From Vulcanimicrobiota bacterium (GTDB lineage Bacteria > Vulcanimicrobiota > Vulcanimicrobiia > Vulcanimicrobiales > Vulcanimicrobiaceae), in the NCBI GenBank assembly GCA_027452165.1, contig DAIDGX010000026.1, positions 13,769-77,768 of the forward strand: DNA of 64,000 bases, read 5' to 3'. Both the position numbers and the translations under genes were made by a program. The notes beneath the pieces were generated by a model. The model made no database searches. It was not told where the DNA came from and saw nothing but the letters and a program-made list of their open reading frames with translations. Below, one piece after another: positions 1 to 64,000 of the stretch; position 1 is the stretch's first letter, and each line of letters opens with the position of its first letter.

Positions 1-326
1 GGCTGCGCGCGCACATTGCGCTCGCGCAAACCTTCGCAGGGTGGCTCGACGCGCAAGCCGCGTGGGACGTCCTCGCGCCGCACCCGCTCTCGGTGGTCTG
101 TTTCCGTTACCATCCACGCGGCATCGACGACGAGGTTGCGCTGGAGGCGATCAATGCGCGTCTCCTCGAGCGGGTGAACGCGACGGGCGAAATGTTTATT
201 TCGCATACGAAAATCGATGGACGGTACGCGTTGCGGCTCGCGATCGGGAACGCGCGCACGACGTCGGCCGACGTTGAGGCCGCGTGGGCGATTCTGCGGC
301 GTGTGGCCGTGCAGGAGCAAGGATGA
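1..326 (+). CDS. Group II PLP-dependent amino-acid decarboxylase, C-terminal fragment (5' end lies upstream of the window)
   Basis: The frame is open from base 3 to the stop at 324-326. The tail ...VCFRYHPRGIDDEVALEAINARLLERVNATGEMFISHTKIDGRYALRLAIGNARTT... is typical of the C-terminal small domain of aromatic-amino-acid/glutamate-type decarboxylases. Confidence 0.7.
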   Translation, partial: LRAHIALAQTFAGWLDAQAAWDVLAPHPLSVVCFRYHPRGIDDEVALEAINARLLERVNATGEMFISHTKIDGRYALRLAIGNARTTSADVEAAWAILRRVAVQEQG

Positions 327-1402
327 CGAAGGTATCGCAGCGTGAACTCGAAGCGCGGCTCGCCGCGTCGGTGGCGGAGCTCGAGCGTCAGCGAGCGGCC
401 GTCTTGCATGCAAACCAGCTCAAGAACGACCTGATCGCGGTGCTCGCTCACGATATCAAGGGGCCCCTGACCTCGATCATCGGCTTCTCCGAATTGCTTG
501 AAGAAGGCATGCTCGATGGCGATGCCGCAACCGACGCCGCGCGGACGATTCGCACCAACGCGCAGCGGCTTGCGACGCTTACAAACGACGTGCTCGCGCT
601 TTCGCGCGTCGAACATGGCGAGTTCGAGATCAAGGACGAGCGTGTCGATCTGGCTGCGCTCGCGAAGAAGATGGCGGCTCTGCACGGTAGCGAACGCGAT
701 ATCCGGCTGGACGTGGAGCCCAACGCCCTCGTACGCGGCGATGCAGAACGCCTCGAAGCGGCCCTCGACAACTTGCTTCGTAACGCGATCAAATATGCGC
801 CGGCAAGCGAGCCGATCGATCTGTCGGTGGGCCGCGACGGCGACCGCGTCCTTCTGGCGGTGCGCGACCGCGGCATCGGTATTCCCGAAGGTGAGATCGC
901 GGCGATTTTCGATCGCTTCGCTCGTGGTTCGAATGCGCGGCGCGCGAAGATCGTAGGCAGCGGCATCGGGCTCTTCATCGTGAAGACGATCGTGGAACAG
1001 CACGGGGGAAGCATCGAGGTCCAGAGCGTTCTGGATGGCGGAAGCACCTTTACGGTCGTGCTCCCGAGCCTCGAGTCGCGTGAAGCGCATCGAACGGGGC
1101 GCGTGATTCTCGTTACCGCAGACGGCGCGCTCGCGCGCTTCGCCGCGTACGAGTTGCGCATGCGCGGCCTGCGCGTGCGCGAGGCCGCCACCCTTTCAGA
1201 CGCGCTCGATGGCGTTCGTTCGGGCGATATGTTCGTCGTGGATGAGCGCGTTGCTCGCGCGACCGACCTGCGCGCGATGCTGCCGAACGGTCTCGCCGTC
1301 CGTTTGATCGGCCTCACCGAGACGCCCTCGAACGAGTGGGACGTCGCGCTGCGCCAACCCCTCCTGGTCTCGGACCTCGTCGAGGCGCTAGTAGAGCCGT
1401 AG
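323..1402 (+). CDS. Soluble histidine kinase (HisKA + HATPase_c) with a C-terminal receiver-like domain
   Basis: The ATG at 323 overlaps the upstream stop (ATGA). H-box LAHDIKGPLTSIIGFSELL. ATPase boxes LRNAIKYAP, DRGIGIP and GSGIGLFIV. The C-terminal ~110 aa are REC-like (VILVTADG...MFVVDE). No TM or obvious sensor domain. Confidence 0.85.
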   Translation: MTKVSQRELEARLAASVAELERQRAAVLHANQLKNDLIAVLAHDIKGPLTSIIGFSELLEEGMLDGDAATDAARTIRTNAQRLATLTNDVLALSRVEHGEFEIKDERVDLAALAKKMAALHGSERDIRLDVEPNALVRGDAERLEAALDNLLRNAIKYAPASEPIDLSVGRDGDRVLLAVRDRGIGIPEGEIAAIFDRFARGSNARRAKIVGSGIGLFIVKTIVEQHGGSIEVQSVLDGGSTFTVVLPSLESREAHRTGRVILVTADGALARFAAYELRMRGLRVREAATLSDALDGVRSGDMFVVDERVARATDLRAMLPNGLAVRLIGLTETPSNEWDVALRQPLLVSDLVEALVEP

Positions 1403-2701
1403 GTAGGCGCGGTGCTCCCACGGATGCACGGCGCGCCGATAGGATTCGTATTCGGCGAGCTTCGCGTCGCGGAATGCGTGGTAGAGATGATCGCCGAGCG
1501 ACGCTCGCACGACCGCGTCACCGTCGAGTTCGCTGATCGCCTGTCGAAGCGATTTGGGGAGCACGGCGATCCCCGCTTCGCGCCGTTCACGTTCGGTCAA
1601 TCCGTAGGTGCTGCCGCTATACGATGCGCTTGGCAACGTGGTGCGCTGGACCCCGTCGGACGCGGCGCCGAGCAGCACCGCGAGCGCGAGGTAGGGATTG
1701 CACGCTGGATCGGGGCTGCGCATCTCGATCACATGCGGGCGCTGCGCCGCCGGAACGCGCACGAGCGCGTTGGCGCTACGTTCCGACCAGACGGTATAGA
1801 TGGGAGCGTCCCACGCGGCGACCAAGCGCTTGTAAGAGTTGACGGTGGAGTTACAGATAGCCGTCGTCGCCGGTGCGTGGGCGAGTAGGCCGCCGATCGC
1901 GTAGAGCATCGTCTCTTCATCGGCAGTTGCGTTGAGCATGAAGGCGACGTGCATGCCGCTGCCGGCCCGGTCGGCGATCGGCTTCGGCATGAAGGTCGCG
2001 TCGAGGCCGAAGCCCGCGGCAAGGTGCTTGGCGACGGTCCGTAACGTCAGCACGTTGTCCGCCGCGGCGAGCGGATCGCAGGGCGCGAAGTCGATCTCGT
2101 GCTGGCCGGCACCGTGTTCGTGATGTGCCGAGGCGATACGCATGCCCATCGCGCTGAGCGCAGCAACGATCGCGTTGCGCGCGTCTTCGCCGCGATCGTT
2201 CGCCGAGAAATCAAAGTACGACCCGACGTCGGCGGTGCGCGTCGAATCGTACTCGCTAGCATCGCGCTCAAACAGGTAAAACTCGGCTTCGATGCCGATC
2301 TGTAACCCGGGGAGAACCTGTTGCGCGTCTTCGATTGCGCGGCGCAGCGTGCTGCGCGGGCAGCCTTCGAAAGGTGCGCCGTCCGACATGGCGATGTCGC
2401 AGATCAAGCGCGCTTCGCCGTTCTCGGGCGTGGACCACGGATAGAGTGCGAACGTGGCGGGATCTGGTCGCAGCACCATGTCGAGCTCTTCGCCGCGCAC
2501 AAAACCATCGATCGATCCTCCATCGAAGGTGACGTGGCCGTCGAACGCCGCTTCGAGCTCGCTTGAGGGAATCGAAACGTTCTTACTGACGCCGAAGATG
2601 TCGGCGAAGACCAAGCGCACAAAGCGCACGTTGCGCTCTTTAGCAATCTTGATCGCGTCACGCCGCGTAAGCGCCGGGTGGTGTTTAGGTGTGGAGTGCA
2701 T
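1388..2701 (-). CDS. Glutamine synthetase family protein (type I fold). It could be a true GS or a gamma-glutamyl-amine ligase.
   Basis: 437 aa. Motifs FDGGSIDGF, CPRSTLRR and KP...GSGMHVAF. Its 3' end overlaps the kinase 3' end by 15 nt (convergent). Confidence 0.8.
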   Translation of the reverse strand: MHSTPKHHPALTRRDAIKIAKERNVRFVRLVFADIFGVSKNVSIPSSELEAAFDGHVTFDGGSIDGFVRGEELDMVLRPDPATFALYPWSTPENGEARLICDIAMSDGAPFEGCPRSTLRRAIEDAQQVLPGLQIGIEAEFYLFERDASEYDSTRTADVGSYFDFSANDRGEDARNAIVAALSAMGMRIASAHHEHGAGQHEIDFAPCDPLAAADNVLTLRTVAKHLAAGFGLDATFMPKPIADRAGSGMHVAFMLNATADEETMLYAIGGLLAHAPATTAICNSTVNSYKRLVAAWDAPIYTVWSERSANALVRVPAAQRPHVIEMRSPDPACNPYLALAVLLGAASDGVQRTTLPSASYSGSTYGLTERERREAGIAVLPKSLRQAISELDGDAVVRASLGDHLYHAFRDAKLAEYESYRRAVHPWEHRAYLRLY

Positions 2702-3812
2702 CGATGGCCATCGCTAAGCGGAGGGTGAGTTGATCGTGCTGATCCTCGAGCGTACGCCCGGTGATCTCGCCGATTTGCCGTAGACGGTAGAAGACGGTAT
2801 GACGGTGCACGTTCAACGTGCCTGCCGCCGTTTTGACGTTCTGACCGCTGGCAAAATAGATGCGCAGGGTGCGCTCGAGTTCGGTTTGGTGCTTCTCGTC
2901 GTACGCTCGAAGCGGCAGCAGTACCACGTTCGCGAAGCCGCGTAGCTCTTCGACCGGTGCGCCGCGGTAGAGCATGGGGTATGCGCCGAGTTCGTCGGTC
3001 GAGCAGATGCTGCCGGCGCCGCGCATGCGCCGGACGATCGCAAGGGCGGACTCCGCCTCGCCGATGCCGCGGGCAAGATCGAGCAGCGGGATCGGTCCTG
3101 CAAATCCGCCGGTAACGCGTAAGCCCGGCCGCCGTTTCGCCGCGCCCTTGGGAAGCAGTTGCGCGGCGGTGCGCGCGCGCGCCGCATCGACTTCGCGCTC
3201 GGAGGGAATCAAGACGACGAGCGCCGCGCCGCGCTCCACCATCCCAAGCTCCGCATCGCCGCTACGAAACGTCTCTGAGGCGATCGCACGCAGGTCGGGC
3301 AACGGCTGTGGCTCACCCTCGGCGCTCTCGGCTTCGAGCGCCGCGCAGCAGTAGTGCGTTGCGAGCACGATGCCCCGTGCGGCGGCGTCGTCGCGCGCGG
3401 CGCCCAGGTCGTGGTAGGACGAGCTCGCGAGCGCCTCCCAAAACGAACTGCGGCGCGTGCGTGCGCCGCTGCCGTCGCGTGCGAGTTCGACCGAGATTGC
3501 CGAGGCGGTAAGGCGCGCCGGGAGCTCGAGCGCATCGAGCGCCGGCCCAGCAGCTACGATCGTGAGGTAGCCGAGCGGCACGTCACCGGGACCGATCGGC
3601 ACCGTACGCATGATGCGCTCGTCGCGAACGCGTGCGGACGATGGAAGCGTACCGCGCCCGGCGCTTGCCAGGGGGCGCCACTGCGCGTCCTCGATGAGCA
3701 CGCCGCTACCCGTCCGGTCGGCGAGGAAGGCGGAAAGCGCTTTCGCGCCGCCGCCCGAAGCCGCCACGCGGGCGAGCCCCTCAGCGAACTCGACGAGCTG
3801 GTCGGGAGTCAT
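2685..3812 (-). CDS. PucR-family transcriptional regulator
   Basis: C-terminal PucR-type HTH (LERTLRIYFASGQNVKTAAGTLNVHRHTVFYRLRQIGEITGRTL). The stop overlaps the GS-family start by 17 nt, which implies an operon. Confidence 0.8.
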   Translation of the reverse strand: MTPDQLVEFAEGLARVAASGGGAKALSAFLADRTGSGVLIEDAQWRPLASAGRGTLPSSARVRDERIMRTVPIGPGDVPLGYLTIVAAGPALDALELPARLTASAISVELARDGSGARTRRSSFWEALASSSYHDLGAARDDAAARGIVLATHYCCAALEAESAEGEPQPLPDLRAIASETFRSGDAELGMVERGAALVVLIPSEREVDAARARTAAQLLPKGAAKRRPGLRVTGGFAGPIPLLDLARGIGEAESALAIVRRMRGAGSICSTDELGAYPMLYRGAPVEELRGFANVVLLPLRAYDEKHQTELERTLRIYFASGQNVKTAAGTLNVHRHTVFYRLRQIGEITGRTLEDQHDQLTLRLAMAIDALHT

Positions 3813-5664
3813 GCTTGCGTGGTTCGGCGAAGAAGGCGTACGTTCTTGGAAGGATATGGACGCAGCTGACTTTCGCGAGGTCGTCTCCTCGCTCTTCGAC
3901 GATACACCCGATGCCGTCGTCCTCTACGATGGCGCGGGCCGTGCCATCGGCGCAAACGAGGCGGCGCAACTGCTCACCGGCTACGCCGGCAACCAGATCA
4001 TCGGCTCGTCATATCGCGACCACGTCGCCTCGCGTGATTACGACCGGGTCGATCTTGCTTTGCAGACGGCGCTCGCCGGCGGGACCGACCACTTCGATAC
4101 AAGCGTGCGCCACAAAGACGGCTCCATCGTCCCGGTCGAGTGCTACGTATTTCCGGCGGTCGTCGGTGGCAAGATCGTCGGCGTCTTCGCTCAGGCGCGC
4201 GACATCGTCGCGCTACGCTCGGCCGAAGCTTCGCTGACCTTCAATCAAGAGAAGTTCCGATCGCTCTTCGAGTACCACCCCGACGGAATCATGGAGGTGA
4301 AGGCCGACGGAACGATCTCGCGTGTGAACGTCGCGCTCGAGAGCGAGACGGGTTTCTACGGCGAGCAATTGGTGGGCAAGCAGTGGACGGAACTCGTAAC
4401 GCCGGAGGTGCGTGAGGATGCCGATGAGTTGTTACGCTCGGCGCTGCGTGGCGAAGCGGTTGAGCGCGATAGTTTCCTGCTCGACCGCTTGGGGAATCGC
4501 ATCGACGTGCAACTCAAACTCGTTCCGCTGCGCGTGGGCGAGACGATTCGTGGCGCCTATGCGATCCTCAAAAATGCAAGCGCACAGAAGACGGCCGAAC
4601 GTGCGATCGCCGCGCGCAGCGAGCAGATCCGTCGCCTGTATATGGTCGCGGCCTCGCGCGCTGAGTCGCTCGACGAGCAGATCGATGCGACGCTCGCCCT
4701 CGGCATCGAGCTCTTTGGCTGGGATGAAGGCTACATCGTTCACTTCGCAAAGGACCGCCTCGAGATCCGCAACACGGTCGGATCGGGTCTCCTCAACAAA
4801 GGGGCAACCTATCCGCTGCAGGCGTCGTTCGCGCGCTACGTGCTGGAACCGGGGCGCCGGCAGATATTCATTCGCGATACGGACGAACCTCGCTGGTGCG
4901 ATGATCCCGCGCGTGCCATCGGACCGTGGCGCGCGTACTTCATCGTCGCGTTAGACGTAGGCGACGAAGCCTACGGCGCGCTCGTCTTTGCGGCGCGTTC
5001 GCCCCACTACGAAGAGATCGATCCGGGTGAGCGTGACATGCTGCAACTGATGGGGCTCTTTGCCGCTGCCGCGATCGAGCGCGCCGTGCAGGGGGAACGC
5101 ATCGAACAGATGGCGTTCAACGATCCGCTCACGGGCTTGCCGAACCGGGTGCTCTTCAACGACCGTATCGAGCATACGCTCGCGACTGCCCGCCGGTACG
5201 AGCGTGGCTTTGCGGTCATGTATCTCGACGTCGATAAGTTCAAGGCGGTCAACGACAAGTACGGCCATGCGGTCGGTGACGCGGCGCTCAAGGAGGTAGC
5301 GCTGCGCTTGCGTGCTACCACGCGCGAGAGCGACACGGTTTCGCGCTTCGGCGGCGACGAGTTCGTCATCTTGCAGCCGATCGTCGATGGCCCAAGCGAT
5401 GCGGCGGATCTCGCGCGCAAGCTGAACGTTGCGATGCAGGAGCCGATCGTCATCGACGGCGTGCCGCACCGTGTTTCGGTTAGCGTTGGCATCGCGCTCT
5501 TTCCATCGGACGGCGAGACGATCGCGCAACTCACCGAGGCGGCCGATCGGGCGCTGTACCGGGCCAAGCGCGAGGGGCGTAATCGTTGGTACTTCGCTAA
5601 TGCGGATTTCGCGCGTGGCGAGTTACGTAAGACGCGCTTTCGCCGCCGGGAAGCGATCGAATAA
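3811..5664 (+). CDS. PAS-PAS-GAF-GGDEF diguanylate cyclase
   Basis: Intact GGDEF motif (RFGGDEF) with an RxxD I-site (RESD) 5 aa upstream. Two PAS-like segments and a GAF-like segment lie N-terminal. The start is uncertain. The ATG at 3811 overlaps the divergent PucR start (CATG). The alternative is the ATG at 3856 (MDAADF). Confidence 0.85.
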   Translation: MLAWFGEEGVRSWKDMDAADFREVVSSLFDDTPDAVVLYDGAGRAIGANEAAQLLTGYAGNQIIGSSYRDHVASRDYDRVDLALQTALAGGTDHFDTSVRHKDGSIVPVECYVFPAVVGGKIVGVFAQARDIVALRSAEASLTFNQEKFRSLFEYHPDGIMEVKADGTISRVNVALESETGFYGEQLVGKQWTELVTPEVREDADELLRSALRGEAVERDSFLLDRLGNRIDVQLKLVPLRVGETIRGAYAILKNASAQKTAERAIAARSEQIRRLYMVAASRAESLDEQIDATLALGIELFGWDEGYIVHFAKDRLEIRNTVGSGLLNKGATYPLQASFARYVLEPGRRQIFIRDTDEPRWCDDPARAIGPWRAYFIVALDVGDEAYGALVFAARSPHYEEIDPGERDMLQLMGLFAAAAIERAVQGERIEQMAFNDPLTGLPNRVLFNDRIEHTLATARRYERGFAVMYLDVDKFKAVNDKYGHAVGDAALKEVALRLRATTRESDTVSRFGGDEFVILQPIVDGPSDAADLARKLNVAMQEPIVIDGVPHRVSVSVGIALFPSDGETIAQLTEAADRALYRAKREGRNRWYFANADFARGELRKTRFRRREAIE

Positions 5665-5679
5665 CGATCGTACGCGAGG

Positions 5680-6993
5680 TCAGCCCGTCGGTGCCGGAAA
5701 GAATTGCTGAATCGTCGAGACGACGGTCAGAACGCCGACGATGATGACGGTCGCCCAGGCGATCGTATTGAAGATCACGCCGTTGGTCCACGTTCCCATG
5801 ATGCGCTTGTTGTTGATGAGTAGAAGCATCAAGACGAGCACGATCGGGAGCAAGACGCCATTGAGGACCTGCGAGTAAAAAATGATCGCAAGAAGCGGCG
5901 AGTGTGGGATCAACACGACGCCGCCGCCGATGACGATCAGGGACAGGTAGAGTCCGTAGAAGATCGGCGCCTGTTTGAACGAATTATCGACGCCGCGTTC
6001 GAACCCAAAGGCCTCGCACACGTAGTAGGCGGTCGAGAGCGGAAGGATCGACGCGGTGAAGATCGCCGCGTTGAGCAGCCCGATTGCAAAGAGCAGCGAC
6101 GAGAATTTTCCGGCGAGCGGGGCGAGCGCGGCGGCCACGTCGCCCGCGTCATTGATTTGGAGCGGGTGAACCGCGTGCAGATTATGCAGATAGATGGTCG
6201 CGGCGCTCGAGACGATGATGAAGAACGCGATGATGTCCGTGATGACCGAACCGACGACGACGTCGATACGGCTGTAGTGGTAATCCGCCTTTGTCACGCC
6301 CTTGTCGACCACCGCGGACTGAATGTAAAATTGCATCCATGGCGAGATCGTCGTGCCGATTACGCCGATCGCCATCAAGAGATAGGCGCTCGTTGGGGTA
6401 AAATGCGGGAAGAACGTTTGTTGCGTGACCGCATGCCAGTCGGGGTGGACCAGAACTCCGCTCACGACGTACGAGAGATAGACGATGCAGAAAGCGAAAA
6501 AGACGCGTTCCACGACCTTATAACTGCCGCGCGTGACGGTGATAAAGACAAATGCGGCCGCCAGCGGCACGAGCAGAAACTTCGAGAGAAGCGGTACGTA
6601 GGTTTGGAGGATCGGCGCCGCCGAAGCGATGCCGGCGAATTCGGCCGCCGTGTTGCCAAGGTCGCCGAATACGAAGAGCGCCAAGACCCAGAACGTCACC
6701 TTGACGCCGAAATTCTCGCGGATGAGATCGGCGAGTCCCTTGCCCGTGATCGCGCCCATACGCGCGCACATCTCTTGGGTGACGATGAGAGCGACGGTTA
6801 CCGGGATGAGTAGCCAAAGCAACGTGTAGCCGAACTGCGCTCCGGCAAGCGAGTAGGTGGTGATGCCGCCGACGTCGTTGTCGGCGTTGGCCGTGATAAT
6901 CCCGGGGCCGATGATCGAAAGGAACATCAATGCCGAGCGCATCCACATGCGCAAGCGCGGCTTCGGCGAGAGTGCGGGCGGCAATGCTTGCAT
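5680..6993 (-). CDS. NRAMP/SLC11-family transporter with a non-canonical metal site (NRMT-like, putative Mg2+ transporter)
   Basis: 437 aa, about 11 TM. The NRAMP TM1 signature GPGIITANADNDVGG reads D-V-G-G where canonical MntH has D-P-G-N. TM6 reads GTTISPW where canonical has GA.VMPH. The gene lies 6 nt downstream of the MgtE-N/CBS gene, behind an M-box. Confidence 0.9.
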   Translation of the reverse strand: MQALPPALSPKPRLRMWMRSALMFLSIIGPGIITANADNDVGGITTYSLAGAQFGYTLLWLLIPVTVALIVTQEMCARMGAITGKGLADLIRENFGVKVTFWVLALFVFGDLGNTAAEFAGIASAAPILQTYVPLLSKFLLVPLAAAFVFITVTRGSYKVVERVFFAFCIVYLSYVVSGVLVHPDWHAVTQQTFFPHFTPTSAYLLMAIGVIGTTISPWMQFYIQSAVVDKGVTKADYHYSRIDVVVGSVITDIIAFFIIVSSAATIYLHNLHAVHPLQINDAGDVAAALAPLAGKFSSLLFAIGLLNAAIFTASILPLSTAYYVCEAFGFERGVDNSFKQAPIFYGLYLSLIVIGGGVVLIPHSPLLAIIFYSQVLNGVLLPIVLVLMLLLINNKRIMGTWTNGVIFNTIAWATVIIVGVLTVVSTIQQFFPAPTG

Positions 6994-6999
6994 GACGCG

Positions 7000-8292
7000 T
7001 TAGCTGTCCTTCGTTGCGCGCACGGCGTGCCGGGTGATCTTGGGAAGGCGTTTTGCGAGGTCGGCAGGCATGATCGCGTCGATCGCGTCATCGACGGTGA
7101 CGATGCCGAGCATTCGTCCCTGAGCATCGACGACCGGTGCGGCGAGCATGTCGTACCGCGCGATCGTCGCGGCCACTTCATCGGCCGGCGTATCGGGCTG
7201 GATCGTGACGACGTCGGACTGCATGATCGAATCGATGCTCGCCTGTGGATCCGCGAGCAAGAGCGTGCGAAGACTCAAGACGCCGAGCAATAAGTCGCTC
7301 TTATCGACGACGTAGAGGTAGTAGATGAACTCGGAGGTCGGTGCGATTTCGCGAATCTTTCGGATCGTCGCCTCGGCCGTACGATGCGGAAATATCCACG
7401 TATAGTCGGTCGTCATCAATCCGCCGGCTGAATCCTCGGGGTATTGCACGAGCGCGCGCAACTCGCTTGCCGTGTATTCGTTCATCTCGGCGAGCAGCTC
7501 TTGTTGGCGGTCTTCGTCGAGTTCGGCGAGGAGATCGGCTGCGTCGTCGGCGTCCATCTCTTCGATGATGTCCGCGGCGCGTTCGGTGCCGATATCTTCG
7601 ATCAGCGAGCGCTGCGTGTCGGCGTCGAGATGCTCGAAGGCGTCCGCTGCGGTCTCGTCGTCAAGTTGGCGGACGACGGCGGCGGCTTCGCGCGTGGAGA
7701 GGTCGCCGATGATCTCGGCGAGCTCCGAGGGGTGCAGACGTGCGAGCTTGCTCTCTTTGACCGAGAGGCTGACCTGGGCGGGGTTGTTCTCGCGGATCGG
7801 CGCAACGGAATCCCACGCGATCATCGCGCGCGGGATCGAACGATAGATTCCCGGCGTGAAGCGTTTGCCGAACGACTTTAACCCGAGGCGGCGCAGCAAG
7901 CCCGCAACGCCCACATCGGCGGCGACCACACGCAGTGCGTTGCCCGCGCGTGCGATTTCCAAATCGTTGATGCGTACGACCTTACGGCCATCGACATCGA
8001 CGATCTGCTTATCGAGCAAGTCGGCGATCAAATAGAGGGCATCTTGCTCGGGTGGCGCGGGCTCTTTCGGTGTGGTCGTGAGGGCGATCGATCCCTGCGC
8101 ATCAACGTCGCCGACGGTCTCGATCGGTGCGTAGCGCGCCCCCTGCGACGTCTTGATGACCAGACCGTCGATTTTTGGGAAGACGTCGTCGGGCTTGTTC
8201 ACGAGAAAATCGGTCACTTTGCCGATCGGGATGTCGTTGACGGTCGCCTTACGCCCGACGAGTTCGGAAATGAAGCCTTCCGCGAACGCCAT
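7000..8292 (-). CDS. Soluble PRC-barrel + MgtE N-terminal domain + CBS-pair protein (MgtE cytoplasmic module without the membrane pore)
   Basis: 430 aa. The N-terminus is PRC-barrel-like (GKVTDFLVNKPDDVFPKIDGLVIK). The acidic helical MgtE_N region reads LHPSELAEIIGDLSTREAAAVVRQLDDETAADAFEHLDADT...DAADLLAELDEDRQQELLAEM. Two CBS motifs follow. There are no TM helices. SD GGGGAGG lies 9 nt upstream of the ATG. Confidence 0.85.
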   Translation of the reverse strand: MAFAEGFISELVGRKATVNDIPIGKVTDFLVNKPDDVFPKIDGLVIKTSQGARYAPIETVGDVDAQGSIALTTTPKEPAPPEQDALYLIADLLDKQIVDVDGRKVVRINDLEIARAGNALRVVAADVGVAGLLRRLGLKSFGKRFTPGIYRSIPRAMIAWDSVAPIRENNPAQVSLSVKESKLARLHPSELAEIIGDLSTREAAAVVRQLDDETAADAFEHLDADTQRSLIEDIGTERAADIIEEMDADDAADLLAELDEDRQQELLAEMNEYTASELRALVQYPEDSAGGLMTTDYTWIFPHRTAEATIRKIREIAPTSEFIYYLYVVDKSDLLLGVLSLRTLLLADPQASIDSIMQSDVVTIQPDTPADEVAATIARYDMLAAPVVDAQGRMLGIVTVDDAIDAIMPADLAKRLPKITRHAVRATKDS

Positions 8293-8324
8293 GCTGCACT
8301 ACCTCCCCTCTCATCAGTCGCCAC

Positions 8325-8358
8325 AAAGAAAACGCCGTCCACCTCGTCGGTGTCGGCG
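8325..8358 (-). terminator. Intrinsic terminator that forms the expression platform of the M-box riboswitch
   Basis: The minus strand reads CGCCGACACC-GACGA-GGUGGACGGCG followed by UUUUCUUU. It lies between the aptamer and the SD/ATG of the 7000-8292 gene. Confidence 0.6.
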
Positions 8359-8387
8359 CGAAAGAGAAGAGAACCAAGCGGTCGTCC

Positions 8388-8560
8388 TACCCCATCGTCC
8401 GAGCTTTGGCACCACGCGTCGTAGAGGGCTCGCCTTTCGAGCCTCAGCCGCGTTAGACACCGCCTTAGCTCGGCGTAGTCTGTTCTACCTCACTTGGCGT
8501 CTCTCGACGTTTCGGGGCAGCGGCTTGTGTATCGCGTGGACGCCTCACCTAGCGAGGTAT
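8388..8560 (-). promoter_or_regulatory. M-box (ykoK leader) Mg2+-sensing riboswitch aptamer
   Basis: The minus strand reads CCUCGCUAGGUGAGGCG...AUAC...GCCGCUGCCCCGAAACGUCGAGAGACGCCAAGUGAGGUAGAACAG...GCUAAGGCGGUG...UAACGCGGCUGAGG...GUGCCAAAGCUCGGACGAUGGGG. This matches, block by block, the B. subtilis mgtE M-box as I recall it (GUUAGGUGAGGCU...GCUGCUGCCCAAAAAUGUCCAAAGACGCUAAUGGGUCAACAG...AUAAGGUGAU...UAAUGCAGCUGGAUG...GUGCUAAAGCUCUACGAUUGAAG). Confidence 0.9.
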
Positions 8561-8597
8561 CCTCATCTTAGTATAGGTGGCGCGGTCAACCCTGGAG

Positions 8598-9830
8598 CTA
8601 ACGGAGACCGCCAAGCACGATCGAGGTGAGGGCTTGGGTACTCACCTCCATCTGGGAGAGCACGCTCGTCCCCACGCTGACCAGAATCTGCGCTCGCGTA
8701 AACTGCGTCGTGGCCGTTCCGATGTTGAGATCGCGAATCGAGCTCTCGCTTGCGGTCTGATTGACCACTTGAATCGATGCATCGTTCGCAGCCTCGTTGA
8801 GGGAGACCATCTGCGCGCCGAGTTGCGCGCGCTCGCCTACCACCGTGGTGATCGCGTTGTCGAGTCGCGCCTCCGATGCCTGATTCGTCAACAGATCGCC
8901 GACCTGCGTCTCGCCGATGCCGAGATTGTTCGTGCTCACGCCGCCGATCGAGATCGCGATCGTCGAGCCTTCGCTCGTGCCCGTATTGACTTCGAGTGGA
9001 TGACCGTTCGTCGCCGATTGCGGCGGTATCGTTACGACGATCCCTGTCTGCCCCACGTCCGCGGTCGTAATGTTGTTGAAGTTGAACTGGAATACGGGAT
9101 TGCCGTTGTTGTCAAAGTAGGTGTACGGGCCAACGCCGGGGCCGTATTCGACGAAGTAGTTCGTCCCCGGTGTTACGTGCAACACGTTGGTCTGCGTGGG
9201 CCCAAACGACGGATCGGGGCTCGAGAGGGTAGCGGTGACCTGAATCTGCCCGGTCGTCGCATCGTACGAGTCGATCGAGAAGCTGAACTGCACCGCTTCG
9301 GTGTATGGCGATCCGTTCGTCTGTGTCGGGTCGAGGAGTTGCTGCGTGCCGCCGTTGACCAAAGGATTGGAGACGAAGAGGTTCTGTTCCGCGGTTGCTT
9401 GTTGGTTCGAGAGGCTCCCGTCGAGGAGGTTCAGGCCGTTGAAGTTCGTGTTGGCCGCGATGCGATTGACCTCGAGCAGCAACTGATTGATCTCGGTTTG
9501 AATCGCGGCGAGGTTGTCTGCCGAGTTGAGATCGGAGTTGGCCTCCACGACGAGGGATCGCGCGCGTTGAAGGATCTCCGTGATCGTCGCGAGCCCTCCG
9601 TCGGCAACGGTCAGCGCGTTGTTCGCGGTCTGCACGCTCGTGATGCCTTGCTGGAGGCCGTTGCTGACGCTTTGCAACTTCTCGGCAATGGCCAGTCCGC
9701 TCGGATCGTCCGCTGCGGAGTTGATACGCAAGCCCGAAGAGAGTTGCTTCGTGAGGTTTGCAAACGTGGCTTGGTTCTGATCGAGGTTGAGCAGAACGCT
9801 GTTGAAGCTGTCGCTGAATCCGATGCGCAT
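8598..9830 (-). CDS. fliC: Flagellin
   Basis: 410 aa. Conserved N-terminal helix region ...LSSGLRINSAADDPSGLAIAEKLQS... and conserved C-terminal region ...TQFTRAQILVSVGTSVLSQ.... The central domain is variable and N/T/Q-rich. No other flagellar genes are adjacent. Confidence 0.9.
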   Translation of the reverse strand: MRIGFSDSFNSVLLNLDQNQATFANLTKQLSSGLRINSAADDPSGLAIAEKLQSVSNGLQQGITSVQTANNALTVADGGLATITEILQRARSLVVEANSDLNSADNLAAIQTEINQLLLEVNRIAANTNFNGLNLLDGSLSNQQATAEQNLFVSNPLVNGGTQQLLDPTQTNGSPYTEAVQFSFSIDSYDATTGQIQVTATLSSPDPSFGPTQTNVLHVTPGTNYFVEYGPGVGPYTYFDNNGNPVFQFNFNNITTADVGQTGIVVTIPPQSATNGHPLEVNTGTSEGSTIAISIGGVSTNNLGIGETQVGDLLTNQASEARLDNAITTVVGERAQLGAQMVSLNEAANDASIQVVNQTASESSIRDLNIGTATTQFTRAQILVSVGTSVLSQMEVSTQALTSIVLGGLR

Positions 9831-10026
9831 CAGGTACGCACCTCATTCATCGCAGCAAAGGCTGGACATGACGAAACAGAGCCGATCATCCGTGACCGCT
9901 CCGCTTGAGGTCGCCTTCCGTGACGTGCCGTATACAGCACATCCATGTCCAGTCTGTATTCCCCCATCCTTGGTGTGAATACAGTCGCCGTAGCCTCCGG
10001 TCGGCCACGACGCCCATATAGTTCGG

Positions 10027-10034
10027 GTATCGGC
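10027..10034 (-). promoter_or_regulatory. Possible sigma-28 (FliA)-type -10 element upstream of the flagellin gene
   Basis: The minus strand reads GCCGATAC (consensus GCCGATAA) about 195 nt upstream of the flagellin ATG. The -35 region is poor (GCAA/TGCA against TAAA), so this is a weak call. Confidence 0.3.
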
Positions 10035-10112
10035 ACGCTAACCAAATGCTTGCAATCGATTAGCGTCCCATAGTGTAAATGTTCGGCTCAGCCGCCGAAC
10101 CCTTGTAGTGCG

Positions 10113-13100
10113 ATGGGTCGGCCATTGCAGGTTTTTGGCCTGCTCCTCATGATTATTGGACTGCTTGGGACGATGCTGGTGGAATCCGGCAACCCCGGGC
10201 TGGTTGCTCTTGCCGACCCCTGCGTGCCCGCGGGCACGCCCACCCCGCCGGCCGCGCCTTCAAGGCGCCAGCCTGGCATCGCGACGGCCGCCCCGCAAGC
10301 CACCGGCACGCCCGCCACCGTCATTCCGCCCCGTTCATCCTATTGGCATGCCCACGCCGACGGCGTGGATGGCGCTGGATCTCGCGAAATGGAGGTGGCG
10401 GCTCTGTCCCCACCACTCTTAACACCGCCACCGGTGAGCCCAACCCCCATCCCAACGCCGCCGCGCGCCACGCCCGAACCGCTGCCGCCGGGGAGTTATC
10501 CCGTCTTCGCGCCTACCGAGAACCTCACGACCCCTTCGCCTACCCCAGCTCCCATTCAGACCACGACCCCGGCCCCAACCGCGAGTCCAGGGCTGCCGCC
10601 TTGCCCCTCGCACAAGCACCATCTCTTTGGCGATGGTCCGATCGAGATCTCGGGCTCGGGTGCGCTTGACCTTGGGTCACATCACGTCGCCAACACGACC
10701 TATACGCAGACGCAGGCCCAGACGAGCCTCGCGATGACCTTCTCGGTCACCCGGCGCACCGAGCAGTCCTCGCTCGTTATTTCGCAAGCCCTGGGCGATT
10801 ACAACGGCAATTACAACTCCGGGCAGATCAACGTCGGCTACAGCACGCCGAGCTATCTACTGAATTACGGCACTGTGAACGGCCCGGCTGATACGCAACT
10901 CTCGAGCGGAGCCTTCAACCAGGGCCTTATGCTTGGCATTCCCGTCGGTACCTCGGAGTGGGACCTCATTGGGGCACACACGCAGGGTGTCAACGGCGAA
11001 GGCTATCGCGTTGGAGCGATCCGCCATACGAGCACGACCCGCAAGGGGGCATACGTGTCTCAGACGCTTTACGACGCAATCGGCGATCAATCACACGCGA
11101 ATGCCGCGACCCTCGATCTCTCGTATAGCCTCTTCCATGGGATGAACTCGCAACGTTTCGAGACCGCGATCGATTCGGTACGCCACGTTCCCGGTGTTCC
11201 GGACGGCATGCGACTCGCCTATGCTACGAACCTGAACTTCAGTGGTGGTGCGACCGCGACGAGTATTAGCTACACCCACCTACCCAATGCGTTCGTCGCG
11301 CTTGGGCAGGTGCAGTTCGAGCAGTCGCAACTCCAGATCACACGCCGCAACCCGCTCTTTCACGGTGTCCTCACCTTCGACTTCGGCGATCTGTTCTCGT
11401 CGTATTCGGGCTCCTCGACGCGGACCGAACACGCAGCCTTTAATCTCAACCTCCCGCTCGGGATGCACGCGAGCTCGCAGTGGCTCGTGAATTTCTCCAC
11501 GACAAGCTCCGAAGGTGATGTGGCGCGCGAGCGCGACGTTGCGCTCGCCATGAACGAACAGATACGCGGTTTTACGCTGCAACAGACGGCGCAGGAAAGC
11601 ACCGTGAACGATACGCTCGCCGGTGTAGCGACGCAACGGCAGTTTGCTGCGGCGCTTTCCCACGGACTCTTCGGCGGCTATATCTCGCTCCAGAGCAGCA
11701 TGCTCTCGGGACACAGCGCCGGCGGTACCCAGCAGCTCACGGATTCGGTCGCGCAGTTCACCCGTCAGATCGGGGCAAAGGCGGAAATCTCGCTTTCGGC
11801 CGAGGCGTTGCGAAACGCGATCCTTGGGCCCGGTTCTGCGACGAACCAGTTTACGACCACGGTGAGCCTGTTGCGGCGCTTCTCGCCGGTCGTGGGCTTG
11901 CGTGCAACCTACGGACGCACGCACCAGAGCGGCGTCTTTGGCGGTGCAGCATCCTACCTGAATTTTGATATCGTCGGGCCGCTTGCGATCGGCTCGGCCG
12001 CACGCTACACCGGGCGCGCGAATCCGAACCTTCCAGCGATCATCCAAGGCCATGTGTATCTTGCGACCGAGGCTGCCGGCTACGGTCTCGCCTCGCAACA
12101 GGGCTTCCCGAACGTGCTCGTGACCCTCGATGGCGGCCTAACGGAGCGCACCGACGCAAGCGGCTCCTACGAGTTTCGTTTTGTGAAGCCTGGGGCGCAC
12201 ATCGTCTCGATCTCGACGGGGACGCTGCCAGCCGGCGTCATCGCGGATGCGAGCACGCGCAGTCTCGAGGTGCAGGGTGGCCAGATCGCGACCGTCGATT
12301 TCTCGGCTGGGCAGTTTGCCGCGGTCGGCGGCAGAGTGGACGAGCGTATCGACGGGAAGCTTGTGCCGGTACCGAACGTCTTGCTGCTCGTGGACGGCAA
12401 GCAGCAAGGGTATACGGGCGAGGACGGCACCTACCAGATCGGGCATCTAAGCGGCGGGAGGCACACGATCGCGGTTTCCACCGATTCCCTTCCCGCGACG
12501 CTTGCGGTTGAGGGGACGAGTTCGCACAGCGTGGAGGTCTCAACCGGCAACGTGACGCCGGTCAACTGGGTGCTCGTCGGGCTCGGGTCGATTCGCGGCT
12601 CCGTGCTCTATACCGCGGACGCCGGCTTTGGTGATTTAGTGGGCGCCCCCAACGTCTACGTCGTGGCGCACCCGGGCCAGCATGCTGCCATCACCGATGC
12701 CGACGGCCACTTCATCATCGACAACCTCGCCCCGGGAGCTTATACCCTCACCCTCGACAACGATACGCTGCCGGAAGGGCAGGGGATTATCCAGGGCCCC
12801 GATGGAGAGGTTGATGTGGTGGGCGGCCAAGCGACCGAGGGGGTGACGTTTAAGGTCGGACCGCAGGCAAAAGAAGTCATCATGACCTTTGGTGGCGGGT
12901 CCGAGGCGGCCGTCAGCGCAAGCTTCGAGCCGAGTAAGGCGCCTCCGAACTCCATCGTCGAATTGGTGGTGACGACGAACGAAGCGCATCCGACCTCGGT
13001 TATCGCCCAGTCCGACCTCTTCGGCACGCTGCCGTTGCACTACGTAGCCAAGCGGCACGCATGGATTGCACGGCTCCTGGTTGCCCCCTCGGTCGCCAAT

Positions 13101-13430
13101 GGCGACCACCCGGTCCATGTAGAAGTGAAAGGCGAAAAGAACGGCAGCACCGACACCGCGCTCACCGTGAATAACGCCCTTCCGCTAATCTATGCCCGCG
13201 GTACGCCCGCGCGACCGCTCCCAGGCCAAGAGGTTCGGGTCGTCGCCAGAATTTTCGCTGACGTGCGCGCGGGCGACGAAGTCGTGCTCGAAGATGGCCA
13301 AACCTTCGAGCTCCCGGCCCCCCGTGGGCACATCTTTGCCTTCTCAATCCACGTGCGCCACCCGCTCCCTTACCATGGGCTGATCCTCACCCGGACGGGG
13401 CAAAGGCTGCCATTCGTAATAGGACCGTGA
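10113..13430 (+). CDS. Large secreted/envelope protein: N-terminal hydrophobic anchor, Pro/Thr-rich linker, beta-rich barrel-like region, then three CarboxypepD_reg/Cna-B-like domains. First gene of the secreted locus.
   Basis: 1105 aa. N-terminus MGRPLQVFGLLLMIIGLLGTMLV. About 150 aa of P/T/A-rich linker. About 450 aa with alternating polar/hydrophobic strands (LAMTFSVTRR..., LDLSYSLF..., VLTFDFGDLF...). Three repeats of the DG.Y.F..L.PG.H.I pattern (SGSYEFRFVKPGAHIVSIS, DGTYQIGHLSGGRHTIAVS, DGHFIIDNLAPGAYTLTLD). Confidence 0.7.
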   Translation: MGRPLQVFGLLLMIIGLLGTMLVESGNPGLVALADPCVPAGTPTPPAAPSRRQPGIATAAPQATGTPATVIPPRSSYWHAHADGVDGAGSREMEVAALSPPLLTPPPVSPTPIPTPPRATPEPLPPGSYPVFAPTENLTTPSPTPAPIQTTTPAPTASPGLPPCPSHKHHLFGDGPIEISGSGALDLGSHHVANTTYTQTQAQTSLAMTFSVTRRTEQSSLVISQALGDYNGNYNSGQINVGYSTPSYLLNYGTVNGPADTQLSSGAFNQGLMLGIPVGTSEWDLIGAHTQGVNGEGYRVGAIRHTSTTRKGAYVSQTLYDAIGDQSHANAATLDLSYSLFHGMNSQRFETAIDSVRHVPGVPDGMRLAYATNLNFSGGATATSISYTHLPNAFVALGQVQFEQSQLQITRRNPLFHGVLTFDFGDLFSSYSGSSTRTEHAAFNLNLPLGMHASSQWLVNFSTTSSEGDVARERDVALAMNEQIRGFTLQQTAQESTVNDTLAGVATQRQFAAALSHGLFGGYISLQSSMLSGHSAGGTQQLTDSVAQFTRQIGAKAEISLSAEALRNAILGPGSATNQFTTTVSLLRRFSPVVGLRATYGRTHQSGVFGGAASYLNFDIVGPLAIGSAARYTGRANPNLPAIIQGHVYLATEAAGYGLASQQGFPNVLVTLDGGLTERTDASGSYEFRFVKPGAHIVSISTGTLPAGVIADASTRSLEVQGGQIATVDFSAGQFAAVGGRVDERIDGKLVPVPNVLLLVDGKQQGYTGEDGTYQIGHLSGGRHTIAVSTDSLPATLAVEGTSSHSVEVSTGNVTPVNWVLVGLGSIRGSVLYTADAGFGDLVGAPNVYVVAHPGQHAAITDADGHFIIDNLAPGAYTLTLDNDTLPEGQGIIQGPDGEVDVVGGQATEGVTFKVGPQAKEVIMTFGGGSEAAVSASFEPSKAPPNSIVELVVTTNEAHPTSVIAQSDLFGTLPLHYVAKRHAWIARLLVAPSVANGDHPVHVEVKGEKNGSTDTALTVNNALPLIYARGTPARPLPGQEVRVVARIFADVRAGDEVVLEDGQTFELPAPRGHIFAFSIHVRHPLPYHGLILTRTGQRLPFVIGP

Positions 13431-13597
13431 GGGAGAGGTAAACGCGTAGTAAAGAATGCTCGCGGGGCCTTTAAAGACATGAGGGCCTGCTCGTTCGATG
13501 CCGAAGAAGAGAATGTGGACGTGTGAGGAGTGCGCGTTCGCGAGGCTCGGTAGATTGCCAGCCGTCTTTAGCATATGCACGAGAAAGGATTCCTCGA

Positions 13598-14371
13598 GTG
13601 AAGCGAGCTCTAACTTTAGCAGCGATGCTTGCCGGCGCGGCGATCGTGACCGGACAAGCCCTCGCAGCAGGCACCGTGAACCAATATGGTTCCGTTAAAC
13701 TCCAGTGGAACGTCGCGGTAGCGATGAACGCCGCCGTCCACACGAACTACACCGGCGCTTTCGCCAACGGTGGCGCCAGCGCGACCGTCGATTATCCCGC
13801 GGGTGCGGGATCGTGCGGCGGCGCATCGCCCGTGACCGTGACCGGTCAGACCGACCTAAACATCGTGTACGGAACGATCACCCCGTCGTTTAGCGGCACC
13901 ACCGGTTGTAATTACGAGAACGCCGTCGGCGTCTCGGTGCAGACCAACGATTCGAGCGGTTTTGCGGTGTACGAGTACCTCGACACGGCCCTTCCGTCCG
14001 GCACCAACCTCTGCGCCTTCCCGAATAACGCCACGAAGACGTTCCCCATCACGGCCGCAGCTTCGATCACGACGTCGCAGTGGACGACCGCCCCTGCTGC
14101 CTACTCCGGTTCGTGCGCAGCAGGCGGTGCCTCGCTGACCAATGCCGGCACGATCACGAACGCTGGCGTCGCTCCGGTCCAGCCGAGCGCCACCTACACC
14201 GGCGAGTATGCCTCGGCGGCAGCCGCGACCGGCCAGCAGTTTATCAACTACACGACGGCTGCCGGAACGGCGGTCCTCGCGGGTGAAGATCTGCAGTTGA
14301 ACGTGGCAAGCAGCGCAGCGTCGGGTACCAACATCTCCGACGTGATGACGCTCCAGTTCGTCGCGAACTAA
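13598..14371 (+). CDS. Secreted small subunit-like protein with the shared beta-rich module (paralog of 19385-20062)
   Basis: GTG at 13598 with AAAGGA 8 nt upstream. Signal peptide VKRALTLAAMLAGAAIVTGQALA. Motifs GSVKLQWNV and VSVQTNDSSGFAVYEY. C-terminus MTLQFVAN-stop. Confidence 0.7.
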   Translation: MKRALTLAAMLAGAAIVTGQALAAGTVNQYGSVKLQWNVAVAMNAAVHTNYTGAFANGGASATVDYPAGAGSCGGASPVTVTGQTDLNIVYGTITPSFSGTTGCNYENAVGVSVQTNDSSGFAVYEYLDTALPSGTNLCAFPNNATKTFPITAAASITTSQWTTAPAAYSGSCAAGGASLTNAGTITNAGVAPVQPSATYTGEYASAAAATGQQFINYTTAAGTAVLAGEDLQLNVASSAASGTNISDVMTLQFVAN

Positions 14372-14417
14372 TCAACGAACTGGCAACGACTGATAGGAGA
14401 GATTCGTCGAACCGAAT

Positions 14418-15209
14418 ATGACGGGTGGAATGAAACGGTACTTCCGGGCCCTCGTGGCCACCGCCCTGGTCGTTCTCGCGACCGCATATCCGGCTACGGC
14501 GGATCTCTCTCTTGATGTCGCACCGGCGAAGATCGAGATGCAAGTCACTCCGGGAACGCCACAAACGATCCCCATCACCGTTCGAAACAGCAGCGCCTCA
14601 CCGATGCACATTCAGGCGACGCTCGTGGACTACAAAGTGGGGCCCGGAGGGGACTACATCTTCTCAAAACCGGGAACCGATCGCTTCTCGCTCTCGAAAT
14701 GGGCAACGGTCAACCCGCGCGAGTTTGATATCCCGCCTAACTCGTTTCAACTCGTGCGCATGACCATCAACGTCCCACACGGCATCTCCGGTGAGTATTC
14801 GGGCATCGCATTTTTCCAAACGCGGCCCCTGCGTCATCAGGGTGGCGGGATCTCGTTCTCGGAGCGTGTAGCGTCAAAGGTATACCTCTACAGCGGAGCG
14901 ATTCGCTTGGACGGTGCCGTTGACGACATAGCAGTGAAGCAGACGCCGATCGGCCAGCGGTTTCTCATCGGATTTAAAAATACGGGTAACGCGCATCTTT
15001 ATCTGAACGGGCGCATCGAAATTCGCAAAGGATCGGACGTGGTGGCGCGCGTCCAGCTTCCACAGCAACAGCTTGTCGAGCGCGGCGGTCGCCGCATCAT
15101 CGAAGCGTACAGTCAGAAACTTCCCGCCGGAAGATATACGGCGCTCGCGCTGATCGATTTCGGCGGACCGAATCTCGCAGGCGGACAGACCTCGTTCGTC
15201 GTTAAGTAG
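14418..15209 (+). CDS. Secreted protein of two beta-sandwich domains, resembling PapD-type chaperones or DUF916/DUF3324 (CscA/WxL-interacting) proteins
   Basis: 263 aa. Signal peptide ...LVVLATAYPATA. First half: LDVAPAKIEMQVTPGTPQTIPITVRNSSASPMHIQATLVDY...WATVNPREFDIPPNSFQLVRMTINVPHGISGEYSGIAFF. The second half has a similar strand pattern. There is no C-terminal TM. Confidence 0.6.
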   Translation: MTGGMKRYFRALVATALVVLATAYPATADLSLDVAPAKIEMQVTPGTPQTIPITVRNSSASPMHIQATLVDYKVGPGGDYIFSKPGTDRFSLSKWATVNPREFDIPPNSFQLVRMTINVPHGISGEYSGIAFFQTRPLRHQGGGISFSERVASKVYLYSGAIRLDGAVDDIAVKQTPIGQRFLIGFKNTGNAHLYLNGRIEIRKGSDVVARVQLPQQQLVERGGRRIIEAYSQKLPAGRYTALALIDFGGPNLAGGQTSFVVK

Positions 15210-15278
15210 CGGCGTCAACGAACCACCCCCGGAGCGGATGCCGGGCGGAATGACAACTAAGGAGAGTGTGGGAACAGA

Positions 15279-18200
15279 ATGTCTCGGTACGCACGGTTTG
15301 TTCTGACGCTTCTCGCGATCGTTGCATCGATCGTCGGGGTGCTCGGCGGTGCGCGTATCGCTGCGGCGACCCCGCCGTCACTGGCCATCGTTCGTCCGCC
15401 GGTTCCACATCCGATCCCAATCTTCACGCCCAATCCAGTGCAGCCGGTCCCGCTGCGCACACCGAACCTTCCGCTTGCCACGGCATCGCCGAGTGCTTCG
15501 CCGGCGTCAGGGGCTCTGAGCCCGCCTGGACCGGTTCAAACGACGTGGAGACTGGTGCACAACGCGCCGCGCCCGCCGTATTGGCCCAAGCTCTCCTCTT
15601 TTTTGGTGAAAACCGGCCCGCATACGATGGGCGTGCGCCAATTACGTCCGTTGCTAACCACCCATGGGGTGCGCGTGACGCCGATGTCGGCAAACGGTGC
15701 GACGATCATCCTTACCGGCGACCAGAGCAACTACTACACGAACGACATCACGCTCGAATATGGCGCGGACGTGTATCTGTCATGCCAAAATATGCCGACG
15801 AACGGTCGTTACACGTTTTACGTCTATCCGCCGAACGGTTCGTTTGCAAACAACGGCACCTATACCGCCAGCATGCGTGCGAACTACACGAACAACAGCT
15901 GTAATAACTACTTGAATTTCAACCTTTCGACGCCGTTCGGAGGTATCAACAACGGTGGCGGTACGACCGTCGGTGCCGATCCCGCCTACCCGGGCGTATG
16001 GATCGTGGCGCTCTACAACGGCACGCAATTCATTACCGAGACCGCGATCATCGCCAACTCGACGATCGATTTCAATACGTACGCGAACCTCGGTCTGACG
16101 ACGCCGACGAACGACTTCAATCCGGGTAGCAGTATCGTCGTCGGCGCCTCCGGCTTGAATCCGTCGCATAGCTATGCGCTGGGCTGGGTTTTCACCGGCG
16201 GCAGCGGCCTTCCGTGCGAGTTTACGGTGCCGAGCGCCGCGAAGGACAACAACAACGCCGTCTGCTTTACCGGTACGACGACCGGCCTGCAGGCTTTCGG
16301 TGGAAACCTTACACAGTATTGGGGTCCGGCGAGTTCGCCTTCGACGAACTCAGCGCCGACAGGCACCTACGACGTCGAACTCTACGATACGACCGATAGC
16401 ATTATGGTCTCGCATCAGCAGATATCGGTCGAGCCGTCGACCGTCGGTTGGACCCTGACGCCATATAACTCTTCCGGGGCAACGCCCCCTCCGGGCTTTA
16501 ACTACGGTGACACCTACGCGACCGACGGTCTGCTCGACCAATCGGTCACGGGTCTAACCTATGCGGCAACCAACATTGGCGGCGCGAACGGCAACACGAT
16601 TCGGCTCTCGATCAGCGATCCGAACGGCGTCGTGCTTACGCAGATGCAAAGCTACCTGCCGGGGCTTCCGGTGCTGACCGCTCCGCCGACGGCGACCGAG
16701 GCGGGCGGAGGATTCACGAAGCAAGTTGCCTTCCCGCTGCAGCAGACATATTATGAGGCGCTTGGCCCGACACAGACCCCGTTTGCCCCCAACGTGCTCA
16801 CGGCGCAGTTGTACGATACGAACACCGGCGCGATTTTGGGTAGTAAGTCGTTTACACTACTGGGCTACTACGCACAAGATAATTGGTCCACCAACGCGAT
16901 TTTGCAGGCTGGCACCACCCCGACCACCGGCACCGTGGTTATCAAGAATACCGGCGGCTCGAACTATGGGTCATGGAACGGCGACGCGATCAGCGGCGTC
17001 ACGATCGCCACGATCCCCGCGAACGGCGAGGTTCTCGGCCTCTCCTCGACCACGGCGGTGGACTCTGCTGGTAACGCGTGGACGATCTCCTCAAGTGGTT
17101 CCGGCGTCAATACGGTGATCACAGCGACGACGAACCAGCGTAACGTCGGCATCCCCGTCGGCGGCACCCTGCAGTTCAACGTCACCGTCGCGATTCCAAC
17201 CGGTGACTGCTTGACGCCATGCGATCTTCCCACGCAGATTTTGCCCGAGCACGGCATCGCCTACAGCGCGACCGATACGGCGTCACAGGCGCTGCAAGTG
17301 CTTTCGAACTCGGTATCGCCGGGCTCGGTGGTGCCGACTGAGGCATGGGCCGTGACGTCGGAAACGGCCACCGCGAATATGGCCGCACGTGTTGCAGCTT
17401 ACGATCACATGGCGTACATCTACGGCACCGCGAACTCGCCGTCCACCGATTACTACACCTACAACGTGACCCTCGACAATGTCGTGTCGGCGGGCAACCA
17501 TCGACTCTCCGAGGTGGAATTTACCTTCCCGTCAGCGGTTGACTTGAACGCAGAAGCTGCCAACATCACGTTTACGCCACCCGCCGGAACGGGTACCTGG
17601 GCCCTCTACACCAACTCGTCGTTTAACGCGAACTTCGTGCAGCCGCTGGGTACCGCCGGACAGAACGTCATCGCGTTTGCGTGTCGTCAAAATACGCCGG
17701 ATACGTGCGGCATCCCGGTCGGAAGCTCGGGAACCTTCCAGATCAATATTCCGCTCTTCACGACCTCCTTTACCGAGACGAACATCACGGCGTTGGCCAA
17801 TTTCGACAATGGCAACGCGTACGGAAATTGCGGTTCGTGCGCCGATGCATCTTACACGCTCGATCCGACGCAGACAACCGTCAACGCGATCGCAGGTGTG
17901 ACGAACGTGAACTCCTCGGAGATCGGGAGCTACTCGTTCAATCCGACGCTGATGTCGATGAACTTCCAACCGAATACTGTCGGCACCGGTGCTGGCTCAA
18001 CGTCGGCGTCACTGGACTTTACCAACACTCCTGCCTCACGCGATCCAAATCCAGATTATGTGGACGAGGTCGATCTCTTGTTCCCGGCGGGTACCGACCC
18101 GACGAGCATCACGGTGCCTTCGGGGTGGTATTCATTCGAGACCGCGGCGGGCAGCCGCCACTGGAAGATCGCGCTCTGTGCCGCACCTGGACCGACGAAT

Positions 18201-25645: not shown

Positions 25646-26787
25646 CTGCGCAGTCGATCGACCGCCCCGAAGAATCGGTCGATCTCGTCGTCATTCGTGT
25701 AGAAGTGCGGGCTCACGCGAATACCACAACCCGGCCGGTAGTCGGTAAAGATCCGCTCTTCGAGCAACCGCTGCTGCACGGCGTGCGAGCCTTCGAAGTC
25801 GATGCCGATCCAGCCGGTGCGGCTCGCGGGCTCGAGCGGTGTGTTCACGCGCAATCCTCGCTCGAGCGCCATCTCGGCGATGCGGGTGGTCAAGCGCACG
25901 TTGTGCTCGCGAATGGCCGGCACGCCGATTTTGCGAATCAGGTCGTGTCCGGGACGCGCCGTGACGTAGCCGGGGATCGTGGGTGTGCCGTGCCCGAAAC
26001 GCACTGCCGAGGGGGCGTAGCGAATCGGTGCCGCGTCGAAGGCAAAGGGCTCGGCATGCGCCCACCAGCCGGTAACGGCCGGGCGCATGCGCTCGATCAA
26101 GGCGGGCTTGACGTAGATCCAGCCACATCCCGGGCCGCCGAGCAGCCATTTGTGCGAGCCACCGGTGACGAGGTCGAGATCGAGATCGATGACGTCGTAG
26201 GGATAGACGCCCGTCGTCTGATACGCATCGACGCAGAGCAGCGCGCCGACCTCACGGCAGCGCCGTTGAATCGTGGCCAGATCGACGATCGCTCCCGAGA
26301 CGTAGTATGCGTGCGAGATCACGACGAGCGCCGTGCGTTCGGTGATCGTCGCGACGATGCGTTCGGTCGGAATCGTGAAGCCGTCATCCGACGGCACCAC
26401 GCGCGTTATCGCGCCGTAGCGCTCCCATTCGCGCCACACGTAGGTGAGCGAGGGAAACTGCAGCGCTTCGTACACGACCTCGTTGCGTTCGGAGCGAAAG
26501 TCGAAGCAGGTTGCGAGCGCCGCCTGGAGCACCGACACGTTCGGCCCGAGAAAGAGGCTCCCGGACGGCGCTCCGACGATCGCGCCGATCCCGTCGGCGA
26601 TGGCGAGGATTTGGGGAAACCAGCGTTCCCACGCTTCGGGACCTTCGGTCGCCCAGTCGTTCCAGTACTCTTCGAGTGCGGCGCGCGCGCCGAGCGGCGC
26701 CGCTCCCATCGAGTGGCTCACGAGGTACGTCGCGTTTTCGAGTACCGGAAATTGCTCGCGTTCTTTCGCGTGTGTCATCGCGATCAT
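25642..26787 (-). CDS. kynU: Kynureninase
   Basis: The start is trimmed to the ATG at 26787, which overlaps the kynA stop (ATGA). Motifs YLVSHSMGAAP and GGSHKWLLGGPGCGWIYV (compare kynureninase YKYLNGGPG). Located directly downstream of the tryptophan 2,3-dioxygenase gene. Confidence 0.8.
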   Translation of the reverse strand: MIAMTHAKEREQFPVLENATYLVSHSMGAAPLGARAALEEYWNDWATEGPEAWERWFPQILAIADGIGAIVGAPSGSLFLGPNVSVLQAALATCFDFRSERNEVVYEALQFPSLTYVWREWERYGAITRVVPSDDGFTIPTERIVATITERTALVVISHAYYVSGAIVDLATIQRRCREVGALLCVDAYQTTGVYPYDVIDLDLDLVTGGSHKWLLGGPGCGWIYVKPALIERMRPAVTGWWAHAEPFAFDAAPIRYAPSAVRFGHGTPTIPGYVTARPGHDLIRKIGVPAIREHNVRLTTRIAEMALERGLRVNTPLEPASRTGWIGIDFEGSHAVQQRLLEERIFTDYRPGCGIRVSPHFYTNDDEIDRFFGAVDRLRR

Positions 26788-27560
26788 GCGTAGTTCCCTT
26801 CGCCGAGATAGGTGCGCACGTCCCACAATTCCGGAAAGCAGCGGTGGACGAGCGTTTGCTGCAGATACTGCGCGCCTGACGATCCGCCGGTGCCGGTGCG
26901 ATGCCCGATCATGCGCTCGACCATGCGTACGTGGCGGCCACGCCACAAGAGCAGCCGCTCGTCGAACTCGATCAAATCCTCACAGAGCATGTAGAGATCG
27001 TAGTGTTCCTCGGCGTTCGTGTAGATGCGCCGGAAGCTCTCGATCATCTCCTCCGAGGTCGCCGTCGCGAAGCCGCGCCGCGCGAGCAGCATTTTGACGC
27101 GATCGTAGAGCGAGGGAGCATGCAGGCGGGCTTCGAGCCGCGCCCGTTGCGGATCGTTCATCTGGATGTGGCGCAGGGTCTCGGTACGCCGGATGCCGCA
27201 GAGAAACTCCATCTCGCGAAACTGGATGGATTGAAACCCGCTCGCAGGATTGAGGTTGTCGCGAAATTGGTTGAACTCTTGCGGGGTCATCGTCTCAAGC
27301 ACGTCGATCTGCTGCTCGAGCAGTCGCTGGATCGTGTGAATGCGCCGGAAATACTTTGCAACTCGCAGGAGTTCGCCGCGATCGAGCGCGCCGAGCGCCG
27401 CTTCGAGCTCGTGCAACAGTTGCTTGAACCAGAGCTCGTACACTTGGTGGATGATGATGAAGAGCATCTCGTCGTGATGCTCGGGGCGCGAGAGCGGTGC
27501 TTGGAGCGCGAGCAGATCGTCCACGCGCAGGTACGACCCGTAAGAGAGGCGTTCGGTCAC
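26784..27560 (-). CDS. kynA: Tryptophan 2,3-dioxygenase
   Basis: 258 aa. LSYGSYLRVDDLLALQ...EHHDEMLFIIIHQVYELWFKQ is the characteristic TDO N-terminal region. Confidence 0.9.
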   Translation of the reverse strand: MTERLSYGSYLRVDDLLALQAPLSRPEHHDEMLFIIIHQVYELWFKQLLHELEAALGALDRGELLRVAKYFRRIHTIQRLLEQQIDVLETMTPQEFNQFRDNLNPASGFQSIQFREMEFLCGIRRTETLRHIQMNDPQRARLEARLHAPSLYDRVKMLLARRGFATATSEEMIESFRRIYTNAEEHYDLYMLCEDLIEFDERLLLWRGRHVRMVERMIGHRTGTGGSSGAQYLQQTLVHRCFPELWDVRTYLGEGNYA

Positions 27561-27565
27561 GTCCT

Positions 27566-27940
27566 TTACCGTACCGTCACGGTGAAGAGCACGTGTTTTG
27601 CCGGCTGCGCGTTCGCATCGAACGGTCGCGCGTAATCAAACGAAATCGTCGTGGTGCCGCTGCGGTTGGCGTGGTAGATGAAGATCTGCTGGCCGGGAGC
27701 GCCGGGCATCGCCGGTGATGCGTTCTCGACCACGTTCCCTTCGTAGGCGGCGATCTTGCCATCGTCCAAGTGCTGCGTCCACGCGTAACCCGTCGATTGG
27801 TTGGAGGCGAGCGCGATGAAGAACTCCTCGCCCGCGCGTACCGTAATCGGTGCGCCCGCGTCGTTTTCGGTAAAGACCGGCGAGTGGGGCGTCAGCGCGA
27901 GCAAGGCGGTTGCGCCGAGCACGAGCAGCATGCGTTTCAT
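27566..27940 (-). CDS. Secreted chagasin-family (I42) cysteine-protease inhibitor
   Basis: 124 aa with a signal peptide. Motifs SNQSTGYAWT and GAPGQQIFIYHANRSGTTTISFDYARPF. Confidence 0.75.
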   Translation of the reverse strand: MKRMLLVLGATALLALTPHSPVFTENDAGAPITVRAGEEFFIALASNQSTGYAWTQHLDDGKIAAYEGNVVENASPAMPGAPGQQIFIYHANRSGTTTISFDYARPFDANAQPAKHVLFTVTVR

Positions 27941-28258
27941 TTACGGGGTTCCTCCGGTGCGGGCGATCTCGCCGTCGATCGTGCCGCGCAGCACATGCCA
28001 AGCCATCACGAAATCGGCTTGCAGGGAGCGCAACGGCGCGCGAAACGTCTCGGGCTTGTTGTGTTCGATACACGCATGCGAAAACCACGCGGGGCCGTAG
28101 CCGGCCGCCAGTCCGATTGCGACGAGCCAGGGTTTCCGGGCGGCGATCGCACCGAGCACGAGCGCGGTGCCGGCGAGCGTGCCGGCGACATGAAACGCGC
28201 GCGTGCGCGGGTCGCCGTGCGCGCGCAGGTAACGCGGCCAAAACTCTTCGAAGTGCAT
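27941..28258 (-). CDS. DUF962 (Mpo1-like) small membrane protein
   Basis: The start is trimmed to the ATG at 28258. MHFEEFWPRYLRAHGDPRTRAFHVAGT..., 2 TM. The stop abuts the chagasin-like start with a 0-nt gap. Confidence 0.6.
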   Translation of the reverse strand: MHFEEFWPRYLRAHGDPRTRAFHVAGTLAGTALVLGAIAARKPWLVAIGLAAGYGPAWFSHACIEHNKPETFRAPLRSLQADFVMAWHVLRGTIDGEIARTGGTP

Positions 28259-28330
28259 GCTGATCTCCTCGAGCGGGCAGGTGCAAGGGCTTACGGGGCC
28301 CGCGGGCCTTCTCCTCGAACGCAAGCGCGC

Positions 28331-28996
28331 ATGAAGCGTCTTCTTCCGGCGGCAGCGCTCGCTCTTACGCTTGCCGCGTGTTCGCATAGCGCACAGTCCA
28401 CGCAGGCGGGATCGACCGCCGTACCCGAGCCGTCCGCGTCGGCGGCCGCGAATCCGCTCGATTTCCCCCTCTACGACGGAAGCACCGTGCTTGCGTCGCG
28501 GATCTGGCAAGAGAGCGGCGGCGGCGATCGGTTCGCAGGGACCGAAGTGATCGCGCAGACGCCTGCGACCCTTGCCCAACTGAACGCATGGGTCCATGCT
28601 CTTGCGCTCAAGCCCCCGGCAGGATACAGCGTCGCGACGGTATCGGGAACCGGTATCGAGGCTGCGCGCCGCCGCGCCGCGGAGATGGGGATCGACTTCC
28701 AAGTCTTTACGCACGACGTCAAGGGAAAAAACCGCGCCCTCGTCGTCGTCGCCATCGACCCGCACACGTTCGAGACGAAAGCTGGCCCGGTGCTCTCGTT
28801 GATCGATAAGTATAAGCTGCTTCCACAGAGCTTGCGCGATCCGATCGACGCCGAGGTCAAAGCGCGAACCGGCTTCACGGTGAGCGAGGTGCTCGATCCC
28901 GCGACGCCGCTTGGAGCCGCCGTCGATGCAGTGGCCAAGTTGAAGGACTCGAACGAACGCGGCGTGCTGTTGCTCGATGGTGCGAAAACGCGATGA
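28331..28996 (+). CDS. Lipoprotein, function unknown
   Basis: ATG at 28331. MKRLLPAAALALTLAACS (lipobox LAAC). The rest of the 408-aa track ORF upstream is Arg-rich shadow sequence. Confidence 0.65.
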   Translation: MKRLLPAAALALTLAACSHSAQSTQAGSTAVPEPSASAAANPLDFPLYDGSTVLASRIWQESGGGDRFAGTEVIAQTPATLAQLNAWVHALALKPPAGYSVATVSGTGIEAARRRAAEMGIDFQVFTHDVKGKNRALVVVAIDPHTFETKAGPVLSLIDKYKLLPQSLRDPIDAEVKARTGFTVSEVLDPATPLGAAVDAVAKLKDSNERGVLLLDGAKTR

Positions 28997-29703
28997 AACC
29001 GCGCATCGCTCTCGCGCTGATGACGCTCCTGGGCACCTTGGCTGCGACGCCGCGTGGTTACGTCGGCGTCCAAGTGCTTACGATCGTCGGGATGCATTCC
29101 GACGCTGCCGGAAGTCAGAACGGCATCGGTGCGGGCCCGCTTCTCCAAGCACGCTTTGGCGGGCGTCGCTTCGCCGCGCAGATCGAGGGCATCCCCGTCG
29201 TCGGAATTCCTCGACAACGCGCTTCGGCAGCCTACGGTCAAGCAACACCCTCGGTCGGCATCTTTAACGGCGAGGCGTTCGCCGCGATCGACCGCGACGC
29301 GTCGTTGTGGTTTGGCCTCGGGGAGACGATCTACAACCAGCGCACGCCGTTGCCGGCGCAGAATCAAACGGTCTCTTCGCGCCTCGCGGGCTTACGCTAC
29401 GCGCTTGCCTATCACGGAAAGCTGCGCGGGAACCGGTTCGTGGAAGGCTTCTTCGGCGCTGCGCCGTTCCTCAGCGGTACCGATCATTACGTGACCGACA
29501 ACGGCGCGCCGAATGTGGATAAGCCTGAGCGCGCCTCCGAGATCGATGCGTCGCTCGCGTACGGCTGGCAGCGGAACAACACGCAGTGGCTCGTCGGCAT
29601 TCGTACGGTCAACTTCGCCGCACGGTTCATCAATACGGGTGAGCCCGCCGATCGAAACGTCGGCGTCGGGCCGATCGTGGAATGGCGGCGTTTGCTGCGG
29701 TGA
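28993..29703 (+). CDS. Secreted beta-rich (outer-membrane-barrel-like) protein, function unknown
   Basis: The ATG overlaps the upstream stop (ATGA). A signal peptide is present. Alternating-strand pattern (LRYALAYHGKL, IDASLAYGWQ, WLVGIRTVNFAARF). Confidence 0.55.
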   Translation: MKPRIALALMTLLGTLAATPRGYVGVQVLTIVGMHSDAAGSQNGIGAGPLLQARFGGRRFAAQIEGIPVVGIPRQRASAAYGQATPSVGIFNGEAFAAIDRDASLWFGLGETIYNQRTPLPAQNQTVSSRLAGLRYALAYHGKLRGNRFVEGFFGAAPFLSGTDHYVTDNGAPNVDKPERASEIDASLAYGWQRNNTQWLVGIRTVNFAARFINTGEPADRNVGVGPIVEWRRLLR

Positions 29704-29713
29704 TTGCCGGCGC

Positions 29714-30181
29714 TTAGCGCAGAGCGATCCCTTCGAAAGCGAGCAAACGGCGCCGGATCGAGTGCGATCCGGCGCCTTTTATCGTTCCGTCGGCGCCGAC
29801 CACGCGATGTGCGGGAATCAAGAGGTCGTGCGGGCTGCGCCCCATTGCTGCCGCGACCCCGCGGTGCGCGCCCGGGGAGCCGACGACGCGGGCGACGTCG
29901 CCGTACGAGATCACCTCGCCGGTTTCGAGCGATGCGACGAAGGCCCAGACCGCGATTTGAAAAGGCGTTCCATCGAGCACGAGCGGAAGGTCGAAGCGGC
30001 GTAAGCGCCGTGCCGCGTAGGCGCGTACCTGCGCTGCGGCTTCGCGTAGGAGCGGATCCCCCGGCGTGCCCCGCGTCGCCCCGTCCGGCACGAATTCGCT
30101 GCGCACGATGCGCTCGCCGTCGCTTTCGAGCAGCAGACGGCACCCGATGGGCAAGGCGAGCCGAAGGGTTTGATTCCTCAC
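29714..30181 (-). CDS. Ogt/MGMT-like protein with the active-site Cys replaced by Ala (alkyltransferase-like, predicted non-catalytic)
   Basis: DNA-binding domain GTPFQIAVW...ISYGDVARVVGSPGAHRGVAAAMGRSP...LLIPAHRVVGADGTIKG. The canonical motif is PCHRV. An N-terminal Ogt-type domain is present. The start is uncertain: GTG at 30181 is preferred, because the ATG at 30259 would overlap the divergent lipoprotein gene. Confidence 0.75.
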   Translation of the reverse strand: MRNQTLRLALPIGCRLLLESDGERIVRSEFVPDGATRGTPGDPLLREAAAQVRAYAARRLRRFDLPLVLDGTPFQIAVWAFVASLETGEVISYGDVARVVGSPGAHRGVAAAMGRSPHDLLIPAHRVVGADGTIKGAGSHSIRRRLLAFEGIALR

Positions 30182-30240
30182 CGTACGCGGCCTTCGCGGG
30201 AAAGCAGGGAAGGCCCCGGCGTCACGGCAAGCACCCTCGC

Positions 30241-30741
30241 ATGAGAAAGCACTATGCACGTATCGCGCTCCTCTGCGGCGCGCTTGCCGCGCTCGGCGCC
30301 TGCTCGCACAAGACGACGGTGATGACGAGTCAGGGTGCCGCCACGATCGATCGCTCGAACGACGGAAAATCCGTGACGATCACGACGAGTCACGGTACGG
30401 TGAGCATCGACAAAGACGTTGACCCGAGCAAGCTCGGCGCGCCGGTCTATCCGAACGCAACCTCGGTCGGCTCGTTCTCGGGAACGTCGCAGAACGGCAG
30501 CGGGTCGCTTGCGACCTTTACGACCAAGGACGCCTTCGAGAACGTGTATCAGTTCTACAAGTCGAAGCTGCCGGCCGGCGCGGAGAAGATGAAGATGGCG
30601 TCGGGCGGAACGCAGATGGCCGTTTTTAGCATCGGTGACGACAAGAGCGCGGTGCAGACGACCGTTACGATCACGGCGGAAAAGGACACGACGACGATTC
30701 AGATCGCGCACGGGACGAAGGCGCCGGGAGCGAGCAATTAG
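30241..30741 (+). CDS. Lipoprotein, function unknown
   Basis: ATG at 30241. MRKHYARIALLCGALAALGACS (lipobox LGAC). The upstream part of the track ORF is Arg-rich shadow sequence. Confidence 0.65.
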   Translation: MRKHYARIALLCGALAALGACSHKTTVMTSQGAATIDRSNDGKSVTITTSHGTVSIDKDVDPSKLGAPVYPNATSVGSFSGTSQNGSGSLATFTTKDAFENVYQFYKSKLPAGAEKMKMASGGTQMAVFSIGDDKSAVQTTVTITAEKDTTTIQIAHGTKAPGASN

Positions 30742-31611
30742 GTGAGTTTGCGCGGAAAGACCCTTTTTATCTCGGGAGCGAGCCGCGGCATCGGTCTTGC
30801 CATCGCGTTGCGCGCAGCGTCCGAGGGCGCGAACGTGACCATCGTCGCGAAAACGACGGAGCCGCATCCGAAACTTCCCGGTACGATCTATACCGCGGCG
30901 CAAGAGATCGAGGCCGCGGGTGGCAAAGCGTTGCCGATCGCGTGCGACATCCGCTTCGAAGAGCAGGTTGTCGATGCCGTGAAACAGACGGTCGAGCGCT
31001 TCGGCGGCATCGACGCGTGCATCAACAACGCGAGCGCGATCTCGCTCACGGCCACGCTCGAAACCGATATGAAGCGTTACGATTTGATGAATCAAATCAA
31101 CACGCGTGGGACCTTCGTGTGCTCCAAAGCGACGATTCCGTATCTGGCAAAGTCCGGTAACCCGCATGTTTTGAACATGGCTCCGCCGCTCGATATGAAC
31201 CCGCGCTGGTTCAAAAATCACGTAGCGTACACGATTGCCAAGTTCGGCATGTCGATGTGTACGCTCGGCATGAGCGAAGAGCTGCGCGAGCAGCGGATCG
31301 CGGTCAATTCGCTATGGCCGCTCACCGCGATCGATACGGCAGCCGTGCGTAACGTGCTCGGGGGCGACACGATGGCGCACGCGTCGCGCAAGCCGGAGAT
31401 CGTTGCCGACGCGGCGATTGAAATCCTCAAGCGGCCCGCCGCGACGACCACCGGAAATTTCTTTATCGACGAAGAGGTGTTGCGCGAGGCGGGCGTGACC
31501 GACTTTAGCCACTACGCGAACGATCCAGGACGTCCGCTCGTGCCCGACTTCTTTGTGCCGGAGGCCGTGATCGCGCGCTCGGCCACGCCGCTGATGCCGT
31601 TGCCGTGGTAA
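30742..31611 (+). CDS. Short-chain dehydrogenase/reductase (HSDL2-like SDR)
   Basis: GKTLFISGASRGIGLAIALRAASEGANVTIVAKT (TGxxxGxG Rossmann motif). GTG start directly after the upstream stop. Confidence 0.85.
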   Translation: MSLRGKTLFISGASRGIGLAIALRAASEGANVTIVAKTTEPHPKLPGTIYTAAQEIEAAGGKALPIACDIRFEEQVVDAVKQTVERFGGIDACINNASAISLTATLETDMKRYDLMNQINTRGTFVCSKATIPYLAKSGNPHVLNMAPPLDMNPRWFKNHVAYTIAKFGMSMCTLGMSEELREQRIAVNSLWPLTAIDTAAVRNVLGGDTMAHASRKPEIVADAAIEILKRPAATTTGNFFIDEEVLREAGVTDFSHYANDPGRPLVPDFFVPEAVIARSATPLMPLPW

Positions 31612-31615
31612 CGCG

Positions 31616-32368
31616 ATGAGCGAACATATCGTCTATTCCAAGGACGGCGCCGTTGCGTCGCTGCGCTTCAACCGGGCCGAGAAGAAGAATGCCATTACCG
31701 CCACGATGTACGAGGCGCTCGCTGCGGGCCTTGCGGATGCGGCTGCCTCGTCCGAGGTGCGCGTGCTCGCGATTCTTGGCGGCGAGGTCTTTACCGCGGG
31801 CAACGACATCGCCGATTTCGTCAGTGCGGCCACGATGGCGGGCGGAAAGGTGGAGGATCTTGCGGTCGTCACTTTTTTGCGCCAACTGGCGGCCTTCCCA
31901 AAACCGATCGTTGCGGGCGTTAAAGGCGTGGCGATCGGCATCGGAACGACGCTGCTCATGCACTGCGATGCCGTCGTTGCGGGGCATTCGGCGCGTTTCG
32001 CGTTGCCTTTCACGAAGCTTGCGCTCGTGCCCGAGGCCGCCTCGAGCCTGCTTTTTCCGCTCATCGCTGGACGGATGCGCGCGTCGTGGTACCTGCTCTC
32101 CGGCGAGCAGTTCGACGCGGCTACCGCATACGAACTCGGCCTGTTGACCAAGACGTGCGACGACGCCGACGTGGATGGCGCGGTGGCGCTGATGTGCGGT
32201 ACGCTCGCGCAACTTCCAGCACATGCGCTTGCCACGACCAAGCGCTTGCTGAAGGCCCCGTTCGCGCATCTCGTCGATGCAGCGTTCGCCGCCGAATTCG
32301 AGGCGTTTGGCGCCGCGTTACGCTCGAGCGAGGCGGCCGAGGCGTTCATGGCGTTCATGCGCCGCTAG
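31616..32368 (+). CDS. Enoyl-CoA hydratase/isomerase family protein
   Basis: 250 aa. Crotonase-fold motifs LRFNRAEKKNAIT, FTAGNDI and KPIVAGVKGVAIGIGTTLL. Confidence 0.85.
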   Translation: MSEHIVYSKDGAVASLRFNRAEKKNAITATMYEALAAGLADAAASSEVRVLAILGGEVFTAGNDIADFVSAATMAGGKVEDLAVVTFLRQLAAFPKPIVAGVKGVAIGIGTTLLMHCDAVVAGHSARFALPFTKLALVPEAASSLLFPLIAGRMRASWYLLSGEQFDAATAYELGLLTKTCDDADVDGAVALMCGTLAQLPAHALATTKRLLKAPFAHLVDAAFAAEFEAFGAALRSSEAAEAFMAFMRR

Positions 32369-32371
32369 CCG

Positions 32372-33181
32372 ATGCTCGACGAGGTGATTGCGCGCGCCGC
32401 TGCACGTGGTGCCATGCCCGTCGCCTTGGTTCACGCCGACGATCCGCTCTCGCGCGAAGGCGCGTTGGAAGCGCAGCGTCGCGGACTCGTCATACCGCAT
32501 TTTTTCGATACGGCCGAGGGTGCGGCGGCCGCCGCGGCAGCGGGCGACGTGCGCGCGATCGTGAAGGGACACGTGCATAGCGACTCGCTTCTGCACGCGA
32601 TCCTCGCGCAGGCTGGTCTGCGCGGTCAGCGCCGGATGAGCCATGTCGTCGTTGCCGAGATTCCCGGGCGCGAGCAACTGCTCTTGGTGAGCGATGCGGC
32701 GGTAAACATCGCTCCCGACCTCGATACCAAGCGGGAGATCGTGCAGAACGCAATCGGTGTCGCACACGCACTCGGCATCGCTCGGCCGCGCGTCGCCGTG
32801 CTCGCGGCGGTGGAGACGGTTGCCGCGCGCATGCCCTCGACGATCGACGCGGCGGCGCTTACGGAGATGGCGACGCGGGGGCAGATCGAGGGCGGCATCG
32901 TCGATGGCCCGCTCGCCTTCGACGACGCGATCGATCCGCAGGCGGCGCGCGCGAAAGGCATCGTTTCACCGGCTGCGGGCTGTGCCGATATCGCGATCGC
33001 GCCGAACCTCGATGCGGCAAACATCATGTACAAAATGCTCGAACGGCTTGTCGGCGCGCGGTGTGGCGGCGTTGTGGTGGGTGCGGCTGTGCCCGTGATC
33101 CTCACGAGCCGAGCCGACAGCGTCGATGCGCGTGTCGTCTCGTGTGCGATCGCCTCGCTCTACGCCTCCTCGAGCGCATAA
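32372..33181 (+). CDS. Phosphate acetyl/butyryl-transferase family protein (PTA_PTB)
   Basis: 269 aa. MSHVVVAEIPGREQLLLVSDAAVNIAPDLDTKREIVQNAIGVAHALGIARPRVAVLAAVE is typical of phosphate acyltransferases. Confidence 0.75.
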   Translation: MLDEVIARAAARGAMPVALVHADDPLSREGALEAQRRGLVIPHFFDTAEGAAAAAAAGDVRAIVKGHVHSDSLLHAILAQAGLRGQRRMSHVVVAEIPGREQLLLVSDAAVNIAPDLDTKREIVQNAIGVAHALGIARPRVAVLAAVETVAARMPSTIDAAALTEMATRGQIEGGIVDGPLAFDDAIDPQAARAKGIVSPAAGCADIAIAPNLDAANIMYKMLERLVGARCGGVVVGAAVPVILTSRADSVDARVVSCAIASLYASSSA

Positions 33182-35226
33182 GCGCGCAAGACATCGATGA
33201 TCGCCGCGCGGGTTTTGCGATAGGCGATCTCGTTTGCGGGTACGCGGGCGTGCGCGTGCGCCTGTTTGAGCAACTCGTCAAGCGCGCTTCCCTGAAGCGA
33301 TCGCTCGGCGATAAACATATCGACGATGCTCGACTGACGCGAGAACGCTCCCATGAGATCCGGCCACCGTCCGAGTTCGCCGAGTTGCAGATCCCACAGC
33401 AGGTAACCGGCCATCGCTCCAAGGGCGGTGCGCGGTGCTCGGGTGTCCACGGGATAGCGATAGCGCGCATGCCATGGTATCAATTCGTGCGCCGCCATCG
33501 GCATCGCGATGCCGAACCCTTGACCGCGATCGGCGCCCAAAAGTGCGGCCGCCTCGATGAGCCCCGGGTGCTCGAGTCCTTCCACCGTGACCGGAATCGC
33601 GAGCGCGTGCGCCAAGCGACTCAAATACAGGATGAATTCGAGTGCGCGTTGCGGGTTACGGGCTGCGCCGCGCACCAGTGCCTGATCGATCTTGACGCCA
33701 TCGAAGGGATACTGATCGAGCCGCACGAGCGAGCTGTGCGCCGACCCGAGGTCGTCTTGTTCGACCTCGATGCCAAGTTCGCGCAGATGCGCGATGAAGC
33801 CGTGGTGCTTGGCGATATCGGCGAGATCGCTTGGGGTTTCGAGGATCTCGAGGGTCAAGCGATCCGGTGTGAGCGCGCAGTCGTCGATCGCATCCATCAA
33901 GACGTCGCGGTACCGCGCATCTCCGAGGGCGAGCGCCGGAACGTTTACTGCCGCGCGCGTGCGTAAGCCCGCGCGTTCGAGCGTTTGCAGGTCGGCGCAC
34001 GCACGGTGCAAGACTTGCGAGAAGAGTTCGAGCAGATCCGATTCGCCGAATGCCGGGAGGAAACGGTCGGCCGGAATGAGATCGTCGTCGTCGTCCAGCA
34101 GCCGCGCGAGCGCTTCGATTTTGACGAGCGCGCCATAGCGAAGATCGATCACCGGCTGATACAGTACGGCCACACGTTGCGAATCGAGCAACCGGCGGAA
34201 CGCGGAGCGTTCGTGCAAGGGAATGACCGTGGCATGCATGCGCTGCGCCACCGCGCGGCCGACCACGTGATGGAGGTGACCGAGCAACTTGCTGATACGG
34301 TTGGACGAAAAGAACCCTGGATAGGCGCTATAGAGCGTGAACAGCGCAATCGTTCGTCCCGTCTCATCTCGCAACGGGACCGCCGCGCTCGATCGAAATC
34401 CGAGTTTCGTTCCGACGGGTCGCCAGGGCGCGCTCGCGTGCTCGAGCATCCACGCGTTCGAAACGGTCACCTCGCCGCTACGCCACGCGCGTCCACCCGG
34501 TCCCTGGCCGGCCGGGATGTCGGGATCGATGCTGATCTTGGGGATCTGCCCCTGTTGCATGGCCTCGTAATAGTGTTCCGCCACACCGAATGCGGCTTCG
34601 CATTGCAAGGCTCCCTGCGCATCGGCGCGAGCGAAGAAGCCCGAGATGCCGCCGTCGAGCCGGCCGAGGATCGTGAGCACGCCGCGCACGAGATCGGACA
34701 GATTCGCGGCGCTCTCCGTATGCTCGTCGATCGCGCTGACGGCGGCCGTCACGCTGCGGCCGATCTCGTCGTAACTCGCGAATTGTTCGCGCAGATCGTA
34801 CAGAATGCGCGCGTCGATGATGTGTTGCATGGCTTCGCGGCGCTGCGACGGCGCAAGCGCGTCCGCGAGCATTGCATGGATGCCGCGTTGATAGAGCGCA
34901 AAGGACTCGATGAGCCACATCGGCGATACGCCGACGAAGGCATGCATGCGACCGGCGCGGTGCGCCGCTTCGGCGTGCTGCTCTTGCGTGAGGTCCGGTG
35001 AAACGAGTTCCGCGAGGTATTCGGCCTGTCGTTGCTTGAGGTGCTCGAACTCCTGCTGGCTCAAGCGGGCGATGACCTCACCGACGGGGCTCTCGGCGGC
35101 AAGCTCCGCGTAGAAAGCCTCCGAAAAGCGTTCCGCAAAGGCCGCCGAAGCAGCTTCGATCCCGCGTAGCGCATCGGCCGCGGCGGGGCCGTAGATCGCC
35201 TCGAGGTCCGCGTGTTGGAGCTCCAC
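33160..35226 (-). CDS. Globin-coupled-sensor-like domain + GAF + EAL c-di-GMP phosphodiesterase
   Basis: The start is trimmed to the GTG at 35226 (VELQHADLEAIYG). The 200 aa upstream in the track ORF are Arg-rich and overlap the divergent gene. The N-terminus is sensor-globin-like (AHRAGRMHAFVGVSPMW). A GAF-like middle follows. The EAL domain has QPVIDL...KIEALARL, DDLGS and DGVKID. Confidence 0.75.
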   Translation of the reverse strand: MELQHADLEAIYGPAAADALRGIEAASAAFAERFSEAFYAELAAESPVGEVIARLSQQEFEHLKQRQAEYLAELVSPDLTQEQHAEAAHRAGRMHAFVGVSPMWLIESFALYQRGIHAMLADALAPSQRREAMQHIIDARILYDLREQFASYDEIGRSVTAAVSAIDEHTESAANLSDLVRGVLTILGRLDGGISGFFARADAQGALQCEAAFGVAEHYYEAMQQGQIPKISIDPDIPAGQGPGGRAWRSGEVTVSNAWMLEHASAPWRPVGTKLGFRSSAAVPLRDETGRTIALFTLYSAYPGFFSSNRISKLLGHLHHVVGRAVAQRMHATVIPLHERSAFRRLLDSQRVAVLYQPVIDLRYGALVKIEALARLLDDDDDLIPADRFLPAFGESDLLELFSQVLHRACADLQTLERAGLRTRAAVNVPALALGDARYRDVLMDAIDDCALTPDRLTLEILETPSDLADIAKHHGFIAHLRELGIEVEQDDLGSAHSSLVRLDQYPFDGVKIDQALVRGAARNPQRALEFILYLSRLAHALAIPVTVEGLEHPGLIEAAALLGADRGQGFGIAMPMAAHELIPWHARYRYPVDTRAPRTALGAMAGYLLWDLQLGELGRWPDLMGAFSRQSSIVDMFIAERSLQGSALDELLKQAHAHARVPANEIAYRKTRAAIIDVLRAYALEEA

Positions 35227-35306
35227 CGCCGCACCCTTGGCGCTTCGTGGCGAACCTTCCCACCGTGACGGAAAAGAACGCCGGCTTCGCAAACTGTACG
35301 CACCGC

Positions 35307-36719
35307 ATGGCGATGGAAACGTGGCCGGCCTATGCCGCGCTCGAAAGTGTGCTCGTCGATGTCGATACGCACCTCGATGCGTATCCCGGTGACGTGGATG
35401 CGCACGTGTTGCGGGCGCGTATGCTGCGCGATCTGGCGCGCTATGACGAGGCCTTCGATGCCTACCGCACCGCTGCAAACCTGATGCCGGCGCACGTTGC
35501 CGCCCGCTTGGGCCTTGCCGCGGAGAACCTGCGACGCGGCCGGCGCCGCGAAGCCATGGCGCGTCTCGAGGACGTGCTCGCCGATGTACCCGCGCATCCC
35601 GAGGCGGCGGTACTGCTTGCGCAGTTGCTTGACGTCGAGCACATGGATCGCGCCTACGCGTTGCTCGTTGCCGTGCTTGAGGCAGACCCGGCGCATCGGG
35701 GTGCTCACGAAGTGCTGTGCGCGCTCTTTGCGCAGCTCGGCGACGAGGAAGCCGCGGCGCTGCATCGCGAGCTCGCGTTCGCGGGGCGTGCGTGCGTGGC
35801 GCAGCCCTATCGCGGCCGTGCATGGCCGCGCCGCGCCCTAGCGCTCGTCTCGACCGACGGCGGCAACCTCGAACTCGAGCCGTTGGTTCCGAACGATCGC
35901 TTTGCCGTTACGCGTCTCTACGTCGAGGCCTTCGACGAACGCGACGCGCTGCCGCCCCATGACGTGCTCGTGAACGGGATCGCGGATGCGGACGTGCATC
36001 TCGAGCGGTTCGTCAAAGCCGCGCGCATCTGCGCGCGTAGCGCCGCACCCGTCTTGAATCACCCGGCTCGCGTGGCGCGAACGGGTCGCATCGAGAATGC
36101 GGTGCGTCTGGGCGCGCTCGATCACGTGCGCACGGCGCGTACGGTTCCATTCTCCGCCGATGCGCCGTCCGCGTTTCCGTTTTTGCTTCGTGCGGCAGGC
36201 TTTCATATGGGACGCTACTTCGAGCGCATCGATGATGCATCGCATCTCGAAGGGGTGCTTGCGGCGATGCCGCCGGTGCCGCTGCTTGCAATCGAACTGC
36301 TCGACACGCGTTCCACCGACGGGCTGTTCCGGAAATATCGTACGATCGCCGTGCGCGGCTGCCTCTATCCGCTTCACCTTGCCATCGGCACGTCGTGGCG
36401 CGTGCACTACTTTTCGTCGGCGATGGAGGCGAGCGACGCCTATCGCGACGAGGAGCGTTCGTTCTTGACCGATCCGGTCGCGGTGCTCGGCCCGATCGCG
36501 TGGACTGCTCTGGAGCGCGTTGCAGCCAGCCTCGATCTGGAGTATTGCGGGATCGATTTCGCGCTCGATCGACGCGGTGACATCATCATCTTTGAGGCGA
36601 ACCCCGCGATGACGGTTATCCTGCCCCCCGATGACGACGAACGCTTTGCCTACCGCGTGCCGGCCACGCAAGCGGTTCTGCGTGCGATGCGCGAGCTTGG
36701 GGAGGCACGCTCGGGGTGA
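35307..36719 (+). CDS. TPR-repeat protein with a C-terminal ATP-grasp-like domain
   Basis: N-terminal TPR-like repeats (ARMLRDLARYDEAFDAYRTA..., RGRRREAMARLEDVL...). The C-terminus reads ...YCGIDFALDRRGDIIIFEANPAMTV, as in RimK/glutathione-synthetase-type ligases. The start (ATG 35307 or GTG 35247) is uncertain. Confidence 0.6.
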   Translation: MAMETWPAYAALESVLVDVDTHLDAYPGDVDAHVLRARMLRDLARYDEAFDAYRTAANLMPAHVAARLGLAAENLRRGRRREAMARLEDVLADVPAHPEAAVLLAQLLDVEHMDRAYALLVAVLEADPAHRGAHEVLCALFAQLGDEEAAALHRELAFAGRACVAQPYRGRAWPRRALALVSTDGGNLELEPLVPNDRFAVTRLYVEAFDERDALPPHDVLVNGIADADVHLERFVKAARICARSAAPVLNHPARVARTGRIENAVRLGALDHVRTARTVPFSADAPSAFPFLLRAAGFHMGRYFERIDDASHLEGVLAAMPPVPLLAIELLDTRSTDGLFRKYRTIAVRGCLYPLHLAIGTSWRVHYFSSAMEASDAYRDEERSFLTDPVAVLGPIAWTALERVAASLDLEYCGIDFALDRRGDIIIFEANPAMTVILPPDDDERFAYRVPATQAVLRAMRELGEARSG

Positions 36720-36799
36720 AACTCCGGTTAGAAAGCGCTCGCCTGCGCACGTTGCCGTTGCCTGATGCGTTACCTTTGCGACGAAAGGAGCAACGTACG

Positions 36800-37699
36800 A
36801 TGAGCGCAGTTCGCAACTTCCTCCATGTAATGCTCGCCGCGATGCTGATCGGGCTCGGTCTCGCGCCGGCACGTTCCGATGCCGCGATATTCATCTCGGT
36901 AAACTTTGCCCCGCCGGCGATTCCGGTGTACGCGCAGCCGCCGCCGCCCGCACCGGGCCTGCTGTGGCAGCCTGGCTATTGGGCCTGGAGTGATGAGGGC
37001 AACTACTACTGGGTTCCGGGAACGTGGGTCTATCCGCCGGCTCCGGGGCTCTTGTGGACCCCGGGGTATTGGGGATGGTATGGCGGTGACTACTACTGGC
37101 ATCCCGGCTATTGGGCGCGCACCGTCGGATTTTACGGCGATGTGGATTATGGTTGCGGATACTTCGGCCGCGGCTACGACGGCGGGCGCTGGTTCGGCCG
37201 CGAATTTCGATACAACACGTATGTGACCAACGTGAACACGACGATCGTGCACAACGTGTACGTCGATCGTAACGTGTACGTGAATCGGACCACCGGGCCT
37301 CGCGTTGCATACAATGGCGGCCCTGGGGGCATACATGCATCGCCGACACGCGCCGAACTCTTTGCCGCACGCGAGCACCATGTGACGATGACGCCGTATC
37401 AGCAACGGCACGAGCGTATGGCCGCGCCGCAACGCTCCAACGCGCCGCAACGCTACAGCCCGCCGCAACGCTACAGTCCGCCGCAGCGCTCCAACGCGCC
37501 GCAACGCTACAGCCCGCCGCAACGGCACAACGCGCCGCAACGCTCCAATCCGCCGCAACGCTATAGCCCGCCGCAACGCTATAGCCCGCCGAACCGTCCG
37601 CGTTCGAACGAACAACGGGGTCATGTGCCGCATCCGCGCTCAACACCGTTCGTACGACAGGCGTCGAATCACCCGATGCGTACCCGGAACCCCATGTGA
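36800..37699 (+). CDS. Secreted YXWGXW-repeat protein with a C-terminal PQR[YSH][SN][PA] hexapeptide array
   Basis: ATG at 36800 with AAAGGAG 10 nt upstream. A signal peptide is present. Repeats WQPGYWAW, WVPGTWVYPP, WTPGYWGW and WHPGYWAR. These are followed by ~10 hexapeptide repeats. Confidence 0.75.
   Translation: MSAVRNFLHVMLAAMLIGLGLAPARSDAAIFISVNFAPPAIPVYAQPPPPAPGLLWQPGYWAWSDEGNYYWVPGTWVYPPAPGLLWTPGYWGWYGGDYYWHPGYWARTVGFYGDVDYGCGYFGRGYDGGRWFGREFRYNTYVTNVNTTIVHNVYVDRNVYVNRTTGPRVAYNGGPGGIHASPTRAELFAAREHHVTMTPYQQRHERMAAPQRSNAPQRYSPPQRYSPPQRSNAPQRYSPPQRHNAPQRSNPPQRYSPPQRYSPPNRPRSNEQRGHVPHPRSTPFVRQASNHPMRTRNPM
37424..37603 (+). repeat. In-frame 18-bp tandem repeat (~10 units) encoding APQRSN/PPQRYS hexapeptides
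   Basis: Direct reading: gcgccgcaacgctccaac / gcgccgcaacgctacagc / ccgccgcaacgctacagt and so on. The last unit is degenerate (PPNRPR). Confidence 0.85.
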
Positions 37700-37745
37700 G
37701 CACAAGCCGTCAGGCTCATCGGTAGCCCCGGGTACTCGTCGTGAC

Positions 37746-39452
37746 CTAACTCGTTGAAGCGATCGTGCTCAGGCGTTGCTGCAAGAGCGCGTTCTCTTGC
37801 CGAATGGTGTCGGTTTCGATGGCGGCAATCGAGATCGCGACCGATTCCGCGACCCGCGCAATCGCTTGGTCGATATCGGGCGGCATCTGTTCGTAGCCTT
37901 GCCGCTCTCCGACGGCCACCGCGCCGACGAGACGTCCGCAGAGCATCATCGGGTAGAGCCATGCGCCCGGAAAGGCCGTATTGAGTCCATGCAGTTCTAG
38001 GGTCTGACGGTGGGCGCGTAGCTCGACGTAGGCGAAGTCGTTCTCCTCGATTGCTTCACTGGTTTCCATCCACGTCGAGGCGGCCAGCTCGAGGGTTCCG
38101 GCGTGGGTCAGATAAATCGCGACACCGGTCACAGATCCGCAGCGTTGCAAAATCTCGGCGGTCTCACGCACGAGCGGGCGCTGCTCGGTGTAGAACTGCA
38201 GCGTCGTCGCGAAGCGGCGTAAGGCCGCCTCTTGTTGATGCCTGGTCCGAAAAATCACCGTATCGATCAGCTTGTCCACCCGCGTGTGGATGATGCGCGC
38301 AAGAATGATCACGGCCGTCGCGATCGTGAACTCGACGAGTGCGCCTTCAACGTGCGTTAGCCTCGTGAGGTACTTCTCCGTTACGAACTCAAGTGCTGCA
38401 AAGACGACGAGCAGCAATGCGGATGTCGTAGCATATACGAGCGCACGATTCAAAACGAACGTGATGTCGAAGACGCGGTATCGCAAGATCGCATACGCGA
38501 GCGCGAGCGGGATAACGATCACCGAAATCGACGCATAGAGATACAATGTTATGCCGCCCATCCCGAAGGTATTCCCGAGCATTGCGAGCGCGTAGCCTAC
38601 GCCTCCGATCATGATCCCAACGAAAACGAGACTCACCCGGCCGCGCTCCGCCGGTTTGGCCAAGGCTAGGGAGATGCAGGCAGAAATCAGTAAAAAGGCG
38701 GCTGCGAGAACGAACTGGATTCGGACCAGCCCTCGGGCTATGAGGAGCCCATCGGTCAAAAACCAGATCGCGACGGCGGCATCGACGACACGAATCACCC
38801 GCCTGCGACGCGGAGAATCGTCCGCCCCAAAGCGGATCGCAAACGATGCGAGAAGCATGACCGGTAAGCTCGTGCATAAGGTGCGCATGACGTACGCGAT
38901 GAGCACGAATGGCGCGTCTGGTAGGCTTGCGAAATAGCTGACGAGCCCAGGCCAACTGAGCAGGGCTCCACCGACAAAAAAGATCAGAAAAGCAACTTGG
39001 CTGCTGGGTTTGCGATAGCCCACAAACGCGAGGAGCGATAACGCAAACGCTCCGGTCGTGATCGCCAGAATCTTGTCCCACAGCGGAATCGCATGAAAGA
39101 GCCTCACGGCCGGTGCCTGAATCATGCGAGGCGAGCCCTTGTGAATGACCTCGATGCGAACGTCTCGGCCCTTTTGCGTCATGCCGTTCGCACGAAATCT
39201 TTCTGCGGTCGAGAGTGCCCCTACGTCCAGGATGTCGCCGGGCTCAACCCCGCGCGCGGCAAGGCTTGGACCGACCTGGTCGGCGATGGCGCGGGTGGGT
39301 GAGATCCCCCTCACGGACGCATCGACGAAGTACTGATGGCTGAAGCCGTTTGCCGCGACGAGTCCGGCGAACCATATCGCTGCCAGCAGCGGAAACACGA
39401 GCGATCTCGGCGTAACGCCGACGGTTAATGATTGCGTGTCGTTCGGCGACAT
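37746..39452 (-). CDS. Polytopic membrane protein with a periplasmic PDZ-like segment and a cytoplasmic GAF-like domain (sensor-like, no recognisable output domain)
   Basis: The start is trimmed to the ATG at 39452 (MSPNDTQSL). About 9 TM helices. The C-terminal ~170 aa are GAF-like (...LELAASTW...LCGRLVGAVAVGERQGYEQMPPDIDQAIARVAESVAISI), then a short coiled coil. Confidence 0.6.
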   Translation of the reverse strand: MSPNDTQSLTVGVTPRSLVFPLLAAIWFAGLVAANGFSHQYFVDASVRGISPTRAIADQVGPSLAARGVEPGDILDVGALSTAERFRANGMTQKGRDVRIEVIHKGSPRMIQAPAVRLFHAIPLWDKILAITTGAFALSLLAFVGYRKPSSQVAFLIFFVGGALLSWPGLVSYFASLPDAPFVLIAYVMRTLCTSLPVMLLASFAIRFGADDSPRRRRVIRVVDAAVAIWFLTDGLLIARGLVRIQFVLAAAFLLISACISLALAKPAERGRVSLVFVGIMIGGVGYALAMLGNTFGMGGITLYLYASISVIVIPLALAYAILRYRVFDITFVLNRALVYATTSALLLVVFAALEFVTEKYLTRLTHVEGALVEFTIATAVIILARIIHTRVDKLIDTVIFRTRHQQEAALRRFATTLQFYTEQRPLVRETAEILQRCGSVTGVAIYLTHAGTLELAASTWMETSEAIEENDFAYVELRAHRQTLELHGLNTAFPGAWLYPMMLCGRLVGAVAVGERQGYEQMPPDIDQAIARVAESVAISIAAIETDTIRQENALLQQRLSTIASTS

Positions 39453-39583
39453 GGCAATCCGTTCAGGATGTTGCCCGGCGCCACCTATCATCGTGCGTGT
39501 CTGAAGCGCCGCCGTTCGACGAGCGCCAACGCGACTCGAACGTGCAGGTTCCATTGCTGTGCGCGTTCGAATTATGGGCTCGC

Positions 39584-39670
39584 GGAGAGGTGGCAGAGTG
39601 GTTTAATGCAGCGGTCTTGAAAACCGCAGAACCTTCACGGGTTCCGAGGGTTCGAATCCCTCCCTCTCCT
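39584..39670 (+). tRNA. tRNA-Ser (anticodon UGA)
   Basis: Acceptor stem GGAGAGG/CCTCTCC. D-arm GCAGAGTGGTTTAATGC. Anticodon stem-loop GCGGT-CTTGAAA-ACCGC. Long variable arm AGAACCTTCACGGGTTCCG. T-arm GAGGG-TTCGAAT-CCCTC. Confidence 0.9.
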
Positions 39671-39690
39671 AAAATGCGAGTGCGATCACG

Positions 39691-40557
39691 CTAGGGATTA
39701 CACCAGGTGCACGAGCCGGGCGCAGCGACGCGTTTCTCCGCAGCGCGCTCCTCGTACAGACCGCAGCCCTCGCACGTCCAACGATAGGCGCGCGCCTCGT
39801 TCGTCGGCTCCGCGCATTCCTGACACGGGAGGCCTGCAATCGACTCCCGCACCCAAAACCCGGGGCGGCTGCAACTCGGGCAGCACGAACGCGCGCGACG
39901 AACGGCGTCCTCACAGGCCTGCGCGATCACGCCCAGGCGCGTCGGATTCACATGTGCCCGGAGATCGGATTCGACCCGTACGGCAAGGCCACGCGACCAC
40001 GCGGCGCGCGCCACGGCGTGAATGGCGCCGCGCTCGCGCAGCCCCTTATGGAGTTTCTCGCCGTCGTGCACCACGACTGCGTGGCTGGGTGCGCCGCACT
40101 GCTGCAGCGCATCCTCGAGCGCGCGCTCGTCGCGCGGTTGAAAGGAGCCCACGTGCTGAGCTCCGGCGATGGCACTGCCGACGATCTCGATACCGCTTTG
40201 CGGATCGAAGATTGCCACGCATTCACGGTCGATCGTGACCTGTGGGAAGGCCGGGTCGGGAAAGAAACTGCCTTCGCTTGCGACGATGAGCGCGTCGTAC
40301 GGCGTCGCCTCGATGGCGGCACGAAGTTTCGCGCGCAACGCATCGAGTTGCGAACCCGTGCGTGCGATCTCGCCGGTGAACGTCCCGAAGCGATCGGTAT
40401 CCAGAAGAAGGACCTCGGGAAACGCGCCGAGCTCGTTGCGCAGTGTTGGGTAGAGTACGCGCTCCTTGCCGTGCTTGGTGACGATCACCGCGCGGCGTCT
40501 GAAGAACGGGTTGGCGGGCGCCGCATGTGCGGTGCCCGCCGGCGCCGACGCGATCAC
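39691..40557 (-). CDS. Conserved hypothetical protein with a C-terminal double CxxC zinc-ribbon, translationally coupled to the IDH-family gene
   Basis: The GTG at 40557 overlaps the upstream stop (GTGA). 288 aa: ...VIVTKHGKERVLYP...DTDRFGTFTGE...CCPSC...CQEC...CEGC...CTWC. The rest of the 627-aa track ORF is antisense shadow over the IDH-family gene. Confidence 0.6.
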   Translation of the reverse strand: MIASAPAGTAHAAPANPFFRRRAVIVTKHGKERVLYPTLRNELGAFPEVLLLDTDRFGTFTGEIARTGSQLDALRAKLRAAIEATPYDALIVASEGSFFPDPAFPQVTIDRECVAIFDPQSGIEIVGSAIAGAQHVGSFQPRDERALEDALQQCGAPSHAVVVHDGEKLHKGLRERGAIHAVARAAWSRGLAVRVESDLRAHVNPTRLGVIAQACEDAVRRARSCCPSCSRPGFWVRESIAGLPCQECAEPTNEARAYRWTCEGCGLYEERAAEKRVAAPGSCTWCNP

Positions 40558-42023
40558 TGACCCTGGCCGAGCGAAAAGCCCGGCTTGCCGTCGAAGGTGT
40601 AGAGCCCCTCGGTCTTGATCGCCTCCAAGCCTGCCGATTCGATCGAGGCAAGCAGCTTGACCACCGTAGTTCCGCTCACGGGAGCAGCGCCGGTGAAGCG
40701 GCATCGCCAATGATCGACGCATCGCGTCATCTCGCTTGCCCGCGGCCACACCTGCGTGCCGCGGTTGGTGATCATCGCGAGGTCGAGCCCGCATTCGCGC
40801 GTGGCTGCGAGCAGGCGTTGCGCGAGATCGCTTGCGTTGCCGTCGGTGAAGTCGATGAAAACATCGACACCGATGCGCTCCTTGTGCGCCGCCGGTTTTG
40901 CCGTGGCGTTCGCGATGTGCGCCGTATCGACGGCGGAGGCGAGCGCCGGTGCGCGTAGGTGCCGCGGCGATGAACCGAGGCGCTCGATGATCGCGTCTGC
41001 AAACTCTGCGGTCGAGAGGCAGCGCGCGCTCTGCGTACCGTAGATGTCGCGCGTGTGGAAGCCGTCTTCGATCGTGCGTAGCCAGGCATTCTGCACGCGT
41101 TGTGCCACCTCGCTTTGGCCGATGTGCGCGAGCATCATCACGGCGGCGTTGAGCAGGCCTGAGGGATTCGCGATCCCTGTGCCGGCGATGTCGGGAGCCG
41201 ATCCGTGGATCGCTTCGAACATCGCAAGTCCGTCGCCGATGTTTGCCGATCCCGCCATGCCGACCGAGCCCGCTAGCTCCGCCGCCACATCCGAGAGAAT
41301 ATCGCCGTACAGATTCGGTAGCACGATCACGTCGAAGCGCTCGGGGTTCACCGCGAGTTTCGCGGCGCCGATATCGACGATCAAGTGCTCGCATGCGATC
41401 TCGGGATACTCCGTCGCCACCTCTTCGAAGATCGCATGAAAGAGGCCGTCGGTGATCTTCATGATGTTGTCTTTGGAGAAACAGGTGACGCGTTTGCGCC
41501 CATTCGCACGAGCATATTCGAAGGCATAGCGGATGATGCGTTCGGTTCCGGTGCGCGTGATGAGTTTCAGGCACTGCGTGACGTCGGCGGTCTGCCGGTG
41601 CTCGATTCCGCCGTACACGTCCTCTTCGTTCTCGCGCACGATGACCACGTCCATCGCCGGGTGTAGGGTGTGGACGTAGGGCGCGAGCGCGCGACAGGGG
41701 CGCACGTTCGCGTAGAGACCGAACATTTTGCGGATCGTCACGTTGAGGCTCTTGTAGCCACCCCCTTGCGGGGTCGTAATCGGCGCCTTGAGCAGCACGC
41801 GCGTCTGCGCGAGCGTCGCGAGCGCTGGCTCATCGATACCGCTTGAAACCCCGGCGCGATAGACGCGCTCGCCAATCTCGATCGGTCGCAGGTCGAGCCG
41901 TGCCCCGGCCGCGGCGAGCACCGCGAGCGTCGCCTCCATGATCTCCGGACCGATCCCATCGCCGTGGGCGACGGCGACCGGGGTGGCGATAGAGCCGGCG
42001 GGCAGGCGTTCGGCTGCGATCAT
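40554..42023 (-). CDS. Isocitrate/isopropylmalate dehydrogenase family enzyme, probably NADP-isocitrate dehydrogenase of the ~480-aa type with a C-terminal extension
   Basis: Motifs GDGIGPEIM, LKAPITTP and NLYGDILSDVAAELAGSVGMAGSANIG. The ATG at 42023 is preferred over 42041 because AAGGAGA lies 8 nt upstream of it and a perfect TATAAT lies just beyond. Confidence 0.8.
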   Translation of the reverse strand: MIAAERLPAGSIATPVAVAHGDGIGPEIMEATLAVLAAAGARLDLRPIEIGERVYRAGVSSGIDEPALATLAQTRVLLKAPITTPQGGGYKSLNVTIRKMFGLYANVRPCRALAPYVHTLHPAMDVVIVRENEEDVYGGIEHRQTADVTQCLKLITRTGTERIIRYAFEYARANGRKRVTCFSKDNIMKITDGLFHAIFEEVATEYPEIACEHLIVDIGAAKLAVNPERFDVIVLPNLYGDILSDVAAELAGSVGMAGSANIGDGLAMFEAIHGSAPDIAGTGIANPSGLLNAAVMMLAHIGQSEVAQRVQNAWLRTIEDGFHTRDIYGTQSARCLSTAEFADAIIERLGSSPRHLRAPALASAVDTAHIANATAKPAAHKERIGVDVFIDFTDGNASDLAQRLLAATRECGLDLAMITNRGTQVWPRASEMTRCVDHWRCRFTGAAPVSGTTVVKLLASIESAGLEAIKTEGLYTFDGKPGFSLGQGQ

Positions 42024-42040
42024 GAATGATTCTCCTTGCA

Positions 42041-49607: not shown

Positions 49608-50832
49608 GGAACAGCGCGGCTTCGTCTTTCACGAAGAAAATCTTTTGTCGCCCGCCGACGCGGTTGCGACCTTTCTCGCGCGCGTCACGCTCGCGCCAAG
49701 CGGCGTCGAAGATGTGGCGCTCGACGATGCGTTCGGGCGAACGCTCGCCGTGCGCGTGGATGCCGACGACGACTATCCGAATGCGCCGCGTTCGGCCATG
49801 GACGGTTTTGCCGTGCGCGCCGCATGTATGCCTGGGAGCGCACGGGTCGTGGGCGAGATCTCGATGGGAGGGACGTGGCCGCGGCCGCTGTGCGACGGTG
49901 AAGCCGTTCGCATTCCAACGGGTGGCGTTGTGCCCGCGGGCGCCGATGCGGTGGTGCCGGTCGAGAACCTCCGCCTGGATGGCGATCGGGTGATCGTCGA
50001 GCACGCGATCGCTGCAGGCGAGAACGTGAATCCGCGCGGGTGCGACATGCGGCACGGCGAGCCGATCATGCTCCCGGGAACGCGAGTCGGCGCCTCCGCG
50101 CTTGGGGTCCTGGCCACCCTTGGGCAGGTGCGGGTTCCGGTCTTCCGGCGCCCCCGCATTGCGGTGATCTCATCGGGTGACGAACTGGTCGAGCCTGGCC
50201 GTGTGCCCAGGCCGGGCGAGATCCGCGACTCAAACCGCTACGCGGTGGCTGGGACGTTGCGCGCTGCGGGGGCTCTGCCGGTCCACCGGCCGACCGTTCG
50301 TGACGTTCCGGGAGCGCTCGAATCGGCGCTGCGCGAGGCGCTGGCGGATTGCGACGCCGCCGTCGTCACGGGTGGCTCGTCGGTTGGCGAGCGCGACCTC
50401 ACGCCCGCGGCGATCGACGCGCTCGGCGCGCCGGGCGTCATCGCCCATGGGCTGCGCGTGAAGCCCGGCAAGCCGACGGTGCTGGGCGCCGTTGGCTGCA
50501 AGCCGGTCATCGGTCTGCCCGGCAATCCCACCTCCGCGTTCCTGATCCTGGAAGCGGTGATGTTGCCGATCGTCGCGGGACTCGTGGGCGGACCCGTTAC
50601 GGCACAAACGGCCATGGCCCGCCTGGCAAGCGATGCGCGCAGCCGCCCGGGGTGGACTTGGTTCGTTCCCGTCGCGCTGAGGCATGAGGCCGGGGCCCTG
50701 ACGGCGCATCCCTTACCCCTCCGCTCGTCGGCCGTGAGCTTGACGGCGCGCGCGGACGCATACCTGACGATTCCCGCGGCAACGGAGATGCTGGCGGCGG
50801 GAACGATGGTAGAGGTCCATCGTTTCATCTGA
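49606..50832 (+). CDS. moeA: Molybdopterin molybdenumtransferase
   Basis: Motifs PRSAMDGFAVRA, IPTGGVVPAGADAVV, SSGDELVEPG, IRDSNRY and VTGGSSVGERD. The ATG at 49606 overlaps the divergent serS ATG (CATG). Confidence 0.85.
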   Translation: MEQRGFVFHEENLLSPADAVATFLARVTLAPSGVEDVALDDAFGRTLAVRVDADDDYPNAPRSAMDGFAVRAACMPGSARVVGEISMGGTWPRPLCDGEAVRIPTGGVVPAGADAVVPVENLRLDGDRVIVEHAIAAGENVNPRGCDMRHGEPIMLPGTRVGASALGVLATLGQVRVPVFRRPRIAVISSGDELVEPGRVPRPGEIRDSNRYAVAGTLRAAGALPVHRPTVRDVPGALESALREALADCDAAVVTGGSSVGERDLTPAAIDALGAPGVIAHGLRVKPGKPTVLGAVGCKPVIGLPGNPTSAFLILEAVMLPIVAGLVGGPVTAQTAMARLASDARSRPGWTWFVPVALRHEAGALTAHPLPLRSSAVSLTARADAYLTIPAATEMLAAGTMVEVHRFI

Positions 50833-50855
50833 TCTATGGAGAGCTGGAAACCTTC

Positions 50856-51953
50856 GTGATTCGACCCGCCCCCGCGATTGCGGCGATCCCGCCGACGACA
50901 CCGTTCATCGGCCCCGAAGAGCTGATGCGCGAACGCGGCCTCAGCTCGCTCGTCCGGCTGGGTGCGAACGAGAGCGCCTTCGGCCCGTCGCCGCGCGCGA
51001 TGGAAGCGATGCGCGCGGAACTCGAGCGGCTCTCGTGGTATGGCGATCCCGAGTCGTACGAATTGCGCGCGGCGCTCGCCCGCAAACATGCCTGCCGGAT
51101 CGACGAGCTCGTGGTGGGATCGGGAATCGACGAACTGATGGGGCTCGTGGTGCGCGCGTTCGTTGCTCCTGGTGGCACCGCGCTCACGACGCGAGGCTCG
51201 TATCCGACACTCAACTATCACGTGATCGGATACGGTGGGCGGTTGCTCTTCGTGGCATACCGGCCCGATGGGAGGCTCGATCTCGACGCACTGCTGGCAA
51301 TCGCGCACGCCGAGCGCCCGTCGCTCGTCTATCTTGCCAATCCGGACAATCCGAGCGGCACCTTCGTTGCGCGCGACGAGTTGCAGCGATTCATCGACGC
51401 ACTGCCCGGCGAAACGCTCGTGTTGCTGGATGAAGCCTATGCCGACTTCGTGGATGAAGCCGAACTGATTGCGCCCCCGATCGACGACCGGATCATTCGC
51501 ACGCGGACCTTCTCGAAAGCCTACGGCCTGGCTGGCGCTCGTATCGGGTATGCCATCACGAGCGAAACGAACGTTCAGACGCTGCAAAAGATCCGTCTGC
51601 ACTATGGGGTGAACCGCAACGCACAGGTCGGCGCGCTCGCCTCGTTGCAAGACGACGCGTTTTGCGCCTACGTCGTGCGCGAAGTGGAGGCTGCTCGCCG
51701 CGACTACTATGCGCTTGCGAACGAGCTTGGGCTCGGAACGATCGCGTCGCGTACGAACTTTGTCTGTATCGACCTGGGCACTGCCGAACGCGCCACGCGC
51801 GCGATGCACGAGTTGCTCGGCCGCGGCGTATGGATTCGAAAACCCGGTGCAGCGCCGCTGGACCGCTACGTGCGCGTGAGTGCCGGTACGGTATCGATGC
51901 GGGCAGCGTTCGCCGCGGCGTTTCATGCCGTGCTCGCGGAGGTGCCGGCGTGA
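50856..51953 (+). CDS. hisC: Histidinol-phosphate aminotransferase
   Basis: Motifs LGANESAFGPSP, YGDPESYELRAALA and FSKAYGLAGARIGYA. Confidence 0.85.
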   Translation: MIRPAPAIAAIPPTTPFIGPEELMRERGLSSLVRLGANESAFGPSPRAMEAMRAELERLSWYGDPESYELRAALARKHACRIDELVVGSGIDELMGLVVRAFVAPGGTALTTRGSYPTLNYHVIGYGGRLLFVAYRPDGRLDLDALLAIAHAERPSLVYLANPDNPSGTFVARDELQRFIDALPGETLVLLDEAYADFVDEAELIAPPIDDRIIRTRTFSKAYGLAGARIGYAITSETNVQTLQKIRLHYGVNRNAQVGALASLQDDAFCAYVVREVEAARRDYYALANELGLGTIASRTNFVCIDLGTAERATRAMHELLGRGVWIRKPGAAPLDRYVRVSAGTVSMRAAFAAAFHAVLAEVPA

Positions 51954-52675
51954 GGTACGCGATCGTCTCCGATATTCACGGCAACATCGAGTCGCTCGAA
52001 CGTGCTTTCGCGCGCATCGGACCCGAAGATCATCTGCTCTGTCTGGGCGACATCGTCGGCTATGGCCCCAACCCGAACGAGTGCGTCGAAATGATTCGCG
52101 CGCGCGCGAAGGGAGCGGTGCTCGGTAACCACGATCTCGCCGCGCTCGAGAATTTCGGCGTCGAGTATTTCAACGATGCGGCGAGAGCTGCGATTGCATG
52201 GACGCAGGGCGTGCTCTCCGACGAGAACCGGGCGTGGCTCAATGGCCTCGCCTACGAATTGCGGTTCCCGGATTTCTTGATGGTTCACGGCGCACCGGTC
52301 GAATACTTCGAATACATCCTCGACAAGCGCACCGCGGCGAACGCGTTTGCCCGCACCGACGCGCCGGTCGTCTTCATCGGACACACGCACATCGCCGAAT
52401 ATTGGGTGCAAGAGCCCGACGGAACGGTCGGCCACAAGCACATGCAGCACGGCGGAGAACTGATTTTCGAGGAAGGGAAGCGTTACATCGTCGATGTCGG
52501 CAGCATCGGACAGCCGCGCGACCTCAATCCGGAAGCATCGTTTGCGTTCTACGAACCGCACGAGCGGCGCGTGGAGTGGGTGCGTTACGAATACCCGATC
52601 GACGAGGTTCAGCACAAGATTCACGAGGCGCATCTGCCCGAGTATCTCGCGCTTCGCTTGGAGATGGGACGTTGA
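51950..52675 (+). CDS. Metallophosphoesterase (YfcE/MJ0936-like)
   Basis: The GTG overlaps the hisC stop (GTGA). Motifs VSDIHGN, LGDIVGYGP, GNHD and GHTH. Confidence 0.8.
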   Translation: MRYAIVSDIHGNIESLERAFARIGPEDHLLCLGDIVGYGPNPNECVEMIRARAKGAVLGNHDLAALENFGVEYFNDAARAAIAWTQGVLSDENRAWLNGLAYELRFPDFLMVHGAPVEYFEYILDKRTAANAFARTDAPVVFIGHTHIAEYWVQEPDGTVGHKHMQHGGELIFEEGKRYIVDVGSIGQPRDLNPEASFAFYEPHERRVEWVRYEYPIDEVQHKIHEAHLPEYLALRLEMGR

Positions 52676-53100
52676 GCGTGCCCATCGACGACGGCAATTG
52701 TTTTGCCTGCGGTCCGGAGAACCCGATTGGGCTGCGCCTGCGCTTTGAACCCGCGGACACGGGCGTGCGCGCGCGGGTGACGCTTGCACCCGAATTTCAA
52801 GGGTGGAAGAACATCGCGCACGGAGGCATCGCGATGTCCCTGCTCGACGAGGCGATGGCGCATGCAGCCGGTCACGCCGGTCACCGCGGCGTCACCGCAA
52901 AAATGAACGTGCGCTTTCGTAAGCCGGTTCCGCTCGGCGAGCCGCTCGAACTCGAAGGCAAGGTTGCGTGGCAGCGCCGCAACGTCCTCGGCCTCGAGGC
53001 CGTCTTGCGCAACGCCGGCGGCGTCACCCTCGCGCAAGCCGAGGGGCAATTCGTATCGATGGGCGCGATCGACGCCGCGAATGACCGTAGAAATCCATGA
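52672..53100 (+). CDS. PaaI-family hotdog-fold thioesterase
   Basis: CFACGPENPIGLRLRF...HGGIAMSLLDEAMAHA. The start is either the TTG at 52672 (TTGA overlap) or the GTG at 52678. Confidence 0.75.
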   Translation: MSVPIDDGNCFACGPENPIGLRLRFEPADTGVRARVTLAPEFQGWKNIAHGGIAMSLLDEAMAHAAGHAGHRGVTAKMNVRFRKPVPLGEPLELEGKVAWQRRNVLGLEAVLRNAGGVTLAQAEGQFVSMGAIDAANDRRNP

Positions 53101-53594
53101 AATCCAAACAGCAACGTAAGGCCGCGCATCCCGACGAGGCCAAAAAGGCGGCGAACGCCCCAGCTATCGACAATCGCCGGGCCCGTCACGAGTTTCACAT
53201 TCTGGACTCGCTCGAAGCCGGCATCGCGCTCACCGGAACCGAGGTCAAATCGATTCGGCAGGGCGGCGTGAGCCTGAGCGAGGCGTATGCGCGTTTTCGC
53301 GACGGCGAAGCGTGGCTGCTCGGCATGCATGTGCCGCCTTACAAACAAGGCAGTTTCTCGAACGTCGATCCGAATCGGCCGCGCAAGCTCTTGCTCCACA
53401 AGGAACAGATCGTCGATCTCCAATCGCGCATGAAGGAGAAGGGGTTGACCATCGTGCCGCTGCGCATGTACTTCACACGTGGGAAGGTGAAGCTGCAACT
53501 CGGCGTCGCGCGCGGTAAGAAACTCTGGGACAAACGCGAGGATATCGCCAAACGCGACGTGGAGCGGGAGATCGCGCGTCATGCGCGGCGCTAA
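53097..53594 (+). CDS. smpB: SsrA-binding protein
   Basis: NRRARHEFHILDSLEAGIALTGTEVKSIRQG...LLLHKEQI...GKKLWDKRE. Confidence 0.95.
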   Translation: MKSKQQRKAAHPDEAKKAANAPAIDNRRARHEFHILDSLEAGIALTGTEVKSIRQGGVSLSEAYARFRDGEAWLLGMHVPPYKQGSFSNVDPNRPRKLLLHKEQIVDLQSRMKEKGLTIVPLRMYFTRGKVKLQLGVARGKKLWDKREDIAKRDVEREIARHARR

Positions 53595-54468
53595 GCCACA
53601 CGCTGATCTGGAAGGGGCGATCGAACGCGACGGCATCGTGCGCCGGGGCGAGCGCGTGCTCGTCGCGTGCAGCGGCGGCGCTGATTCGGTTGCGCTCGCC
53701 GCGTTGCTCGCATCGCTGCGCGGCACCCTCGATCTCGACCTCACGCTCGCCTACGTGCATCACGGCACGCGTGACTCCGCCTGGCAGGACGAGTGCGTGG
53801 TGCTGCGGGTTGCCGCGACGTATGGCTGCCGCGTCCGTATCGCCGCGCTCGAGCCCGGCGCGCGTGACGAAGCGACGCTGCGTGAAGCTCGGTACGCGGC
53901 GCTCGCCACGCTTGCGCTCGAGGCCGGCGCCGGCGCGATCGCGACGGCGCATCACCGCGAGGACCAATGCGAGACGGTGCTGCTCGCGTTGTTTCGCGGA
54001 GCGGGCCCCGATGGGCTCGCGGGCATGCCCGCGCGCCGCGCATTCGCCGACGGGATCGACCTCGTGCGTCCGCTCCTCATGCGCTCGGCGATCGAGTTGC
54101 GCGACTATTGTCACACCCACGCGCTGCCCTACGCCGTCGATCCGACAAACGCCGACCTTGGCGTACGGCGCAACGCCGTGCGCGTCGCGCTCGAGGCACT
54201 GCGCCCGCTCTTCCCCGGGCTCGACGCCGCGGTGGCCCGCAGCGCCGAGATCGTGGGGGCGGAGCTCGTTTCGAGCGACCGGGCGATGCTGCGGCGGCAG
54301 GTGCGGGCGGCGCTCGATGGTCAAGAGGGGTTGCGCGATATCGATTTCGCCCACGTCGAGGCGGTCGTACGGGCGCTCGAGCGCGGCTCGTCGGGGCGTT
54401 TCCACGTACGTTCGGGGCTGGATGTCGTTGTGGAACGTGGCGAAATCGCCCGAATCGTAAGGGAGTAA
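53581..54468 (+). CDS. tilS: tRNA(Ile)-lysidine synthetase
   Basis: PP-loop VLVACSGGADSVAL. ...TAHHREDQCETVLL.... Short form (295 aa). Followed by hpt and ftsH, as in many genomes. Confidence 0.85.
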   Translation: MRGAKPHADLEGAIERDGIVRRGERVLVACSGGADSVALAALLASLRGTLDLDLTLAYVHHGTRDSAWQDECVVLRVAATYGCRVRIAALEPGARDEATLREARYAALATLALEAGAGAIATAHHREDQCETVLLALFRGAGPDGLAGMPARRAFADGIDLVRPLLMRSAIELRDYCHTHALPYAVDPTNADLGVRRNAVRVALEALRPLFPGLDAAVARSAEIVGAELVSSDRAMLRRQVRAALDGQEGLRDIDFAHVEAVVRALERGSSGRFHVRSGLDVVVERGEIARIVRE

Positions 54469-55080
54469 ATGAACGTAACCCAGAGCTACGAAGGGACCAT
54501 CGAGCGCACGCTCTATTCGCAGGAGGAGATCGCGAAAGCAATCGAGCGTATCGCCCGCCGGATCGCCGCCGACCACACCGGGCAACCGTTGATGCTGCTC
54601 GGCGTGTTGAAGGGTGCGCTCTTCGTCGTTACCGACCTCGCACGCGCGCTTGCGGCGCTGCCGGACGGCCCGAGCGAGATCATCGTGGATTTCATGTGTG
54701 TGAGCAGCTATGGCAACGCGACCCGATCCTCGGGCGAGGTGCGCCTGCTCAAAGATGCAAGCGAGCCCGTCACCGGCCGCAACGTCGTGATCGTCGAGGA
54801 TATCGTCGATAACGGGCTCACGCTGCAGTACCTTCAGGCGTTGCTCGGGGAGCGGCATCCCTCGCGGTTGCGCTCCTGCGTGCTCTTCGATAAACCCTAC
54901 CATCGCCGGGTGGACGTACCCGTCGAATATGTGGGCTTACAGTCTCCGGACGAATTCGTCGTAGGTTACGGTTTGGACTACCAGGAATTATTCCGGAATC
55001 TCCCCTATCTGGCGCAACTCAAAGACGCCGTCTTCAGCGAGTCCGAACCCCGCGAAGCGGCACAGAAAGTCAATTCGTGA
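54469..55080 (+). CDS. hpt: Hypoxanthine phosphoribosyltransferase
   Basis: PRPP motif VVIVEDIVDNGLTL. LKGALFVVTDL. VGYGLDY. Confidence 0.9.
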   Translation: MNVTQSYEGTIERTLYSQEEIAKAIERIARRIAADHTGQPLMLLGVLKGALFVVTDLARALAALPDGPSEIIVDFMCVSSYGNATRSSGEVRLLKDASEPVTGRNVVIVEDIVDNGLTLQYLQALLGERHPSRLRSCVLFDKPYHRRVDVPVEYVGLQSPDEFVVGYGLDYQELFRNLPYLAQLKDAVFSESEPREAAQKVNS

Positions 55081-56996
55081 GCAAACATCTCCGTTCGATC
55101 TTCCTGATCGTCATCGTCATCCTCGGCGTCGTTTTCATTCTCGAACAGCTCTCGCGGCCGGCCGACGCGGTGACGCACCTGGAATACGGTGCGTTCTACC
55201 AGAAACTCGAAGCGGGTCAAGTGACCGCGTTCCACGCGGTCGGCACGCAGGCGACCGGCACGCTGCGCGACGGCACGAAATTCAGCGTCTCGCTACCGAA
55301 CACCGATCAGCGGTTCGTGACCGACGTGCAAGCGCACGTCAAGAGCGGCGCGATCAGCTACGAGCAGCCGACCAACAGCGGATTGCTACAGGGCCTATGG
55401 TCGATCGCGCCGCTTGCGATCACGGCATTGTTCCTGTTCTTGATCTTGCGCCAAGCGCAGAGCGGCGGCAGCCAGGCGCTCTCGTTCGGACGTTCGCGCG
55501 CGAAGATGCTCTCGGAGAACCGTCCGAAGGTGACCTTTGCCGACGTCGCGGGCGTGGACGAGGCGAAAGAAGAGCTCGGCGAGATCGTCGATTTTCTGAA
55601 GTACCCCAAGAAGTATCAAGCGCTCGGCGCGCGTATCCCCAAGGGCGTGCTCTTGCTCGGTCCGCCGGGATCGGGTAAAACGTTGCTCGCGCGCGCGATT
55701 GCGGGCGAGGCGGGCGTGCCGTTCTTCTCGATCTCCGGTTCGGATTTCGTCGAGATGTTTGTCGGCGTCGGTGCGTCGCGCGTGCGCGATCTGTTCGATC
55801 AGGCGAAGAAGTCGGCGCCATGCATCATCTTTATCGATGAGATCGACGCGGTCGGGCGTCAGCGCGGTGCCGGGCTTGGCGGCGGTCACGACGAGCGCGA
55901 GCAGACGCTCAACCAACTGCTCGTCGAGATGGACGGCTTCGATCAAAACACCGGCGTCATCTTGATTGCGGCGACCAATCGCCCGGACGTGCTCGATCCG
56001 GCGCTGTTGCGTCCGGGCCGTTTCGACCGGCAGATCGTCGTCGATCGTTCGGATTTTCGTGGCCGGGAAAAGATCCTCGAAGTGCACGCGCGCAACAAGC
56101 CGCTTTCGAAGGAAGTCTCCCTCGAAACGCTCGCCAAACGCACGCCCGGATTCTCGGGCGCAGACCTGGAGAATCTCTTAAACGAGGCCGCGCTGCTCGC
56201 GGCGCGCAAGAACAAAAACATCATCGAGATGGCGGATTGCGACGAGGCGATCGATCGCGTGATGGTCGGGCCGGAGCGTAAATCGACGGTGATGTCGGCC
56301 AAAGAGAAAGAGAACACGGCATACCACGAGTCGGGTCATGCGATTATTGGTGGTCTGCTCGACAAGGCCGACCCGGTGCACAAGGTGACGATCATTCCGC
56401 GCGGCATGGCGCTCGGTCTCACGTGGTCGCTTCCGGAAGACGACCGCCATCAAATGACCAAAGAAGAACTCCTGGCGCAGATCACGATGTCGCTTGGTGG
56501 ACGCCTTGCCGAAGAGATCAAGTTTGGCGATGTGACGACCGGTGCGAGCAACGATTTCCAGAAAGCGACCGAACTCGCGCGCCGCATGGTCACCCAATAC
56601 GGGATGAGCGAACTCGGCCCGATTCAGTTCGGACGCGGAAATCATCAAGTGTTTCTCGGCCGCGACTTCGGCGAGGAGCGCAACTACTCGGAGGAAGTCG
56701 CCTCGAAGATCGACGGCGAGGTGCGCCGCATCATCGAGTCGTGCTACGAACGCGGCCGCACGCTTCTCAACAACAATTGGGACAAGGTCGAACGCATGGT
56801 CAAATCGCTGCTCGAGTACGAGACGGTCGATGCCGAGGAAGTGCGCGCGATCCTGAGCGATCAGCCCTTCGATCGCCCTTCGGGCGGTGCCGCGCAGCCG
56901 ATCGCGCAGGCGGACGTGCCCGGCGCGCCGGCCGAGGAGCCACAGCGCGAGAAACCTACGCGGATCCCGCCGGCCATTCGTCCGGAACCGGCGTGA
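55077..56996 (+). CDS. ftsH: ATP-dependent zinc metalloprotease FtsH
   Basis: Walker A GPPGSGKT. Walker [32 protein letters not shown]. Zn site HESGHA. The GTG start overlaps the hpt stop. Confidence 0.95.
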
Positions 56997-58297
56997 TGCG
57001 GCGAGCCTCGCTCGGCGCCTTCGCGCTCGCCTGCGCGTTGCTGACGCCGGCAATCGCGCCGGCCGCGGTCGATCTGCCGGTCACGGGAGCGTTGCCGCAT
57101 GGCGGCACGTACATGATCTATCGCGACGCTACGCTCGCGTCGGCTGCGGTGGACCTGTGGTTTCGCGCACCCGGCGCCGGCTATGACAGCGCAACGCCGG
57201 GGCTTGGACGCTTCGCCGCAACGGCGGCAGCGGCGGCTCCGCTTGCAAGCGGCATGTCGCTTGCGGGACTCGTGCGCTCGCTTGGCGGTCGCATCTCGGT
57301 TGAGGCCTACCCCGACATCATCGGCGTGAGCGTCGTTGCCCCCGCGAGCGCTGCACGGCGTATCGTCGCGGCGATGAGCGCGGCGTATTTTGCGCCGGCG
57401 CTCGACCAGAGCGCGCTTACCATCGCGCGCAGCGATATGACGGTGCTCGCAGCGCAGCGACGTTACTTTGCGGACACCCTCGTGCACGACGCGCTCTTCG
57501 CGCAGCTCTTTTCCGGCGGACCTGCTCACGAGCCGCCGCTGCCGGATACGACGAGCAACCTCGCCGCGCTCTCGCTTGCCGACGTCACCGCCTACGCCGA
57601 GCGCGCATTCCGGTCGGCGAACGCGACGCTGACGCTCTCGGGCGACGTCGATACAACGGTAATCGACGCGGTCACCGACGGTACGCCGGGCTCGCCCGAT
57701 GCGCCGATCGATTCACCGCTCGCCCGCGACCCGGCGCCGACCACGCTGCTTCCCGCGGACGTCGGTGGCATAGGCCTTGCGTGGGTCGGCCCGCCGATTC
57801 GCGACGAGCGTACGGCGACTGCGATGGATTTCATCGCCGACTATCTGTTCCGAGATGGCAGCGGCGTCGTGAGCAAGGCGCTCGACGCAGCGCACGATTC
57901 GTCGTACGTGAATGGGCAGTTCATCACGCTGCACGACCCGGGCGTATTTCTCGTCACGATCTCCGGTGATACGCCGGGGGCCGCGCGGACGCAGGTGCTC
58001 GACGCGTTGCACAAGCTGGAGAAGCCGCTCGATGCCACGACCTTCGCACGAGCGCGCGAAGCATTTCTCTTCCACCTTGCCTCCGATACGCAATACCCGA
58101 CCGAACAAGCCGATAATCTGGGTTGGTACGCGGTCGAGGGCAATGCGTCGTACGCACCGAGCGCACCGGGCGGCGCGTATTGGCAGAGCGCGCGGGCGCT
58201 CGATCCGGCATTCGTTGCCTCGGTCGTGCAACGGTACCTCGTTCACCCCATCGTTGTGCAACTGAGCACGACCGCTCGTAAGGAGTCAACCACGTGA
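56996..58297 (+). CDS. Secreted M16 (pitrilysin)-fold protein lacking the HxxEH zinc motif
   Basis: The ATG at 56996 overlaps the ftsH stop. A signal peptide is present. The M16 topology is recognisable, but the motif position reads GLGRFAATAAA. Confidence 0.65.
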   Translation: MRRASLGAFALACALLTPAIAPAAVDLPVTGALPHGGTYMIYRDATLASAAVDLWFRAPGAGYDSATPGLGRFAATAAAAAPLASGMSLAGLVRSLGGRISVEAYPDIIGVSVVAPASAARRIVAAMSAAYFAPALDQSALTIARSDMTVLAAQRRYFADTLVHDALFAQLFSGGPAHEPPLPDTTSNLAALSLADVTAYAERAFRSANATLTLSGDVDTTVIDAVTDGTPGSPDAPIDSPLARDPAPTTLLPADVGGIGLAWVGPPIRDERTATAMDFIADYLFRDGSGVVSKALDAAHDSSYVNGQFITLHDPGVFLVTISGDTPGAARTQVLDALHKLEKPLDATTFARAREAFLFHLASDTQYPTEQADNLGWYAVEGNASYAPSAPGGAYWQSARALDPAFVASVVQRYLVHPIVVQLSTTARKESTT

Positions 58298-59589
58298 GGT
58301 TGCGTCTGGCCGCCATCCTGCTTCCCGCCCTCTGCGTTGCGGCTCCGCTCGCAGCATCGGCCGCCGCCGCACCCGCGGTGACCTTCGTGGACGGCGTGCA
58401 GATCATCACGCAGCAAGACGCCGCCGCACCGCTCGTCGATGTAACCTTCGTGCTGCGCGCCGGGCTCGACCGGCAGTCGATGAAGCAGAGCGGTCTCGCC
58501 GCGCTCGCCGCAGCGGTGATTTTGAAGACCCCGGTGGACGGCGCTCCGGCGGACGCGGCGATCGCAGGTGACGGCGGATCCTTCCGTTTTACGGTTGATC
58601 CGAGCGACGTGCGTTTTTCCGTCGAGGCTCTGCCGAGCGATGCGGCGACGGTTCTCGGGATCGCGCGCCGCGCGATCGCCCATCCCACCTTCGATACGGG
58701 CACGCTCGAACGCGCGCGTGCGATGCTGCTCGCGCGCATCGCGAACGATCAGCAACTTGCGCTGCACGTCGGACTCGATATGCTCAGCGGCACGCGCGCC
58801 GCAACCGCAAACGAGGGGCTGCCGGCCAATGGAATTCCTGGATCGGTGGCACAGTTCGATGCCGCGACGGTCGCGCGTTTCTACCATGCGTACTATCGCC
58901 GCGGCGGCGCCATCGTGAGCGCGGTCGGTCCGCTCGATACGCTCGGTGCGGATGCGCTCGGCACGTTCGCGACGAGCCTGCCGGCAGGTAGCACGCGCGC
59001 GGTCGCCGTCACGGTGCCGAAGCTCGATGGAACCTCGCGCCAATTGGTCGCCCATCGCGACGTTGCCGCGCCGTGGCTAATCGCCCAATATGGTGCGCCC
59101 ACGATCGGCAGTAAGGACTTCGGGGCGATGCTCGTGCTCTCGGCGTTTATGCAGCGCACGCTCGCCGATATCGCGCAGGTTCCTGGCGTCATCAATCAAA
59201 CGCTCGCGTCCGGCGCCGTCGGTGCGATCTATCAGTACGATCGACCGCAGCCAAGCCTCACGCTCTATGTCAACGGCGGGATCGGCGATCCCAATCGCGC
59301 CTTCACCACGGCGCTATCGGTTGCAAGCATCCTCGCGCAGACGAAACTGCACGGATCGATCGATCAGTTCAAAGCCGCGGCCGAGGCGGATTTCGTCGAT
59401 GCGGCGAGTTCGGTAAGCACTCGCGCGTGGCTCGCGGCCGTCTTTGCGCAACGCGGTGGATCGCCCGACTACGTGAGCCGGACGCTCGATGCGATCCAAG
59501 CGACGAGCGCAGCCGACCTCCAGCGCGTCGCGAAGACCTATCTCGGCGAACCTACGATCGCGCTCGTATTGCCGCGCGCGAAGGGGTAA
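58294..59589 (+). CDS. Secreted M16 (pitrilysin)-fold protein lacking the HxxEH zinc motif
   Basis: The GTG overlaps the upstream stop. A signal peptide is present. The motif position reads GLAALAAAVIL. Confidence 0.65.
   Translation: MRLRLAAILLPALCVAAPLAASAAAAPAVTFVDGVQIITQQDAAAPLVDVTFVLRAGLDRQSMKQSGLAALAAAVILKTPVDGAPADAAIAGDGGSFRFTVDPSDVRFSVEALPSDAATVLGIARRAIAHPTFDTGTLERARAMLLARIANDQQLALHVGLDMLSGTRAATANEGLPANGIPGSVAQFDAATVARFYHAYYRRGGAIVSAVGPLDTLGADALGTFATSLPAGSTRAVAVTVPKLDGTSRQLVAHRDVAAPWLIAQYGAPTIGSKDFGAMLVLSAFMQRTLADIAQVPGVINQTLASGAVGAIYQYDRPQPSLTLYVNGGIGDPNRAFTTALSVASILAQTKLHGSIDQFKAAAEADFVDAASSVSTRAWLAAVFAQRGGSPDYVSRTLDAIQATSAADLQRVAKTYLGEPTIALVLPRAKG

Positions 59590-64000: not shown

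Follow-up and report, generated by a model that had tools for sequence, protein, structure and literature searches.

MgtE and CorA limit Mg2+ flux via built-in cytoplasmic Mg2+ sensors. Most genes for the NRAMP-related Mg2+ transporters (NRMTs, NrmT) adjoin one that encodes the cytoplasmic N-terminal domain of MgtE, in many cases following an M-box, and Shin et al. (2014, PLoS Genet, PMC4072509), who called these loci 'mgtE-nramp operons' (their Fig. S5), raised the idea of trans-regulation by speculating on 'cytoplasmic feedback regulation of transport'. In a B. subtilis strain deficient in Mg2+ transport, NrmT genes linked to an M-box gave rescue, with NrmT alone complementing, and a first co-expression test with the A. 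capsulatum pair ACP2976/2977 showed no effect on rescue; ACP2977, from a pair without an M-box, rescued a Mn2+-uptake mutant and Mg2+ uptake only poorly (PMC4072509). EleNRMT has been found to carry Mg2+ and Mn2+ without H+ coupling (PMC8806188), and in MgtE the module homologous to the soluble partner is a conformational switch, not a carrier (PMC5882242).

The operon analyzed here lies in a 64,000-nucleotide stretch of Vulcanimicrobiota DNA (the window) and is an Eremiobacterota member of this known M-box 'mgtE-fragment / nrmT' operon type, with a stand-alone gene for an MgtE cytoplasmic domain directly upstream of, and co-oriented with, nrmT. The earlier note on this DNA, which took a soluble MgtE-like partner of NRMTs to be undescribed, was mistaken on that point, as such partners are already in the 2014 paper. 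Our overall reading, toward which we lean, is that of a known operon type in which an M-box switch controls a Mg2+-importing NRMT and a partner protein that would act as a Mg2+-operated brake in trans and be dispensable for transport. The features are as follows.

8384..8563, minus strand: M-box (ykoK-type) Mg2+ riboswitch aptamer, match to RF00380
8360..8373, minus strand: pyrimidine tract UUCUCUUCUCUUUC, complementary to the Shine-Dalgarno region; candidate anti-Shine-Dalgarno (anti-SD) element
8325..8359, minus strand: intrinsic terminator made up of an interrupted 10-bp hairpin (8359-8332) followed by a U-tract (8332-8325), read from the sequence
8302..8312, minus strand: Shine-Dalgarno region GAGAGGGGAGG of the partner gene, 9 nt 5' of the ATG at 8292, read from the sequence
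7000..8292, minus strand: partner gene, encoding a 430-residue soluble protein (two probable PRC barrels, MgtE_N, CBS pair, basic tail; no pore), from Pfam and NCBIfam scans
7813..8292, minus strand: PRC-barrel region, most likely tandem (residues 1-72 and 85-160), from Pfam PRC and the AF2 model
7432..7737, minus strand: MgtE_N domain, residues 186-287, with D217, D249 and D253, from Pfam and alignment to 2yvy
7069..7428, minus strand: CBS pair, residues 289-408, with D381, D402 and D405, from Pfam and alignment to 2yvy
7003..7068, minus strand: basic C-terminal tail MPADLAKRLPKITRHAVRATKDS, from alignments A2 and A1
5680..6993, minus strand: gene for a 437-residue SLC11/NRAMP transporter assigned to the NRMT clade, from Pfam and the EleNRMT match

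An Rfam cmscan of the window found an RF00380 (M-box, ykoK leader) match that scores 123.8 bits, where 44 is the gathering score (E = 2.9e-27), and that runs the length of the model (1-169 of 169), and this covariance-model check bears out the M-box called in the earlier note. With model R1, built here with the window sequence in its seed, the score is 172 bits. The aptamer and the genes are on the same strand, with 91 nt between the aptamer end and the partner-gene ATG. In this interval, 25 nt past the aptamer and 33 nt ahead of the ATG, a GC-rich hairpin that is found in both the MFE and centroid folds of the leader runs into UUUUCUUU, so that the leader does possess its own terminator, as had been claimed. 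A simple terminator scanner did not call the terminator at 8325-8359, because its hairpin has bulges; a comparable hairpin and U-tract lie 3' of the M-box in seven related leaders (L002, L003, L004, L006, L013, L035 and L081). The pyrimidine tract pairs with 8302-8312 in the leader MFE fold, the energy of which is no better than that of shuffled sequences (z = 0.44), and we regard it as a possible anti-SD element, a lead only. The M-box is an established Mg2+-repressing switch, and by analogy with the family the operon would be Mg2+-repressed: at high cytosolic Mg2+ the M-box would compact and the hairpin and U-tract would end transcription ahead of the first gene, and at low Mg2+ transcription would read through.

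The partner protein matches Pfam MgtE_N (94.7 bits, residues 186-287) and, in two stretches, CBS (60.9 bits), and the Pfam scan gave no match to the MgtE pore domain PF01769 in this protein. Against TIGR00400 it scores 208.7, short of the 232.75 cut-off, in an alignment confined to profile positions 23-252 of 450, and its ORF stops 22 residues past the second CBS domain. The predicted protein is thus the soluble part of MgtE that the earlier note described, an N domain and CBS pair with acidic regulatory (putative Mg2+) sites and without the C-terminal five-helix pore domain of an MgtE channel. The whole protein also matches Pfam PRC (PF05239) at 27.1 bits against a cut-off of 21.2, and its two PRC halves, scanned singly, score 15.1 and 20.0 bits, with 26-28 bits for the halves in relatives, 26-47 bits over all the relatives scanned, and PRC matched in 94 of 116 family representatives. 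The PRC region has the conserved motif DVGxxGLLRRLG...W160, and the AF2 model (mean pLDDT 74.7) has two β-rich N-terminal domains (pLDDT 57-89). A PRC region ahead of MgtE_N is present, as had been noted, but the single barrel proposed is most likely two tandem barrels. At the other end of the protein the basic tail (family consensus LPxxWKKRLPRxF) stands where MgtE has its acidic plug helix; P409 is invariant in alignment A2, and in the AF2 model a short helix (410-415) gives way to disorder.

The best PDB sequence match of the partner is the T. thermophilus MgtE (TtMgtE) cytosolic domain, 2yvy (148 bits, 38% identity), and the same Mg2+-bound structure is the top Foldseek match of the AF2 model (TM 0.81, normalized to the target). 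When aligned to 2yvy, partner residues D217, D249 and D253 correspond to TtMgtE E59, D91 and D95 (Mg7, Mg4 and Mg6 sites), and D381, D402 and D405 to D226, D247 and D250 (Mg5 and Mg4 sites; TtMgtE residues from PMC5882242). All six equivalents are acidic in the window partner. Among the 116 family representatives, five of these positions (E59, D91, D95, D247 and D250) are acidic in 78-100%, the first three in 91%, 91% and 100%, and the D226 equivalent in just 32%. At the ATP site (TtMgtE residues from PMC5529423) Y325 and R342 are kept, and T343, Q358 and M382 take the place of D188, N203 and F227, so that three of the five ATP-contact side chains are changed.

Our survey, which extends the 2014 work, took in 80 loci spread over about ten bacterial phyla and two lineages of archaea; 74 of them were evaluable for adjacency and about 75 for the M-box. 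The pairing proved to be strongly conserved across many phyla, an NRMT gene lying directly downstream of the partner gene on the same strand in 63 of the 74 evaluable loci (85%), and many of the pairs have 4-nt start/stop overlaps. An M-box is found in only 13 of about 75 loci and is absent in ~83%; all 13, and likewise L081 and L082 beyond the 80, carry both genes. The remaining 11 of 74 loci hold an intact orphan partner gene with no adjacent NRMT, and therefore the partner would there act at a distance or have another target. Five of these orphans are from Eremiobacterota, and four (L005, L008, L010 and L011) are otherwise syntenic but have neither the M-box nor the NRMT and GGDEF genes. 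Pairwise identities of partners and NRMTs show no rank co-variation (Spearman 0.05; Pearson 0.60), and within Eremiobacterota three NRMT types, ~50% identical to one another, are found behind partners that are 70-83% identical. No partner-NRMT fusion was found among the top 150 representatives.

The orphans, above all the four syntenic ones in which both M-box and NRMT are missing, and the decoupled phylogenies of partner and NRMT are what would be expected if the partner were a general cytoplasmic Mg2+ or adenine-nucleotide sensor with a main target other than the NRMT, for example another transporter or a signaling protein, and adjacency to nrmT reflected co-regulation only. Adenosine ligands are common for CBS pairs and MgtE_N is FliG-like, which also fits such a sensor. 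We nonetheless consider it unlikely, since it is difficult to account for 85% adjacency in an unvarying order, with 4-nt overlaps recurring in bacterial phyla and in archaea, unless the two genes are directly linked in function, every M-box locus found carries both genes, and the ATP-stacking residue F227 has become Met or Leu.

A metal chaperone or buffer, the alternative offered by Shin et al. (PMC4072509), would bind incoming Mg2+ (or Mn2+) at its acidic sites and pass it along or retain it close to where it leaves the transporter, leaving the transport rate unchanged, in keeping with the lack of effect of co-expression on rescue. The partner has many acidic sites and is co-expressed one-to-one with the transporter. 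Free Mg2+ in cells is millimolar, however, and at this concentration stoichiometric buffering or chaperoning by a protein is hardly sensible in quantitative terms. In addition, the MgtE module switches conformation rather than carrying metal, and the closest pore-bearing relatives of the partner, PRC-MgtE channels of ~600 residues that fall among the soluble forms in at least three clusters and four singletons of a rough NJ tree, place the same module in a gating position. These considerations make a chaperone or buffer quite unlikely.

The transporter gene starts exactly 6 nt (6994-6999) after the partner stop codon, in the same frame, and its product matches Pfam Nramp at 311.7 bits across the full profile, so the complete NRAMP/SLC11 gene described earlier is indeed there. 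The protein aligns with EleNRMT (7qia) over residues 22-430 at 334 bits, as compared with 92 bits for DraNramp and no more than that for canonical MntH structures. Its site residues are D40, G43, E118, T214, S217, W219, I224 and Q375. In NRMTs the Asp is kept, the α1 Asn is Gly, the α6 Ala is Thr and the Met is a small residue (Ramanadane 2022); the window transporter has D40, G43, T214 and, at the Met position, S217, which is Ala in EleNRMT. This gives a widened D-x-x-G / T-x-x-S site, and both α6b histidines are gone, their positions being W219 and I224 here and W229 and N234 in EleNRMT. All of the partner-linked NRMTs (n = 60) have D-x-x-G and T-x-x-A/S/T, never Met. By its scores and residues the transporter belongs to the NRMT (magnesium) clade, and the M-box and homology suggest that it transports Mg2+.

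Could the transporter mainly import Mn2+, or another transition metal, with the pair serving manganese homeostasis? ACP2977 of A. capsulatum behaved in this way, EleNRMT also carries Mn2+, and the window transporter has Ser where EleNRMT has Ala227. Against this, the operon lies behind a high-scoring M-box, Thr214, the equivalent of which is needed for Mg2+ in EleNRMT, is present, and Ser or Thr also stands at the Ala227 position in other M-box-linked NRMTs. Moreover, the M-box-linked homologues tested by Shin and colleagues in 2014 reportedly restored the import of Mg2+ and were unable to take up Mn2+, and we regard a primarily Mn2+-importing role as very unlikely.

That the partner gene is a decaying, functionless mgtE remnant, as its resemblance to MgtE without the membrane half might suggest, is effectively refuted by conservation: one full-length architecture of ~420 residues recurs in over 100 clusters at 50% identity, 33 positions are nearly invariant, the basic tail is a conserved motif that MgtE lacks, and reading frames are intact in 80 of 80 loci.

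We return to the brake in trans. Both genes are on one transcript, 6 nt apart, and so are made together. The SLC11 protein would import Mg2+ (and Mn2+) without H+ coupling, as its close homology to EleNRMT and CabNrmT suggests. The PRC-PRC-MgtE_N-CBS protein would bind Mg2+ at the conserved acidic sites used in MgtE to shut the channel and, when Mg2+-bound, probably docks on the cytoplasmic face of the NRMT and slows import, a fast post-translational brake beside the slower riboswitch. Docking would likely be through the PRC barrels or through the basic tail, which is conserved. Such trans-gating is plausible given the conserved Mg-site residues, the translational coupling and the PRC-MgtE channels with the same module in cis. 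The orphan partners, the M-box absence in most loci, the lack of rank co-variation and the lack of fusions argue against it, and the orphans, the NRMT swaps and the lack of fusions speak against tight coupling. The low share of acidic residues at the D226 equivalent and the three changed ATP-contact side chains also count against the brake. For transport itself the partner appears to be unneeded, as EleNRMT works alone in liposomes although its orthologues carry the partner gene. The negative A. capsulatum co-expression result fits a brake, from which better rescue would not be expected. That pair lacks an M-box and behaved as a Mn2+ system, and so some pairs may sense a ligand other than Mg2+.

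Without H+ coupling, the membrane potential would drive uncontrolled Mg2+ accumulation through an NRMT unless flux were limited. If the partner is a brake in trans, one sensor module would be common to unrelated pore architectures, and the SLC11/NRAMP proteins would gain a soluble regulatory subunit, the first known among them. More tentatively, PRC-PRC-MgtE_N-CBS might be a portable Mg2+-operated gate that closes the MgtE pore in cis, in the PRC-MgtE channels, and, via the PRC barrels or the tail, the structurally unrelated LeuT-fold SLC11 protein in trans. The window adds one more example of the operon type, and the comparative data offer concrete points of attack for biochemistry, namely the Mg-site residues, the basic tail, the tandem PRC barrels, the cis PRC-MgtE relatives and the partner gene native to EleNRMT orthologues.

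The operons that Shin et al. described (C. acetobutylicum Ca_c0685 and Ca_c3329; A. capsulatum ACP2976/2977, which lacks an M-box) share with the window the order M-box, MgtE-cytoplasmic-domain gene and NrmT-clade gene on one strand, the same regulatory logic and the same proposed role for the partner. The window differs in phylum (Eremiobacterota/Vulcanimicrobiota) and in having a single partner gene, which is split in two in the Ca_c0685 operon. The partner's probable tandem PRC N-terminus and its basic tail are absent from the 2014 text, where 'PRC' occurs 0 times; both features, like the cis-acting PRC-MgtE relatives, appear not to have been described. MgtE of T. thermophilus (PDB 2YVX, 2ZY9 and 2YVY) has a homologous N domain and CBS pair, and its acidic Mg4-Mg7 residues are kept in the window partner. 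The partner, however, has no five-helix pore domain, a basic tail in place of the acidic plug helix, ~180 extra N-terminal residues that most likely form the two PRC barrels, and the three altered ATP-contact side chains. In the uncharacterized PRC-MgtE channels (for example P0152, P0158, P0165 and P0238) the first ~410 residues have the architecture of the window partner, which aligns with them end to end at 35-42% identity, but they continue into an acidic plug region and PF01769 (8 of 10 tested), so that there the module works in cis. Among structures, the best homologue of the transporter is EleNRMT of Eggerthella lenta (PDB 7QIA, 7QIC, 7QJI and 7QJJ; Ramanadane et al. 2022), whose D55, G58, E133, T224, W229 and Q379 are D40, G43, E118, T214, W219 and Q375 in the window transporter; Ala227 and Asn234 differ, being Ser217 and Ile224. 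Partner, operon and riboswitch are unmentioned in the EleNRMT paper (PMC8806188), and the Eggerthellaceae loci are without an M-box, unlike the window operon. Close EleNRMT orthologues from Eggerthellaceae (91-92% identical to EleNRMT) have the same PRC-MgtE_N-CBS gene 4 nt upstream, a native partner gene that matters because EleNRMT structures and transport assays already exist.

The window carries on its minus strand an M-box leader followed by two genes, the first encoding a soluble protein, hereafter the partner, and the second a transporter of the SLC11/NRAMP magnesium clade (NRMT).

Features of the operon in the window
8384-8563, minus strand: full-length M-box (RF00380; Rfam cmscan, 123.8 bits, gathering score 44, E 2.9e-27)
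8359-8332, minus strand: terminator, a bulged GC-rich 10-bp hairpin, followed by UUUUCUUU at 8332-8325
7000-8292, minus strand: partner ORF, 430 aa (Pfam MgtE_N 94.7 bits, CBS in two stretches, PRC 27.1 bits)
5680-6993, minus strand: transporter ORF, 437 aa (whole Pfam Nramp profile matched, 311.7 bits)

The earlier note had read this region as an M-box with its own terminator, a pore-less MgtE_N and CBS protein with a PRC region and, 6 nt downstream, a complete NRAMP/SLC11 transporter. The Rfam model bears out the M-box, scoring far above its gathering score, and a hairpin and U-tract are located where the terminator had been placed. Pfam and NCBIfam scans likewise return the proposed domain composition of the partner, the Nramp profile confirms the transporter, and the gap from the partner stop codon to the transporter ORF is indeed 6 nt. 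We consider it very probable that the operon is as identified and that Mg2+ represses it. Besides the M-box, Rfam matches one further element in this stretch, an 87-nt tRNA-Ser (39584-39670, plus strand; anticodon TGA) with a long variable arm.

The terminator hairpin begins 25 nt downstream of the M-box and was not picked up by a simple consensus scan because it contains bulges; a terminator-type platform is common to several related leaders. The MFE fold of the full leader, in which a terminator/antiterminator alternative was sought, lacks the M-box architecture (z = -1.6), and we therefore assign no antiterminator. A pyrimidine tract just upstream of the terminator (UUCUCUUCUCUUUC, 8360-8373) is complementary to the Shine-Dalgarno region (GAGAGGGGAGG, 8302-8312) and is paired with it in the MFE fold, which is no better than shuffled controls; this pairing could provide a second, translational layer of control. 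A sigma-70 promoter scan upstream of the M-box gave no match. A flagellin-like ORF (8598-9830, minus strand) ends just 34 nt upstream of the M-box (gap region 8564-8600), and the operon promoter may lie inside or upstream of this gene or be non-canonical.

Leaders at related loci in other genomes vary. At L001 the M-box model match (4828-5000) reaches the predicted start codon (...UGAGGUGGAUG), with the partner match running from 5001, such that the P1 3' strand would include the Shine-Dalgarno sequence. This suggests a translational platform at L001, in contrast to the terminator of the window, unless the true start is further downstream. The leaders of L002 and L081 measure 230-265 nt from M-box to start codon and carry, 3' of the terminator, direct repeats of a GC-rich hairpin unit (e.g. 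GGGGGGAAACGGGGGGCCGUGCCGCCCCGUUCUUC, three copies in L081) that look like REP-type insertions. Directly upstream of the partner-NRMT pair of L014, a weak 50-nt M-box model match (4948-4997; 19.8 bits, E 0.006) may be a degraded M-box remnant.

Compared with all PDB sequences, the window transporter matches the crystallised Eggerthella lenta homologue EleNRMT (7QIA) at 334 bits and canonical MntH/DraNramp at no more than 92 bits. It bears the NRMT site signature set out by Ramanadane et al. 2022 (PMC8806188), with Asp40 and Gly43 in alpha1, Thr214 in alpha6 and Gln375 in alpha10; the Met position is filled by a small residue, Ser217, and Trp219 and Ile224 stand at both alpha6b histidine positions of the H+ pathway. 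On these grounds we classify the window transporter as an NRMT. EleNRMT carries Mg2+ and Mn2+ but not Ca2+, operates without H+ coupling and needs the residue corresponding to Thr214 for Mg2+ (PMC8806188).

The partner has no Pfam match to the MgtE pore domain, and NCBIfam TIGR00400 aligns to its cytoplasmic half only, with a score below cut-off. Its closest solved relative is the cytosolic domain of Thermus thermophilus MgtE (TtMgtE; 2YVY, 148 bits, query 182-413). In an AlphaFold2 model based on 42 aligned sequences (mean pLDDT 74.7), residues 1-72 and 85-160 each form a beta-rich domain; they are followed by a disordered linker (164-182), a helical MgtE_N domain (183-282), a CBS pair (289-408) and a short C-terminal helix with a disordered tail. 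By Foldseek, the model fits cytosolic domains of Mg2+-bound MgtE with a target-normalised TM of 0.81 and an rmsd of 2.7 Å. Scanned alone, each N-terminal half matches Pfam PRC, with a weak score in the window and scores above threshold in relatives, and the N-terminus is most likely a tandem PRC barrel.

The TtMgtE Mg-site residues mutated by Maruyama et al. 2018 (PMC5882242), E59 (Mg7), D91 (Mg4), D95 (Mg6), D226 (Mg5), D247 (Mg4) and D250 (Mg5), align with partner D217, D249, D253, D381, D402 and D405, positions that are acidic in 91, 91, 100, 32, 90 and 78%, respectively, of 116 family representatives clustered at 50% identity. For MgtE delta-N, an assay of Co2+/Ni2+ or high-Mg2+ sensitivity has exposed a loss of gating. 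The MgtE ATP site (Tomita et al. 2017, PMC5529423) is partly retained: Y325 and R342 are kept, and D188, N203 and F227 of MgtE are replaced by T343, Q358 and M382. In place of the acidic plug helix that follows the second CBS domain of MgtE, the partner family has a conserved basic motif, LPxxWKKRLPRxF, which in the window reads MPADLAKRLPKITRH.

Close homologues are found in Eremiobacterota/Vulcanimicrobiota MAGs (Baltobacteraceae, Vulcanimicrobiaceae), which places the window in that phylum. An exhaustive HMMER search over 1.84 billion representatives yielded 1174 proteins at E <= 1e-30; 118 of the best 150 are 400-470 aa long, and nearly all of these align from window residue ~7 to ~410-420, PRC region included. 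No partner-NRMT fusion was found among the best 150. Scanning one genome per species with a 14-sequence alignment (A2) gave 80 loci in Eremiobacterota, Chloroflexota, Dormibacterota, Acidobacteriota, Nitrospirota, Desulfobacterota, Armatimonadota, Actinomycetota and Firmicutes and, among archaea, in Methanobacteriaceae and Methanocella. The pairing seen in the window is conserved in these genomes: of 74 loci with enough downstream DNA, 63 have a co-oriented NRMT directly after the partner gene, at gaps of -48 to +154 nt and with 4-nt overlaps in many. All 60 full-length linked NRMTs carry the D-x-x-G / T-x-x-(A/S/T) signature. At four loci (L022, L037, L068, L071) a single partner gene precedes two tandem NRMT genes, and at L039 (6020-7353) the downstream NRMT may be a pseudogene: its ORF is truncated, and tblastn matches it weakly in two separate segments (127 and 97 bits). 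We rejected the idea that the partner is the cytoplasmic half of a split MgtE with its pore encoded adjacently: no MgtE pore gene adjoins it, and 85% of loci have an SLC11 gene in that place.

The M-box is much rarer than the NRMT pairing. A covariance model made from seven Rfam-confirmed M-boxes placed one directly upstream of the partner at 13 of ~75 loci with enough upstream DNA (some Eremiobacterota, Thermoleophilia/Actinomycetota and one each in Desulfuromonadaceae, Firmicutes and Chloroflexia), all 13 of which also carry an NRMT. This agrees with the wording 'sometimes associated' of Shin et al. (PMC4072509).

In the mechanism that we propose, the leader, by its sequence a Mg2+ 'off' riboswitch that acts through a terminator, governs a bicistronic transcript, and the transporter, by its close homology, would import Mg2+ electrogenically without H+ coupling. 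The partner would take up Mg2+ at its MgtE-type acidic sites and in its loaded form restrain the NRMT, a brake that would give fast feedback beside the slow transcriptional switch. The best candidates for a docking surface are the PRC barrels or the basic tail, favored because they set the family apart from canonical MgtE. We put this trans-gating forward tentatively, at somewhat below even odds.

Relatives of the partner contain the same module in cis. Proteins of ~600 aa make up 17 of the best 150 representatives, and eight of ten long forms tested (P0152, P0153, P0158, P0165, P0168, P0238, P0262 and P0269) are PRC-MgtE channels that have an acidic plug region and join two N-terminal PRC barrels, MgtE_N and CBS domains to an MgtE pore domain; the other two (P0235, P0248) have a hydrophobic C-terminus without a Pfam match. 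In some lineages PRC-PRC-N-CBS is therefore a module that gates channels. The long forms lie scattered among soluble ones in a rough, weak NJ tree, which suggests repeated fission or fusion.

Two EleNRMT orthologues (91-92% identical, one from Paraeggerthella hongkongensis) have, 4 nt upstream, a gene for a 450-aa PRC-MgtE_N-CBS protein with 35% identity to window partner residues 7-407 (Eggerthellaceae loci L083-L087; partner ~2644-3996, NRMT from 4001). These loci lack an M-box; they have a tRNA gene in the upstream intergenic region and a convergent Rrf2-family regulator gene downstream. Since EleNRMT alone moves Mg2+ in liposomes, the partner is an accessory, dispensable for transport. An inhibitory accessory would also account for the result of Shin et al. 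(PMC4072509) that co-expression of the Acidobacterium capsulatum pair, which has no M-box, gave no better rescue.

Other roles have to be weighed against this brake. The partner might be a chaperone or buffer. It might also be a sensor with other targets. At 11 loci an intact partner lacks an NRMT. Four of these, in Eremiobacterota (L005, L008, L010, L011), hold a partner gene (5001-6290) 70-75% identical to that of the window, in the order MatE, partner, PucR-like, GlnA-like. They are otherwise syntenic with window 1388-8563 and with L081 (MatE, M-box, partner, NRMT, PAS-GGDEF, PucR-like, GlnA-like; relative P0053 stood in for the window partner in the contig look-up), with the M-box, NRMT and PAS-GGDEF genes missing. 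There is no room for an M-box, as MatE and partner are 15 nt apart in L008, L010 and L011 and overlap in L005. A further orphan, L009, has different neighbors. An orphan sensor that stays intact suggests that the partner does more than serve the transporter next to it. The PAS-GGDEF gene, a 684-aa diguanylate-cyclase-like gene in the window (3610-5664, plus strand), converges on the NRMT with stop codons 15 nt apart, has the same position in L081 and L082 and is absent along with the NRMT from the orphan loci.

Moreover, the two genes have separate histories within Eremiobacterota. Across species of this phylum, partners are 70-83% identical, and NRMTs appear to fall into three types only ~50% identical to one another, with TM6 motifs TTIS/APWMQFY, TTISPYMQFF and others. 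Comparing window 5680-8292 with L001, L002, L003, L004, L006, L007, L013, L014, L016 and L035, we found 82-83% identity for the partner and 48-51% for the NRMT against L001 and L002, and 61-70% and 71-75%, respectively, against L004 and L013. The window thus joins a partner of the L001 kind (82%) to an NRMT of the L004/L013 kind (71-75%), which suggests that the NRMT was replaced or recombined behind a conserved partner. Orphans and decoupling are some evidence against tight partner-NRMT coupling. A mirror-tree of the two families was ambiguous (Pearson 0.60, Spearman 0.05) and was dropped as interaction evidence given its conflicting correlations; if anything, it reflects decoupling within Eremiobacterota.

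A third possibility is a Mn2+-centred role for the pair: the A. capsulatum transporter acted as a Mn2+ importer in the work of Shin et al. (PMC4072509). That the partner is a dead remnant is ruled out by its conservation.

The earlier note was not aware of a described soluble MgtE-like partner for NRMTs, and here it was anticipated. Shin et al. (PLoS Genet 2014, PMC4072509) identified genes related to Nramp downstream of M-boxes, named them NrmT, restored Mg2+ uptake of a transporter-less B. subtilis strain with M-box-linked NrmT genes and used the label 'mgtE-nramp operons' in Fig. S5; central idea and arrangement are both present. The literature searched from 2015 onward gave no later characterisation of the partner, no paper joining PRC-barrel and MgtE was found in the literature searched, and the EleNRMT paper (PMC8806188) leaves the partner unmentioned. 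The window adds no better handle on the partner question than existing examples. Modestly new are the tandem PRC barrels, the basic tail, the cis-acting PRC-MgtE relatives and the archaeal members, together with the orphan partners, the NRMT swapping behind conserved partners and the partner gene of EleNRMT orthologues, comparative by-products that could steer a decisive experiment. The operon is a real, conserved system, an instance in a poorly studied phylum of the operon type described in 2014, for which the hypothesis is already in print.
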